Below are positions 1-64,000 of a stretch of 64,000 nt of DNA, piece after piece; position 1 is the stretch's first letter; every line of letters starts with the position of its first letter. Where the stretch lies: the NCBI GenBank assembly GCA_963716725.1, contig CAVQUB010000020.1:32001-96000 (forward strand). Reading direction: 5' to 3'. Source of the DNA: an uncultured delta proteobacterium. Lineage in GTDB: Bacteria; Myxococcota_A; Polyangia; Polyangiales; Polyangiaceae. The notes below the pieces were generated by a model, which was not told the origin of the DNA, did not search any database, and was given only the letters and a program-made list of their open reading frames with translations. The position numbers were made by a program, and so were the translations under genes.

Positions 1-456
1 ATCGGTGAGAATGCGCTGGATGTGCTCCCACTCCGCTCGAGCGAGTGAAGGAGCCGCCGCGTCTCCGGAGCTGGTCGACGGTGGTGCTCGACCCCGATCG
101 AAGGCCGCCAGGATATCGTCTGCGTCTGCGGGTTTTGGCAAAAAGTAGACGGCGCCGAGGCGGACCGCATCGATGGCGGTGGCGATGCTGCCGTACCCGG
201 TGAGGATCAGCACCTCCGTATGCGGTTCGATTCGCTTGAGCTCGGTCAGGAGTTCGAGGCCGCCGCGCCCGGGCATGCGCAGATCGACGACGCAGAGTTC
301 TGGGGCTTCGGCCTCAGCGAGCCTTACCGCCGCGTCGAAGCCGCCGGCTCCGCGGGCGTCGAAGCCGCGATCGGCAAAGGCGCGGACGAGGCGCTTCTGG
401 AGCACCTCGTCATCGTCCACTACGAGAATTGTCTGGCGTTCAACACCGTCGGTCAT
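1..456 (-). CDS. regA: RegA/PrrA-type response regulator (3' end runs off the window)
   Basis: Manual translation MTDGVERQTILVVDDD...VVDLRMP...LTGYGSIATAIDAVRLGA..FLPKP...PSLARAEWEHIQRILTD. ATG overlaps the upstream kinase stop (ATGA). Confidence 0.85.
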   Translation of the reverse strand, partial: MTDGVERQTILVVDDDEVLQKRLVRAFADRGFDARGAGGFDAAVRLAEAEAPELCVVDLRMPGRGGLELLTELKRIEPHTEVLILTGYGSIATAIDAVRLGAVYFLPKPADADDILAAFDRGRAPPSTSSGDAAAPSLARAEWEHIQRILTD

Positions 457-1742
457 GTTCCGATCTCCATGCTCACGGTCGTGCCCTGCCCCGGCTCCGA
501 GCGCAGTGTCAACTCCCCGCCGAGCTGCTCGGCGATGTTGGCGGCCAAGAACAGGCCGAGGCCCATGCCCTTGCCCGGCTGCTTGGTCGAGTAGAAGGGG
601 TCCAGGGCCCTCGCCGCCACTTCCGGCGACATGCCGCACCCGTCGTCCGTCACCAGCAGGCGCAGGCGCCCTTCGCGGAGCTCTGCGTCGACCTGCACGC
701 TTCCCGACGGGCCGACGGCGTCGAGCGCGTTCTCCACGACGCTCTTGAGCGCTCGGCTCAAGAGACGCGGGTGGGTAAAAATCTCGCGATCGCCGAGCCC
801 ATCTTCGAAGGCCAGGCTGATGCGGGCGTCGTCACCCAGCGTCTTCTTCAAGTTCGTCAGCAGCTCTCCGACCCGCGTTGCGGTCGGCGGCTCGCCTCTA
901 GCTTGCCCAGCGTCGACCGCGAGCTCCGACAGGATCTCACTGCAGCGTCCCACCTCGCTGCGAATCAAGCGCGCATCTTCCCCCGCTGGCGTCTCGGACA
1001 GCGCGCGCTCGAGCTCCTTGGCGACCACCGCGATGGTCGCCAGTGGCGATGCAAGCTCGTGGGCTGCGCCCGCCGCCAGAGCCGCGAGCCCCGCGAGTTG
1101 CTCCTGCCGCGCGGTACGTTCGCGGGCGAGCCGCAGCTCGCCTTCCCGCTCCGCGAGCGCGCGCTTCAGCCGGTCGAGGAAGTAGACGATGAACGCGGCC
1201 GCCACGCCGAGGGCCACCCACATGCCCTTCAGGTGCATGCCGTAGTGGCCCATTGCGGCGTGGTCGTGCCCTCCCATCTCGAGGGGGACATGGCCTTGAA
1301 ACAACGCGGCAGAGCACGCCAAGGTGAGCGCCACCAGCGCCCAAGTGTGACGCTGGCCGACGGCCAGCGCCGCTAGAGACAGGTGGACGAGGTACAGCGA
1401 GCTGAAGGGATTGGTGGGACCGCCCGTCAGGTACAGGAGCCCGGTGAAGAGCAGCAGATCGATGGCGATGAGCCCGGAGAGGTGACGCTCTCTCACCGTG
1501 ATCCGCCTGCGATGCCACTGGCTGCACGCGACGTTGGTGAGCACTTCGACGGCGACGATGGCCGCGAGCGGCGCCAGGGGGAGCGGAACGCCCATCGCGA
1601 ACTCGACGCCGAGAATCGTCGCGACCTGGCCGATGACGCTCGCCCAACGCAGCTTGACCAACCAGCCGAGATTCAACCGGTTCACCTCGATGGAATCGAC
1701 GCTAGCCGGAGGGCGGACCGCACTCGCCGCGGGGGTCTGCAT
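453..1742 (-). CDS. regB: RegB/PrrB-type membrane sensor histidine kinase
   Basis: TM region with LYLTGGPTNPF, H-box AAHELASPL, ATPase motifs DDGCG and GMGLGL. Coupled to regA. Start taken at MQTPAA. Confidence 0.85.
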   Translation of the reverse strand: MQTPAASAVRPPASVDSIEVNRLNLGWLVKLRWASVIGQVATILGVEFAMGVPLPLAPLAAIVAVEVLTNVACSQWHRRRITVRERHLSGLIAIDLLLFTGLLYLTGGPTNPFSSLYLVHLSLAALAVGQRHTWALVALTLACSAALFQGHVPLEMGGHDHAAMGHYGMHLKGMWVALGVAAAFIVYFLDRLKRALAEREGELRLARERTARQEQLAGLAALAAGAAHELASPLATIAVVAKELERALSETPAGEDARLIRSEVGRCSEILSELAVDAGQARGEPPTATRVGELLTNLKKTLGDDARISLAFEDGLGDREIFTHPRLLSRALKSVVENALDAVGPSGSVQVDAELREGRLRLLVTDDGCGMSPEVAARALDPFYSTKQPGKGMGLGLFLAANIAEQLGGELTLRSEPGQGTTVSMEIGT

Positions 1743-1851
1743 GCAGCGCGACGAGTACCACCGCGAGGCGCGCTTGTCAGGTCGCGACGCGGTGCGGTAG
1801 CAGGGCAATCACCCGACTCGACTCGCCGCTGTGGCAGTGGGCGCGAGTGAC

Positions 1852-2358
1852 CTAGTGCCGCGCGGCTGAAGTTCGAGTGGATTCGCGCCTGAGACCCGCG
1901 CTCATTTGGGCTCTCACAGGAAGGGCGGAAGAGCGGAAGGATTGGGGGGGGTCAGGCGTGAGCCCCCGCAGGCCATTTCTGAGCGCGGTCACGTTGAAGT
2001 TGACGAGCAGGCCGACAGGCAACTGCGAAAGGCGCAGATAGGTGATGACCTGCGCTTCGTGAATCGGGAGCAGCCGCTCGACCGCCCCGAGCTCCAGGAG
2101 GATATGATCTGGAAGCGACCAGGTCGAGGCGATAGGCGCAGTCAAGGTGCACGCCTTTTTGGCGGATTGGTAGCGGATTGGTAGCGGTCGCTGCCGCTCG
2201 AACCTGAGCCGTCGTTCGGACAGCTCGGCAGATAGACAGGCCTCGTATGCGGATTCCATCTGCCCTGGACCGAGATGCCGATGCACCTCGATCAGCGCAC
2301 CGATCACCTCGTCCGTCCCCTCCCCAAATCTTCCGAGCTTTCGCCCTTCCTGTGCCAT
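1852..2358 (-). CDS. GxxExxY protein, degenerate copy
   Basis: HRHLGPGQMESAY motif. Internal segment out of frame between +11 and +1 indels. ELK changed to ELG. Confidence 0.7.
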   Translation of the reverse strand: MAQEGRKLGRFGEGTDEVIGALIEVHRHLGPGQMESAYEACLSAELSERRLRFERQRPLPIRYQSAKKACTLTAPIASTWSLPDHILLELGAVERLLPIHEAQVITYLRLSQLPVGLLVNFNVTALRNGLRGLTPDPPQSFRSSALPVRAQMSAGLRRESTRTSAARH

Positions 2359-2495
2359 CCCCGTGCGAGCGGAACCGTCGGACGACCACCGTGCGCTCGG
2401 CCCGCGAACGCGCTGTAGTCGATCATGTCACCCCACTACGCCGACGACACGCACACGGAAAAGAAGCCAGCGAAACTTCTGCCGCGCGGTACTAG
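1852..2495 (-). mobile_element. Internally deleted copy of the IS630/GxxExxY element (transposase almost entirely lost)
   Basis: Ends CTAGTGCCGCGCGGC... and ...GCCGCGCGGTACTAG. Near-identical in reverse to both ends of 34876-36611, with a deletion junction at about 2365. Confidence 0.9.
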
Positions 2496-2652
2496 CCGAC
2501 CGCGCCGTAGTCGCGCTTGGCCACCTCACCAATCTGCGAGCCGCGCGACGACCGGCCCAGCCCGGAGAGATCTCGCATGATCTGCGCAGCGGCGCTGTGA
2601 CGTCGCGCTCGCGAGCGTTGCACAGGTTTCGGCGATAGCGCATCCTGTGGCA

Positions 2653-3831
2653 ATGAACAGAACCTGGCCGGGGCTCGGTGTTGCGGCGGCCTGCTCGATT
2701 TCCCTCGCCTGTGGCAGTAGCGACGACGGCGGCGGGACAGCCGGCGGCGGCGGTGCCACCGGTGGTGCGACCTCGGGCGGTTCGGGCGGCGTCGGCAACG
2801 GCGGAGGCTGGGCCGGCGGCGGTGGAACAGCGGGCGCGGGCGGGACCACCAGCGGCGGCGGGACCACCAGCGGCGGCGGGACCACCAGCGGCGGCGGGAC
2901 CACCAGCGGCGGCGGGACCACCAGCGGCGGCGGGACCACCAGCGGCGGCGGGACCACCAGCGGCGGCGGGACCACCAGCGGCGGCGGGACCACCAGCGGC
3001 GGCGGGACCACCAGCGGCGGCGGGACCACCAGCGGCGGCGGCAGCGGAGGCAGCGCGGCGACCCCCACCTGTCTCGCGGCGGCGGCCGGAGCGTACTGCG
3101 GCAACGACATGATGAAGAACGCCAACGCGAACACCTTGTATCAGTGCCCGGGAGCGAACCAGGCCCCGACGAGCAGCACGCCCTGCCCGAACGGCTGTGT
3201 CGTCGAAGCGGCGGGCACGGCGGATCACTGCAAGACCGCGACCTCGCCGGGGGGCTACAAGCTGCCGTGGAAGTCCGGCGTCAGCATGCAGCTCACCCAA
3301 GACTGCAACGACGCGTGCTGCAACGATCACGTCGGCGACGCTAAGTACGCTTGGGACTTTGCCAACGGAACCGCGTTCACGGTCGTCGCCGCTCGCGGCG
3401 GCACCATCACCCACTTGAAGATCAACTCCACTTCGGGCTGCGGTACGAGCTCGTGCGCCAATCAGGCCAACTTCATCGTCATCGATCACGGCGACGGCAC
3501 CCACGCGACGTACCTGCACCTGGGCGGGATGACGCTGTCCTCGGGCATCACCTGCGGCGCCAAGGTGCAGCAAGGCCAGGCGCTGGCCAAGGCCGGCACC
3601 ACGGGTTGGTCCACGGCGCTCCACCTTCACTTCCAGGTCTCCAAGGTTCACCCGGGCGCCCCGACCTGCGAGTGCGGCAGCGCGGGCACCGGCTGCGGCG
3701 CCGGCACGGTGCCGTGGGGAAGTTTCTGGTCGTCGGCCGCCTACCCGACGCTCGCAATGCAGTTCGACGAGTGGCCGGCGACAACTAGTTGCAAGAACCG
3801 CCGGATCCCGATGCCGGCGTCGCAGAACTGA
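2653..3831 (+). CDS. M23 peptidase-domain lipoprotein with Gly/Thr/Ser linker
   Basis: Lipobox ISLAC; H...AWDFA, VVAARGG, NFIVIDHGDG, YLHL, GTTGWSTALHLHF. Confidence 0.85.
   Translation: MNRTWPGLGVAAACSISLACGSSDDGGGTAGGGGATGGATSGGSGGVGNGGGWAGGGGTAGAGGTTSGGGTTSGGGTTSGGGTTSGGGTTSGGGTTSGGGTTSGGGTTSGGGTTSGGGTTSGGGTTSGGGSGGSAATPTCLAAAAGAYCGNDMMKNANANTLYQCPGANQAPTSSTPCPNGCVVEAAGTADHCKTATSPGGYKLPWKSGVSMQLTQDCNDACCNDHVGDAKYAWDFANGTAFTVVAARGGTITHLKINSTSGCGTSSCANQANFIVIDHGDGTHATYLHLGGMTLSSGITCGAKVQQGQALAKAGTTGWSTALHLHFQVSKVHPGAPTCECGSAGTGCGAGTVPWGSFWSSAAYPTLAMQFDEWPATTSCKNRRIPMPASQN
2839..3036 (+). repeat. 18-bp coding tandem repeat, 11 perfect copies (GGTTSG)
   Basis: (GGCGGGACCACCAGCGGC)x11 read directly. 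Confidence 0.95.
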
Positions 3832-4879
3832 CCGGCCGGAATCGCTTGGACAGCCGCAAGAACGGCCCCTCGACGTATCGGTACGAGAGCGCGGCGACGC
3901 CGATGCTGGCCGCCGCTGCCACCACGAACACGACCAGCGCCTCGGCGCCGGGCAGGAGCCACTTGGTCGCCGTGATGACGGACACGTGCAGCAGGTAGAT
4001 GCCGTAGCTCACCTCTCCGATGAAACGCGGAACACTTGCGTCGAGCGGCAGCGCAAGCCCGTGATCTTCACGGACCACGACGGCACCGACCACGAGCACC
4101 ATCAGCAAGTGGATCGAGAGTAGCGGTGCGTCGCCGGCGATGGCAGCCAGCAGGCCGAGCAGCAGCAGCGGCGAGCTCGCCTTCGAGCCCAGGACCGGCG
4201 ACAGCCATCGGAAGCTCGTCTCGCGGTGCAGCGCGATGGCGAGCAGCGAGCCGAGGCAGATCGGGGCCGATAGACTGGTGGCGATCTGCACGAAGATCGC
4301 GCTCGATCCGAACAGGAGCCCGTTCTCCGTGGCCAAGTCGAGGCAGAAGAACCCCGCCATCAGCGCTGCCGGAAGCTTCCATCCGCGGGTCAGCGCCACG
4401 AGCGGCGGCCACAGCGCGTAGAACTGCGCCTCGGTGGCCAGCGACCACGAGAATCCGAAGACCACCGGATGCGACACGGCGTAATCGACGAACCAATTCC
4501 CGGTGTAGGTCGCGTAGAAGGGCAAGCTGCGGACGAAGTGATCTCGGATCGGCGCGTCGTCCATCAAGAGCGCCGCACGCAGCGCGTAGATCGCGAGCAC
4601 TGCGTAGTACAGAGGCAGGATGCGCAGCGCGCGCCGGGCGAAGAACGGCCCCAGCGCGATGCGCTGGTTCTGCTCGCGTTCGCGCAGGAGCAGCGTGGTG
4701 ATCAGGAAGCCGCTGATGGCGAAGAACAGATGGACACCGAGGGGCCCTCGGCCCAGCAAGCCCTCGAGCGGTCGCTGCGTCGAGTGATGCCAGACGACCG
4801 GGAGAATACTGACGAAGCGCAGGCCATCCAGCGACGGGAAGCGCGCCCGGCCACGAAACGTCGCATGCGCCGGGTCCAC
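3785..4879 (-). CDS. Acyltransferase-3 (OafA-like) membrane O-acyltransferase
   Basis: LDGLR, GVHLFFAISGFLI, RRALRILP, SWSLATEAQFY, SYGIYLLH, SYRYVEGP. Confidence 0.88.
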   Translation of the reverse strand: MDPAHATFRGRARFPSLDGLRFVSILPVVWHHSTQRPLEGLLGRGPLGVHLFFAISGFLITTLLLREREQNQRIALGPFFARRALRILPLYYAVLAIYALRAALLMDDAPIRDHFVRSLPFYATYTGNWFVDYAVSHPVVFGFSWSLATEAQFYALWPPLVALTRGWKLPAALMAGFFCLDLATENGLLFGSSAIFVQIATSLSAPICLGSLLAIALHRETSFRWLSPVLGSKASSPLLLLGLLAAIAGDAPLLSIHLLMVLVVGAVVVREDHGLALPLDASVPRFIGEVSYGIYLLHVSVITATKWLLPGAEALVVFVVAAAASIGVAALSYRYVEGPFLRLSKRFRPVSSATPASGSGGSCN

Positions 4880-4894
4880 CTTCGCCTCGACGAT

Positions 4895-6013
4895 TCAGCG
4901 GGAGCGGGGCGAGAGCCAATCGATCATCGGCTGCCACACTTCGCGCGGCGCGGCCGAACCGGCCACCACACCCACGTGTCCACCCGACACGGGAACCAGG
5001 GTCTTGTCCGAGGAGGCAACCAGATCGACGATGGCCTCCGTTGCCTGCGGCGTGGCGATGTTGTCACTCTTGCCGGCGAAGGCCAGAATCGGCTGCGTCA
5101 CCGCGCCGAGATCGCAGGGTTTGTCGCCGAAAGAGAGCCCGCCGACGATCAGCCGGTTGCCGCTGACCACCTCGCGAACCATCTGTTTGAACGCCTCCTT
5201 GGGATAGGGGATCAGGTCGTTGACCCAGGTGTTCACCGCGTCGAAGGAGCGCACGAAGTCTTCGTCGTCGAGGTTCGCGACGAAGTCGCCCCACTTGGTC
5301 AGGGCTCGGGCCCCGCTCATCAGCTTGAAGCCGAACGACGAGACCTTGCCCGGGACGTTCCCGATCAGGTTCATCAAGGGACCTATGCCCAACGCGCCGA
5401 TGCGCGAGGCGAGATAGGCCGCCCGCATCTTGGTGAAGTTCACCGGTGCACCAATGGTCACGATGTTTCGGACGCGGGCGTCGTGATGGGTCGCTGCGTG
5501 CATTAGGCAGAAGATGCCGCCCATGCAGTAGCCCGAGAGGGAGACGCCGGGGGCGCCCGAGGTCGACAGCACGGCATCGACACAGGCTGGGACATAGTCG
5601 AGCACGTAGTCGTCGAGCCGCACTCGCTCGTCTTCGTGGTCGGGCACGCCGAAGTCGACGACAAACACGTCAAACCCCGCGTTCCGAAGCGTGCGCACCA
5701 TGCTGTGCTCGGGGCGCAGGTCGTACACGTAGGGACGGACCATCAGCGGGGGGATCAGCATCAGCGGCGTGCGGTGGCGCTCAAAGGCGATCTGATGAAC
5801 CTCGGAACCGAGTTCGTACTCGACGTCGCGGATCGGACGGATGCGCGACAGCTCGAGCTTGCCTTTCGAAAACACCACGTCGCGGGCGGCGCCATGTCGT
5901 CCGGGCCTCGCCGCGCCCTCCGTGGCGTATACGAAGCCGTTCACCGCCGAGAGCACGGCACGATCCGCGAGCTTGCGAGCTCCTCGACTCAAACTTTGGC
6001 GCTTCGATGCCAT
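4895..6013 (-). CDS. phaC: PHA synthase (class III PhaC)-like alpha/beta hydrolase
   Basis: PYVYDLRPEHSMVR, GYCMGG lipase box, SDNIA Asp, GGHVG His. Start at MASKRQ. Confidence 0.65.
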   Translation of the reverse strand: MASKRQSLSRGARKLADRAVLSAVNGFVYATEGAARPGRHGAARDVVFSKGKLELSRIRPIRDVEYELGSEVHQIAFERHRTPLMLIPPLMVRPYVYDLRPEHSMVRTLRNAGFDVFVVDFGVPDHEDERVRLDDYVLDYVPACVDAVLSTSGAPGVSLSGYCMGGIFCLMHAATHHDARVRNIVTIGAPVNFTKMRAAYLASRIGALGIGPLMNLIGNVPGKVSSFGFKLMSGARALTKWGDFVANLDDEDFVRSFDAVNTWVNDLIPYPKEAFKQMVREVVSGNRLIVGGLSFGDKPCDLGAVTQPILAFAGKSDNIATPQATEAIVDLVASSDKTLVPVSGGHVGVVAGSAAPREVWQPMIDWLSPRSR

Positions 6014-6024
6014 GGTCGAGGCTC

Positions 6025-6735
6025 TCACTCGAAGAGCGGCGGCGGGCCGGCGTCGCTGGCCGGCAGCGGCGCCGAAGCCGCGGGGGGCGGCGTCGCCGCT
6101 GGTGCCGGGTAGGTCGCCATCAGCGCCAGCGAGTAGTATTTGCGCTGGTGGTTCAGCGTCGCCCACTCCGGGGCCGAGAGTGCGCGCTTGACGCAGGCGG
6201 CCGCCTTGCGCGCCGCCGGCCCCCGCCAGGAGCCGCTCTGCCCGGGAAAGACGTGGATCTTGCGCACCCTGAAATCGACGGTCAGCACGTAGTTGATGCT
6301 GCCCTCTTTCGCGATCTTGGGAGCGCAGTCGACGTTGTCGCGGATGGCGCGCGTCAGCTGTTCTTCGAAGAAAGGCAGGCGATCGCAGAGGCTGCCTTCT
6401 TGTCCGCCACGCGCCGACGCTCCGCACTTCACCCGCTGCACGCTGCCGAGTTTCACGCGCTCCGGTCCGCCGCCCGCGTCGAGCGTCAGGGGCAGCGGCA
6501 GCTCCGAATCGGAGTTCGCCCCCCCGGCATCCGACGCCAACCCGGCATCCACAGGCGCGTTTTCGGTGCCGCTCGGTCGCCTCCACAGGTACAGCGGCAC
6601 CGCCAGCAGCACGAGCCCCACGATCAGGGCGACGATCAGCTGTGCGCGGAGGGGGCGGTCGCCTCCTCCACCACTGCCGCCCACGCCGAGGCGCCGCATG
6701 CTGGGCTCGCTGGGGAGGGAGGGGCGACTTTGCAC
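6025..6735 (-). CDS. Hypothetical single-pass membrane protein with Cys-containing exported domain
   Basis: TM LIVALIVGLVLLAVPLYLW; in line with flanking minus-strand genes. Confidence 0.7.
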   Translation of the reverse strand: MQSRPSLPSEPSMRRLGVGGSGGGGDRPLRAQLIVALIVGLVLLAVPLYLWRRPSGTENAPVDAGLASDAGGANSDSELPLPLTLDAGGGPERVKLGSVQRVKCGASARGGQEGSLCDRLPFFEEQLTRAIRDNVDCAPKIAKEGSINYVLTVDFRVRKIHVFPGQSGSWRGPAARKAAACVKRALSAPEWATLNHQRKYYSLALMATYPAPAATPPPAASAPLPASDAGPPPLFE

Positions 6736-6765
6736 TCTATACTCGCCCGCTCGGGCTGCACCGGC

Positions 6766-8459
6766 TCACGAATCGAGGAGAGACTCGACGGGTTGCCCCG
6801 GTTCGCACTTCACCAGTGTTGCAGCCAGGTCGAGGGACTCGGGCATCAAACCTTGCACCTGAGAAACCACCTGCTCCACGACGTGGCGCGCTTCGTCCAC
6901 GTTGGGGCCCGTCATGGCAACGGCGAATCGCAGAGGCCCGTTGAGACCCGCGGTGACCGGAACCACGCTGAGCAAGAGCATCTCGGTGAGCTCGATCACG
7001 CGCTGAGCCGCGCGGCGCAGCGCGAGCATCTCGAGAATGGTCGGGCGATCGCTCACGTGTCGATTGGGTCCCCGCACGTGATAGCGGGCGACCGTCAGCG
7101 GCACGCCGTCCCACTCGGCAAACGCGGCGTCGTCTTTGAGGGTGCGGAGCAGGTGCTCTTGCCGGAGAAGCCCCGTCAGTCCGTCGCGCCGATCGAGGTA
7201 ACCTTTGGCGCGCTGGTGCGGCGGTGAGCCCTCTTGGAAGCTCACCAACTTGAGTCGGCACTCGCCGAGCTGCACCTCAGCGCCGTGCAGGAGCGCCACG
7301 CTCTTCTTGCGATCGAAGCTGTGGTCGGCGTAGGTCCCGTTGGTGCTGCCGGCGTCTTCGACCACCCATGAACCGGCCTGCCAGCGCACGGCAGCATGCG
7401 CCCCGGAGACGGTGGCCTCGGGCAATAGCAGGTCCTGGTTGTTGCGGCGACCGAGGGTCATCAGCGGCTTGTCCAGGGAGAACAGCAGGCCGGCTGATTC
7501 GCTGGCATTGGTCGCAAAGGTGAGCATCAGCGCCTGCGCGCCGGGCATGAAGGACTCTGCGGTCTGCCGCCCGAGCGGCGCTCCGGGGTTGAGTCGCTCG
7601 CGGGGGATCTGAACCTGGCTGGTGGTCAGCGCCGTCGGATTGAAGAAGCGCATGTGCCGCGCCTGCGGGCGCATGTTCGGCTCGTCCGCGAGACAGCGAA
7701 AGACCTGCTTGACCTCGTCGACGCTGAGCCCGGCGGGCACGTCGAACATGATCTGCGTGCGCATGGGCTTGGCGCGGGGCCGGTACCCGGGCTCCGGTAC
7801 GCGACAGGTCCACATTTCCCAGAGCGTCAGGCCAAGCGCATACATGTCGTCGTCTGGGCTGGCGCCTCCGGATCGCAAGCGCTCCGGCGCCATGTAGTTC
7901 GGAGTGCCGCCGTCCGGTGGAGCGCCGGGGCGACGCGCGCTCAGCCGAGCGCGCTCCTGCGCGAAGCCAAAGTCCAGGATAATGGCGCGGTCATTGGTGA
8001 CCATCACGTTGCCGGGCTTGAGATCACCGTGGACCAGACCCTGGGCGTGGATCGCCGCCAGTCCGGCGCAAGCCTCGCTGGCGATCTTCCGGAACTCGTC
8101 CGACGTGTAGCCCCCTGGGCCTTCCGCCTCCGGATGTGGGTATGCAGCGTCTGACCGGCGATCTGCTCCATCACCAGAATCGGCCCCCACGGGCTCGGCG
8201 CCAGATCGTGCACGCGACAGACGTTCGGATGACTCACCGAGCGGGCGAGCAGCAGCTCTTGTCGCAGCGCCTCGTCGTCACCGGGCATGCGCGACTCTTC
8301 GCGCACGACCTTGAGCGCCACCGGCTGCTGAGTGCTGCGATCGTAGGCGAGGAACACCTCGCCCATGCCGCCTTTGCCGAGGCTCTGCCGGATTTCGTAG
8401 CGGTCATTGACCACTGAGCCTTGCCCGATAGGCGGCACGTTACGGGGGGACTGGGACAT
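6766..8459 (-). CDS. Ser/Thr kinase - FHA - degenerate GGDEF-like protein, split by a frameshift in a G5 run at about 8113
   Basis: ORF 8004-8459 has LGKGGMG/VALK. ORF 6766-8190 continues with HGDLKPGN, DFG, FHA (LGR, SGAHA, GSTNGT) and RDGLTGL. Confidence 0.8.
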
Positions 8460-8644
8460 GCGACGCCTGGGCTCGCCCCGCGAGCACCGGCGCTAGCGTC
8501 CTCGATTTGCCTCGCTGATTCAATTGCCCATCGCTCCTCCATCGTCGAAAGCTTGCGAAACCCGCCCTGGCGCGCCCGGCGCCGGCACCCGGGAAGGCGT
8601 TTACCCGGCCGGCAACGACGTGTTAGTACCCGCGTGGAGTCGGC

Positions 8645-8800
8645 AAAAAGCCGGCTCCACGTCGTTGGCCAAGGGAAGCCGGTGTGATGCCGGCGCGGCC
8701 CCCGCCACTGTGACCGGGAACGACCGCGAGCGCAGCCACTGGGCGAAGAGCCCGGGAAGGGCTCGCGGAAGGCTGAACCGGAAGTCAGGAAACCTGCCCT
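8645..8800 (+). ncRNA. Cobalamin (B12) riboswitch
   Basis: AAGGGAAGCCGGTG-TGATG-CCGGCGCGGCCCCCGCCACTGTGA ... GCCACTGG ... CCGGGAAGG ... AAGTCAGGAAACCTGCC (B12 box). Confidence 0.92.
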
Positions 8801-8866
8801 CGACGCGCCGTTAAACCCCGCTTCTCGCGAAGCGTTGCGACCCGGAGGGGGTCGCGTCCGGAGAGA

Positions 8867-10185
8867 ATGATGAAACGAACAGTGAGCATGGGTGCGATCG
8901 CATGTGCGATCGCCATGGTGACGGCTTGTGGCGACGACGAGGCTGTCGGGCCAGGCACCGGCGGGTGCTCCGGCTCGGGGGCCAGCGGAGGATCAGCCGG
9001 CAGCGGCGGCTCGGCCGGCAGCGGCGGATCAGCCGGCAGCGGCGGCGGGACCGACGCGGGGACGGGTGGGAGCGGGGGCGACGCCGGACCACCGCCCGGG
9101 CGCCTGCTCGTCGCCGGGACCGACTTCTCCTCGAAGACGGAGGTCGCGACCGTCGATTTCGACGACCAACACGGTGACGGGCAGCGTCACGGTCAACGAT
9201 GGCGATGCGGTCCCGGCGCAGTCGAGCGGGCAAGGCTTCGTGCTGGAGCGGACCCACGCCAAGCTGCATCACCTGGACGCTAGCGGGAAGATCTCGAAGA
9301 CGATCGACGTCGGCAAGGCGGCGCTCGGACTCACCGGCGCCGGTTCCACGAACCCCGTCGGCGTGACGGCGACCAACGGCAAGGCGCTGGTGTTCTTGAA
9401 CGACGTGAACCGCGTCGCGGCGGTAGATCTGGCCGCGGGCACCGTGTCGAAGACCATCGACCTCGCCGCGTACATGGCTGGCTCCGACGCGGATCAGTCC
9501 GTGGACGCCACCAATCCGGTCCTGCGATCGGGGCGGGCGTACTTCCTTCTGGGCCGCGTCGATCGCACAACGGTGACCGCGCCGAACTACCAGCTGGCTT
9601 GCCCAGCGGTGCCGGCGCTCTTGATGGCCATCGATGTCGCCACCGAGAGCCTGGTAGATCTGAACGGCAGCGCCGCGGGCGAAGGCATCGAGCTTTCGCT
9701 GGCAAATCCGGTCGACGCGGCCATCGACATCGCGCAAGACCGACTGCTGGTGCTGAGCGCGGGTTGTCATGCGGCGGCCGACGGCGGCGCGGCGCGGCTG
9801 AAGCACGGCGTCGAGAGCGTCGACCTCAAATCCGGGGTGGCCACCACGCTCTACGCCGCACCGAACCAGGACTTCTTGTCTCGGCTGCTGGTGCGCTCGT
9901 CGAGTGCAGCCCTCGTGAACAGCTTCGACCCGAGCTACGCCGAGCACTGGTCCACGTGGTCGCTCTCACAGAACACTCTGGGCGCCGAGCTGAGCGGCGT
10001 ACCGACGGCGTCGAGCCTCGATGGGGAGGCTCACCTGCTCGGCGTCGATATCGCGACAGCCGACGCCGGAACCAGCGTCACCGTGGTGCGCTACGAGATT
10101 CGGGGCTCAAAGCAAGACCAACATCGTCAGTTCACCTTGGACCGGCAGCTTCACGTCGGCCGCGGGCACGGCTCTCGTGCGTTGA
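8867..10185 (+). CDS. B12-riboswitch-controlled lipoprotein, probably beta-propeller-like; apparent frameshifts at about 9160 and 10100
   Basis: Lipobox VTAC plus Gly linker in ORF 8867. Body continues in ORF 8928. A plausible C-terminus ...SPWTGSFTSAAGTALVR* ends at 10185 in a third frame. Confidence 0.7.
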
Positions 10186-10195
10186 GTCCCTGGCG

Positions 10196-11890
10196 CTAGC
10201 CTTCGGACACCGCTGCGACCTCACTCCACAGCCAGGCACGAGCTCGCGGTTCGCCTGCCGCGAGCTCGGCCAGATCGACGACGCTGCCGAGGCGAAGCGC
10301 TTGCGCTCCGCCTCGCACCAGCCGCGCCAGCGGGCCCGGGGGGCGGAAGTGCGCCGGCCCGATCACCATCGGTTCGAGCTTGGCCCCGACCGAGCCGATG
10401 CGCCGGCGCACATCGGCAAGCGCCAAGTCGAAGCCGCCGAGCTGATCGATCAGCCCGTGCGCGTGAGCATCGCGCCCGCTCCAAACCCGACCGCCCGCCA
10501 GCGGCTCAATCTGGTCGACCGAGCGACCCCGACCCCGCGCGACCACCTGCAAGAAGCTGGCGTAGACTTCGTCGAGCTGAGCTTCGAGCGCTGATCGTTC
10601 GTCAGTGGTCAGTCGACGGGAGGGGTTGGTCATGTCCGCTCGCTTCCCACGCTTCACGACCTCAATGGCCACCCCGAGCCGCGCCAGGAGCGACTCGGCC
10701 ACGAGTCGTGCCGCGACGACGCCGATGCTTCCGGTCACCGTAGTCGGCTGAGCCACGATAGTCGGCGCTCCCACCGCGATCAGGTAGCCACCGCTCGCGG
10801 CGACATCGCCCATGTACACCGCCACCGGTTTCTGCTTGGCCAGCAGGCTTAGCTCCCGGAGCATGCGATCGCTGGCGAGGGCGCTCCCGCCACGCGAGTT
10901 CACGACCACGACCACCCCGCTCACCCGCGAGTCCTCGCGGGCGCGCTCGAGCGTGCGGCAGACCGGGCCCTCGGCCGCGACGGGCATCAGCGAGAGGGGA
11001 GCCTCGGACACGATGGCGCCGACGACCTCCACCACGGCGACGGAGCGCGGACGCCGAAACGGGACGAATCGTGGGGTTCGGCGCCGTAGGTAGCCGGCGG
11101 CCGGGACCAGAGGGGCCCCCTTCGTCCGAGTCGCATCCAGGCGCCCCGCCAGCTCATCGGGGTAGATGACGTCGTCGACGAGCCCGGCGTCGAGGGCGGC
11201 GCGGGCCGACCACGGCGCCTGGTCGACGAGGGACTCCGCCGCCGCGCGGTCGATACCGCGTCCCGATGCGAGCGCGTCCAGCAACGCGCCATGGGCCACG
11301 TCCAGCACGGCTCCGAGCTGCTCCCGCTGGGCTTCGCTCATGCTCTTTCGTTCGAGAAACTCCCCGGCGGTCTTGAACTGCCCCTTGGCGAATACCTCGG
11401 GCTCGACACCGACTCGATCGAGCAACCCCTTGAGATAGGTCGCCTCGATGGCGAAGCCCGTCAGCTCGAGGTGCGTCTCCGCGCCGACCAGTACTCGGTC
11501 CGCCGCACTGGCCACGTAGACCGCCAGAGTGCCTCCTCCGTGCGGCAAGTACACCGCGACCTGTTTGCCGGCTGCGCGAAACGCCAGCAGCACGTCGCGG
11601 AGCGAGGTCGCGCGAGCCGTGCCCACCCGCAGAGACTCGATGCGGACGAGAACCCCCGCGACGCGCGGGTCGGAGCCGGCTGCCTCGAGCAACTTGCGCA
11701 GAGCGTGCAGCGCTACGGGCTGACGGCCGCGTTGCCAGAAGGGAAGGGCGCGTGCGACCTCGACCAGCGCCCCGTCGATTCGTAGGTCGAGGAAGGCGCC
11801 CCGTGGCGCGGCGGTCCGGCGACGCAGCCAGCGAAGTGGCGTGAGTATCAACAGGAGCAGGTTGACGACGAAGGCGAAAGGGAAGCGCAC
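10196..11890 (-). CDS. sppA: Signal peptide peptidase SppA (S49, two-domain)
   Basis: GQFKTAGE, VNSRGGS, AASGGY, TGSIGV, GGRVWSG. Confidence 0.9.
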   Translation of the reverse strand: MRFPFAFVVNLLLLILTPLRWLRRRTAAPRGAFLDLRIDGALVEVARALPFWQRGRQPVALHALRKLLEAAGSDPRVAGVLVRIESLRVGTARATSLRDVLLAFRAAGKQVAVYLPHGGGTLAVYVASAADRVLVGAETHLELTGFAIEATYLKGLLDRVGVEPEVFAKGQFKTAGEFLERKSMSEAQREQLGAVLDVAHGALLDALASGRGIDRAAAESLVDQAPWSARAALDAGLVDDVIYPDELAGRLDATRTKGAPLVPAAGYLRRRTPRFVPFRRPRSVAVVEVVGAIVSEAPLSLMPVAAEGPVCRTLERAREDSRVSGVVVVVNSRGGSALASDRMLRELSLLAKQKPVAVYMGDVAASGGYLIAVGAPTIVAQPTTVTGSIGVVAARLVAESLLARLGVAIEVVKRGKRADMTNPSRRLTTDERSALEAQLDEVYASFLQVVARGRGRSVDQIEPLAGGRVWSGRDAHAHGLIDQLGGFDLALADVRRRIGSVGAKLEPMVIGPAHFRPPGPLARLVRGGAQALRLGSVVDLAELAAGEPRARAWLWSEVAAVSEG

Positions 11891-11949
11891 CGGGACGATC
11901 TTTACGCGATGCGGCGTGCGCGTCGATGCTCCCGCGCTAACCTAGTGGT

Positions 11950-12150
11950 ATGCCTCGGTCAGCCCTAAGCATCGCTCTCGCTGGCGCGCTGGCTTGGGGC
12001 TGCGCCGCCGCCCCTCCCCCGGCCATCCAGCCGCCCCCGCCCGCCGAACCCCGGACCCGGGTCGATCACCCCGGCCAGCGCGAGGAACAACCCGAGCTCA
12101 TCGCGCCGCCGCCCGCGTATGGCAACAAGGTCGTCCTGGCCTGCCGCTGA
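11950..12150 (+). CDS. Small Pro-rich lipoprotein
   Basis: Signal peptide with AWGC; PPPAYGNKVV tail. Confidence 0.55.
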   Translation: MPRSALSIALAGALAWGCAAAPPPAIQPPPPAEPRTRVDHPGQREEQPELIAPPPAYGNKVVLACR

Positions 12151-12180
12151 TCGGCTGCAACCGCCTCGTTCCTGGGTATA

Positions 12181-14022
12181 ATGCAGGGCATGTTCCCGGC
12201 CGGCGGACCCGAGCACGAAGTACGCGCCGGCACGCGTCTGGGTCGCTACGAGATTCTGGTGCCCGTCGCGCAGGGCGGCATGGCACGCGTGTGGGCGGCC
12301 AAGCAGCACGGGCAGCGCGGCTTCAGCAAGCTGGTCGCGATCAAGACCATCTTGCCGCAGCTCGCCAAGGACCCCGCGTTCGAGTCGATGTTCCTCGACG
12401 AAGCTCACCTGTCGGCGGGTGTGCACCACCCGAATGTTTGCGAGATCTTCGATCTCGGCGAAGAACAGGGGACGCTCTACATCGCCATGGAGTGGGTGAA
12501 CGGCGACGCGCTCAATCGCATCGTCAAGCCACCCGTGCCCAAGGGAGAGAAGAGCGTCTCCCAGCGTCTGAACGGCCGCATCGCCGCGCGGATCGTGGCC
12601 GACGCGGCGAAGGGCTTGCACGCTGCCCACGAGCTTCGCAACGACGGCGGTGAGCTGGTCGGCCTCGTGCATCGCGACGTCTCGCCGCAGAACATCTTGC
12701 TGTCCCTCGACGGAGTGGTGAAAGTCACCGACTTTGGCGTCGCCAAAGCCTTCAACAGCCAGCAAGAGGCGACCCTCGCCGGACAGGTGAAGGGCAAGGT
12801 CGCGTACATGTCGCCGGAACAGGCTCGAGGCGCCGTCGTCGACCGGCGCAGCGACGTGTTCGCGCTGGGTATCGTGCTCTACGAAGTCACGACCGCGCTC
12901 CGACCATTCTCGGGCGTGAACGAGCTCGAGGTGATGCAGTCGCTGGCCCACGGGCATTTCGACCCGCCGAGCGCCGTCGTCGCGGGGTTCCCCAAGGAGC
13001 TGGAGAGCATCATCTTGACGGCCATGAGCATGGACCCGGCACAGCGCTACCCGAGCGCCGACGCCATGCGACTGGCCCTCGAGGAGTGGCTCACGCGCTC
13101 GGGTCCGGTGCTCGCCGAGGCGCAAATCGCCGAGATCGTGAGGGAGCGAGTGGGCCACCGCATCGAGGAGCGGTTCGCGAAGATCCGCGAGCGAACTCGG
13201 ATCGCCTCCCCCGACGCCTCGTCGGTGCCACTCAGCTCGATGCCGCACACCTCCGCACCGTTCCCCCCCCCACCTCCGCTTCAAGAGAGCTCGAGCTCGT
13301 TTGCGCAGGCGCCGAGCGGGGTGAGCACCGTCAGTCATACCTCCGCGCCCAGCGCAGTGAGCACCGTCAGTCATACCTCCGCGCCCAGCGCCATCAGCCA
13401 TTTTGCGCCCGTGGTCCAGACCTCGGCGCCGCCACCCAGCAGGGTCGGGCGCAGCTCGGGCGCCGGCGCAGCAAAAACCGCGCTCGTGGGCGTAGCGGTC
13501 GGCGTTGGTGTGTTCTCGATGCTGGTGGTGGGCGGCGGCGGCCTGTACGTCATGCGCTCGAAGTCGAGCGCCGCTCGCGCCAACGCGACGGTCACGACTC
13601 CCGCGACGCAGACCGCGGTCGAGGCACCGCCGCCGCGTGACGTGCGCGTCGAGCTCGTCTCGCCGAAGTCGGGCGTGACACTGCTCGTCGATGGAGTGGT
13701 GCAACCCGTGGGACAGCTCACGCTGCCGCGTCCCACTCCCGGTGCAGGGCGCAAGCTCACTGCTCGGGCCGAAGGCTTCAAAGACGCAGAGCTCGCCTTC
13801 GACGACAAGACCGAGAAACTCGAGATTTCCCTGGTGCCTGCGGCTCCGGACGAGGACGAACCCCCGCCCGCTGCCCAGCCGGCGGCGAGCGAGAGCCCGG
13901 CGACCGAGCCAAAACCCACGGGTGCCGCGCCCGAGAAGAAACCGGAAACGAAACCGGAAGCGTCTGGCCCGGCAAAGCCCAAGGGCCCGACCAAGATCGA
14001 CATCCCCGACAACCCGTTTTGA
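12181..14022 (+). CDS. Membrane Ser/Thr protein kinase with C-terminal PEGA-like region
   Basis: GGMARV, VAIK, HRDVSPQN, DFG, YMSPEQ, TM helix, C-terminal DNPF. Confidence 0.92.
   Translation: MQGMFPAGGPEHEVRAGTRLGRYEILVPVAQGGMARVWAAKQHGQRGFSKLVAIKTILPQLAKDPAFESMFLDEAHLSAGVHHPNVCEIFDLGEEQGTLYIAMEWVNGDALNRIVKPPVPKGEKSVSQRLNGRIAARIVADAAKGLHAAHELRNDGGELVGLVHRDVSPQNILLSLDGVVKVTDFGVAKAFNSQQEATLAGQVKGKVAYMSPEQARGAVVDRRSDVFALGIVLYEVTTALRPFSGVNELEVMQSLAHGHFDPPSAVVAGFPKELESIILTAMSMDPAQRYPSADAMRLALEEWLTRSGPVLAEAQIAEIVRERVGHRIEERFAKIRERTRIASPDASSVPLSSMPHTSAPFPPPPPLQESSSSFAQAPSGVSTVSHTSAPSAVSTVSHTSAPSAISHFAPVVQTSAPPPSRVGRSSGAGAAKTALVGVAVGVGVFSMLVVGGGGLYVMRSKSSAARANATVTTPATQTAVEAPPPRDVRVELVSPKSGVTLLVDGVVQPVGQLTLPRPTPGAGRKLTARAEGFKDAELAFDDKTEKLEISLVPAAPDEDEPPPAAQPAASESPATEPKPTGAAPEKKPETKPEASGPAKPKGPTKIDIPDNPF
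13321..13392 (+). repeat. 36-bp tandem duplication in the kinase linker (VSTVSHTSAPSA x2)
   Basis: GTGAGCACCGTCAGTCATACCTCCGCGCCCAGCGC occurs twice in tandem. Confidence 0.9.
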
Positions 14023-14069
14023 GCCGCATGGGTGGTCGCGCGCTGCCGCGACCGTGTACACTCGTGCCG

Positions 14070-15020
14070 ATGCGCATCACGGCTCGATTCGCCGCCGTCG
14101 TCGCCGCGCTCTGCCTGCTCTCGGCGAGCGGCACGACTCAGGCCGAAGACGACGAGCAAACCGCAGAGGCCCGCCGCCTGTACGGCGAGGCCAAGAAGCT
14201 CATGGGCGCCAAGCAGTATCGGGAGGCCGCTGTGGCGTTCGAGGCCGCGGGCCGCCTGAAGACCAACGCCGTGGCCTACTACACCGCCGCGCAGGCTTGG
14301 GAGCTGGCCGCTGACGCCGCGCGCGCCGCCGACGCCTATGCGCTCGCGCTCGCGACCCCGAAGCTGAACGACGCACAGAGCAGCAAGTCGGAGGAGCGCC
14401 TGACCGAGCTCGAGAAGCAGGTCGGTTCGGTCAAAGTCAAAGGAGCGCAGGGCACGCGCGTCCGTATCGACGATCACATGGAACTCGGTGCACCTGCGAC
14501 GCTTCACGCTGGAGCCGGAGAGCACACGCTGGTCATCACGCGAGCGGACGGCTCGAGCGAGACTCGGAAGCTCGCGTTCGAGGCGGGCAAGTCCATCGAG
14601 GTCGACACCGGAGCGGAACCCGAGCTCCAGCCCGAGACCAAGAAAGTGAAGCGGGTCACGCTCTCCGAGACGCGCAAGGCCCCGGTCGACGAGCCGTCGA
14701 CGGGCCCCAGCCCTTGGAAGACCGTCGGTTTCATCGGCATCGGGGCAGGCGTGGCCGCGCTCGGCGGCGCGCTCGTGCTCGGCCTGTCGGCAAAGGACGC
14801 CGAAGACACTTACAAGAAACGGCCCACCCGCGAGACCTTGGACCACGCCAAGGGCCTGGAGTCCTCCACCAACATCATGTTGGTCGTCGGCGGGGTAATC
14901 ACGGCGGTCGGGGTCACGTTGGTGGTGTGGCCAGCGAAAAAGCAGCACAAGCCGTCCGCCGATACTGCCCTGAGCTTGCACCTCACGCCGACGGGCGTGA
15001 GCGCGGGGGCACGGTTCTGA
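14070..15020 (+). CDS. Exported TPR/PEGA-domain protein
   Basis: Signal peptide, TPR-like helices, PEGA-like beta region, two hydrophobic segments, C-terminal GVSAGARF. Confidence 0.75.
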   Translation: MRITARFAAVVAALCLLSASGTTQAEDDEQTAEARRLYGEAKKLMGAKQYREAAVAFEAAGRLKTNAVAYYTAAQAWELAADAARAADAYALALATPKLNDAQSSKSEERLTELEKQVGSVKVKGAQGTRVRIDDHMELGAPATLHAGAGEHTLVITRADGSSETRKLAFEAGKSIEVDTGAEPELQPETKKVKRVTLSETRKAPVDEPSTGPSPWKTVGFIGIGAGVAALGGALVLGLSAKDAEDTYKKRPTRETLDHAKGLESSTNIMLVVGGVITAVGVTLVVWPAKKQHKPSADTALSLHLTPTGVSAGARF

Positions 15021-16487
15021 TGCGCAGGCTCTGGATTGCGGGCGGCGTGGCGCTGGTCGGTGCGGCGGCGGCAGCCGCGTGCAGTCTCGATCTCGACGAG
15101 AGCCTGATCGACGCGGGTGACGCCAGCACGGACGGCGCTGCGGGATCCGGCGGCAGCGGTGGCAGCGGTGGCAGCGGTGGCAGCGGTGGTGACAGCGGCG
15201 GGACTGGTGGACAGGGGGACGGTGGACCGTGCGACGCCAATGATCAGTGCACGACGGATGCTGCGTGCCTCGAAGGACTGTGCGCCGGCGGGCAGTGCCT
15301 GTTCGCCATATGCCCAAGCACCGAAGCCTGCAAGGGCCGGAGTTGCGAGCCTGCTTCGGGTGTCTGCAGCGAGGCCAAGCCCTATGGCTTCAAGGCTGCC
15401 AGCATCGAGCTCAATGACGACGTCGGTTGCGGAGGCAATGCTTCGCGTTGCGTCGCCGCCTTCGGCGATCTCGTCTTCGTGTCCACCGCGGACGGCACGC
15501 TGCACGCCTGGAGAACCAGGAACGCCGCCGAACCGGACAAACTCACGGTCGAGTCCCCCACCTTCACCGTGGCACGCATGGTCGCGAGCGAAAACCGCCT
15601 GCTGCTGCTGTCTGCAGTGGCGTCCGGCAAGCTCCAGATCGCGTGGCTGGATGCGCCCACGGACCCCGAAATCCACGAAGCTGACGCTGACTTCGGTCGG
15701 CGTGAACTTCGCCGGCGCGACCAGCGCGGTCCACCCCCGGAGTCCAGGCTCGTTCTTCATCGTGGAGGCCAACCCCGCGGCGTTCTACCCCGCCGCCATC
15801 GTCAATCCCCCGGTGCAGAACAACAGCACGGTGTCCGCGTACCCGTCGACGGGCCTGGCCGCCGGCGCTTCCATCGTGGCCGCATCAGCCGACCGCTTGG
15901 TCAGCTTCCGCGTCGATGTGAGCGCCAATCCGGTGGTACCCACCTTCACTCTGGTGGACAAGCCCGGCACCCAGAACGCCCAGAACGGCGCCGAGCAGCC
16001 CCTCGCCTTCGAAGCCCCGCCCAGCATGTCCGCTCACCATTTCGCGAGCAACTTCGACGGCACTGTGCTCTGGAGCACCAATCGCGTGTTCCGAGACGGC
16101 ACGAATACGCCGCTCACCAAGGCTGTCGTGCTGCGGTGGCTGCTCGAGCCCGCGGCTACCAGCGTCAGTGGCAGCATGGACATCGACCTCGCCACCTACC
16201 CCGACGCGGACTGGGGCACGGTCCGGAGAGGCCCCATCGCGTTGATCGATTCGAGCACCGCGCTGACGACCGTTGCCAACAGTGCCGACCCACAGCAGAC
16301 CCTGGTGCGTGCCGTGCTGAAGAGCGGAACTTCGCTGACGCTGGGTACCGCCACTGCGGTCGTGCCCTTCACGGTGGGGCAGATCGGCGTGGCAGCCAAC
16401 CGCAAGGTCGGGGTCGTGCTCACCCCTGCCAACACTACGCTCTCGCTCCAGACCACCCTGCACGTGTTCGCGCCGGGCTGCGGCTGA
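15020..16487 (+). CDS. Cys-rich lipoprotein, frameshift at about 15665
   Basis: TGATG coupling, lipobox AAAC. N-half in the frame of ORF 14714, C-half in the frame of ORF 15117. Confidence 0.7.
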
Positions 16488-16490
16488 CGC

Positions 16491-17516
16491 TCACTGCACC
16501 AAGATCTGCTGGCGCGCCCAGGCCGAGCCGCCGCGATTGTCGTGAACGACCGCCCAGACGGTCATCGGCCCCGGCTTCTTGGGCGCAAACAGCTTGGTGC
16601 CGTAGTCGCCGTTCCAGCCCGTCTTCGCGTCGTTGAGCAGGCGCAGGTCGCTCTTCACGCCGCCTCGGTCGACGTAGTAACGAATCCACATCTGCTCTTC
16701 GTAGTTCTTGCCGTATGCGTCGACGGAGATTTGATCCACCTCCGCGCTGGCCGGATCGACGATGGGGCCGATGGAGATCTCCGGGCAATCTTCGGTGCCG
16801 TCATCCGGGCACGCCGCGACGCAAGGAACGCTGTCGCAACTCAGCGCGTCGAGCAGCGGTGTGTCGACGCACGCGCCGTCGACGCAGCTTCCCTTTGCCT
16901 CCTGACCGTTGACTCGGAAACCCGAGACGATGGCGTTTTGGTTGCGATATCCGTCGTAGGCGTAGACGGCGGAGAAGCCCGCCACGAAGTCCTCGGCGCC
17001 GAGCAGCTCGTCATCGGATCCGTAGCAGGCGACGGGAAACCCAACTTCGTCGCTCTCCGGCGGTGGACCGAGCTGTCCCGCGCAGGCCGCGAAGAAGACG
17101 AACGAGAGGCCGTAGGCGGGTTGCTTGGGATTCGGCGGAGGCGGACGGCTCGAGATGACGTCCGCGGGCATGGTGAAGCTGAAGCGATTGCCTACGCCAA
17201 AGTCGAATCCCGGGGGACCGCCGGGACCGGGCGGACCCGCCGTTGCAAACTCGACGAAGCACCCGGCGTAGAGATCACCCGGAGGGTTGAAGCAGCCGGA
17301 GAACCAACCGATCTGCACTGGCCGCGGCGCCTGCGTGGAGCCGTCGTGCCAGAGCATCTGAAGTTCGACCTGCTCGCCGGGCTTGGCGTAGGGCGCGCTC
17401 TTCTGCACGCCCAGGACCCGCAAGGTCTTGAGCTCCGACGGTGGGTCGAATTCGGCTCCGCACCCGGCTGCGGACGCGAGGACCAGGGCGATGACGGCGA
17501 ACTCGCGGGGTCTCAA
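16491..17516 (-). CDS. Lipoprotein partner of the TonB-dependent receptor
   Basis: AAGC lipobox, LRVLGV, WAVVHDNRGG; overlaps the receptor stop. Confidence 0.75.
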   Translation of the reverse strand: MRPREFAVIALVLASAAGCGAEFDPPSELKTLRVLGVQKSAPYAKPGEQVELQMLWHDGSTQAPRPVQIGWFSGCFNPPGDLYAGCFVEFATAGPPGPGGPPGFDFGVGNRFSFTMPADVISSRPPPPNPKQPAYGLSFVFFAACAGQLGPPPESDEVGFPVACYGSDDELLGAEDFVAGFSAVYAYDGYRNQNAIVSGFRVNGQEAKGSCVDGACVDTPLLDALSCDSVPCVAACPDDGTEDCPEISIGPIVDPASAEVDQISVDAYGKNYEEQMWIRYYVDRGGVKSDLRLLNDAKTGWNGDYGTKLFAPKKPGPMTVWAVVHDNRGGSAWARQQILVQ

Positions 17517-20281
17517 AACTCACCTCGCACACCCACGCTGGGGATGATGGGCAGACCGGTCTGGAAGGTCTCTTGGGTGTAATTGTAGTTGTAAGCGAGG
17601 TCCTCGACCGCCTGATTGTTGTAGACGTTGTACACGTCGAGATACGCCGAGAGTCGCCAGTCTTGGAACTGCCACGACTTGTCGACCCGCATGTCGAGCT
17701 GATGGAAGAGCGGCAAACGCCGGCTATTGGGCTTGCCCGTGAGCTGAGCGTAAGAGCCGGAGTCGGCCGCGTAGAGCGCCGGCAGCGCGGGCGGTTGCAG
17801 CACCGGCGTCGTGAGCGGGCCGGACACCAGGCGGAAGCGGGAGCCGAACTCCCACCCGCGTCCGAGCCGGTAGCTGCCGAGCGCGATCAGGTTGTGAGTC
17901 TGATCGAACTGGTAGAGATACTCCTCGTCGTCCGGCCGGTTCTGACGCACGGAGCGCGACAGTGTGTAGGCAATCCATCCGAAGAAGTTGGCGTCTGGCT
18001 TGTATTTGAGCAGAGCTTCCAGGCCGATCACCGAGCCCTGACCCTGGTTGTCGTAAGCGAACGCCCCGCTGGTGTCGGCGCTGCGACTGACGAGCTGAGT
18101 CAGGTCTTTGTAGAAGCCTTCGAGGGACAGCTCGATGCGACGGGACAACTCTTGCTCCGCGCCGATGGAATAGTGAATTGCGCGATTCGACTTCAGGTTC
18201 GGCGTGCCGAAGACCGGCTCGGTCTCCTGGAACTGAGGCGCCTGATGGAAGAGCCCCACGCCGCCCTTGATGGTGGTGCGCAGGCGCTTCTGCCCAATGG
18301 CCTCGTCTTCGTCGGACGCGACGGACGGCACCAGGTCGTAGCGAGCGTTGATGCGAGGGCTGAAGTCGGCGTGACCCGAGTCGCGGGCGTAGTCGACGCG
18401 GAAGCCGGGCACGATGCGCGCCCGCCTCGTCGGGGTCCACTCACCCTCGAGGTACCAGGCCGGACGAAAGGCCATCCCGGAGGCCTGGGTCTCGAAGATC
18501 TGCCGCGTGGCGAAGGGCCCTGGATCCGGCTCGCCCGGGCGCGGCGGCAGCGGGGCCCGGACCTGCACGTCGTAGGGAGCCACCAAGAAGTCGTAGCCAG
18601 CATAGAGCTTGAAACCCCGCGTGGCCTTGAACGCGAACTCCGTCCGGGCCGCGACGGGGTAAGTGTCGATCTGCAACTTGATGTTGCCCAAGGAGAACTG
18701 GATCAGATCCGATCCAGCCGAAACCATGGTGTTCACGTCCACGTCCGCCGAGAGCTCGCCCGTGTAGAGCGCCTGCGCACGGTGAGAACCCGTTCGGAAA
18801 GTGAGATTCCCGCCGAGCACGGGGTCGGCCGCCAATGGATCGCGGATCAGGATCTCGAGGCGATCGTCCGAGCCCCAGGCGCGCAGACTGAGCTTGCTCT
18901 TGGCCGAGGGTTTGTTCTCGGCGATGACCTGATAGTCCCAGTACACCGGCGCCGAGGTGACGCCCGCGCCGGTCTGCTCGAGCACGGGCTTGACCCAGGC
19001 GTCGATCCAGCTGCGGCGCGCGCCCGCCGCGAACGACCAGCCCTTGAGGGGTCCGATCGGTCCCTGAGCGAGCACCCGAGCGTCGATCAAGTCGACCTGC
19101 GCCAGCCCGTGATAGCAGCCCTTCTTCTCCGTCTTCTTGCCGTAGGGGCCGTCGCAGTTCGTATTCGGAGACCGCAGCCCGACGTCGACGATCCCGCCCA
19201 TCACCCGCCCGTAGCGGGCGCTGAAATTGCCGGGATAGAAATCGATGCGCTCGAGCAGCTCGGTGGGGACCACGCTCGACAGTCCACCAAAGTGGTAGAT
19301 GAGTGGTACCAGCGTTCCGTCGATGAAGGTGTTGGTGTCCTGGGGCGCGGAGCCGCGCACGATGAGGAGCCCAGCCAGACCCGGCGGGCGGGCGACCCCG
19401 GGCAGATTCTGAATCGACCTGAGCGCGTCTCCGCTGGTGCCGGGGATGCGGGAGATTTCCCGACGTTCGAGCGTGCGCCGGGTCACCTCGCGGGGTGGGC
19501 GCTCCCCTTGCACGGTGACCTCGAAGCCTTCGGTGGCGGGGGCGAGTCGATAGGTGATCTCCGCGGCTTCTCCCGCGACGACCGCTTCGTCGCTCTCCTG
19601 CCCGCGATAGCCGTCTGCCCTCAGCGCCACCTTGTACGTGCCGGGTGGGAGGTTTTCGATGCCCCACTTGCCGTCCGCGTCCGTGGTGATCCGACGAACC
19701 CCGCCATCGGGAAAGGTGACCACGACCTCGGCGCCCGCGAGGGGCACATTGGTGCCGGCAATCCGCAGCGAGCCCCCGAGGTTCCCAGTCTTCGGTGCGG
19801 CCGGGACCTTGGGTTTCTCACCCGGGGCGGGCGGGATCTCTTTCAGCGTGAACGAGTACTTGTACAGGATCTTGGCGGCGATCGGCTTGCCGTCGCGGGT
19901 AGCGGGCTCGAACACGAACTCGAGGGCCGCGGTCTTCGCCGCGCCGTCGAAACCGTGTCCGGCTGGCTCGGCCACCTCGGCTCGGGTGACCTTCCCCGTC
20001 GCGTCGATGGAGAGCTCGAGCACGACGTCGCCCTGGGTGCCCGCCTTTTGCGCCTCGGGTGGGTATGGGGCGCTGACGAATCGAAGCAGCTTCGGCGGGA
20101 CCACCACCGGCTTCTTGGGGGCGTCTTCCGGGGGCGGTGCCTTCACCACCGCGCCAGCGCCGCCGCGTGGGACCGCGCCGGTCCCGCGGTCGTCCTCCTG
20201 AGCGCGAGCAACCAGAGACCACCCGCTCGTCGCGACGGCGACGATCAGAGCAATCGATGGAGACGCGGGGGATCGGAACAC
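17513..20281 (-). CDS. TonB-dependent receptor with N-terminal TonB-C and carboxypeptidase-regulatory-like domains (start uncertain, up to 20425)
   Basis: YPPEA..GDVVLELSIDATG; plug DALRSIQNLPGV, RGSAP, YPGNFSARYG; C-terminal GVRGEF. Confidence 0.88.
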   Translation of the reverse strand: MFRSPASPSIALIVAVATSGWSLVARAQEDDRGTGAVPRGGAGAVVKAPPPEDAPKKPVVVPPKLLRFVSAPYPPEAQKAGTQGDVVLELSIDATGKVTRAEVAEPAGHGFDGAAKTAALEFVFEPATRDGKPIAAKILYKYSFTLKEIPPAPGEKPKVPAAPKTGNLGGSLRIAGTNVPLAGAEVVVTFPDGGVRRITTDADGKWGIENLPPGTYKVALRADGYRGQESDEAVVAGEAAEITYRLAPATEGFEVTVQGERPPREVTRRTLERREISRIPGTSGDALRSIQNLPGVARPPGLAGLLIVRGSAPQDTNTFIDGTLVPLIYHFGGLSSVVPTELLERIDFYPGNFSARYGRVMGGIVDVGLRSPNTNCDGPYGKKTEKKGCYHGLAQVDLIDARVLAQGPIGPLKGWSFAAGARRSWIDAWVKPVLEQTGAGVTSAPVYWDYQVIAENKPSAKSKLSLRAWGSDDRLEILIRDPLAADPVLGGNLTFRTGSHRAQALYTGELSADVDVNTMVSAGSDLIQFSLGNIKLQIDTYPVAARTEFAFKATRGFKLYAGYDFLVAPYDVQVRAPLPPRPGEPDPGPFATRQIFETQASGMAFRPAWYLEGEWTPTRRARIVPGFRVDYARDSGHADFSPRINARYDLVPSVASDEDEAIGQKRLRTTIKGGVGLFHQAPQFQETEPVFGTPNLKSNRAIHYSIGAEQELSRRIELSLEGFYKDLTQLVSRSADTSGAFAYDNQGQGSVIGLEALLKYKPDANFFGWIAYTLSRSVRQNRPDDEEYLYQFDQTHNLIALGSYRLGRGWEFGSRFRLVSGPLTTPVLQPPALPALYAADSGSYAQLTGKPNSRRLPLFHQLDMRVDKSWQFQDWRLSAYLDVYNVYNNQAVEDLAYNYNYTQETFQTGLPIIPSVGVRGEF

Positions 20282-20448
20282 GATGGGACGAGGGGCTCGG
20301 GCGCGCCCATGGCGCGGCACGTCAGGAACTCTCGTAGCGCGCGGGTCCGCCGCTGACAACGGCCTTGACGCTCCGGCGAACTTCCGGCCATCCACCAAGT
20401 CGTGATAGTTGCGGGCACGGTCCACGTCGGACCCTCAGGAGCGTCCCG

Positions 20449-21768
20449 GTGGCGACCAAGAAGAAGCGACCCGAAGTCTCGAACAAGGTTCCTTTGACCG
20501 AGGGTGCGACGCCGTCGTCGGCCTTCGACAACGCCCTGGTCCAGTTCAACCGGGCAGCGAAGATCATCAAGCTGACATCGGATCAAATCGCGCTGATCCG
20601 AGAGCCCCGCCGCATCGTGGAGTGCAAGCTTCCCGTGCGCATGGACGACGGCTCGATCCACGCATTCAAGGGCTACCGCGTGCACCACAACATCGCGCGA
20701 GGTCCGGCCAAGGGCGGCGTGCGCTTTCACCCGGACGTTTCTCTGGACGAGGTCAAAGCGCTGGCATTCTGGATGACCTTCAAGTGCGCCACCATCGGCA
20801 TCCCCATGGGCGGCGGCAAGGGGGGCGTGATCGTCGATCCGACCAAGCTCAGCCTGGGCGAACTCGAGCGCCTCTCACGGCGCTACTTCGCCGAGATGAT
20901 CGAGCTCTTCGGGCCCGACCGAGACGTGCCCGCCCCGGACGTGAACACCAACCCGCAGGTCATGGCCTGGTTCATGGACACCTACTCGATGCACCACGGC
21001 GGCAACTACTTGCCCGCGGTGGTCACAGGCAAGCCCATCGAGATCGGCGGCTCGGTCGGACGCAGCTCAGCCACGGCGCAGGGCATGGTGTTCTGCGTCC
21101 GTCGCGCCGCGGCGCACCTCGGCCTCGGCCTCGCCGGCGCGACCGTCGCGGTCCAAGGCTTCGGCAACGCCGGCTCCTTCGCGGCGAAGCTGCTCGCCGA
21201 GCAGGGCTGCAAGATCATGGCCATCTCGGACGTGTCCGGTGCGTTCACCTGCAAGGCCGGCATCGACACCGACGCCGCCATCGCCCATGTGGCCAAGCAC
21301 AAAACGCTCGCCGGCTTCGATCGCGTGCGGGGCGTCGAGAAGATGAAGGAAGCGCTCGGGCTGCTCGAGCTCCCGGTGGACATCCTGATCCCGGCCGCGC
21401 TCGAGAATCAGATCACGAGCAAGAACGCCAAACGCGTCAAGGCCAAGCTGATTGCCGAATGCGCCAACGGACCGTGCACGCCGGAGGCCGACGACATCCT
21501 GGAAAAGAAGCGCGTGTTCGTGATCCCGGACATCTTGTGCAACGCGGGCGGCGTGGCGGTCTCGTACCTCGAGTGGGTGCAAAACCGCATGGGCTACTAC
21601 TGGCGCTATCCGCGGGTGCTCAGAGATCTGGAGGACATGATGAACACTGCCTTCGACACCGTGCTCGAGACCTCGCTCGAACACGACGTGCCGCTGCGAA
21701 CCGCGGCTTTCATCGTGTCCATCGCCCGGGTGGCCCGGGCGAGTGAGCTTCGCGGCCTCTACGCCTGA
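20449..21768 (+). CDS. gdhA: Glu/Leu/Phe/Val dehydrogenase (glutamate dehydrogenase)
   Basis: GPAKGGVRF, GGGKGG, DVPAPD, QGFGNAG, NAGGV. GTG start with AGGAG RBS. Confidence 0.92.
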   Translation: MATKKKRPEVSNKVPLTEGATPSSAFDNALVQFNRAAKIIKLTSDQIALIREPRRIVECKLPVRMDDGSIHAFKGYRVHHNIARGPAKGGVRFHPDVSLDEVKALAFWMTFKCATIGIPMGGGKGGVIVDPTKLSLGELERLSRRYFAEMIELFGPDRDVPAPDVNTNPQVMAWFMDTYSMHHGGNYLPAVVTGKPIEIGGSVGRSSATAQGMVFCVRRAAAHLGLGLAGATVAVQGFGNAGSFAAKLLAEQGCKIMAISDVSGAFTCKAGIDTDAAIAHVAKHKTLAGFDRVRGVEKMKEALGLLELPVDILIPAALENQITSKNAKRVKAKLIAECANGPCTPEADDILEKKRVFVIPDILCNAGGVAVSYLEWVQNRMGYYWRYPRVLRDLEDMMNTAFDTVLETSLEHDVPLRTAAFIVSIARVARASELRGLYA

Positions 21769-21771
21769 GCC

Positions 21772-22533
21772 ATGCGCATCGCGACCTGGAACGTGAACTC
21801 GATTCGGGCGCGGATCGACGCCGTGGTGGATTGGGTCGGGCGGTTGGAGCCCGACGTCTTGTGCATGCAAGAGACGAAGGTCGTCGACGACGACTTCCCG
21901 ACCGACGAGCTCCAGCGGCTCGGCTACGCGGTGGCCATGGCCGGACAGAAGACCTACAACGGCGTGGCCATTGCTTCCCGCTTGCCCATGCGCGACCTGA
22001 GCATCGGTCATTCGGATGGCGCCGCCGACCCCGAGCAGCGCCTCATCGCAGCCACCATCGGCGGCCTGCGCGTGCTGTCCGCGTACATCCCGAACGGCAA
22101 GGCCATCGACAACCCGAGCTTCGCGGCGAAGCTTCGCTTTTTCGAGCGTCTCACTCGGACGCTCGAACCGCTCGGGAGCGTGGCCTTGTGCGGCGACTTC
22201 AACGTGGCACCGGACGAACGCGACGTCTTCGACCCCGAACAGATGCGGGGTCAACTGCACTTCCACCCGGACGAGCACCAGGCCCTGGCCCGGCTGATGG
22301 CGCTCGGGCTGGTCGACGCCTACCGCCTGCACCACCCGGAGGCCGAGCGCTACTCGTGGTGGGACTATCGCGGCGGAGGGATCCAGAAGAACCAGGGCCT
22401 GCGCATCGATCTGGTGTTGCTCAGCCGCGACTTGGCGGAGAGGTGCACCGGCGCGGAAATCGACCTGGCCGAGCGCCAGAAGTCGAGGCCCTCGGACCAC
22501 GCGCCGGTCTTCGTTGACGTCGATTGCGGCTGA
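21772..22533 (+). CDS. xth: Exodeoxyribonuclease III
   Basis: TWNVNS, QETK, GDFN, SWWDYR, RID, SDHAP. Confidence 0.95.
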   Translation: MRIATWNVNSIRARIDAVVDWVGRLEPDVLCMQETKVVDDDFPTDELQRLGYAVAMAGQKTYNGVAIASRLPMRDLSIGHSDGAADPEQRLIAATIGGLRVLSAYIPNGKAIDNPSFAAKLRFFERLTRTLEPLGSVALCGDFNVAPDERDVFDPEQMRGQLHFHPDEHQALARLMALGLVDAYRLHHPEAERYSWWDYRGGGIQKNQGLRIDLVLLSRDLAERCTGAEIDLAERQKSRPSDHAPVFVDVDCG

Positions 22534-22578
22534 CCCCCCACTGCCACACCGCGCGGGCGTGCGCTAAGACAGCGAGCG

Positions 22579-23172
22579 ATGTTTCGGACTCTCCTGCTTT
22601 CGAGCCTGGCGCTGTGCTTCTCGGCCTGCGCTGCCGCCCCAGCCCCACCGACCACGCCGGAGCCGGCGGCTCCCACCGCACCCGCGCCAAGCGCGCCGAG
22701 CACGCCCCATGCCGACGACGCCCCCGCTGCGACGCCGGTCGAGGTGACACTCGAGGCCAAGAGCGGCAGCAAGCTGGCGGGCAAGGCCGTCCTGGTTGAA
22801 ACCGCCGACGGCGTGAGGGTGACGCTCTCGGTGAGCGGTATCTCGCCCGGGCTCCACGGCGCTCACGTGCACGAGAACGGCGACTGCAGCTCCGCCGACG
22901 GAAAGAGCGCGGGCGGGCACTTCAACCCGGGCGGGCACGACCACGGGATGCCATCGGTCGACCAGCGGCATCTTGGCGATCTGGGCAACGTCGACGTGAA
23001 CGCCGACGGCGAGGGAAAGTTGGAGATCCATGCGCCGGGGGCCAACCTGAAGCCAGGAGATCCGAGCTCATTCTTGGGGCGAGCGATCATCGTTCACGAA
23101 AAGAAGGACGACGGGGGTCAGCCCGTCGGCAACGCTGGCGGCCGCATCGGCTGCGGGGTCATCGCGCGCTGA
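22579..23172 (+). CDS. sodC: Cu/Zn superoxide dismutase lipoprotein
   Basis: HGAHVHE, SAGGHFNP, HLGDLGN, GGRIGCGVI. Confidence 0.93.
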   Translation: MFRTLLLSSLALCFSACAAAPAPPTTPEPAAPTAPAPSAPSTPHADDAPAATPVEVTLEAKSGSKLAGKAVLVETADGVRVTLSVSGISPGLHGAHVHENGDCSSADGKSAGGHFNPGGHDHGMPSVDQRHLGDLGNVDVNADGEGKLEIHAPGANLKPGDPSSFLGRAIIVHEKKDDGGQPVGNAGGRIGCGVIAR

Positions 23173-23173
23173 C

Positions 23174-24262
23174 TCACTCGGCGGCGGTGAGCGATGCCGC
23201 GTGGGCGAGTTCGATTTCACGCAACAACGGCACCGCCGCGACCGCGATGCGACCGCGCTCGAGCAGGTCTTCGGCGGCCGGATCAGCTGCAAAATGCCGC
23301 GTCACCCGCGCCAGCGCCGTGAGGTAGACGATCTCGCGCGCGAGTCCTCCGCCACGATGAACACGCATGGAGATGGCGATGGCCGGGTCGATGGCGGTCC
23401 CCAGCCGACGGAGCAGTCGGACGGTCTCCACGAAGTTCGCGCCACGCTTCACCGCGAGCGCTGCTAGATGCCGCTGCCCCAGCTCCGCGCGGCGCTCGGT
23501 CCCGAGACAACCGGCCCGCTGCTCGATCAGGAGCGCGCGCCCCTCCTCGTCGTCGGAGCCGACCGCCGTGCCCACCGCGAAAATCCCCAATCGCTCGCGC
23601 TTGGCCCGGGCCCGAGGCATCGCGTGCCCGTCGACCTCGTGACGTACGATGCGCTCGGACTCGGACCCCAGGAGGCGCGCGCCGCTTCTGATCACGATCA
23701 CCCCGTCACCTGTCGCCGCCAGCGATACGAGGTCGGGGCGGACGACCACACGAAAGGGCAAGCGCCGCTCGCCCACAGCCTGGCGCATCAGCGAGATCAG
23801 GCTCTGGGTGTTGCTTTCGTCGTCGCTCGCGATGCCGTCCCCGGCGTCGCGTCCGCCCCGATCCCACGCCCACTGGCGCGCCCAACTCAGCGCTTGGTCG
23901 CCGTCCACGCCGGCATCGACGGGGTAGCGTCGGGCAGCGTGGACCTCGAAGCGATGCGCACCGATCTGCTCGGCCAGCTCTGCCTCGATGGCCAGCTCCC
24001 GCGCGCGGGCGGCCAAGAGCGGAAAGACGCCCTCCCACTTCTCGGTGCGCGTCGCGATCGCTTCGAGCGATGCCCGCAGCCCCCGCAGATCGACCAAAGG
24101 CGCAAAACTCCAGGCCGGATCAAGCTCTTGGCCCCGCTTCCATGCCTCCGCGAGCCGAGCACACTCGGTCCGCGCGCCCAGCGGACGACAGCGTTCGATG
24201 AGTGCGATGCTGCGCTCCGCCCGCGCGAGCCCCCGCTCGATCGTCAGGGGCTCTCGGCTCAT
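23174..24262 (-). CDS. DUF1704/MATCAP-like metallopeptidase
   Basis: HEVDGH (HExxxH), EEGRA, RVHRGGG...YL. Confidence 0.7.
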   Translation of the reverse strand: MSREPLTIERGLARAERSIALIERCRPLGARTECARLAEAWKRGQELDPAWSFAPLVDLRGLRASLEAIATRTEKWEGVFPLLAARARELAIEAELAEQIGAHRFEVHAARRYPVDAGVDGDQALSWARQWAWDRGGRDAGDGIASDDESNTQSLISLMRQAVGERRLPFRVVVRPDLVSLAATGDGVIVIRSGARLLGSESERIVRHEVDGHAMPRARAKRERLGIFAVGTAVGSDDEEGRALLIEQRAGCLGTERRAELGQRHLAALAVKRGANFVETVRLLRRLGTAIDPAIAISMRVHRGGGLAREIVYLTALARVTRHFAADPAAEDLLERGRIAVAAVPLLREIELAHAASLTAAE

Positions 24263-25579
24263 AGCTTGTTGGCGGCGATGTTCGCGAGCTCGCTGCGTTC
24301 ACCTTTGGCGAGCAACATGTGCGCGGTGATGCTCTCACCGCGCAATCGATCGGCCGCGACGCTGAGACCGTTGGTGGCGCTGTCCACGTAGGGGTTGTCA
24401 ATCTGGAAGGGATCCCCGGTCAGGACGATCTTGGTTCCCTCACCGCAGCGGGTGATCACCGTCTTGACTTCGTGAGGCGTGAGGTTCTGCGCCTCGTCGA
24501 CGATCACGTACTGCTGCGGGAGGCTGCGCCCACGGATGTAGGTGAGCGGCTCGACCTGGACTTGCCCGGAGTCGAGCAGCTCTTCGAAGCCGCGCGCACC
24601 CCGACGCTTGCCGCCGCCGGCAGCCAACAAGAACTCGAGGTTGTCGAAGATCGGCTGCATCCAGGGGTTCAGCTTCTCCTCGATGTCACCGGGAAGAAAT
24701 CCGAGGTCTCGACCCATCGGCATGACCGGGCGACTCACCAGCAGGCGCGCGTAAGCGCCGTCGTCCACCGTCCGCCTCAGACCAGCAGCGAGCGCGAGCA
24801 GGGTCTTGCCGGTGCCCGCCTTGCCCACCATGGTGACCAGCCGAATCGAATCGTCGAGCAAGAGATCGAGCGCGAAGCTCTGTTCCTTGTTGCGCGGCCG
24901 GATGCCCGAGAGCCCCTCCCGCGGCGTCCGGAGCGCGCGCATCTCGGCCTTTTCGGCGTTGAATCGCGCCAGCCCCGTGCGCTGCCGCGGGCTGTCGTCG
25001 CGCATCAAGACGCAGACGTTCGCGTACAGGTTGGCCTGCCCACTTGCGGCGAGCACGCCGGTCTCGAAGAAGCGATCCATCTCGTCAGCTTTGACCAAGA
25101 GCTCGACCACGCCCGTGTCCAGGTGCTCGACATCCACGGACTGATTTTCGTAGGCCTGAGTCGGCAGCCCGAAGGCGTCCGCGCGAATTCGCAGGTTCAC
25201 GTCCATGGTGACGAAGATGGTCGGACGATCGGGGTACTGCGCCTTGAGCTCGACCGCGCACTGCAAGATGGCGTGATCGCCCGACGAGGGGCGCAATGCG
25301 ATCTTCACCTCGGGACGCGTGCGTCGGCACGTAAACGCGGAGCGTTCCGCCTTCGCTGGTCTTCACGCCCTCAGAGAGCGATCCGTACTTCTCGCGTTGA
25401 GCGTCGAGCAGGCGAGACACCGTCCGGGCGTTCCGACCGCGCTCGGCGTTGTCGCGCTTGAATTGATCGATCTCCTCGAGGACGTAGATCGGTAGGATCA
25501 GGTCGTTGTCCTCGAACTTGAAGATCGCGTAGGGATCGTGGAGCAGGACGTTCGTGTCGAGGACGTAGTTCTTCTTCAT
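24259..25579 (-). CDS. PhoH2 (PIN domain + PhoH ATPase), frameshift at about 25320
   Basis: MKKNYVLDTNVLLHDP PIN start in one frame; GKAGTGKT, RGRS, DEAQN, GDPFQID in the next. Confidence 0.88.
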
Positions 25580-25843
25580 GAGGCTCCGGTCAGCCGCGAG
25601 CGGTACGTGTCGTCTGAGCAGTGTCCTCCCGCGCCGGTTGTCCTGCAACGAGCAATCACGGCGCGCTGCCCTTGCCTGACGTCGCGAAGCGAGCGACCCT
25701 CCGCCGCGTGTGCCCCAGGTTGGCGCTGTTTTCTGCGGCTTTGGTCCTGGGAGCCTGTTCGCTCGCCACGCCGGAAGTCGGCCAAAAAGTAGTCTTTTGA
25801 TTGGTTCGGGCCAAGACTTTCCGAGCCGATCCTGGGTACCCCC

Positions 25844-28195
25844 GTGGGCTTCTCTCTGAAGAGCTTCGTACTGCCTGCCGCCGCCGTGGCCTATGTGTGC
25901 TTCGGTGCGGTGTCGACGCGAGGCGGCACCTGGCCGTGGGTTGCGCTCGTGGGGCTGACCCTCGCGCTCGGGCTGGTGTGGCGCCGAACCGAGACCCCGC
26001 GCGCCGGCGAAGATCACACCGAGCTGATCGCTCGGCGCGTCGTGAGGGCGGTGGCCTGGGGCGCAGCGCTCTGGATCGCCGCGCGCACAGGCAGCGCAGG
26101 CAGCGCGGGCCTAGACGCCGTCGCCAACGTGGGCGTCGGCACGGCCACCGTTGCTGCGTTGGTCGGTCTGGCCCGAATCGCTTCGCTGGGTGGGTTACTC
26201 GCGCCGCCGGCCGCGACGCGCTCGCTCGACGCGGCCGGTTTCGCCGCGTTCCTCTGGGCTATCGCCGTTGCTGCTCCGGCAGCCCGGGCCACTCTGCCCG
26301 AACAGATGCTCCGGCTCGATCCGCTCGCCATCGACTACGCGACGACCAGCGCCGGCGCGGGAAGTTTGTTGGTGCTGGTGGCGGCGAGCCTGAGGCTTCG
26401 CGTTCTACGCCGTCTCGAACTCGGCGCCGCTGATCGCGCCACCGGCTCGCTGGCCTTGTCGTCGACGGCGCTGCTCGTGAGCGTGCCCGCGGCTTTGCTC
26501 GACGTTGCAGCTCCAGATCGCCTGCTTCCCGTCGCGGTGCTGTTGGCCGCGCTCGGAGTGACCTGGGCCGCCGCGACGCGCGAGCCCACCAGCGTGAGCC
26601 GCACCCTCCGCGGAGTGCTCGCTCTCGCCATTTTGGGCGCCCCGACCCTGCTCTTGACGGGCTTCGTCGCGAAGAGCGCACCCGCCCACGCAGGCGCGGT
26701 GGTGCTGGTAGCGTCGATCCTGGCGATCCTGATCGGGCTCATCGCCCGCCGGCTCGCGTCATCTCTCGCACCGGAGCAGGCGCGCTGGCTCGAAGCCATC
26801 GACGAGGCGAGCCGTGGGGCGCTCCAACCGGAGCCCGACGCCGCGATCGTCGCGGCGCTCTCGGCACTGTCGAAGGCCACGGCGGTTCCCGGAGCTCGCC
26901 CTGAGCTGTGGCGGAGCGATCCCGAAGAGGTGTTGAGCGTGGACCTCGCAGGTTACCTGCACGTCGAGCAGAGCGCCGCGCCTGAGCGGCTGTACGAGCT
27001 GGCCCTCGCCGAGCCCGAACGCACGCTGCGTACAGACGTGCTCGCCGCGCTTGAAGTGCGGCGACCCGAGGTCCGCCCGCTGCTCGCGTGGTTCAAGAGT
27101 CGAAAGGCGCTGAGCGCTACCGTCGTGCTCGACGAGGACGGACCCCTGGGGTTCCTGCTATTGCCACGAGGCGCTCGCACCAGCGCGATGATGCTGGAAG
27201 AAGTTCGGGCCATTCGTACGCTGACCGATCGCGTCAGCGCGCTGCTCGCCGTCTCATCCGCGTTGGCACGGTCGCGACAGCGGGAGCTCGCGGCCGTCGC
27301 CCGTGCGAATCGCGCGGACGACGAGGTCGATCGCCTCGGCCACATCATCGGGCTCGAGAGCGGACGCAACGTCGCGGTCGCCGAGCGCGCGGCGCGGCGC
27401 GCAAGGAGCGCCCTCTACAGCCCCGCCGCGCGCATGGCCGCCGACGAGCTCGAGCGCCTGGGTCGGCTCGGCGCGCCCGTCGTGCTGCGCACCCCGGCAG
27501 GAACCGACGCCGTGCCCTTCGCGGCGCTGGTGCACCTGGCGAGCCCGCGCTCTGGCGGACCATTCATCGTCGTCGACGGGAGGAGCGGACCGGACCACGA
27601 TCTCACGACCTGGCAGGACGCCGATCGCTCGCCCCTGGCGCTGGCCGACGGCGGTACGCTGTGCCTGCTCGACGTCGCCGCGTTGCCCGCCGAAGTCCAG
27701 GAGCACATCAGCCGGACCCTCTCGCGCCACAACGATGCGATGACCCGCGGCTCGATCACGCCCGCATCGCTCGTGGCGAGCGTGCGCGATCCGGTCGCGT
27801 CCCTCGCGGCTCAGGGTCGACTCGACGAGACCCTCGCCCGCTTCCTGGGCAGCGCAGAAGTGGTGTTGCCCGGCCTGGCAGAACGCGCGGAGGACCTCCG
27901 TTCGCTGGCCCTCGCGGCCCTCGCTCGAGCTGGCTTGGAGAAGAACGGCCGCCCCATGGGTCTCGACACGTCTGCGCTGCGCCTGTTGTCGGAGCACGAG
28001 TGGCCTGGCAACGACCACGAGTTCGAAGACGTACTGGGGCGCGCGACCCGGGCGGCCGCGGGCTCGGTGCTGACCGCGAGCGATCTCGCGGCCGTGGGGT
28101 TTTCGCCGCTGTCGCCCCTCGCTGCCAGTGTCACGCCGATCCCCGCGGTCACGCGCCGGCGGATCCGGGCGCGGCGTCCGCCTCGGAGCCGTTGA
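25844..28195 (+). CDS. Multi-TM protein with degenerate sigma54-interaction (AAA+) domain
   Basis: About 9 TM helices; GPFIVVD, ADGGTLCL, LPGLAERAEDL, HEWPGN. Confidence 0.7.
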   Translation: MGFSLKSFVLPAAAVAYVCFGAVSTRGGTWPWVALVGLTLALGLVWRRTETPRAGEDHTELIARRVVRAVAWGAALWIAARTGSAGSAGLDAVANVGVGTATVAALVGLARIASLGGLLAPPAATRSLDAAGFAAFLWAIAVAAPAARATLPEQMLRLDPLAIDYATTSAGAGSLLVLVAASLRLRVLRRLELGAADRATGSLALSSTALLVSVPAALLDVAAPDRLLPVAVLLAALGVTWAAATREPTSVSRTLRGVLALAILGAPTLLLTGFVAKSAPAHAGAVVLVASILAILIGLIARRLASSLAPEQARWLEAIDEASRGALQPEPDAAIVAALSALSKATAVPGARPELWRSDPEEVLSVDLAGYLHVEQSAAPERLYELALAEPERTLRTDVLAALEVRRPEVRPLLAWFKSRKALSATVVLDEDGPLGFLLLPRGARTSAMMLEEVRAIRTLTDRVSALLAVSSALARSRQRELAAVARANRADDEVDRLGHIIGLESGRNVAVAERAARRARSALYSPAARMAADELERLGRLGAPVVLRTPAGTDAVPFAALVHLASPRSGGPFIVVDGRSGPDHDLTTWQDADRSPLALADGGTLCLLDVAALPAEVQEHISRTLSRHNDAMTRGSITPASLVASVRDPVASLAAQGRLDETLARFLGSAEVVLPGLAERAEDLRSLALAALARAGLEKNGRPMGLDTSALRLLSEHEWPGNDHEFEDVLGRATRAAAGSVLTASDLAAVGFSPLSPLAASVTPIPAVTRRRIRARRPPRSR

Positions 28196-29093
28196 CGGCT
28201 CCACGCGCGCGCGCGGCGAGCTCGCTCCAGCCCCGCAGCTCCGTCAGCAGCTCCGCGACGGCAGCCCCAGCGTGGGCGGCCTCGGGCGTGACGCCACGCC
28301 GGACGCTATCGGGCAGGGTGGCAAGGGCCTTGATCAGGGTCTTCTGGGCCCGCAGCCCCGAGAGTGCCCTCAGTGACAGCCGCCGACCTGGAGTCGTCGA
28401 GACCAACGAGAGCGCCGCGCCGGTCCAGCTGAAGGGGGGGAACTCCCGGGTCGCCGTCGACAGATCGGTGAGCGGCGATGCCGCCAAGAGGCTGCTCAGC
28501 GTCGCTTGGAAGAGCGACGTGGCTTCGGCAGTCGCCGGCGTCATTTCGGACAGGCCCACGCGCTGCTCGCGTTCGCTCACACGCCGTAGTCCCCGCCAGC
28601 GCGTGATTCGCGGCGGTGGCTTGGCGCCGCGGTAGACCCGACGCCCCACCCAGAAGCTCACGTGGGTATCCAGCCTCACCACCTCGAGCAGCCTCGAGAA
28701 GGTGGCGTGACGGCAGAGCGCGTCGCCGATGGTCTTGGGAGCTCCCGCCAGCTGCACGGTCGCGCTCGCCATCTGCAACAGGCGCTGGGGTCGATCGGCA
28801 GAAAATGGCCCGACCAGCGTCGGATTGGTGGACTGCAGCAGATCGTTCAACGCGCACAGCATGAGCCACTCGCCCGGTGTCGGATCAGGCAGCACGTCCG
28901 TCGGACACAGGCGACGGGCCTTTCGTAGCCGACGCGCGCGTGCCTCGTCCACCGCGGTGGAAGCAAACGCACCGTGCTCCGCCACGCGCAGCGCTCGCTC
29001 GTGCCCAATCGGCGGCAACGGACGCAACTCGCCGCCGGCGAGCAGCGGGAGGAGCACCCGGCTCGCGAGCTCGGCAACCAGCTGCCCGCTCAA
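28149..29093 (-). CDS. Hypothetical protein, possibly an FtsH-ternary-system ancillary domain
   Basis: TTG start overlaps the upstream stop (TTGA); LNDLLQ, RHATF, FWVG..YRG motifs. Confidence 0.6.
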   Translation of the reverse strand: MSGQLVAELASRVLLPLLAGGELRPLPPIGHERALRVAEHGAFASTAVDEARARRLRKARRLCPTDVLPDPTPGEWLMLCALNDLLQSTNPTLVGPFSADRPQRLLQMASATVQLAGAPKTIGDALCRHATFSRLLEVVRLDTHVSFWVGRRVYRGAKPPPRITRWRGLRRVSEREQRVGLSEMTPATAEATSLFQATLSSLLAASPLTDLSTATREFPPFSWTGAALSLVSTTPGRRLSLRALSGLRAQKTLIKALATLPDSVRRGVTPEAAHAGAAVAELLTELRGWSELAARARGAVNGSEADAAPGSAGA

Positions 29094-30556
29094 CTCTTCT
29101 GCGCCCCTTTCAGCGGATTGATGCCCAGGGCGTCGAGCCACACCGTCGGGACTTCTTCCGCGAATACGTTCTCGAGCTCCGTGACCTTCAAAGGTGACCA
29201 CGAGTGACCCTCGACCAGCGCGGTCTCGAGGGGGACAAACGCCGCCATTTCCAGGGCCGCTGCGCTGCCGTCGGGCCAGAAGAAGACCGCGCGATCGGTC
29301 GGCGCGCCCAGCGCACGAAACACGACGTCTGGGGGAACCGCGGGCACCACCCGATATCCCGAGGGCACGAAGACCGAGGGATGAATGCGGCGAAAGAGCA
29401 TGCCCAAGGGCAGAGCGTCGATGCCTTGCTCGCGGAAAACGAAGGCGCCAAACTGCGTGATCGCGATGCGCGTCGTGCGAATCACCTCCGCGCCGAGCGC
29501 ATAGGACAATCGTCGAAGCAGGGGCAGCTCGTCGGTCGGCACCAGCAGCGCAGCCACGGTCGTCGGCGGCGCCATGTCCGGAGCGAGGCGGATCGGAACA
29601 CCTATGCTGGGCGCGCTCGTGAGCGCGCGCCCGGTCTGCGCCTCGATCTCGCTGACGCGAGTCCGGCCAAGAGCGCTCACCTCCGCCATCGCAGGCAGCG
29701 TTGGCAAGTCGAGCGCCGGCTCGCCGCGGCCGCGAAACAGCACGAGCCCGCCTTCGTGAAATACCGGGCACGCCTCGAGCGCGATGGGATGGCGCCAGAA
29801 GACCTCGACGGCGGCGCCGGGCGCGACCGGCACGAAGGGCACGATACCGGGTGTGCGGCAGAGCATGGGCAGCATTCGCTCCGGGAGATCCCGGACCTGA
29901 AACAACCAGCGCCGAAGGGGCTCAGAATCCAACTCCGACTCCGGCGGCCACTCGGCGACGCCCGCCCGGGCCGACACGCTGGACCGGGTGAAATACCCGA
30001 GCAGAGAGGGGCCGAGCCCGGGCTCCGCCAAGATCCAGAGCTCCGAGTGGCGAAGCGACGCCTTGGGGTCGGCATGCGGCATCAACTTCAGGAGCAGCGA
30101 CTGGATTTCGACGGCGCGCTCGACCTCGTAGCTCTGAGAAAAAGCGTTGTGGTAGAGCGCCAGCGCCGCGTCCGTCGCGCTGATCTCGGGGGCGTCGTAG
30201 CCGAAAGGAGCCGCTGCATCTCGGTACTGGACGAAGTGGCGACTGGTCCCCGTGAAAGTGAAACCACCGGCGAGTCGTGCGACGTCGGCCACGCGGTCCA
30301 TGCGGTCGCTGGCTCCGGCGTCGAACGAGAGCGCCACTTCACGTGTGCCCAGCCTGCTCTTCAAGATGTCGACGCGCAGCGAGTCCCCGAGCGCTCCGAG
30401 CGACTGCTGCTCGGTGTACACGGCCAAGAACGCAATCAGCCGATCGATGGCCGGGAGCAGCACGAGGCCTTTGGCGCCGAGGGCAACGCCTCTGGAATCG
30501 AGGCCGAGCCCGGGCACCTTGAGCCGGGTCTGGTGAACCGCAATACGCTCGAGCAC
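29090..30556 (-). CDS. Hypothetical protein, possibly an FtsH-ternary-system ancillary domain
   Basis: GTG start in TAGTG overlap with GGAGG RBS; RHFVQYRDAAAPFGYD motif. Confidence 0.65.
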   Translation of the reverse strand: MLERIAVHQTRLKVPGLGLDSRGVALGAKGLVLLPAIDRLIAFLAVYTEQQSLGALGDSLRVDILKSRLGTREVALSFDAGASDRMDRVADVARLAGGFTFTGTSRHFVQYRDAAAPFGYDAPEISATDAALALYHNAFSQSYEVERAVEIQSLLLKLMPHADPKASLRHSELWILAEPGLGPSLLGYFTRSSVSARAGVAEWPPESELDSEPLRRWLFQVRDLPERMLPMLCRTPGIVPFVPVAPGAAVEVFWRHPIALEACPVFHEGGLVLFRGRGEPALDLPTLPAMAEVSALGRTRVSEIEAQTGRALTSAPSIGVPIRLAPDMAPPTTVAALLVPTDELPLLRRLSYALGAEVIRTTRIAITQFGAFVFREQGIDALPLGMLFRRIHPSVFVPSGYRVVPAVPPDVVFRALGAPTDRAVFFWPDGSAAALEMAAFVPLETALVEGHSWSPLKVTELENVFAEEVPTVWLDALGINPLKGAQKS

Positions 30557-30894
30557 TAGCTGACCTCCACGCCTTCGACCGCCGCGAGGTGTCGGCGCAC
30601 CTGCTCGGCGACCCAGTCGGCTTTCGGCTCGGCGATGGCCGCGCTCCCGCCCGCAGCACGGACCCGTTCCAGGGCAGGCTCGAGGTCGTACTCGAGCTCG
30701 GAGCGAAAGCCGGCGAGGTCGACGGTGGTCGCGGACGGCAGCTCGGTGACGAGCGGTGCGTCGATGGCTCCGCTGATTCTGAACAGCCGGCTCACCCCCG
30801 GCCGAGGGTTGTAGGCCAGAAAGGCGCTCACGCGGCCGTCGACGCCGGCCCGCCCTTCGACGATGCCGCCCGCCAGCATGTAGAGCTTGCTCAT
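30556..30894 (-). CDS. Small hypothetical protein, first gene of a three-gene operon
   Basis: MSKLYMLAGG...; coupled to the downstream gene. Confidence 0.6.
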   Translation of the reverse strand: MSKLYMLAGGIVEGRAGVDGRVSAFLAYNPRPGVSRLFRISGAIDAPLVTELPSATTVDLAGFRSELEYDLEPALERVRAAGGSAAIAEPKADWVAEQVRRHLAAVEGVEVS

Positions 30895-30964
30895 CGCGGC
30901 GATGATAGCCAATGCCCAGCCGATATCGACTCCCCGCTGAGAGACCTATACTCTGGCGGCCGTC

Positions 30965-33900
30965 GTGGTGTCTTCCGCCCCTCCCGATGGCCAGCTGATG
31001 GGTGGCCGCTTCGTCGTCGAACGCGAGGTCGGTCGCGGCGGCGTTGGCATCGTCTACCGGGCCTGGGACAAGGAGACCGAGAGCTACGTCGCGCTCAAGG
31101 TCATCGCCGCGGACGCGGGGGTCTCGCCGGAAGAAGAGGCCCGGCTGACCCGGGAGGGCGAGCTGCTCAGCCACCTCGACCACCCGGGGATCGTCAAGAT
31201 CGTCGCTTACGGCATCCTCGAAGACTCGGGCCTGCCCTTCATCGCCATGGAGTGGCTGGACGGTGAAGACCTGTCCCGCCGACAGCGCAAGGACCCGCTG
31301 AGCATCCGACAGGCCGTCGAGCTGAGCATCTTGATCGCGACGGCGCTGGAGACCGCCCACCAAGCCGGGGTGATCCATCGCGACATCAAGCCCGGCAACA
31401 TCGTGCTCACCTCGCGGACCGGCGATCCCGGGTCGTTGGACGTGGTGCCGAAGCTCGTCGACTTCGGCACCGCGGCGAGCGGTGACATCCGCATCACGCG
31501 CAACGGTGATGTGGTCGGCACGCCTGCTTACATGGCGCCCGAGCAAGCTCGGGGTGACGCCCCGATCGACGTGAGGTCCGACATCTACTCCCTCGGAGCC
31601 ACCCTCTTCGAGCTGGTGGCCGGACGCCCCCCCCACGTCGGCCCCACCCCGATCGCAACGCTAGCTCGCTTGGTGACCACCCCTCCCCCGCGGCTCTCCG
31701 AGCTGCGGCGCGACACACCGCCGCTGCTCGAGGCGCTGGTGCATCGCATGCTGTCGACCGATCCGGACCAGCGACCCGCCAGCATGCGCGAGGTGATCGC
31801 CGCGCTCGAGGACGCCAGGCTGGAGCGCAACCTGTTGGTCTTGCCTTCCACGGGCATGAGCGAGCCGGCCCTCTCCACTCGCTTGGGCTCCAGCGCCTCG
31901 CGGCTCGTCACCAGCATCGTAGCCCTGCGCTTTGCCCAGGGATCGGCCCGGGAGCGCGCCCTCGAGCACCTGCGCTCCCGGGGCGCGGACGCGGTCCCGC
32001 TCGGCTCCGACTCCATCGTGGCTCATCTCGGCGCCCGGCACTCGGTGGGAACCGAGGCCACCACTGCCCTCGAGCTCGGTCGCAAGCTCGCTCACGCAGG
32101 CGCGCGCGTCGGGATCGCCAGCGGACGTGCGCGCCTGAACCTGACCACCGACACCGGTGAGCTCCAGCCCGTCGGCGAGGTCGTGGACCGCGCCTCGTCG
32201 CTGGCTCGCGACGCCGATCCGTCCATGGTCCTCGCCGACGCCACCACCAGCGAGCTCGGGCGCGGGCGTTTCGAGTTTCGCGCGCGAGACGACGGCTCGA
32301 GCAGCATCGTCGGCGAGCAACTGCGCGGACCCCGGGCCGAACGGGCCGGCGGTGCGCCCTTCGTAGGGCGCGAGCCGGAGATGGCTCAGGTGGTCAGCGC
32401 CTTCGAACGCTGCCGAGGTGACTCGACGCCAATTCTGGTCACGGTCACCGGGCCTCCGGGCATCGGCAAGAGCCGCCTGCGGCGCGAGGTGCTGGCTCGC
32501 ATCACGGCCAGCGCGGATGCACCCGTGGTGGTGTTGCAGCGCAGCGACGCCTACGGCAGCGGACACGCCCTGGGCGCAGCCGCGGACGTGTTGCGCTCCA
32601 TCGTTGGCCTGTCGAAGGGCGCGACGGCCAAAGAAGCCGAGACCGCCATCGTGAGCCGGCTGGGCCCGGCGACTCGCAGCGATCTGACCAGCAAGAATCG
32701 CGAACTCTTGGCGCGCCTCCTGGCAAACGAGGCGCTGCCCGAAGGGCTCGACCCCCGCGGCGCCCGCGACGTCCTGTGGTTGGCCATGACCGACTTGGTT
32801 CTGCAGGTCGCCGCCCAAGAACCCACGGTGCTCGTCATGGAGGACCTGCAATGGGCCGACCAAGAGAGCATTGGTTGGATCGACCACATGCTGGGTCGCG
32901 CGGCGCAAAAGCCCCTCTTGGTCTTGGCGCTGGTTCGACCCGCGTTTTGGCACGACCACCCCCTCCGCTTTGCCGGTCGCGACCACGTGCGGCTCGAGCT
33001 GCGACCGATTTCGAAGAGGGCAACCCGCACCATCGCTCGGGCGCTGATGGGCGAGAGCGCCCCCGAGGACGTGCTCGATCGCATCGCCGAGCAGAGCGCC
33101 GGGCTCCCGCTGTTCGCCGAAGAGCTGGCGCGGATCGCGGTCACACGCCAGGAGCCAGTCAACGCTCCCACCATCGAAGCCGCCATCCAGGTGAGTCTGG
33201 ACTCGCTCGACGACGAGTGTCGCGACGCCGTGGGGCGACTCAGCGTCTTCGGCCAGAGCTGCTGGGACACCGGGCTGGAGGCGCTGGGGCTGCCCAACGC
33301 CGAGAGCGTCATGAAGGCGCTGGCCGCCGCCGAGATCCTGATGGAGCAGAACGTCTCGCGCTTTCCCGGCACCCGCGAGTGGGTATTCAAACACGCATTG
33401 GTGCGCGAGGTCGCCTACTCGAGCTTGGGAGATCGCGAACGCGACGAGTTGCACGCGCTCGCGGCGGGGTGGCTCGCGCGCATGGGTGAAGACGCCGCCA
33501 CGGTCGCTGGCCACTACGACCTCGGCAAGGAGCACGTCGCCGCCGCCGCGCATTGGTCCCGGGCAGCGCAGCGCGCTCTTGCCACCAACGCCATCACCGA
33601 CGCGCTTCGCATGGCCGAGCGCGCCCTGGCCTTTGCCGAGGAGAAACCAGACGCTTTCCTACGTGCTTCGTACCTCGACGAAGCTCACAGCCGCCTCGAC
33701 CCGCGGGCCAGCGAGCGAGAAACGGCCGTCGGCGCCATGGAAGACAACGTCTACGACGAGGCCAGCGCGGTGCGTGCAACCGGTGCGCGTGCGCGCTACG
33801 ACGATGCGCGCGGCGTCGGTCACGACATCACCGAGCGCCTGGCCGAAACCCGGGACAAGGCCGCGGCGCTGGGCCTGCATGACGAGGAAGCTCGCTGCTC

Positions 33901-34879
33901 AGCGGTGCTGGCGAACCGCCTCGCGTTTGCGGGCCGCTTCGCCGAGGCCGAAGCCGAAGCCACCCGCCTGCTCGAGCTGGCCGAGCGAAAGGCAACTTCC
34001 GCGGCGGCCGTGGACGCCTGGCAGACCTTCGCCATCGTTCGGCAGACCCAGGGAGCCGTGACCGCGGCGCTCGACGCACGTCGCAACGCCGTCAAAGCCG
34101 CGCGCTCCGCCGGGCTGAAAGAGCGGGAAGCCATGCTGATGACCAACTTGGGCTTTGCGCTGACCAGCATCGGGGCTCGCCAAGAGGCGCGGGGCGCCCT
34201 GGAAACGGGGCTTGCCCTGGCGGACGCCATCGGGTCGTCCGGAGCGGTGCGCCACGCGCAGATGAATTTGCTCGGCTGGGCGGCGACCTTCGGCAACGAC
34301 AAAGCACTCGAGGTGCACCTCGCCGAGGTCCGCGCCGAAGCGGACTCGACGGCGAGCGGGGTGTGGGCGGCCCCCGACCGAGCAAATCTAGGCGTGCTCT
34401 TCTACCGAGGCATGGAGCTTTTGCGTGCGAAGAACGAGACCTCATGCAAGCGCGCGGCGGCCCTCCTGCGCATGGCCGCTCAGGGTTATCGGGCCACGGG
34501 CAATCGTGACATCTTGCCCGCCGCATTGGGGCTCTGGGCCGAGGCCGAGCGCCGTTGCGGGAACTCCCAACGCGCCGCCGAGCTCGCTCGAGAGGCCGCG
34601 GAGTTGCTCGAGAGCGGCGCGCCCAGTCTCCTGAACGAGTCCAGCGTATATCTGCCGCTGCACGACGCCTGCGTGGAACTCGAGGACGCAGAACATGCGA
34701 AGCAGGCGGTGATCAGGGGACTGCAACCGCTGCAGCGGCGCCTCGAGGGTCTGCTCGGCACCACCTACGCGCGCTTGTTCTTGACCGAGTTGCCCAACAA
34801 CGCGGCGCTCCTGGCCGCGGCTGAAGGCTATGGCCTGGTGCCGGAGCGTATCCACCGGCTGCTCGAGACGAAGAACTAG
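30965..34879 (+). CDS. Ser/Thr kinase - degenerate cyclase-like - AAA (STAND-like) - TPR protein
   Basis: HRDIKPGN/DFG; FVGREPE, GPPGIGKS, EDLQWAD, GLPLFAEEL, FKHALVRE. Confidence 0.9.
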   Translation: MVSSAPPDGQLMGGRFVVEREVGRGGVGIVYRAWDKETESYVALKVIAADAGVSPEEEARLTREGELLSHLDHPGIVKIVAYGILEDSGLPFIAMEWLDGEDLSRRQRKDPLSIRQAVELSILIATALETAHQAGVIHRDIKPGNIVLTSRTGDPGSLDVVPKLVDFGTAASGDIRITRNGDVVGTPAYMAPEQARGDAPIDVRSDIYSLGATLFELVAGRPPHVGPTPIATLARLVTTPPPRLSELRRDTPPLLEALVHRMLSTDPDQRPASMREVIAALEDARLERNLLVLPSTGMSEPALSTRLGSSASRLVTSIVALRFAQGSARERALEHLRSRGADAVPLGSDSIVAHLGARHSVGTEATTALELGRKLAHAGARVGIASGRARLNLTTDTGELQPVGEVVDRASSLARDADPSMVLADATTSELGRGRFEFRARDDGSSSIVGEQLRGPRAERAGGAPFVGREPEMAQVVSAFERCRGDSTPILVTVTGPPGIGKSRLRREVLARITASADAPVVVLQRSDAYGSGHALGAAADVLRSIVGLSKGATAKEAETAIVSRLGPATRSDLTSKNRELLARLLANEALPEGLDPRGARDVLWLAMTDLVLQVAAQEPTVLVMEDLQWADQESIGWIDHMLGRAAQKPLLVLALVRPAFWHDHPLRFAGRDHVRLELRPISKRATRTIARALMGESAPEDVLDRIAEQSAGLPLFAEELARIAVTRQEPVNAPTIEAAIQVSLDSLDDECRDAVGRLSVFGQSCWDTGLEALGLPNAESVMKALAAAEILMEQNVSRFPGTREWVFKHALVREVAYSSLGDRERDELHALAAGWLARMGEDAATVAGHYDLGKEHVAAAAHWSRAAQRALATNAITDALRMAERALAFAEEKPDAFLRASYLDEAHSRLDPRASERETAVGAMEDNVYDEASAVRATGARARYDDARGVGHDITERLAETRDKAAALGLHDEEARCSAVLANRLAFAGRFAEAEAEATRLLELAERKATSAAAVDAWQTFAIVRQTQGAVTAALDARRNAVKAARSAGLKEREAMLMTNLGFALTSIGARQEARGALETGLALADAIGSSGAVRHAQMNLLGWAATFGNDKALEVHLAEVRAEADSTASGVWAAPDRANLGVLFYRGMELLRAKNETSCKRAAALLRMAAQGYRATGNRDILPAALGLWAEAERRCGNSQRAAELAREAAELLESGAPSLLNESSVYLPLHDACVELEDAEHAKQAVIRGLQPLQRRLEGLLGTTYARLFLTELPNNAALLAAAEGYGLVPERIHRLLETKN

Positions 34880-34944
34880 TGCCGCGCGGCAGAAGTTTCG
34901 CTGGTTTCTTTTCCGTGTGCGTGTCGTCGGTGTAGTGGGGTGAC

Positions 34945-36098
34945 ATGATCGACTACAGCGCGTTCGCGGGCCGAGCGCACGGTGGTCGTCCGACGGTTCC
35001 GCTCGCGCTGAGGGCTGAAGAGCGCGCGCGGATCGAGGAGGCGTTGCGACCCGCCAGGGCGGAGCAGCGGCTGGTTCGTCGGGCGCAGGCCGTGTTGATG
35101 ATGGCGGACGGAGTGCCTGCGACGGACATCGCCCGGCTCCTCGGGGTGCACGTGCGCACGGTGGACGACTGGCGCAAGCGCTTCGACTGCGCGGCACCTA
35201 GCGAGAGACTGGCGGACGCCCCGCGCTCGGGACGGCCGCCCTCTCTCTCTCGGACACCGTAGCGGCTCGAGTAGAAGCAGAAGCGTGTCGACCGCCGAGC
35301 GACGTCGGCGTGCCCGTCACGCACTGGTCAGCGTCGTTGCTTGGCGTGCACGTTCGCGCGCAAGGAATTCAGATCAGCGACCGGTCGGTGGGCCGCATAC
35401 TCAAGGATGCTGACCTGCAACCGCATCGGCAACAAATGTACCTGACTTCGCACGACGACGAGTTCAGGGGGAAGCGCGACGACGTGCTGCGCGTCTACTA
35501 CGAGACGCCAAAGAAGGAGCACATCGTGTGCGTCGACGAGAAGACCGGCATCCAGGCGCTCGAACGCCGCTACGCTGACATTCCGATGGTGGCCGGACAG
35601 CCCGTCCGCCGCGAATTCGAGTACGTCCGCCATGGCACGCTCTGCTGGATGGGAGCGCTCGATGTCCGCCGCGGCAAGCCGTTCGGCTTCATCTCGGACG
35701 GGCACGACAGCGACACCTTCGTCGAACTACTCGACGTCATCGAGGCGGTCTACCCGCCGGGTCGTGGCCACATCATCATGGACAATCTCTCCGCCCACGA
35801 CACGCCCGACGTGAACGAGTGGTTTGACGAGCACCCACGCTGGACGCGCCACTTCACGCCGAAGCACGCGTCGTGGCTCAACCGGATCGAGTGCTGGTTC
35901 TCGATCCTCACGCGCCAACTTCTCGCACGAGGCTCGTTCACGTCAACCGACGACCTCGCGGCGAGGATCGACGCGTACGTCGCGTGGTATCTGCAGACCG
36001 ACCGACCCTTTCGCTGGTCGTACCGCCCCAAGTCGTGGGCCGAATCCAGAAAAATCTCCTCACTTTCTGCGAAGAAAGCCGCAACTGTTTCGGAGTGA
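34945..36098 (+). CDS. IS630-family transposase, interrupted by +2 in a (CT)5 run at 35241-35250
   Basis: HTH with DAPRSGRP; VDEKT, EYVRHGT, IMDNLSAH, SWLNRIECWF. The (CT)4 allele in copy 3 joins the two ORFs in frame. Confidence 0.9.
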
Positions 36099-36115
36099 GG
36101 CCCGACCACACGGGG

Positions 36116-36611
36116 ATGGCACAGGAAGGGCGAAAGCTCGGAAGATTTGGGGATGGGACGGACGAGGTGATCGGTGCGCTGATCGAGGTGCATCGGCATC
36201 TCGGTCCAGGGCTGATGGAATCCGCATATGAGGCCTGTCTATCTGCCGAGCTGTCCGAACGACGGCTCAAGTTCGAGCGGCAGCGACCGCTACCAATCCG
36301 CTACAAAGGCGTACACCTTGACTGCGCCTATCGCCTCGACCTGGTCGCTTCCAGATCGTATCCTCCTGGAGCTCAAGGCGGTCGAGCGGCTGCTCCCGAT
36401 TTACGAAGCGCAGGTCATCACCTATCTGCGCCTTTCGCGGTTGCCCGTCGGCCTGCTCGTCAACTTCAACGTGACCGCGCTCAGAAATGGCCTGCGGAGG
36501 CTAACGCCTGACCACCCCAAATCCTTCCGCTCTTCCGCCCTTCCTGTGAGAGCCCAAATGAGCGCAGGTCTCAGGGGCGAATCCACTCGAACTTCGGCCG
36601 CGCGGCACTAG
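36116..36611 (+). pseudogene. GxxExxY protein with +1 frameshift at about 36348
   Basis: GPGLMESAY; GTCGCTTCCAGAT here versus GTCGTCGAAGAT in the intact copy. Confidence 0.8.
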
Positions 36612-37813
36612 CGCGCGAGCGCTTTGCCGATCCGCGTGCAGGCTTCTTCGACCCGCGGCGGATCTTCGATCAGCGCAAAGCGCAGGAATCCCTCGCCGCC
36701 GGGCCCGAAGCCCGTGCCGGGCGACAGCGCAACGTGCGCCTCCTCGATCAGCCACGTGGCGGCGTCCCGCGAGCTCTTTCCCGCGAGCTTTCGCGGGATC
36801 TTCGCCCAGACGAACATGCTGCCACTCGGCTCGGGCACGTCGCCCCAGCCCGAAGCCGCGAGCCCGCGGGTCAGGGTGGTCGCGCGCGTTTGGTAAAGGG
36901 ACCGGATCTCGTCCACCAGCCCGTCGCCGTGGTCGAGGGCCCAAGCCGCCGCGTACTGCAGCGGCATGAAGGTGCCGTAGTCCATGTAGGTCTTGAGGTG
37001 CGAGAGCGCAGCGACCATTCGGGCGTTGCCGGCCATGAAGGCGATGCGCCAGCCCGGCATGTTGTAGCTCTTCGACATCGAGAAGACTTCGACGGCAAAG
37101 CTCTTCACCTGATCGTGATCGACCCCGCAGTCGAAGATGCTCGGGGCGTGGCGCGTGCTAAAATCGAGATCCGCGTACGCCGCGTCGTGCAGCAGCATGG
37201 CGCCCCCGCGCCCGACGACGCGCACGAGATCCGCGAGGGCCTCTCGCGAGATGACGAACCCGGTGGGGTTGTGCGGGTAGTTCGCGATCACGAGCTTGGT
37301 CTTGCCGCCTGCCTTCTCGACCTTCTGCATCGCATCTGCAATGGCCTTGGCCGGCTCCAGCTCGGCGGCCACTGAGTAGCCGACCACGGCGGCACCCGCG
37401 ATGGCGGGCGCCCCCTCGTGAATGGGATAACAGGGGTCCGGAACCACCGCGGAGTCCCCACGGTCGAGGATGGCGAGGCACAGGTGGCTGATGCCCTCCT
37501 TCGCACCCATGGTGACCAAGACCTCGGAGTCGACGTCGAAGCGTGTCTGGTAGCGTCGCTCGTACCAGCGGCCGAAGGCGGCCCGCAGCGCCGGCAGACC
37601 ACGCCCAGGGTGGTAGCGGTGGTTCTTCCCGATGTCGGCGGCAGCGTGCAGCTGATCCACGATGGCCTGGGGCGTCGGCCGATCGGGGTTGCCGAGGCCG
37701 AGATCGATGAGGTCGGCACCCGCGTCGATGGCCTTCTTCTTCACCGCGTCGGTGGCGACGAAGGCATAGGTGGGCAGGGCTTCAGCACGGGGGAAAGGCC
37801 AAGGGTTCGTCAC
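36608..37813 (-). CDS. Class I/II PLP aminotransferase (AlaC/LL-DAP aminotransferase-like)
   Basis: DLGLGNPD, NYPHNPTG, DAAY, SMSKSYNMPGWR. Confidence 0.9.
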   Translation of the reverse strand: MTNPWPFPRAEALPTYAFVATDAVKKKAIDAGADLIDLGLGNPDRPTPQAIVDQLHAAADIGKNHRYHPGRGLPALRAAFGRWYERRYQTRFDVDSEVLVTMGAKEGISHLCLAILDRGDSAVVPDPCYPIHEGAPAIAGAAVVGYSVAAELEPAKAIADAMQKVEKAGGKTKLVIANYPHNPTGFVISREALADLVRVVGRGGAMLLHDAAYADLDFSTRHAPSIFDCGVDHDQVKSFAVEVFSMSKSYNMPGWRIAFMAGNARMVAALSHLKTYMDYGTFMPLQYAAAWALDHGDGLVDEIRSLYQTRATTLTRGLAASGWGDVPEPSGSMFVWAKIPRKLAGKSSRDAATWLIEEAHVALSPGTGFGPGGEGFLRFALIEDPPRVEEACTRIGKALAR

Positions 37814-37871
37814 GCCGGGTCTGCTACCAAAATCCGGAGCCGGCGGCGAGGGGCTTCGACGGAAAACCCGC

Positions 37872-38720
37872 TCACCAACGCCGGGCGCGACCGGAGCGCT
37901 GTTCGGTGAGGGTGGACTGATCCTGTTCCTTCTTGATCAGCACGCCTCCGAATGGCAGCTCGCTCTTGATCCTATCTACGCCGACGTTGCTCTTGGACAG
38001 CACCGCGATCCAGTCGATGAGTTCGCTCGTGCTCGGCCGCTTGCGTACCCGGGGCACGGCCCGCACGTCGTAGAACGCGCCGATGGCTTGATCGACCAGG
38101 TCGTCGTCGACTTCCGGGTGGTGGACCCGCACGATGCGCTTCATCAGATCCGGCTCGGGGAAGTCGATGAAGTGGAAGACGCAGCGCCGAAGGAAGGCGT
38201 CCGGCAGCTCCTTTTCGTTGTTGCTCGTGATGATCACCACCGGCCGGTGCCGCGCGACGATCTCGTCCCCCGTCTCCGAGACCACGTAGCGCATGCGATC
38301 GAGCTCGTGGAGCAGGTCGTTGGGGAACTCGAGATCGGCTTTGTCCACCTCGTCGATCAAGAGCACGACGCGCTCGGCCGACGACAGGGCCCGCCCGAGG
38401 GGACCGAGCTTGATGTAGCGCCGGATGTCCTTGACGGCCTCGGGGCCCGCGTCGCCAAAGCGGGCCTCGTAGAGGCGCTGCACGGTGTCGTAGACGTACA
38501 GACCGTCCTGAGCACGCGTGGTGGATTTTACCGGCCAGTGAATCATCGGATGGCTCATGGCCTCGGCGATGGCGGCGGCCAGCAAGGTCTTGCCCGTACC
38601 GGGCTCGCCTTTGACGAGCAGCGGTCGTTCCAGGGCGATCGCCGCGTTCACTGCCGCCTCGAGCGACGGGTCGGTGATGTAGCTCCGCGTGCCGCAAAAT
38701 TGCCTAAATGACTCGATCAC
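37872..38720 (-). CDS. MoxR-family AAA+ ATPase
   Basis: GEPGTGKT, LIDEVDKAD, NNEKELPDAFLRRC, KRPSTSEL. GTG start inferred. Confidence 0.9.
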   Translation of the reverse strand: MIESFRQFCGTRSYITDPSLEAAVNAAIALERPLLVKGEPGTGKTLLAAAIAEAMSHPMIHWPVKSTTRAQDGLYVYDTVQRLYEARFGDAGPEAVKDIRRYIKLGPLGRALSSAERVVLLIDEVDKADLEFPNDLLHELDRMRYVVSETGDEIVARHRPVVIITSNNEKELPDAFLRRCVFHFIDFPEPDLMKRIVRVHHPEVDDDLVDQAIGAFYDVRAVPRVRKRPSTSELIDWIAVLSKSNVGVDRIKSELPFGGVLIKKEQDQSTLTEQRSGRARRW

Positions 38721-38792
38721 GAGCCAGGTTCTTAGCACGGGCGCCGCGACTCGCCCACCGCGATGCGGCTCGTGATAGACCCCTGGGTCCCG

Positions 38793-39830
38793 ATGTCGGT
38801 GCGCTACGAAATCCGAGCGGCTCTGCCGGAGGACGAGCAGCAGATCCTCGTGCTCGCCCAGCATCTGAACACGGTGAACCTGCCCAACGACCAGGGCCAC
38901 ATCCATCGCCTACTGGACCACAGCAAGAAGAGCTTTGCGGCGGAGATCCGCAGCGTATCCCACCGCAAGTTCGTGTTCGTGCTCTGGGATCTGAGCGAGG
39001 ATCGCGCGGTGGGGACCAGCATGATCGTGGCCCAGCTCGGTCGCCGCGACGCCCCCTACATCTACCTCGATGTGATCGACGAGGAGAAGTACAGCCGGAG
39101 CGAGGATCAGCACTTCCATCACACGGTCTTGCGCATCGGCTTTTCGTACAAGGGGCCCACCGAGATCGGCGGGCTGGTGGTGCTGCCGAGCTACCGGGCC
39201 GCCAGGGAACGGCTCGGCCTCCTCATCTCGTACGTGCGCTTCCTGTACATCGCCAGCCACCGGGATCTATTCCAGACCGAGGTGCTGGCCGAGCTGCTTC
39301 CGCCCCTCGAGGCCGACGGGACGAGCCACCTGTGGGAAGCGCTGGGGCGCCGCTTCTGCAATTTGAGCTATGCCGCCGCCGACTTGCTCTCCAGCGAGAA
39401 CAAGGAGTTCATCAAGGATCTGTTCCCGAGCGGCCTCATCTACGCGTCGCTCTTGTCGAGCGAAGCGCAAGCAGTCATCGGCAAGGTCGGCGCGCAGACC
39501 AAGGGAGTCGAGAAGATGCTCAAGCGCGTCGGCTTCCGCTACGCGCACCGAGTGGACCCCTTCGACGGTGGCCCGCATTTCACGGCGCCGACCGACGAGA
39601 TCAGCTTGGTCCGCGAGACCGAGGTGCGCCGGGTGCTCGGCCCCTCGAGCCCAACCGACGCCAGCCTCCCGGGCTTGTGCGCCTGCGAGGCGCCGGAGCG
39701 GCCGTACTTCCGCGCCGTGCCCGCGGCCTTGGTCTTTCAGGGCAAAGACGGCGTGCGCCTGCCCGCCGCCGTGATCGCGCACCTCGGCCTCGCCGAGGGC
39801 GACGCGGTCACCTGCCTGCCGGTTCGCTGA
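38793..39830 (+). CDS. astA: Arginine N-succinyltransferase
   Basis: TEIGGL, LWEALGRRF, FIKDLFP, VDPFDGGP. Confidence 0.85.
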   Translation: MSVRYEIRAALPEDEQQILVLAQHLNTVNLPNDQGHIHRLLDHSKKSFAAEIRSVSHRKFVFVLWDLSEDRAVGTSMIVAQLGRRDAPYIYLDVIDEEKYSRSEDQHFHHTVLRIGFSYKGPTEIGGLVVLPSYRAARERLGLLISYVRFLYIASHRDLFQTEVLAELLPPLEADGTSHLWEALGRRFCNLSYAAADLLSSENKEFIKDLFPSGLIYASLLSSEAQAVIGKVGAQTKGVEKMLKRVGFRYAHRVDPFDGGPHFTAPTDEISLVRETEVRRVLGPSSPTDASLPGLCACEAPERPYFRAVPAALVFQGKDGVRLPAAVIAHLGLAEGDAVTCLPVR

Positions 39831-39834
39831 CGCG

Positions 39835-41526
39835 CTACTTGATCGGCGGCGGCGGCGGCGCGATGAGCGTCAGGTTCAGCCCACCGGGATACTGATAGCT
39901 GGTGTAGCTGCCGTAGCCGACGACCTGGATACCCACCGGCTTGTCGCTGATGAGCAAGTGGGCGCCGCCCAGGCCCGACGACAGCTGGGCGCGCAAGATC
40001 GAGTAGCCGTTGCCGATGGGCGTCGCGCCGCCCACGGCGGACCCGTCGATGACGACGTTGGCGCCATCGGGCATCACGACGTCCACGTACGAGACGTCGT
40101 AGTCGTCTGGCGCGAGGAACACGTACTTGGTGCGGAACTGCTCCACCGCGGTGGCCAAGCTCTGCGCAGGGTCGCCCTTCTGGTTGGGCGCGGGTGTTCC
40201 GGGGTCGACCATGGCCGCACCCAACTGGAACATGCCCACCGCGAACTCGTGATCGCCCACGACCTCGAAGGCCTGCTGCGTGACTCCCAGGTCGACCACC
40301 TGTCCGGCGCCGATGGTGGATGGCGCCTTGGCGGGCTGGCCCCCCGGGTACGTCAGCTGCGTGTTGTCCACGTTGCCGTAGATGCGCACGACGTGACCGG
40401 GCGCGTTGCCCTTGGGTCCCGTCGGCGGCACGACGAAGTAGTGCTTGCCGAGGGTCTCGGCGGGGAACACGCTCTCTTCGATATGGTCGCAGGCCTGGGT
40501 GCCGACGGGCGACTGGACACAGGGGATGCCGTGGATGATCTGGATGGGATTGTTGGCCTGGACCAGCGTTCCCGAGAGATCGCCGGTGGCCGCGCCGAGG
40601 AGCTGCACGACCTCGCCGCGGTTCACGTTCAGTTTCAACACCGAGCCAGGACCGGTCTGCGCGACGCCGCCGCCGGCGATGATGGTACCCCCGAGTCCGG
40701 TCAGCACCGTGACCTCGGTGTTGTCCGCCGTGCCGGTGACCGCGAAGTACGGGCCCATGTTCAAGCCGGCTGTCGCCCAGCCTTTTTGACCGGTGATGCG
40801 ATAGTTCCCGGTGAGCGCGCTGGTGGGCAGGAGTAGCGACGCGTCGTTGGAGAACGAGAAGCAGCCAATGCCGCTGGTATTACCGGGACACGACGCCCAG
40901 CTCTTCCCGGGCGGGCCGCCCTGGCCTTTGTACTCGAGCGCGTTGAACTGGTAGACCGTCACCGGAATGGTGCTGGTCAGGTGGTAAGCGCCGCCCGGCG
41001 CGCGGATGGTCTGACTGACCGGAGTCGCCGCACCCGTCGGGCTGGCATCCGGGCCCTTCAGCTCGGGCACCCAGGGCAGGTAGAACTTCTCGAGCCCGTT
41101 GGGCTGGACCACCCCCGTCGCGATCTGTGAGCCGTTGCGTTCGATGATCACGTTCGCGGGCAGGTCGCCCGCGTTGGCGACCACAACCGCGAAGTCGAAG
41201 ACGGACCACACGTTGTTGGCCACGACCGTCGGCCAGAAGTCGCAGCCGATGTACGTCTTGGCCTGACCCGCCTGCTCGCAGGTCTTCGGATCACCGACGA
41301 AGCCGCCGCCGGTGCCGCCAGCGCCACCGCCGCCGACGTTGAGGCCGCCGGAGCCGCCCACGTTGAGGCCACCACTGCCACCGCTGCCGCCACCGCCGCC
41401 CCCGAAGCCCGCGCCGTTCCCCGATCCCGCCGTGCCGCCGCCACCGCCAGCGCTCGAACAGGCCGACATCGCCAACAGCGAACCAAGGACCGCCGAAACG
41501 GTCCCACCCCAAAGCTTAGGCTGCAT
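39835..41526 (-). CDS. IgGFc-binding-domain lipoprotein
   Basis: MSAC lipobox, Gly linker, GCDFW, SNDASLLLP, CDHIEE, SYQYPGG. Confidence 0.82.
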   Translation of the reverse strand: MQPKLWGGTVSAVLGSLLAMSACSSAGGGGGTAGSGNGAGFGGGGGGSGGSGGLNVGGSGGLNVGGGGAGGTGGGFVGDPKTCEQAGQAKTYIGCDFWPTVVANNVWSVFDFAVVVANAGDLPANVIIERNGSQIATGVVQPNGLEKFYLPWVPELKGPDASPTGAATPVSQTIRAPGGAYHLTSTIPVTVYQFNALEYKGQGGPPGKSWASCPGNTSGIGCFSFSNDASLLLPTSALTGNYRITGQKGWATAGLNMGPYFAVTGTADNTEVTVLTGLGGTIIAGGGVAQTGPGSVLKLNVNRGEVVQLLGAATGDLSGTLVQANNPIQIIHGIPCVQSPVGTQACDHIEESVFPAETLGKHYFVVPPTGPKGNAPGHVVRIYGNVDNTQLTYPGGQPAKAPSTIGAGQVVDLGVTQQAFEVVGDHEFAVGMFQLGAAMVDPGTPAPNQKGDPAQSLATAVEQFRTKYVFLAPDDYDVSYVDVVMPDGANVVIDGSAVGGATPIGNGYSILRAQLSSGLGGAHLLISDKPVGIQVVGYGSYTSYQYPGGLNLTLIAPPPPPIK

Positions 41527-41629
41527 CCGGGGATTATGAACGAGCCGGCGAGCCAGGTCCAAGCCTCGGCGACGCCCCCCGGGGAAATCGTGGCGGAACC
41601 CGCCCTCACCCTGGCGGCTTCCGCCTACC

Positions 41630-42385
41630 TCAGTCCGCCGCGGGCGGAACTTCGACCTCGGCTGGAGCGCCCGGGTTCGGCACCTGGCGAGCGCTGGTCC
41701 CCGCGTCGTCCTTGAACACGCGACCGTCCACCATGCGCACGACGCGGGGCATGCTCTCGGCAAATCCCGAGTTGTGAGTCACGACCACGATGGTGGTGCC
41801 GTGCTCCTGGTTGATCTGGAAGAAGAGGTCGTGGATCGACCCGCTGGTGGTGCTGTCGAGGTTGCCGGTGGGCTCGTCGGCCAAGAGCAGCTTGGGACCG
41901 AGCACCAGCGCGCGGGCGATGGCGACCCGCTGCTGTTCACCGCCCGACAGCTCGCCGGGACGGTGCGTCGCGCGCGCCGAGAGGCCGACCTCGTCGAGGA
42001 GCGCGGCGGCCTTCTTTTCCATCTCCTTCTTGCTGCGACCCTGGATCAACCCCGGGAGCATCAAGTTCTCGAGGGCGTTGAACTCGGGCAAAAGGTGGTG
42101 GAACTGAAACACGAAGCCGATCTCGCGGTTGCGAACCGCGGCCAGCCGGGTGCCGCTCATGGTGGTCAGCTCCTCACCCGCCAGACGGATGCGCCCACTG
42201 GTGGGCAGATCGAGGGTGCCCATGCAGTGCAGCAGGGTGCTCTTGCCGGCGCCCGAAGCTCCGACGATGGCCATGATCTCGCCGGCGTTGATGTTCAGAT
42301 CGATGCCCTTGAGCACATGAAGCGTCCGCCCCATGTGCTCGAAGCTCTTCTCGAGGCTCTCGATGATGACCAGCGGCTCTGCCAT
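41630..42385 (-). CDS. lolD: Lipoprotein-releasing ABC ATPase
   Basis: GASGAGKS, QFHHLLPEF, LSGGEQQR, DEPTGNLD. Confidence 0.92.
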   Translation of the reverse strand: MAEPLVIIESLEKSFEHMGRTLHVLKGIDLNINAGEIMAIVGASGAGKSTLLHCMGTLDLPTSGRIRLAGEELTTMSGTRLAAVRNREIGFVFQFHHLLPEFNALENLMLPGLIQGRSKKEMEKKAAALLDEVGLSARATHRPGELSGGEQQRVAIARALVLGPKLLLADEPTGNLDSTTSGSIHDLFFQINQEHGTTIVVVTHNSGFAESMPRVVRMVDGRVFKDDAGTSARQVPNPGAPAEVEVPPAAD

Positions 42386-42393
42386 GACGTCCT

Positions 42394-44138
42394 TCACTCG
42401 TAGCGGATGCCATCGACGGGCCGGAGACGGCTCGCGGCGATGGCCGGGTAGATGGTGGCGATGGTGGTGATGACCATCGCCGAGAGCGCGACCAGAGTGT
42501 AGTCGACTGGGTCCACGGAGATGGGCAGGCGATCGACGTAGTACACGTCCGGATCGAGGCGCACGCCGAACCACAGGAGCCCCAACACGGTGCACAGGCC
42601 CGTGACGACCCCGAACACGGTGCCGATGCCCCCGATGATGACGCCCTCGGCCATGAAGATGCGCAAGATGGCGCGATCGCTGGCGCCCAAGGCCTTCATG
42701 ATCGCGATCTCTTTGCTCTTCTCGGTGACCATCAAGAGCAGCGTGCAGATGATGCAAAAGCTCGCCACCGCGATGGCGATGCTCAGGATGATGAAGGTCG
42801 CGATCTTTTCCAGCTTCAGCGCCGAGAACAGGTTCTTGTTCAGCTCTTTCCAATCGCGGATCTTCATGTCCTCGCGAGCCAGCGCCGTCGCGTGCCGCTT
42901 CACCAGCGCCTCCAACTCGGGACGCACGGCGCCGACCAACTCGGCGTCGTCGAGCTTCACCTCGACGGCGGTAGTCTTGCCCCGGAGATCGAGGAACTCC
43001 TGGGCGTCGTCGCGCTTCATGTAGAGGTGGCTGGAGTCGTACTCGTACATGCCGCTGTAAAAGATGGCGGCCACGCGGAACTTTCGGCTGCGCGGCAAGA
43101 CTCCCATCGGCCCGAGATCACCGAGGGGAGCCACCAGCGTGACCTCGTCGCCCACGTAGACGTGCAGGGTCTTGGCCAGCTCGCGACCGACGACGATGCC
43201 GGGATACACGGGCTCGGTGGCGGCGCTCACGTCGTCGTCGAGGTCCCGCTTCAGCCACGACTTGACCCGCGGTCCCTTCAGGAAGATCTCACCCCCGGTA
43301 GAGATACCAATCACCTCGTCCGCAGGCAGATCCGCCAGCTTTGCCGGCTCGTCGAGGTACTCGAACTTGCCCACCTCGATGTTCTGCACGAGATCGATCA
43401 CCGATCCGATGCTGGTGGTCTCGATGCCGCGCACGATGGTGCCCGCGGTGTTCGAACTCGACGAGGCCATGGCTTCACCCGCGGTCACGGGCGTGGCCGC
43501 CTTGACGCCCTTGAGCAGGCGCAGGTCCGTCAGCAGATCGTCGACGCCCTCGAAGCCGCCGTGGGCGCCGGCCTCGATCTTCATGTGGGCGTTGTTGCCG
43601 AGGATCTTGCGCTTCAGATCGGCGCCGAAGCCGCCCATGATGCTGACCACGGCGCAGAGCGCGAAGGCGCTGACGGCGACGCCGGCAATGCTCAGCCCCG
43701 AGATGACGGTCAGAAACCCGCTCTTGCTCGCGCGCACGTGGCGCACGGCGATGAAAGGCACGAAGCCGCGACCTTCCACCCGGTCGAGCAGGCGCGGCAG
43801 CGCCAGGGTCATGAAACCCACCATGAACCCGGTTCCCGACAGCGCGGCCCCGACCCGCACGACTTGGTGCCAGAAGACGAAGAAGCTGCCGCGGTGTTCG
43901 GGCAAGGTCGCGGCCCAGCCGCCGAGCACGAGCACGCCCACCAGACACACACCGGTCAAGACGTAGAGCAGGCTGCGTCGTCCCCGCTGTCCCAGGCGGC
44001 GGACCGCCTTCCAGATCAGGACACCGACCACGACCGCGACAAGAGCGACGACGGCGACCCGACCGTAGAAGCCGAGCATCACCCACAGCTTCGCCATCAG
44101 CGAGAGCTGCTCGGGTTTGGGAGAAGGCGGCGCAAACA

Positions 44139-44142
<4 letters not shown>
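42394..44142 (-). CDS. lolC: Lipoprotein-releasing permease LolC/E with extra N-terminal TMs
   Basis: VVSIMGGF, GMYEYD, DWKELNKNLFSAL, EKSKEIAIMKALGA. Confidence 0.88.
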
Positions 44143-45857
<1,715 letters not shown>

Positions 45858-45945
45858 GGGGCCCGGCCGTCTAGCGCGGGCCGGCGTGGGCGTCCACCGG
45901 CTGGGCGGGGCGTAGCGGAATCGACGAGTGGGCGACCGAGAGCGG

Positions 45946-46353
45946 TCAGAGTCGCGATCGGATGGCACTCGCGAACCCGAGCAGATCCACCAGGTGGTGC
46001 TCGACGACGTCTCGAACGACCTCTGGATCCACCGCGGAGTAGCCGTGCACGACCACGTTTCGGAACCCCGCCGCGCGCCTCATCGCAGCCGCGAGGTCTC
46101 GGGTCAGCCAGCCGGCGTCCGCGAGCAGGTCAAAAAGCGCTTGGTGGGTGCGCGGCTCGCCCAGGCGCGAATCCGATACGATGTGAGAAGCGACGTCGAG
46201 GGCTGCTTGGATGGCGATTTGGAGCGTGTGCTCGACGAAGCGTCGCTCACGAACGTCGGATGCGATCTGGTCGGGACGCGCCAACCGCTCGAGCTCGGCA
46301 ACGTAGGTCTCGATCAGGGCGAGCTTCTTCGCGACCAACTCCGCGTCCGTCAT
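45946..46353 (-). CDS. hepT: HepT/DUF86 HEPN ribonuclease toxin
   Basis: RNVVVHGY (RX4HXY). Confidence 0.88.
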   Translation of the reverse strand: MTDAELVAKKLALIETYVAELERLARPDQIASDVRERRFVEHTLQIAIQAALDVASHIVSDSRLGEPRTHQALFDLLADAGWLTRDLAAAMRRAAGFRNVVVHGYSAVDPEVVRDVVEHHLVDLLGFASAIRSRL

Positions 46354-46847
46354 CGCTCCCTCGGGAGGCGGCGATACTCAGCGAGAACGGGCGCGAGGTC
46401 GAGGTATCGCGCACGCAACCGAGTCTCGACGGCGACGCGACGCGAGCGATCGGCTTCATGAACGAGGATACCGTCCCGCAAGACGCGGTGCCCAAGGTCC
46501 ACCGGCGCACCTTCGAGATCGATGACCTCGACCCTGCGATCGAGCAACCGTTCCAGCTCGCCGGCGAGCTCGGCATGGAGTCGCTGCGCCGGTCGCTCCA
46601 CGGGTTGGCTCCGAATCAGCGCCAAGTCCAGATCGCTGTCGTCTCGAAACGAGGCGCGGGCCACGCTGCCGAAGAGGTACACGGCGGAATAGTCGCCGGA
46701 GCATTGCCGGAAGAAAGCCCGGAGCTTTTCCACCAGGGCGTCGCGCTCCGCGGCCCTCCGGGGGTCGAGAGACGATTGGGCTGCCGGCTCCACTCCCCGA
46801 GCATAGCGCCCATCCGACCCTGGCGCGAAGCAACCAGAGGCGCTCAA
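46350..46847 (-). CDS. mntA: MntA minimal nucleotidyltransferase antitoxin (alternative GTG start at 46793)
   Basis: LFGSVARASFRDDSDLDL (GSX10DXD); ATGA overlap with hepT. Confidence 0.85.
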   Translation of the reverse strand: MSASGCFAPGSDGRYARGVEPAAQSSLDPRRAAERDALVEKLRAFFRQCSGDYSAVYLFGSVARASFRDDSDLDLALIRSQPVERPAQRLHAELAGELERLLDRRVEVIDLEGAPVDLGHRVLRDGILVHEADRSRRVAVETRLRARYLDLAPVLAEYRRLPRER

Positions 46848-47059
46848 CCCAGCGCAGCGATGACTTCTGCGTGCTCGGGAAAGCGGCCCGCCGCGGACTT
46901 GGAGAACACGACTCGGCCATCAGCGACCACGTCGAACTGCCCCACCTTGCCCGAGACGAGCGTCACGGTGTGACCCGTGGCCGCCTGGATGTCGGCCGCG
47001 AGACTCGCAGCCCGAGGCTTGTAGTTTCAGACGCGGCAGTAGTGAATTGCGATCTGCAT
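46844..47059 (-). CDS. SelW/Rdx-family selenoprotein, 71 aa, Sec UGA at 47027-47029
   Basis: Manual translation MQIAIHYCRVUNYKPRAASLAADIQAATGHTVTLVSGKVGQFDVVADGRVVFSKSAAGRFPEHAEVIAALG; CxxU plus GxFxV...FSK...RFP. Confidence 0.88.
46994..47013 (-). promoter_or_regulatory. Putative bacterial SECIS hairpin
   Basis: GGCUGCG-AGUCU-CGCGGCC stem-loop; the loop starts about 21 nt after the UGA and contains GU. Confidence 0.65.
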
Positions 47060-47065
47060 GACGCC

Positions 47066-48188
47066 TCAGGACTTGGGGCTCTTGTCCGCGTTCTGCAAGA
47101 GGTAGGCCTCGATGAAGTCGTCGATCTCTCCGTCGAGCACGCGCTGGACGTCGCCGGTTTCGTGATCGGTGCGCAGGTCTTTGACCAGCTGATAGGGCTG
47201 CAGCACGTAGGATCGGATCTGGTTGCCCCACGCGATGTCGGTCTTGGAGGCTTCGTAGTCAGCCTGGACCTGCTCGCGCCGCGCGAGCTCCATCTCGTAC
47301 AGCTTCGCCTTCAGCATCTTGAGCGCCATGGCGCGGTTCTGATGCTGGCTACGCTCGGCACGGCAGACGATCACGATGCCGCTGGGCAAGTGCTTCATGC
47401 GCACCGCCGTCTCGACCTTGTTCACGTTCTGCCCGCCCTTGCCGCCGGCGCGCATGGTCGTGATCTCGAGATCGGTGTCCTTGACCTCGATGTTGATTTC
47501 GTCCTCGATGTCGGGCGTGACCTCGACGGCGGCGAAGCTCGTCTGCCGACGCGCGTTGGCGTCGAAGGGGCTGATGCGCACCAACCGGTGCACCCCGACC
47601 TCCGCGCGCAAGTAGCCATACGCGTTCGGGCCACTGACCGTGAACGATGCGCCGTCGATGCCCGCGTCGTCACCGACCTGATAGTCGACGATCTCGGTCT
47701 TGAAGCCGCGTCGCTCGCACCAGCGGAGGTACAGGCGCAAGAGCATCTCCGCCCAGTCCTTGGCGTCTGTCCCGCCCGTGCCCGGATGAATGCTGATGAT
47801 GGCGTTGGCGTGGTCGGCCGGACCGCTCAGCATGCGCTGAAGCTCCGCCTTGCGCACGCGAAGGCCGAGCACCCGGCCTTGCTCCGCCGCGTCTGAAAGC
47901 GCGCTCTCGTCGTCCTCGGCCGCGCACAGCTCGAGGAACTCCGCGCCGTCGTTCACGTCCTTCGACAGGGCTTCGATGCCGATCAGCTTCTCGCTCGCGA
48001 GGGACCGCTTGCGCAGCAGCGCTTGGGCTTTCGCCTGATCGTTCCAAAAGTCCGGAGCTGCGGACAGCGTGTCGAGCTCTTCGATTTCCCGCGTCAGTGC
48101 CGGGACGTCAAAGAGACCCCCTTAGCGCATCGACACGCCTTTGGAGGTCCTCGAGAACGGAGCGAACTTCTGCAACCACGATAGCCAT
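47066..48188 (-). CDS. prfB: Peptide chain release factor 2 with programmed +1 frameshift
   Basis: 26-codon ORF ending AGGGGG-TCT-CTT-TGA-C at 48107-48122; the +1 frame has SPF and GGQ motifs. Confidence 0.96.
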
Positions 48189-48201
48189 GGCAAGCGGAGG
48201 T

Positions 48202-48999
48202 CTACTCCGAGCGGCGCCTCCGGGAAAGGGCGTTTTTTCGCAGCGCCGGCGCCCGCGGCGAGAACCAGCCCCCGGTCATGACGTCGAGGCGGACTTCGGC
48301 CTCGATCACCCGCAGCTCGGCCAACTCGCGCTCTTCGGGGGGAGCGTCGGGGGCAGCCGCGTCGACGACCGCGCGCTGCCACGCAAACAAGGCTCGGAGC
48401 ACGTCCTCGACCAACCGCGCGTCTTGCTGCGCCCGAAGCCGCCGGAGGTGCTCGACCTGTAGCTCTTCATCGGCAAATACGGCCCGGTCGAGGTTCCACG
48501 TGGCCTGGGCCTCGAGCGCCAAGCTCACGCCGCCGGCCTGCGTGTAGCGATAGGGATCGCTGGAGGTCGGCGTCAGCCGCAGCGACTCGTCGGTGGTCCG
48601 GGTAGCGCGGAGTCGAAGCACGGGCAACGCCGCCGACGCGCGCGCGCGGCTCGCCAGGCTGCCGTAGCGGGACTCGGTCCGGGCCCGACTGCCTGCGCGC
48701 AGGGCCGCGCGAATGGTCGCGTGGGCCAACCCGGGGGTGACCAGCAGCGACGAGGTGCGCGGCGACGGCGCAGCTCTCGGCGCAGCAGCCGACTCGGTCA
48801 GCTTCAGCGCGCCACGCGGCGCCAGAGCGCGGTCCAATGGCACGCCAAGCGACAGCATCGCTACTAGCTCGCGTGCGCCGTCCGCGCGGGCCACGTAACC
48901 TCCCCTGAGCGCGAGCTCGAGCGAGCTGGTGGACGCACTCGCGTCCACCGCGTGGAGGCCAGCACTGAGAGTCAACGCGAGCACACGCACCTTCGTCAT
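48202..48999 (-). CDS. Hypothetical exported protein
   Basis: Start MTKVRVLAL signal-like; helical C-terminus ...LDVMTGGWF. Confidence 0.55.
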   Translation of the reverse strand: MTKVRVLALTLSAGLHAVDASASTSSLELALRGGYVARADGARELVAMLSLGVPLDRALAPRGALKLTESAAAPRAAPSPRTSSLLVTPGLAHATIRAALRAGSRARTESRYGSLASRARASAALPVLRLRATRTTDESLRLTPTSSDPYRYTQAGGVSLALEAQATWNLDRAVFADEELQVEHLRRLRAQQDARLVEDVLRALFAWQRAVVDAAAPDAPPEERELAELRVIEAEVRLDVMTGGWFSPRAPALRKNALSRRRRSE

Positions 49000-49169
49000 G
49001 CGAGCTGCTCGGGCACGACGAGAGCGTGGTTGCGTGATTGGTCGCTGGAGTTGGAAACTGGCGGATTGGCGGGCGCGCTTCCTGGGTGACGCTCGGCGGT
49101 TGCCGTGATGGGGCGAGCCTGGGTGGGCTCTGGGTCGATCAGGCCAGCGAGCCGTCACGATCGTACGGG

Positions 49170-51866
49170 TCAGTCGCTCGCCTCGATTCGGACCTGCGTG
49201 CCCGCATCGAGCAAGTAGCCGTCGTCGCGCGTGACCAATGCTGCGCCGAGCCCCATCGACCGCAGGCGCGATACCGCGGCGTAGACCCGATTGCAGGCGA
49301 GCTCGTACTCGGTGCGCTGGCCCGGCCAGCCCACCTCGAAAAGCTCGAGGACCGAGAGCGCAACCCCCGGCTTCGAAACACGATCTGCGAGCATCCGGGC
49401 CGCGATCTTGCGCAAGGCTCCTCGTCGCCCGAGCGTGACGCGCTCCGCGCCCGGCTTGGCGAACCAACTCGCGTCCGGCGCGAACGCGATGCCAGGGCGC
49501 TCCCCATCCGCAGCGACGGGCTGCGGTGGTCCCGAGCGCTTCGAGTCCTGGCCTTCGGCCCCTCGCGCCAAGACCTGAAGCGCAAAGCGCGCGTGTGAGT
49601 CGAGACCTGAGCACTCTTCGAGGTTCCTCAGGTCTTCGGTGAGCTCGCTTGGCCTCACTTGCCCTGCCGCGCGAGCACGCGACAGGTCGATCTGAGCGTT
49701 GGCGATTCGGAGCAAGGTGAAGAAGCGTGCGCCCGCAGGCTGGAGCGCGCGCTCGGCCGCCATCAGCTCACGCACGGACTCGTCGACATGACCGAGACTC
49801 GCGAGGGCCATGGCGGAGCGCAGCCGAACCAGACCTCCGACTAGTACGTCACCGACCTCATCGAGAAGAATCAGCGCGTCGGTGTAGCGGCGCGTCGCGA
49901 GAGCAACGTCGCCTCGCAGAAACTCGACGTTGCCGAGTTGAGCCACCAACCACGCCTCGAGATGAGTGTCACCGATGGCACGCAACTGGTCGATCGCGTC
50001 CCGGCTGCGCGACTCGGCGGCAGTCAGGTCTCCGTCCTCGAGGTCGATCGCGCCGAGCTGACCCGAGAAGTGGGCCGCATAGCGGCGCTCCCCGTTTTCG
50101 ACGAGAACCCCGATGGCGCGTTCGAGAAGGTTCCTGGACTCGACCAGGTTCCCCAGCTCGTGGTGTCTCACTCCCATTTGACCAAGCAAAATCGCCGCTT
50201 CGCGCGGGTCTTTGCTGCCGCGAAGCAAGCCGAGCGCTGCTTCATACTCTGCGAGCGCATCCTCTGCTCGATTGTCGCGCGCGAGGCGATAGGCGCGCGT
50301 GCGGTGAAAGAATGCTCGAACTCTCGGAGCATTCGTTCCGTCCAGCGCTAGTCGGGCGCGTGCCAAGGCATCGTCGCCCAGATCGTAGCGCGCCCGTGCG
50401 ATGTGTGAGGCTGCAAGAAGCGACAGCGCGAAGGCTTCGACTGACGCCTCCTTCGCACATACCGCACTAGAGACTGCGCGCTCGTAGGCGTCCTGAGCCG
50501 CGGCGTGCGCGCCCTGCGCAACGTGGACCAACCCTCTGGCCACGTGCAGTCGGGCGAGCGACGACGGAGCGAGGGACTCGAAACGCTCTTGAGACAGCAT
50601 TGCGTCGAGCAGGCCGGCGTATCCATCGGCGGGACCTTTCGTCAAGAACACCGGCTCGAGCGCCAGCGCAATTGACGCGGCCATGCTCATCGCCTCGGTG
50701 TCCTCGCCCTGCTGTGCCAGCGCCCAGGCGTGGGCGCGCAACAGATTGTCGAACTCGGCCCCGGCTTGCTCCGCGACCTGCAGCGCGGCGCCTTCCTCGG
50801 CGAGCTGGGCCCAGCTTGCGCCGAGCTCCGCAAAGTACGCCGCGTGGGCCCGCTCGGCGCTTGAACGCAGGGGGTCATCGAGCTTGTCGGATGCGTATTC
50901 GCGAACGGCCGCATAGAGACGGTATCGCAGCCGACCGCTGCCGATCTCGTCGGCTCGGACCAGGGATTTGTCCACGAGCCGCGCCAGCGCTTCCACTCCA
51001 CCAGTCGGGTCCGTCGAGATCGCGGTCTGCGCGAGCAATCGCTCGGCTGCTTCCAGCTCGAACCCCCCGGTGAACACGGAGAAGCAGGCAAGCGCCGCGC
51101 GATCCGCGGGAGCGAGCAGCTCCCAGGAGCGCTCGATTGCGGTTCGAAGCGCGCCCGCTGACAACGCTTCGGGCCTCTGCCGCGACATCGACAGCAGCTG
51201 AGAGGGGCCGAGCGTCGCGCCGCGCGCCGCGCAGAGCTCGATCGCGAGCGGATTGCCGTCCAGGTTGCGGACCAATTCGGCGACAATCGGCGCCGTTGCG
51301 TCGGTCAACGCGAAGTCGGAGCGGACGCGTCGAGTTCGGTCTTCGAACAGTTGTACGGCCGGGCTCGCTGCGATCTCCACCATCGTTGCCATGGTCCCAG
51401 GTACGACCAGACCATCGACCAGCACCACGTGCTCGTCGGCCAGGCGCAGCCGTTCACGTGATGTGGTCAAGAAGCGCAGCTCCGGAGCTCGGTGCATCCA
51501 ACTGACGAGAGTTGGAGTCGCGAGCTCGAACAACGGGTCGATGTTGTCGAGCAGAAGCAAAATCGCACCGCGCTGGTCGAGCACACGTCCGAGCACCCGG
51601 CTGCTGGCGTCGCCCACCGTCGTACTGCCGAGCGGGGCATCGAGCGCCTGGGCCACGGCGCGCCAGAGGTCGCTCGGCGTCCGCGCCGAGGCGAGATCGC
51701 AGGCCGCGGTGACCGATGCCTGCCCACTCGCGGCGAAGCTCGCCGCCAACCGCGACTTGCCGACCCCCGCGCTACCGCTCAGGGTGACAAAACGCGCGCT
51801 TTCGGCGAACAAACGCGCCAGCTTGGCGAGGCTTTCGTCTCTTCCAAAGAGCCCGACCGGTGGCAT
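49170..51866 (-). CDS. STAND-type ATPase-TPR regulator with C-terminal winged-helix-like domain
   Basis: GSAGVGKS, LLDN, TSRERL, LDGNPLAIELCA; C-terminal LFEVGWPG...NRVYAAVSRLR...DGYLL. Confidence 0.85.
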   Translation of the reverse strand: MPPVGLFGRDESLAKLARLFAESARFVTLSGSAGVGKSRLAASFAASGQASVTAACDLASARTPSDLWRAVAQALDAPLGSTTVGDASSRVLGRVLDQRGAILLLLDNIDPLFELATPTLVSWMHRAPELRFLTTSRERLRLADEHVVLVDGLVVPGTMATMVEIAASPAVQLFEDRTRRVRSDFALTDATAPIVAELVRNLDGNPLAIELCAARGATLGPSQLLSMSRQRPEALSAGALRTAIERSWELLAPADRAALACFSVFTGGFELEAAERLLAQTAISTDPTGGVEALARLVDKSLVRADEIGSGRLRYRLYAAVREYASDKLDDPLRSSAERAHAAYFAELGASWAQLAEEGAALQVAEQAGAEFDNLLRAHAWALAQQGEDTEAMSMAASIALALEPVFLTKGPADGYAGLLDAMLSQERFESLAPSSLARLHVARGLVHVAQGAHAAAQDAYERAVSSAVCAKEASVEAFALSLLAASHIARARYDLGDDALARARLALDGTNAPRVRAFFHRTRAYRLARDNRAEDALAEYEAALGLLRGSKDPREAAILLGQMGVRHHELGNLVESRNLLERAIGVLVENGERRYAAHFSGQLGAIDLEDGDLTAAESRSRDAIDQLRAIGDTHLEAWLVAQLGNVEFLRGDVALATRRYTDALILLDEVGDVLVGGLVRLRSAMALASLGHVDESVRELMAAERALQPAGARFFTLLRIANAQIDLSRARAAGQVRPSELTEDLRNLEECSGLDSHARFALQVLARGAEGQDSKRSGPPQPVAADGERPGIAFAPDASWFAKPGAERVTLGRRGALRKIAARMLADRVSKPGVALSVLELFEVGWPGQRTEYELACNRVYAAVSRLRSMGLGAALVTRDDGYLLDAGTQVRIEASD

Positions 51867-51887
51867 CACCCGCCAAGAATACACCGC

Positions 51888-51917
51888 GTCAGGTTCTGTC
51901 AGGTTCTGTCAGGATCT
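51888..51917. promoter_or_regulatory. Three 10-bp direct repeats in a divergent promoter (candidate operator)
   Basis: GTCAGGTTCT-GTCAGGTTCT-GTCAGGATCT. Confidence 0.6.
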
Positions 51918-52000
51918 GGAAGGGAGTGAAGGTTGTCGGTCGGGACAGGCCGTCCTAAGGCCGCAGCTCGTTTCGCTACGGAAATGGGCCAGGGAAAGCC

Positions 52001-54676
52001 ATGATGAAGCCTGAACTGATTTGCTCGATTTCACTCGCCTGCCTCTTCGTCGCTCTGACGGCCTGTGGACCACGGCCCCCCGAGTTGGATCGCGCCGACG
52101 GGGCCAACACCCAGTCCGCGCTGATCTTCGAGGCCGAGCCGGCCCTGCAGAGCGCGGCGCGGGCGCGTCTCGACCCCCGCGTGCGGCTGGCCCTGTCTGC
52201 GCGCAGCACCGGGCAACCGAACGGTTTCAGCGCCGACGCGCGCTTTGACGAGAGCGGGCGGTTTCCCGTCTACGTGCGCTTCGCTGCGTCGGGCGCGCCC
52301 GGCGGCGTGGCCCCCGAGCTTCCTGGCGTCGAGTGGGGCAATGGCGCTGAGCCGTTGCCGTCGGGGGCCTACCTGGCCCGCCTCGACCAGGCCGGCCTCG
52401 GCGCTCTCGAAGCGGATCCCGCGGTGCTCCGTGTCGAATCAGGCATGGAAATGGAAGAGTTGCAGCTGGACGCCGCTGCTGAATCCGTCCGAATCACTCC
52501 GCTGCGACGTAAGGTCCTGGCCGTCGATGGAACGCGCCTGGATGGTTCCGGCCGGCTCATCGCCGACATCGATTCCGATGCCTTCGTCTTCCACCCCGGA
52601 TTGTTCCGCGCCGATGCGGGGGCCTACGCCTGGCTCGACGTCGACAACGACGGCCACTTCGTTCCCGGCGTCGATCTGGTCGACATCGATCGGAATGGCG
52701 TGGCGACGCCGGAGGAACTCGCACATCAGCTGTTGGTGCAAAAGGTCAACAGCCAGTTCGCCCCCTTCGATTCGCACTCCGATTTTCGCTCGGACGAGGA
52801 CTTTCTGTTCCTGGATTCGAACTCCAACGGAGAGCGTGACTACGGCGAGGGATTCACGGAAGACACACCTGCCTACGGCGAGCCGCTGTTCGTCGCGGAC
52901 GACGCCAACGGCAACGGCGTCCTCGACCCCAGCGAGCGAGTGCTCCGCCTCGGCACCAGCGTGTTCCAGCGGATCCGAGACGAAGAGGGAGCCGTCTTCG
53001 TTCGTGGCGCGTCGCAAGCAGGCATCATCGACTACGGTCGTGCGCTCGTGCAGGACACCGAGCGACTGCGATCTGCGGCGCACGGCACGATGATGTGCGG
53101 CATCCTCGCGGGGGGTCCGTACCCGGGGCACCGGTGGTCCGGTATGGCGCCGGGCGCGGATGTCGTGCTCGGTGCCGGCAGGCTGCGCCCCGAAGGCATC
53201 GCCTGGGCACTGAAGTTCGCTCCTGATGCGATCAGTATGCCCTTCAGCCAACACATCTTCAGCCCGCTCGACGGCTCGAGTGAGCTCGAGCAGCTAGTGG
53301 ACTCGGTGATGAAGTCAGGATCGATTCCGGTCGTTAGCGCGGGCAACAGCGCGATCCGGGCGACGCACGCCGAGGTGACGCTTCCTGTCGGCAGCTCGTC
53401 CCTGTCCCTAACCGCCAATCTGCCGTCGTCAGGGCTGTACATCTCGGTGCTATCCCGCCGGCCCGTCGAATCGCTGGCGCTGTCGCTGAAGCTTGCCGAC
53501 GGTACGCTCGTGGACATGCCTTCCGACTCGACCTCGACCCCCGTGACGATCAGCGGTGGTGGGCGTTCGTTCAACCACATCGCCGACGTCTCGAACCGCG
53601 GCACGTTTCAGCGGCACATTCAGCTGTGGGCGCCCAACCAATTCCCCACCGGTACTTACACACTGAATGCGACGCTCTCGGATGGGAAACCACTCGAAGT
53701 GCACGTCTACTCGTCCGACGACTACCGCTATGGGTTCACCTTCAATGATCACGCGACGGTCTCGAGCACGATCGGGTCGCCGGCCACCGCCGACGACGCT
53801 CTGACGGTCACCGGCTACTCGGTTCACGAGGGTCCGAACGCCGGATTGGTCGGTCCGGCCGGTCAGCTCGCCGATTTCGCAGCGCGCGGACCACGCATTG
53901 ACGGCTTCCACAACCTCGATCTGGCCGCGCCCGTCAATCCGCTGAGCACATCCATCGACGCCGACCACCCGCACACCGCCACGCAGATGGTCTGGCCGGG
54001 CACCTCGTGCTCGGCGCCGATCGTCGTCGGCGCAATTGCGCTGCTTCGACAGCTCTATCCCCACGAAAGCGCAGAGAGCATCCGGCAACGCATACTTTCC
54101 ACCGCGAGCAAGGACGCCTACGTGAGCACGGACGTGGACCAGTGGGGTCAGGGCAAGCTCGATCTCGCTGCGGCGGCCGGCATCGAGCCCTCCGCCGGCA
54201 CGCCGCCGACGGTTCAGCTCGAGCTGCCAGCATCCATCGAGCTCGGCCAGACGCTCACTGCGCGCGTGGTGGTGACCGACGATGGCGTCGCTCACCGAAC
54301 GCGTTGGGACGTCGGCTACGACGGAAACTACGATACCGAGTGGCTCGACTCGAGCGAGCACCTGATTGAAGCGACGTCACTCGGCCCGCTTGCAGTCCGC
54401 GTCGAGACACACGATGAGGACGGCTACCTCGTCGGCGCAACGGCCACGGTGAACGTGCTCGAGGGCACCTCGGCTCCGCCGCATTCGGCAACCGGCTCCG
54501 CCGCCAGCGACTCGTCGTGCGCCATGACCGGTCGCAGTTTGGCCGCGCGCGGTCGGTTGGGCTGGCTCATGCTCGCGGTCATCGCCGGGATTTTCGGCCT
54601 GAGGCGGCTGGCATCGGGACCAGTCGTCATGCTAGCGCGCGCTGCGGGACGAGCGAGGCCCAGCGCCGAGGAATAG
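52001..54676 (+). CDS. S8 (subtilisin-like) peptidase with MYXO-CTERM-like tail
   Basis: ADIDS, AHGT, SAGN, GTSCSAP; C-terminal SSCA...LMLAVIAGIFGLRR. Confidence 0.85.
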   Translation: MMKPELICSISLACLFVALTACGPRPPELDRADGANTQSALIFEAEPALQSAARARLDPRVRLALSARSTGQPNGFSADARFDESGRFPVYVRFAASGAPGGVAPELPGVEWGNGAEPLPSGAYLARLDQAGLGALEADPAVLRVESGMEMEELQLDAAAESVRITPLRRKVLAVDGTRLDGSGRLIADIDSDAFVFHPGLFRADAGAYAWLDVDNDGHFVPGVDLVDIDRNGVATPEELAHQLLVQKVNSQFAPFDSHSDFRSDEDFLFLDSNSNGERDYGEGFTEDTPAYGEPLFVADDANGNGVLDPSERVLRLGTSVFQRIRDEEGAVFVRGASQAGIIDYGRALVQDTERLRSAAHGTMMCGILAGGPYPGHRWSGMAPGADVVLGAGRLRPEGIAWALKFAPDAISMPFSQHIFSPLDGSSELEQLVDSVMKSGSIPVVSAGNSAIRATHAEVTLPVGSSSLSLTANLPSSGLYISVLSRRPVESLALSLKLADGTLVDMPSDSTSTPVTISGGGRSFNHIADVSNRGTFQRHIQLWAPNQFPTGTYTLNATLSDGKPLEVHVYSSDDYRYGFTFNDHATVSSTIGSPATADDALTVTGYSVHEGPNAGLVGPAGQLADFAARGPRIDGFHNLDLAAPVNPLSTSIDADHPHTATQMVWPGTSCSAPIVVGAIALLRQLYPHESAESIRQRILSTASKDAYVSTDVDQWGQGKLDLAAAAGIEPSAGTPPTVQLELPASIELGQTLTARVVVTDDGVAHRTRWDVGYDGNYDTEWLDSSEHLIEATSLGPLAVRVETHDEDGYLVGATATVNVLEGTSAPPHSATGSAASDSSCAMTGRSLAARGRLGWLMLAVIAGIFGLRRLASGPVVMLARAAGRARPSAEE

Positions 54677-54995
54677 TGAACCGCCAACGCGAGTTCGCCG
54701 TTGCGGGATGCGGAAGGGACAACGCGGCCAACGACTCATCTCCCGGGCCCAGACCGCCCTCCAGTGAACGCTGCGGCTGACGCCCGTCAGCTCGGAACCT
54801 CGAGACTTCTGATCAGGTCGGCCGAAAGCGCTAGAACTGCAAGCATGTCTCCGCCCGAAGGCCGGGGCAGCCGCGCAGAGCTTTCGTGGAAGCGTGGCCG
54901 CGCGAACCGCTAGTATTGCGGTCGGGACTCGTTACCATCAGCTGCGCGGGGTCCGCCGTCAGCGCTCGGTCAGTATCGAAGGAAGAGCCAAAACC

Positions 54996-56981
54996 ATGAA
55001 GCGAAGCCACCTGTTTCTCATGAGCGCCACCCTGTGCGCGGGGCTGGCCGCGCTGCCAGCATGCTCGGACGACGAGGCCGGGGGCGCGACGGGCGGCACC
55101 GGCGGAGGCAGCGGCGGTTCGGTGACGGGTGGCGCGGCCGGGACAGGCGGAAGCATTGGCGGCGCGGCGGGAGGCGGCGGGACCAGCGGATCCGGCGGCG
55201 CCGCCGGCAGCGGCGGAGCCGGAGGCGCCTTCGCCTGCGACTCGACCAAGTACGACCCGACGACCTACAAGACCAGCAAGGGACAGAGCATCCCGCAGGT
55301 GTACGCGGGTGCCTGCCAGGGCTGTCACGGCGTGTACCGCCAGGGCAACCTCGGCCCGAACCTGCTGCCGGAGGGCCAGATCGCGGGTCAGCCCGATCAG
55401 CAGCTGTGGACGACGATCAAGAACGGCAAGAAGGGTACTCCGATGGACCCCACCTACTTCCCGGAGCTCGCCGGCAGCGACGCGGACATCTGCGCCATGG
55501 TCGCGCTGCTCCGCAGCCCGGTCGACAGCAGCAAGCTCACCTGGACCACGGCGGACATCAACGGGTCCATGCGCATCACGTACCCGGGCTCCGAGTGCGG
55601 AGGGCTCAAGGACGACGGCAAGCTGGACGCACCATGCACGGTGACGCTGGCTCAAGTCGAGGCGCTGCTGCCGGCGACGAGCACCGCGACGCACGACCTC
55701 GAAAACTTGATGCTGGTCACCGAGCGCGAAAGCCGCAAGATCGCCGTCTTCGATGCCGCGAAGACCGACACCGGTGGCAAGAAGGGCGTCTTCGTCGGCG
55801 AGATCGCCGCGTCGTACCGCGCCCACGGTTACACCTTCGATCCAGCGATGTCGGTCAGCGACGGCAGCATCGTCAGCAACCGCAAGCGCTGGGTCTACAA
55901 CGTGGGACGCGACGGCTTCCTGTACAAGATCGATCTGGTGACGCTCAAGGCGCTCGCTAGGGTTCGAGTTGGGATCGACGCCCGAGCCATCGCTGTCTCG
56001 GACGACGGCAAGCACGTGATCGTCGGCAATTACATCCCATACAGCGCCGTCATCGTGGACACCGCGACCATGCTGGTCGCCCAGTATCTGGACACCACGG
56101 CGGCGGGGACGATGGCGGGCAAGGACAGCCGCGTCGCCGGCATCAACGCCACGCAGCGCTGGATTGGCTACGACGGCAGCGCCTACAAGAAGGCCGGCGT
56201 CGGGGGCTACTTCTTGATGTTGCTCAAGGACGCGGGCGAGGTCTGGCGCGTCGACACCACGGGCACGTCCGGTTCGTTTGCCATCAAGAAGCTGGACAAG
56301 GTCGGGCAGATCCTCCACGAGGCCTTCAACTCCAGCGATCAGAAGACGCTCTTCGCCACGGCGCAGGCCAGCGGCTACATCAGCGTGATCGACGTCCCGA
56401 GCTGGACCGAGAAGGTGAAGATCTTCAGCAGCAACCAACCTCACCCTGGCCCGGGGGCGGTCTGGACCTTCGACGTCAACAAGAACAACACCATCGACGC
56501 CGACGAGACCTTCGCGGCGACCATCCACATCGGTTCCGCCCAGCTCTTGGTCTGGAACGTGGACAAGGCCGCGGCAGGTACCGAGGACGCCTTCTCGGTA
56601 GGCACCGGCGGCCCGGGACTGTTCGTGAACACCACCGACAAGGCCACGGGCGTTTGGGGCGATCAGACCTTCAGCACGACCGACACCGCCAGCATCACCA
56701 AGTTCTCCAAGGACCCCGCGGTGCTCGCCGACGCCAACAAGCGCTCCGACCTGTCCATCGTCGGCGCGAGCAAGTTGGTCCACCCCGAGATGGACGCCAG
56801 CGGGAAGTACGTGTGGGTGAGCGACTGGACCGGACACAAGGTCTACGTGCTCGAGGAGAACCCGACAAAGCCCTACGCCGCGGGTAAGAACTCGGTGACG
56901 CCCTACAAGACCTTCCCGAACATCCCGGACCCGACCGGGATCTTCAACACCCACCGCCGCTACAGCCCGCTGGGGCACTGA
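54996..56981 (+). CDS. nirS: Cytochrome cd1 nitrite reductase (NirS)-like lipoprotein
   Basis: LPAC lipobox, CQGCH, and d1-propeller motifs AHGY, GRDG, RVAGI, LHEA, PHPGPG, HPE...WVSDW, PTGIFN. Confidence 0.72.
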   Translation: MKRSHLFLMSATLCAGLAALPACSDDEAGGATGGTGGGSGGSVTGGAAGTGGSIGGAAGGGGTSGSGGAAGSGGAGGAFACDSTKYDPTTYKTSKGQSIPQVYAGACQGCHGVYRQGNLGPNLLPEGQIAGQPDQQLWTTIKNGKKGTPMDPTYFPELAGSDADICAMVALLRSPVDSSKLTWTTADINGSMRITYPGSECGGLKDDGKLDAPCTVTLAQVEALLPATSTATHDLENLMLVTERESRKIAVFDAAKTDTGGKKGVFVGEIAASYRAHGYTFDPAMSVSDGSIVSNRKRWVYNVGRDGFLYKIDLVTLKALARVRVGIDARAIAVSDDGKHVIVGNYIPYSAVIVDTATMLVAQYLDTTAAGTMAGKDSRVAGINATQRWIGYDGSAYKKAGVGGYFLMLLKDAGEVWRVDTTGTSGSFAIKKLDKVGQILHEAFNSSDQKTLFATAQASGYISVIDVPSWTEKVKIFSSNQPHPGPGAVWTFDVNKNNTIDADETFAATIHIGSAQLLVWNVDKAAAGTEDAFSVGTGGPGLFVNTTDKATGVWGDQTFSTTDTASITKFSKDPAVLADANKRSDLSIVGASKLVHPEMDASGKYVWVSDWTGHKVYVLEENPTKPYAAGKNSVTPYKTFPNIPDPTGIFNTHRRYSPLGH

Positions 56982-57099
56982 ACGGCTCGAGCCTGTCGCG
57001 CGTATCAGCTCGCCGCGACTCCCTCGCGCTCGACGCTGCGGGCCCCATTCTATTTGCCATCGTCTCGCCCTAGTTCGGGCGAGGGAGCGGACCCAAACC

Positions 57100-59763
57100 A
57101 TGGGCAGCGACGATCAGATCGAACGCAATCGGCCTGGAATCGGCCTGCGCGGAGCGGCGATTGTAGCGATGCTCCTGGCGGTGACGGCCATCTTCAGTGC
57201 CGTCGACCACACGCTCTCTCCGGCCGCATCAGCCCCTGTGGGCGCGGCCACCGCCGAACCCGAGCCCACGACGCCGCCAGCCGAGCGAACCTTGGTGCTC
57301 TTCGTCGACTCACTGCCGTTGGCGGTGACCGCCGACCCGAAGCTGATGCCGAACCTTGCGCGATTCAAAGCGGAAGCCGCCTGGGCACCGTCCAGCGGGT
57401 GTCGCGATCAGGTCACCGTTCCCGCGGTGCGCGCGGCCTTCTCGGGGCGCGATCACTTCCGCATCTTCGGCTTCGTGGAGAACTTCGCCAAGGGCGGCCA
57501 GGCCTTCGAGTCCATCTTCGATCAATGGCGCGCCGCGGGGCGCAAAGTGCTGGTGTACTCCGACGACTCCTTCGATCAGTTCGGGGCGGCCGCGCTGACC
57601 CACCGCGCGGTCGATGCGCCGCCCCAGAACCAGAGCTTGGCTGCTCACCAGTACGGTCTCTTCCAGCAGGCGCTGGGGGAGTTCGGCGACGGCAACTGGG
57701 ACGCCCTGCTGTTTCACGCGACCTTCGCCGACGAGACCTCGCACCGCGTCCCGCATGGTGGCGGACGCTACCGCTGGGCTTGGAGCGAGGTCGATCGCTG
57801 GATCGGCCAGGCCATGAGCGTCGTGCAGCCGGACCAGAACCTGATGATCATGGGTGATCACGGCCACGACGAGCGTGGCGTGCACGTCATGGGCCTCGAC
57901 CTGCACACCTTCGTTGGTGTTCGGGGGCCACGTTTTGCCAAGGGCCACGAGCTGCCCGAGCAACCGATCACGTCGGTGCGCTACCTTCTCAGCTGGGCCA
58001 CGGGCACGCCGCTCTCGCGTGGCTACCAGGGAGACAGTCTGCCCGCGGCGCTGTCGAGTCAGTCGGTCGTGCCCGGGTCCTTCACCCGCACAGCCCTGAC
58101 CGCGCCAGCGCGCCCCGCGGGCTGGGCAGTGGCAGCGCTCGTCGCCTTGATCGGCTCACTGTTCGGGCTCTGGTTCTTCGGCCAGAGACGCGGTTTTGGC
58201 CTGGCGGACTCCGCGGCCGTGCTCGTGCCCAGCGTCTTGGTGCTCGCGGCAGCGCACCACGCTTGGGGTCTGCCCGCTGCGGCAGCCGTGGCCCTGGCTG
58301 CACTGGCGCTCCGGCTCCGCTCCGACAGGCCGGCACCGGCGAACGACCGGCGCTTCGCCGCCGCTGGCGCAGCGCTCACCGCGTCGATGGTCGGCTATGG
58401 CTACGTGAGCGCTGCCCAGGTCTTGAGCGAGCGGCTGTCATGGTCGGACAAGTTCTCGACCGTGCTCACCCCCGCGCTCGGTGTCGCCTGCGTGGTGTGC
58501 GCGGTGCTCGGTCCGAAATGGGGAAGCTGGATTTGCGCCGGCGCAGCGCTGCTGCTCTTGCCCACGACCAACTACGCATGGGGAGCCGTCAGTGTCTGGG
58601 GTCCGCTGCTGCTCTTGGTCGCGCTGGCTCACGCTACGGCCGCCGAACTCCCTCGATTCCGTGACGGGACGCGCGGCTGGTCCCGCGCCGAGAGCGTGGC
58701 CAGCGTGCTTGCCGTGCTCGCCGTCTTTTGGATCGTTCAGCAACACTGGGTCGTCGTCGGCTGGGACTTCAAGTTCCGCCGCTTCGACCCTTGGTTCGTT
58801 GCGCTGGCGTGGAGTGGCTCCCTGGGGTGGCACACGGCGTCGCTGGTCGCCAAGTTCGTGTTCTTGGTGCGCTGGACCCGCAGTTGGCGCTTGCACTTCA
58901 TCTCGTTCGGCGGAATTGCGCTGCTCACGGCCTACGAGTGGGGAGTCTTGCCGCGAGCCTCGCTCTACAACGTTCCGCTGATCGCGGGCTTGTTCGCCGC
59001 GGCAGCAGTGGTGCCGCGGCTCTTCGCGCATCCGGACACGCGACGGGAGTCCCGGCACGTGCTCCTGCTGGTCGCTTCGATGCTGGCGTTTTTCTTCCTG
59101 GTGCGCAGCCCGGTCAACATGCACCTCTCGCTGGCTCCGGCCGCGGCGGCCCTCGGCCTCAGCGCCCGCCTCGTGCGTCCGCTGCGCCCGGACGTGCGGC
59201 GCGCCGCGCACGTCTTGCTCCTGTGCTTGGGGCTGATCATCGCCGGATGGGTCGGCGTCTGCTGGTCGACCACTCACGTGGAGTGGGCCTTTTTGTCCGA
59301 ACACTTCGGCGCCGAGCAGATCCGAAGCCACATCTTGCTCTTCCTACCGTTGCTCGCACTCCGCTACGCGCTGCCCGTATTCGTGTTCCGCCAGGTGGTG
59401 CAGGCGGAGCTCGGTGACACCGATCGTCAGCAGCACGACTGGGTCTGGACGGCCTACGGCGCGAAGCTCGGTGCAGTCGTGGCCGGGACCCTTGGCGTCG
59501 GCCTGGCGATCGGCACGACCGCATTCTTCCTCGAAGGCGTCCAGCAGGCAGCCGTGTTGGCGATCCTCGGCTTCGGGTTGCTCGGATTGCCCCGCGCGGC
59601 TCGCGCTCAAACGCCCGCTGCCGAGACGTCCTGGCTCTGGGGCACGGTGGCCGCCGCCGCGCACGCTCTCGGGCTGGCAGGACGGTCTCCGACCGACCCG
59701 CCCGGGGCTGTCGACCTCGTGTCGGTCGCTAGAAATCCCCGAACGCCTGCTGGATCAGGCTGA
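57100..59763 (+). CDS. Alkaline-phosphatase-superfamily membrane protein resembling GPI ethanolamine-phosphate transferases
   Basis: VLFVDSL, VTVPAV, FHATFADETSH, MGDHG...H, followed by more than 10 TM segments. Confidence 0.65.
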   Translation: MGSDDQIERNRPGIGLRGAAIVAMLLAVTAIFSAVDHTLSPAASAPVGAATAEPEPTTPPAERTLVLFVDSLPLAVTADPKLMPNLARFKAEAAWAPSSGCRDQVTVPAVRAAFSGRDHFRIFGFVENFAKGGQAFESIFDQWRAAGRKVLVYSDDSFDQFGAAALTHRAVDAPPQNQSLAAHQYGLFQQALGEFGDGNWDALLFHATFADETSHRVPHGGGRYRWAWSEVDRWIGQAMSVVQPDQNLMIMGDHGHDERGVHVMGLDLHTFVGVRGPRFAKGHELPEQPITSVRYLLSWATGTPLSRGYQGDSLPAALSSQSVVPGSFTRTALTAPARPAGWAVAALVALIGSLFGLWFFGQRRGFGLADSAAVLVPSVLVLAAAHHAWGLPAAAAVALAALALRLRSDRPAPANDRRFAAAGAALTASMVGYGYVSAAQVLSERLSWSDKFSTVLTPALGVACVVCAVLGPKWGSWICAGAALLLLPTTNYAWGAVSVWGPLLLLVALAHATAAELPRFRDGTRGWSRAESVASVLAVLAVFWIVQQHWVVVGWDFKFRRFDPWFVALAWSGSLGWHTASLVAKFVFLVRWTRSWRLHFISFGGIALLTAYEWGVLPRASLYNVPLIAGLFAAAAVVPRLFAHPDTRRESRHVLLLVASMLAFFFLVRSPVNMHLSLAPAAAALGLSARLVRPLRPDVRRAAHVLLLCLGLIIAGWVGVCWSTTHVEWAFLSEHFGAEQIRSHILLFLPLLALRYALPVFVFRQVVQAELGDTDRQQHDWVWTAYGAKLGAVVAGTLGVGLAIGTTAFFLEGVQQAAVLAILGFGLLGLPRAARAQTPAAETSWLWGTVAAAAHALGLAGRSPTDPPGAVDLVSVARNPRTPAGSG

Positions 59764-60472
59764 CACCGACCAGCACCGCGGTCTCGGCACGGAGCACCCT
59801 GCCGCCGAAACTGAGCGCGGTCGCCCCGCGGTCGGCGAGCCGGGCGCGCTCGTCGTCAGTGAACCCTCCTTCAGGCCCCACCACGAAGGCAACGCTCGCC
59901 ACGTCGTCCCCGGGCACGAGCGTCGATCCGTCGCGCGCGCGATCATCGAGGGTGTAACGCCGGGTCGCACCTCGAAAGCTCTGGGCGTCGAGGGCGTCGA
60001 CGAGGGGGATGGCGGGTTGAACGTCGGGGACGCTGGCCCGGCGACACTGCCGCGCCGCGCGCAGGGCTTGCCCCGGCCAGGCGTGGGCCTTCTCGTGCGC
60101 CAGCCCGCTGCGTTGCACCGAGCGCTCACACAGCACCGGCACGATCCGCACAACGCCGAGTTCGGTGGCCTTCTGCACCACGCCCAACATGCGCTGCCGC
60201 GCGAGCACCGCGCACACGAGCGTGATCTCCACCGGCGACTCCGTCGATTCGGACATCTGCTCGTAGACGAGCGCCTCGCCACCGTCCGATCCGAGAACTG
60301 TAAGCGACGCGCGAAAGAAGTCGCCGCACTGATCGACGATGGTGAAGGCCTCCTTGGGATTGATCTGGCGAAACCTCAGGCCTCGAGCGTGCGTGTCGTC
60401 GAGCTCGATGCACTGCCCTGCAGCCAGCACCTGAGCGTGACGAAGCGGAGCGTTGGGTACCGGGAGCGGCAC
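59729..60472 (-). CDS. rsmE: 16S rRNA m3U1498 methyltransferase
   Basis: QKATELGV, ARQCRR, VGPEGGFT, RVLRAETA. Confidence 0.9.
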   Translation of the reverse strand: MPLPVPNAPLRHAQVLAAGQCIELDDTHARGLRFRQINPKEAFTIVDQCGDFFRASLTVLGSDGGEALVYEQMSESTESPVEITLVCAVLARQRMLGVVQKATELGVVRIVPVLCERSVQRSGLAHEKAHAWPGQALRAARQCRRASVPDVQPAIPLVDALDAQSFRGATRRYTLDDRARDGSTLVPGDDVASVAFVVGPEGGFTDDERARLADRGATALSFGGRVLRAETAVLVGVSLIQQAFGDF

Positions 60473-60484
60473 TCGAGTGGTCTT

Positions 60485-61633
60485 TCAAGCTCCGCGCAGC
60501 GCCGCCGCACGCGCTCGGGCCACCGAAGGCGCGTCGACGTGGGCGCCGGCCGGCAGGAATGCGACGCCGTTCTCGTCGAGCACCGTCGCGATCACGCGAG
60601 GCAAGAACTCGCTGGCATCCACGTGACCGAGGGCGGCGCGAACGACCGCGCTCGCGCCGAGACCCGGCACCACGAGGGACCCCGCCGGCTCTCGCACGAC
60701 GACGTCGCGTTGCAGCTTCCTCGCGCCGGTCACGCAGGGCGACAGCGCGGCAATTCTCAAGACCCAGCTCTGATCGGCGGCGGCAGCCCGAGCGCGGTCG
60801 GACAGCTCCCAGTGCAGGAAGAGGGCGCCGCCCCGTGGGATCGCGACCAATACGTCCGTCCGCGAATGAGGATCGTCCGCGCGGGGCTCGGGCGCACGCG
60901 CCGGGGCTTCGACGGCAACTGCGACCTCGACAGCTTCGACCTCGACGACTTCGACCTCGACGACGGCGCTCGCCACCTCGACGACTTCGACCTCGACGAC
61001 GGCGCTCGCCACCTCGACGACGGCGCTCGCCACCTCGAAGCCGGGGGGAGTCGCGGGCAGCAGCTCTGCTTCGACCGGCGGGGATTCGTCCGGCGGGGAT
61101 TCGTCCCAGACCTCGTCGCCAGGCGCAGGCGCCGCCGGGAGCTCTTCGGACTCGGGGGCCGGGACGTCTTCGGGCGCTTCCGGCTCGACGACCCGAGCCG
61201 GTGCCGGTCGCGGCGTCGCAAGGCGATCGCGGAGCGCTCGCGCAGCGGCGTGGTCGGGCTCGTTCTCGAGCACCTGATCGAGCATGCCGAGGGCACGCTT
61301 CAGATGGCCCTGTGCGGCGTAGATTTCTGCGAGCGTCACCGTGGCCACGGGCGCTTGGTGCAACACCCGAGTGGGCGCGACTCCCTGCCGCACGAGCTCC
61401 GCGGCGTCGGGCATGTTGAGCCCCTGCTCGATCAAGCTGGCGACCAAGTCGCGCGCCACGCCCAGCCACCCGCGGGCTCTACGTCGGGCGTTGACGTCGG
61501 TCTCTTGTCGCCGGATGATCTCGTCGATCATCTCGACCCGCGTCATGACTTCGGGCCGCGGGACACCGAGGCGGCGCGCGCGCTCGATCAGCCCACTTCG
61601 GTTCAATGCCTCGAGCTCGTTACGCGTCGTCAC
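60485..61633 (-). CDS. Hypothetical protein (Rho-N-like start, TPR-like helix, DUF4912-like end) with acidic repeats
   Basis: TVTLAEIYAAQG, LFLHWEL; VEVASAVVE repeats. Confidence 0.65.
   Translation of the reverse strand: MTTRNELEALNRSGLIERARRLGVPRPEVMTRVEMIDEIIRRQETDVNARRRARGWLGVARDLVASLIEQGLNMPDAAELVRQGVAPTRVLHQAPVATVTLAEIYAAQGHLKRALGMLDQVLENEPDHAAARALRDRLATPRPAPARVVEPEAPEDVPAPESEELPAAPAPGDEVWDESPPDESPPVEAELLPATPPGFEVASAVVEVASAVVEVEVVEVASAVVEVEVVEVEAVEVAVAVEAPARAPEPRADDPHSRTDVLVAIPRGGALFLHWELSDRARAAAADQSWVLRIAALSPCVTGARKLQRDVVVREPAGSLVVPGLGASAVVRAALGHVDASEFLPRVIATVLDENGVAFLPAGAHVDAPSVARARAAALRGA
60922..61039 (-). repeat. Imperfect coding tandem repeats (VEV/VASAVVE)
   Basis: ACCTCGACGACGGCGCTCGCC x3 interleaved with ACCTCGACGACTTCG units. 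Confidence 0.85.
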
Positions 61634-61648
61634 CGGGCCGCGACTGTA

Positions 61649-61869
61649 CTAGTGCTGCGTCCCAGAAGTAACCGTCCATGATCGAGGCGCAGCTTAGGGG
61701 ACGCAGCACTGGCAATCGGTGAAGCCGATTGACTCGGGGTGAATCGGCCGAAGGCTGAGAGGGGCCCGAGGGGCCCCTACGAAGAGATAGTGTTGGCGCT
61801 GCTAAGCAGCGCATGCGGCGGAGCCGCGCCCAGAATTCGCGTAGCGCGAATTCTGGGACAGGACACTAG
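61649..61869. mobile_element. MITE/REP-like non-coding insert with CTAG ends
   Basis: Ends CTAGTGCTGCGTCCCAGAA and (reverse complement) CTAGTGTCCTGTCCCAGAA; several perfect hairpins. Confidence 0.65.
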
Positions 61870-61934
61870 TGCCGCGCGGCAGAAGTTTCGCTGGTTTCTT
61901 TTCCGTGTGCGTGTCGTCGGTGTAGTGGGGTGAC

Positions 61935-62420
61935 ATGATCGACTACAGCGCGTTCGCGGGTCGAGCGCACGGTGGTCGTCCGACGGTTCCGCTCGCGCTG
62001 AGGGCTGAAGAGCGCGCGCGGATCGAGGAGGCGTTGCGACCCGCCAGGGCGGAGCAGCGGCTGGTTCGTCGGGCGCAGGCCGTGTTGATGATGGCGGACG
62101 GAGTGCCTGCGACGGACATCGCCCGGCTCCTCGGGGTGCACGTGCGCACGGTGGACGACTGGCGCAAGCGCTTCGACTGCGCGGCACCTAGCGAGAGACT
62201 GGCGGACGCCCCGCGCTCGGGACGGCCGCCCTCTCTCTCGGACACCGTAGCGGCTCGAGTAGAAGCACCGACGACCTCGCGGCGAGGATCGACGCGTACG
62301 TCGCGTGGTATCCTGCAGACCGACCGACCCTTTCGCTGGTCGTACCGCCCCAAGTCGTGGGCCGAATCCAGAAAAATCCCCTCACTTTCTGCGAAGAAAG
62401 CCGCGGCTGTTTCGGAGTGA
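61935..62420 (+). pseudogene. IS630 transposase remnant (HTH fused to C-terminal tail)
   Basis: N-terminus identical to the 34945 ORF; catalytic core deleted. Confidence 0.85.
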
Positions 62421-62437
62421 GGCCCGACCACACGGGG

Positions 62438-62932
62438 ATGGCACAGGAAGGGCGAAAGCTCGGAAGATTTGGGGATGGGACGGACGAGGTGATCGGTGCG
62501 CTGATCGAGGTGCATCGGCATCTCGGTCCAGGGCTGATGGAATCCGCATATGAGGCCTGTCTATCTGCCGAGCTGTCCGAACGACGGCTCAAGTTCGAGC
62601 GGCAGCGACCGCTACCAATCCGCTACAAAGGCGTACACCTTGACTGCGCCTATCGCCTCGACCTGGTCGTCGAAGATCGTATCCTCCTGGAGCTCAAGGC
62701 GGTCGAGCGGCTGCTCCCGATTTACGAAGCGCAGGTCATCACCTATCTGCGTCTTTCGCGGTTGCCCGTCGGCCTGCTCGTCAACTTCAACGTGACCGCG
62801 CTCAGAAATGGCCTGCGGAGGCTAACGCCTGACCACCCCAAATCCTTCCGCTCTTCCGCCCTTCCTGTGAGAGCCCAAATGAGCGCAGGTCTCAGGGGCG
62901 AATCCACTCGAACTTCGGCCGCGCGGCACTAG
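62438..62932 (+). CDS. GxxExxY protein (PD-(D/E)XK-like), intact
   Basis: HRHLGPGLMESAY, YRLDLVVEDRILLELKAV, AQVITYL, GLLVNF. Confidence 0.9.
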   Translation: MAQEGRKLGRFGDGTDEVIGALIEVHRHLGPGLMESAYEACLSAELSERRLKFERQRPLPIRYKGVHLDCAYRLDLVVEDRILLELKAVERLLPIYEAQVITYLRLSRLPVGLLVNFNVTALRNGLRRLTPDHPKSFRSSALPVRAQMSAGLRGESTRTSAARH

Positions 62933-63906
62933 TTCCAGGCGCCATTCGCAGCAGGATCGGGCGCTCGGGACGAAAGCAGTTGCCGGGCTCGGGCCACGTC
63001 TTGGCCGATTTGTCCCACCAGCGCCTCCAGACCATCGAAGCGCTGCTCGTCGCGGAGCCGCTCCACGAAGTGAACCCGGAGCTGTACGCCGTAGAGATCC
63101 GCGTCGAAATCCAGCAGATGAACCTCGGTGCTCGCCCCGGCCCCCAGCGTCGGCCGGACGCCGATGTTGACCACGCCCTTGCCGAGCGCCCGCGCGCCTT
63201 CCTCCTCGATTCGGTCGACCAGGCAGGCGTAGACCCCGCCCCTCGGCGCCAACTCCTCCGACGTCTCGAGGTTCGCGGTCGGGAACCCGAGGCCTGCGCC
63301 GCGAGCGTTTCCGTGGACCACGCGTCCGCAGATCGAGTGCGGCCGACCCAAGATTTGCCCAGCAGCTCCGACGTCGCCGCTGCCCAGGGCGCCGCGCACG
63401 CGACTGCTGGAGAACGCTCCGAGGGCGTCGCCCTCGAGCTCGTGAGCACGCGCCTGAAACCCGAGCTCTTTGCCCAGCTGGCAGAGCAGCGCGATGTCGC
63501 CCTTGCGCCCGCGGCCAAAGCAGAAGTTCTGCCCCACCAGCACGGCGGCGGCGCCGAGATCGTCGAGCAGGAGGCGGTCGACGAACTCCCGGGGCTCCAG
63601 CTCGGAGAGCTCCAGGGTGAAGGGCTCGACCACCACCGTGAGCGTCGGCGACACCCGTTCCATGAGCTCGACACGACGAGCCATGGTGGTGAGCACGCTG
63701 GGCGTGCCCTTGCCGAGCACCACGCTGGGGTGCGGGTCGAAGGTCAGCACGACGGGCGCCAGCCCGAGCGACCGCGCCTCGTCCACCGCAGACGCGATCA
63801 CGGCCTGGTGACCGCGGTGCACGCCGTCAAAGTTGCCGATCACCACCAGCGTGCTCCGCGGCGGAGCGCGGAGCAGCGACGAGCGGGCGACCTGACGCAG
63901 GGACAC
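62929..63906 (-). CDS. ribF: Riboflavin kinase / FAD synthetase (start uncertain, up to 63942)
   Basis: GNFDGVHRGH, TFDPHP, SSSRVR, GFPTAN, GVRPT, EVH, LRDEQRF. Confidence 0.95.
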   Translation of the reverse strand: MSLRQVARSSLLRAPPRSTLVVIGNFDGVHRGHQAVIASAVDEARSLGLAPVVLTFDPHPSVVLGKGTPSVLTTMARRVELMERVSPTLTVVVEPFTLELSELEPREFVDRLLLDDLGAAAVLVGQNFCFGRGRKGDIALLCQLGKELGFQARAHELEGDALGAFSSSRVRGALGSGDVGAAGQILGRPHSICGRVVHGNARGAGLGFPTANLETSEELAPRGGVYACLVDRIEEEGARALGKGVVNIGVRPTLGAGASTEVHLLDFDADLYGVQLRVHFVERLRDEQRFDGLEALVGQIGQDVARARQLLSSRAPDPAANGAWN

Positions 63907-64000
63907 GCGCGGGGAAATAGTACAGCTTTGCGCGCTCACCAAGGCGCGCTCTTCCCCCGCGGCAGGAGGCGTGTCAAACAGGCGCGGTGACGCCCGATCG

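Follow-up and report, generated by a model that had tools for sequence, protein, structure and literature searches.

A 1736-bp IS630-family element enclosing a hairpin-armed GxxExxY cassette: a probable three-layer nest of mobile DNA

Introduction

Insertion sequences of the IS630 family are about 1.0–1.4 kb in length, and their target rule is the duplication of TA within a CTAG-type site (ISfinder). For a Tc1/mariner element, one published account describes the birth of miniature families through microhomology deletions (PMC3814204). The element studied here shares with the IS630 family a DDE_3/NF033545 transposase with an N-terminal HTH, short inverted ends with CTAG at both of them, a length of ~1.2 kb once its insert is subtracted, the use of the target TAG as a stop codon, and the multiplication of transposase-less derivatives. 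It differs in that the C-terminal tail of the transposase has been replaced by codons of the insert, and in that the insert is present in every derivative.

The insert itself invites comparison with the IS4 family, to which MIC231, the mobile insertion cassette of IS231, belongs. Like the cassettes and MITEs of that family, the 528-bp insert consists of IS ends and a passenger gene in place of the transposase; unlike them, it has a hairpin-armed GxxExxY gene as its passenger and, in this genome, is mobile only within the IS630 element. IS10-subgroup elements are described as being 1200–1350 bp long, with CT ends and 9-bp repeats (PMC2266710); the corresponding units of a sister species (G006) likewise have 9-bp duplications, and the full IS with the same type of end is 1257 bp long and ends in CT. 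Other GxxExxY loci of the phylum are similar in that inverted arms of phased 8-nt units enclose a small PD-(D/E)XK gene (19/28), but the cassette in the window has an additional, IS10-type outer shell. Arms that flank a gene are also reminiscent of REP/RAYT systems, although the gene-less copies of the sister species have IS10-type ends. The literature that was searched holds no description of a hairpin-armed GxxExxY cassette and lists PF13366 / PDDEXK_3 as being of unknown function.

In IS200/IS605 elements, TnpB is conserved with the element family and intact in active copies. The present element resembles these in having a second nuclease-fold gene inside its ends that is kept in non-autonomous derivatives, whereas GxxExxY is missing from every one of the related elements and disrupted in almost all copies. 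An initial sequence-only reading had drawn a loose TnpB-like parallel, and proposed a two-gene mobile unit in which GxxExxY serves as an accessory nuclease. We instead favour, with a probability of about 0.78, a nest of three layers, in which an IS630 carrier contains an IS10-type miniature element that in turn contains a hairpin-armed GxxExxY gene, rather than a transposon designed around two genes.

Organization of the composite element

The window, a 64,000-nucleotide stretch of a contig from an uncultured delta proteobacterium of the Polyangiaceae, contains three copies of the element (Table 1), which are 94–100% identical in their shared portions; the three copies listed by the sequence-only reading are thus real, and the internal deletions of the two shorter ones (element nt 132–1233 and nt 405–1070) are distinct, as it had supposed. 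Its description of the termini also holds: the inverted repeats are 33 nt long and 82% complementary, and CTAG is found at both ends of all 27 copies in the genome that have both ends (27/27). Presumably, TA is duplicated within the CTAG target.

Table 1. Features of the composite element and its derivatives in the window
Feature	Position	Strand	Remarks
Full-length composite element, IS630 with nested 528-bp unit	34876..36611	+	1736 bp
Deletion derivative without element nt 132–1233	1852..2495	-	644 bp; one of 6 genomic copies
Deletion derivative without element nt 405–1070	61866..62932	+	1067 bp; one of 9 genomic copies
Left IS630 terminal inverted repeat, including CTAG	34876..34908		33 nt, 82% complementary to 36579–36611
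Right IS630 terminal inverted repeat, including CTAG	36579..36611		Paired with 34876–34908; its TAG is a stop codon
Transposase ORF A, helix-turn-helix part	34945..35262	+	105 aa; HTH_23, E 9.4e-13; HTH_29
(CT)5 tract in the ORF A/ORF B overlap	35241..35250	+	ORF B in -1 frame
Transposase ORF B, DDE core	35310..36098	+	NF033545, E 7.4e-51; DDE_3, E 1.1e-23
Left 9-bp target duplication, GGCCGAATC	36038..36046		8/9 match to right copy
Nested unit, decayed IS10-type (IS4-family) miniature element with hairpin-armed GxxExxY	36047..36574	+	528 bp
Right 9-bp target duplication, GGGCGAATC	36575..36583		Single GGGCGAATC in cassette-free relatives
Left arm of inner inverted repeat	36113..36156		44 nt, 77% complementary to 36512–36555
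Right arm of inner inverted repeat	36512..36555		Pairs with 36113–36156
Broken GxxExxY gene of full-length copy	36116..36611	+	Frameshift at CTTCCA variant, 36348–36353
Intact GxxExxY ORF	62438..62932	+	164 aa; TIGR04256, E 4.9e-43; PF13366, E 2.2e-41

The carrier transposase is read from two frames that overlap at the (CT)5 tract. ORF A matches positions 1–57 of the NF033545 (IS630) profile, and ORF B scores 173.4 bits against the same profile (cut-off 100), which is a match to the IS630 family. A (CT)n tract is present at the same place in all six of the related elements that were checked, and is an identical (CT)5 in three of them; two deletion copies of the genome have (CT)4, and a (CT)4 tract is seen in the 1067-bp derivative. 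The frame shift between the two parts of the transposase is presumably bypassed.

At 1736 bp, the composite lies outside the usual length of IS630 elements, the excess being due to the second element that it encloses; subtracting the 528-bp insert and a single 9-mer leaves ~1.2 kb. What the carrier may have looked like before the insertion can be gauged from a set of 18 related IS630 loci (46–89% amino acid identity), none of which has GxxExxY (0/18). Nine complete cassette-free relatives measure 1187–1207 bp; in their sequences the equivalent of our nt ~1172 is directly joined to that of nt ~1699, with a single copy of the 9-mer at the junction, and the transposase ORF stops at the terminal TAG. 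Set against these relatives, the last ~17 codons of ORF B are now supplied by the nested unit's left end. Moreover, the intact GxxExxY ORF runs through the right terminal repeat into the terminal TAG, exactly as the sequence-only reading had it; by the same comparison, this stop is the former C-terminus of the transposase.

The carrier is an ordinary ~1.2-kb IS630 element with CTAG/TA targets and 33-nt ends, its ORF originally closing at the TAG of CTAG, into which a 528-bp miniature element with IS10-type ends inserted once, in the 9-mer GGGCGAATC, duplicating its 9 bp; the site falls within the last transposase codons, 28 bp short of the right IS end. The cargo of that element is a GxxExxY (PD-(D/E)XK) gene, around which the phased 8-nt units form a 44-nt hairpin. 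Neither the 44-nt inner inverted repeat nor the 9-bp flanking duplication had been noticed in the sequence-only reading. Across the phylum, the other 29 GxxExxY loci have no IS630 transposase within ~1.5 kb (0/29); like the lack of the gene in the 18 related IS630 loci, this speaks against GxxExxY as an accessory nuclease of the IS.

The nested unit and its IS10-type shell

The nested unit aligns end to end, at 79–80% identity, with 528-bp units of the sister species that are bounded by terminal inverted repeats; there, solo 528-bp units have perfect 21-bp ends, and the IS630 part finds no match in that genome. Of its six two-ended copies, four are flanked by a perfect 9-bp duplication, one by an 8/9 match and one by 7 bp only. 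The same genome holds gene-less copies, 84–414 bp in length, that have both IS10-type ends and 9-bp duplications, and for which the nuclease is therefore not required; to judge from their termini, an IS4-family transposase would account for them.

The nature of this shell is indicated by a metagenome contig, on which the 17-nt end of the sister-species units also bounds a 1257-bp IS that has CT ends and a 9-bp duplication, and encodes a 391-aa transposase. It is also this 17-nt end that delimits 98-bp miniature copies flanked by 9-bp duplications; for the metagenome IS and two of the 98-bp copies, the duplication is perfect (3/3), and two further pairs are unclear. ORFs that adjoin the 17-nt end match NF033591 (IS4 family) in all three cases tested (E 8.5e-67 to 7e-76; 226–256 bits, cut-off 152), and PF01609 is matched by 6/6 tested ORFs. 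In this lineage, both the terminal repeats and the 9-bp duplications are due to the IS4-family shell, and no role of the nuclease is needed to explain the duplications.

In the window, alignment shows that both ends of the unit have diverged; the inverted ends are not intact in this genome, where a search for the 21-nt outer end with up to three mismatches gave no match. Apart from the sister species, the outer end was found in none of the relatives, with the exception of one solitary match in G025. A parent IS for the nested unit was not found in this genome, in the sister species or in 39 other relatives; the ten PF01609 loci of the sister species lack the outer end at up to four mismatches, bar one doubtful match with four. 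Additionally, none of the 29 other GxxExxY loci of the phylum has an IS10-type outer shell.

Copies of the element across the genome

A blastn search found 32 copies of the family in the genome, comprising five full copies at 99–100% identity, five internal-deletion classes (9, 6, 4, 1 and 1 copies), one complex copy and five left-truncated ones; the assembly is 84% complete, in 35 contigs, and copies may be missing from this count because it is incomplete. Element ends outside these 32 copies were searched for in the same genome and none was found. The deletion junctions have 0–2 nt of microhomology, and ~12 independent events underlie the 27 defective copies.

When copies that bear the transposase are counted against those that bear the cassette, as the sequence-only reading had advised, GxxExxY DNA is found in 32/32 and five still carry the transposase; that the cassette moves together with the IS is thus upheld. 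The transposase-less deletion classes have been amplified to nine, six and four copies at differing CTAG sites, which implies mobilisation in trans and thereby bears out the view that these are non-autonomous derivatives; the transposase would presumably come from the five full copies. Taken together with the nested structure, the likely course is that the chimeric 1736-bp IS kept its mobility, rising to at least 32 copies, and that internal deletions generated the transposase-less derivatives.

The hairpin arms and retention of the cassette

The arms of the inner inverted repeat are made of phased 8-nt units (GGAAG / GAAAG / GGAAG). Such an arrangement is common: flanking inverted repeats scoring at least 29 are found at 19/28 GxxExxY loci of the phylum and in 0/52 displaced control windows, and enclosure by a hairpin is the usual packaging of this family in the phylum.

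Three explanations can be weighed for the retention of the cassette in every copy. In the first, a few independent deletions happened to leave the element's right-hand quarter in place, and their products were later amplified. The small number of founding events (~12) is in keeping with such a founder effect, as is the chance of ~0.52 that one random internal deletion spares nt 1238–1680; however, this segment is untouched by 7/7 internal deletions (joint rough P 0.01), six of the 12 right-hand end points fall within 43 nt, and truncation has removed the left side in five copies and the right side in none. We regard chance as a very unlikely explanation.

The second is mechanical, and forms part of the three-layer reading. 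The six clustered end points lie in nt 1192–1234, at the foot of the hairpin, for which a rough binomial P of 2.6e-7 is obtained with an interval that was picked after viewing the data. This clustering may explain the constant retention of the cassette, and a mechanical cause seems the likeliest: repair or replication synthesis proceeding from the right end would halt when the two arms, both now copied, are able to snap back.

The third explanation supposes that the hairpin is a cis-acting structure from which the element profits, as a terminator or insulator, through protection of an end, or as a target for GxxExxY protein supplied in trans by the few intact copies; this last possibility would amount to a REP/RAYT-like relation between repeat and nuclease, established on two unrelated DDE transposons, and would explain the universal retention. 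Because retention exceeds chance, as the seven deletions and the 5:0 asymmetry of truncation indicate, the cassette DNA may confer some benefit. Moreover, the long stem is preserved in this genome, in the sister species and in a metagenome copy, and four arm pairs show compensatory changes; the packaging is general in the phylum; and the gene has been under purifying selection in the past (dN/dS 0.21, see below). Against this, the position of the break points at the hairpin foot permits a purely mechanical account, the compensatory changes come from only five sequences of three lineages with internally repetitive arms, and the gene-less copies of the sister species are explained by an IS4-family transposase. 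Nor do the arms vary consistently less than the ORF does: across the 32 copies, 3/44 sites vary in the left arm, 9/44 in the right arm and 50/355 in the ORF core, so that neither consistent constraint nor relaxation is seen on the arms. A cis-acting benefit is, in our estimation, unlikely. A bolder version, in which the cassette is an active partner whose arms would fold into an ssDNA or RNA structure acted on by GxxExxY of the few intact copies, the structure also steering both the formation and the retention of derivatives, we likewise consider unlikely.

The GxxExxY gene and its decay

The intact ORF lies in the 1067-bp copy and scores 146.2 bits against TIGR04256 (cut-off 35) and 141.3 bits against PF13366 (cut-off 22). 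The family domain occupies residues 15–128, and the tail is encoded by the right hairpin arm, the outer end and what was once the C-terminal part of the transposase. Its motif residues are G32-L-M-E35-S-A-Y38, D75, E85 and K87; G32, E35, D75, E85 and K87 show no variation in an alignment of 17 sequences, in which Y38 is almost invariant (at least 90%). An AF2 model of the protein has a pLDDT of 83 and a pTM of 0.73. Foldseek found nothing in the PDB at E ≤ 0.001, and Cas4, lambda exonuclease and AddAB head its list of weak matches; with VIA-align, the top rows are nearly all nucleases of the PD-(D/E)XK fold at middling Z (<8), the best being 3ijm_B (Z 7.8, rmsd 3.4, 102 residues aligned). A phmmer search of the PDB sequences with GxxExxY gave no match.

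The claim that the deletions had spared the whole gene stands for the DNA but not for the reading frame, which, in the window, is intact in the 1067-bp copy only. In the full-length copy, a frameshift inside the catalytic core, just past D75 and ahead of E85 and K87, removes E85, K87, Q99 and Y103, all of which are invariant among the 17 aligned sequences. In the 644-bp copy the frame is open, but residues ~64–88 (about 24) are scrambled by an 11-bp duplication together with the same shift. Across the genome, the gene is broken in 28/31 readable copies, including all five of the full copies that bear a transposase. The 22 copies in which frameshifts are the sole lesions lack E85 and K87; in the six copies of the nt 132–1233 deletion class, D75 and K87 are missing instead. 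An open frame with catalytic residues persists in three copies, one of which (c33) has H at the position of Y38; these three belong to a single deletion class, the remaining six members of which are frameshifted, and the frameshift is present in both subfamilies of the copy tree. Gene conversion between copies would be needed to produce so odd a spread of the intact variant. Comparison of the intact window copy with that of the sister species gives a dN/dS of 0.21, which indicates that GxxExxY was functional and under purifying selection until recently.

These observations bear directly on the proposal that IS630 and GxxExxY are co-adapted genes of one transposon, the nuclease being a TnpB-like accessory that selection maintains. 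The cassette DNA is indeed kept by every copy, with no deletion entering it, GxxExxY is co-oriented with the transposase inside the element ends, and three copies have an open frame with catalytic residues. Yet the gene is broken in 28/31 copies, the five autonomous ones among them; no related IS630 locus has it, and no other GxxExxY locus of the phylum lies near an IS630 transposase; the cassette is bounded by ends and a target duplication of its own, and is free of IS630 in the sister species; and the passage of the ORF through the repeat to the TAG is a remnant of the transposase C-terminus. In this lineage the pairing is a single nested insertion, an outcome that the sequence-only reading had itself named beforehand as counting against its proposal. 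We consider the two-gene transposon extremely improbable, and the role of accessory nuclease of the IS is rejected on the grounds of gene decay, cassette-free relatives and the separate, nested element. In the three-layer reading, the nuclease gene is a decaying hitch-hiker; its decay means that it is dispensable for transposition of the IS, and, the cassette being a decayed, one-off nested insertion, the nuclease travels as cargo rather than assisting the transposon.

Biological implications

The analysis does away with the appealing but mistaken notion of a TnpB-like helper nuclease for IS630, and provides a base-resolved example of a transposon nested within a transposon that then spreads as one unit. 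It also follows that target duplications around GxxExxY cassettes should not be ascribed to the nuclease before the ends have been checked. Were the cassette an active partner after all, a nuclease-plus-repeat system would be parasitising IS10-type and IS630-type transposons as its vehicles. If the clustering of end points at the hairpin foot is confirmed, secondary structure within a transposon would decide which of its miniature derivatives arise.

Structure of the element and its copies in the window

The mobile DNA described here is an IS630 element that once acquired an IS10-type miniature with a hairpin-armed GxxExxY gene (the cassette), and then spread with it; the GxxExxY gene is a decaying passenger, not an accessory nuclease. 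The observations of the sequence-only reading largely hold, its interpretation only in part. All three copies that it described in the window, with inverted ends and CTAG termini, are confirmed; their shared parts align at 94–100% identity, and the ends form a 33-nt inverted repeat with CTAG at either end.

Features of the element in the window and classes of its copies in the source assembly, G000 (nt, positions within the 1736-bp element)
Feature	Position	Strand	Size or number	Remarks
Long copy	34876–36611		1736 bp	
Deletion copy	61866–62932		1067 bp	
Deletion copy	1852–2495	minus	644 bp	
ORF A	34945–35262			HTH part of two-part IS630-family transposase; long copy
ORF B	35310–36098			NF033545, E 7.4e-51 (above cut-off), and DDE_3 match; long copy
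Nested unit	36047–36574		528 bp	
Inner inverted repeat (arms) around GxxExxY gene	36113–36156 / 36512–36555		44 nt	
Full length			5 copies	
Without part of element	nt 405–1070		9 copies	
Without part of element	nt 132–1233		6 copies	
Without part of element	nt 727–1205		4 copies	
Without part of element	nt 311–806		1 copy	
Without part of element	nt 61–1191		1 copy	
Complex class			1 copy	
Left-truncated			5 copies	
GxxExxY, shift only			20 copies	Product of at most 131 aa, ending out of frame
GxxExxY, nt 132–1233 class			6 copies	Frame restored, residues ~64–88 scrambled
GxxExxY, a further shift			2 copies	
GxxExxY, family frame kept			3 copies	c16, c26 (the 1067-bp window copy) and c33

The frames of ORF A and ORF B overlap at a (CT)5 tract (35241–35250), with ORF B in the -1 frame; a (CT)n tract at this overlap is kept in all six related elements checked, and is identical in three. 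In two deletion copies the tract is (CT)4, bringing ORF A and ORF B into register (compare the 62230–62240 region of the 1067-bp copy), a form that is absent from all five full copies. This suggests that slippage at the dinucleotide repeat is the way in which the transposase is made or switched. On either side of the long copy, a 1304-aa kinase-like ORF (30965–34879, plus strand) ends at a stop codon supplied by the left CTAG (34876–34879), and a convergent aminotransferase-like ORF (36608–37813, minus strand) at one supplied by the right CTAG (36608–36611); before the insertion, therefore, the stops of both neighbours probably overlapped in a single palindromic CTAG.

A separate unit nested in the IS630 element

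Scanning genome contigs with ORF B recovered 18 loci (46–89% amino acid identity), mostly from Polyangiaceae, Myxococcales or 'delta proteobacterium' MAGs, and none has a GxxExxY match at E ≤ 0.01. Nine of the relatives are complete and cassette-free (1187–1207 bp): in these, element nt ~1172 joins nt ~1699 directly, with a single GGGCGAATC, and the transposase frame crosses the right repeat to stop at the terminal TAG. The 528-bp unit in the window is flanked by GGCCGAATC and GGGCGAATC. The GxxExxY ORF does run through the right inverted repeat to the terminal TAG, as had been reported, but this tail is, from the frame of the relatives, the former C-terminus of the transposase, into which the GxxExxY frame runs by chance once past the duplicated 9-mer.

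The two components also differ in distribution. When compared with 41 related genomes, the IS630 part (nt 1–1178) has a strong match in G000 only, with one 70% match (in G019) and short, weak ones elsewhere. The sister species of the same genus (G006) has at least eight places that match nt 1179–1705 only, at 73–88% identity. Full units there are 528 bp long with perfect 21-bp inverted ends (the outer ends); one, L013, encodes an intact 165-aa GxxExxY protein, and L014 is a second. Among the six G006 copies with both ends, perfect 9-bp flanking duplications are seen in four (one of these being an 84-bp gene-less miniature), an 8/9 match in one and 7 bp in another. The inner arms are built of phased 8-nt units. 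Arm-like sequence occurs as a gene-less tandem repeat in another genome of the genus (G003:C5:1147622–1147775), where three matches with 60-nt spacing cover the right-arm region only (nt 1638–1672, 91%).

The outer ends point to a distinct source. The 17-nt end of the G006 units is found in more than 122 metagenome stretches, which continue into many different sequences; among the matches listed, GxxExxY lies inward of it in three of 127 stretches. In one metagenome contig, two such ends enclose a 1257-bp stretch flanked by a perfect 9-bp duplication, and two 98-bp copies bounded by the end have perfect 9-bp duplications too. The adjoining ORFs match DDE_Tnp_1 (six of six tested) and the IS4-family model NF033591 above cut-off (three of three tested). 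These elements fit the values tabulated for the IS10 subgroup in PMC2266710 (1200–1350 bp, CT ends and 9-bp repeats). The 528-bp unit thus derives from an IS10-like element as a miniature of the cassette type, with the hairpin-armed gene as its cargo. The parent type was encountered in metagenome contigs only, and no parent IS of the outer ends was found in G000, G006 or other relatives. The 21-nt outer end matches 24 sites in G006, every one of them within the cassette family, and no site in G000, where the outer ends of the unit have decayed; across 41 genomes, a degenerate IS10-like pattern recovered nothing beyond G006 and a single solitary site in the relative G025. At up to four mismatches the outer end is missing from ten PF01609 loci of G006, save for one doubtful four-mismatch match, and nine solitary ends in that genome run on into unit fragments of 45–206 bp.

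Multiplication of the element and decay of GxxExxY

A blastn census of the element against the 7.9-Mb G000 assembly (35 contigs, 84% complete; the window is G000:C20:32001–96000) returned 33 places, or 32 copies after removal of one diverged paralogue. The 27 copies having both ends all show CTAG at both, with differing flanks, and nt ~1238–1699 are kept in all 32. A short-word search with both ends gave matches inside these copies alone; the assembly thus holds neither cassette-less copies nor solitary IS630-element ends. Microhomology at the deletion junctions is 0–2 nt. A tree built from the right-hand 500 bp separates one older and one younger subfamily; within it, the nt 132–1233 deletion class is one clade (six rows, support 100/99), and the remaining deletion classes fall in the young subfamily at positions that this tree does not resolve. 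Non-autonomous derivatives had been proposed to spread in trans: classes of nine, six and four copies bear out the multiplication of transposase-less forms, which were presumably mobilized in trans.

The whole GxxExxY gene had been described as spared by the deletions. This is true of the DNA in all 32 copies, but when frames are read from the conserved start (31 copies are readable and one lacks the anchor), the frame is broken in 28 of 31, including every full-length copy (5/5). Within the window, the ORF at 62438–62932 encodes a clear GxxExxY/PDDEXK_3 protein, the long copy is frameshifted at 36348–36353, and in the 644-bp copy the same frameshift together with an 11-bp duplication scrambles ~24 residues. 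Even c33, which keeps the frame, has His at the nearly invariant Tyr38. Because the shift falls directly after Asp75, the shift-only product lacks Glu85, Lys87, Gln99 and Tyr103, all of which are invariant in a 17-sequence alignment. The intact variant TCGAA (62669–62674 region) and the shifted variant CTTCCA (36348–36353) are three substitutions and one base apart; both occur inside one deletion class, and CTTCCA is present in both subfamilies, a pattern that suspected gene conversion among the 32 copies would explain most simply. Quasi-palindrome templating of this difference by a downstream CTGGAGC was rejected on visual inspection: its product would be one base off and in frame. A dN/dS of 0.21 over residues 15–128, between the intact copy and a sister-species copy, indicates that GxxExxY was functional until not long ago.

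The predicted GxxExxY fold (pLDDT 83) has a middling-score resemblance to restriction-endonuclease-like nucleases (best VIA-align Z 7.8); a Foldseek search with it returned no match at E ≤ 0.001, and sequence searches gave no solved relatives. Literature listings describe PF13366/PDDEXK_3 as being of unknown function; in the literature searched, the name GxxExxY appears in three papers, one of which mentions it in passing. The sole GxxExxY gene of G000 outside the IS copies (G000:C14:2117–2464) has an open frame and 48% amino acid identity. The broken frames, the lack of the gene in IS630 relatives and its residence in a separate nested element together speak against the proposal that GxxExxY is an accessory nuclease of IS630.

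Retention of the cassette

A random internal deletion would spare nt 1238–1680 with a probability of ~0.52, and seven events would do so with ~0.01; truncations are five on the left versus none on the right. The right end points of internal deletions lie at nt 807, 1035, 1071, 1192, 1206, 1232 and 1234, and those of truncations at nt 521, 719, 1157, 1196 and 1233. Six of these 12 fall within nt 1192–1234, between the outer end of the unit and the left arm (rough P 2.6e-7, for an interval chosen after seeing the data). We infer that the hairpin stalls synthesis: synthesis entering from the right end would abort once both arms had been copied and were able to fold back, so that deletion end points would come to lie at the hairpin base and leave the cassette intact. 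That the hairpin instead gives the element a cis-acting benefit appears unlikely. Variable sites among the 32 copies amount to 3/44 and 9/44 in the arms versus 50/355 in the ORF core, which is inconsistent between arms, and this diversity carries no clear signal for or against arm constraint.

Local tandem duplications suggest that the arms are prone to slip: copy c19 (G000:C14:36042–36948) repeats 36 nt of the left arm, and the G006 copy L014:1516–1674 repeats the final ~159 bp of the unit. On its upstream side, the truncated copy c2, which starts at nt 1233, adjoins another phased 8-nt array, of CGCCAAGG-type units (G000:C2 ~112454–112520), that resembles an arm from a different hairpin element; in G006, one solitary end (L028) is followed by a similar ACGCCAAG array.

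Hairpin packaging across the phylum

Of 301 genomes sampled in the phylum, 46 contain TIGR04256. At 19 of the 28 GxxExxY loci with enough flank, the flanking inverted repeat scores at least 29, versus 0/52 control windows displaced by 900 nt at the same loci. The arms are again phased 8-nt units, of varied sequence. In a small sample, five sequences representing three lineages, the long stem is conserved and four of its pairs show compensatory changes. None of 29 GxxExxY loci has an IS10-type end, and no target duplications are obvious beside the locally aligned arms of other cassettes in the phylum. Adjacency of IS630 and GxxExxY is absent from both sides: 0/18 IS630 relatives have the gene, and 0/29 GxxExxY loci of the phylum have an IS630 transposase within the locus. 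Packaging in a hairpin is a general trait of GxxExxY, unlike the IS10 shell or the link to IS630.

The clustering of deletion end points is a side result of modest interest. Insertion sequences that are nested or carry cargo are already known, and this element is a further example.
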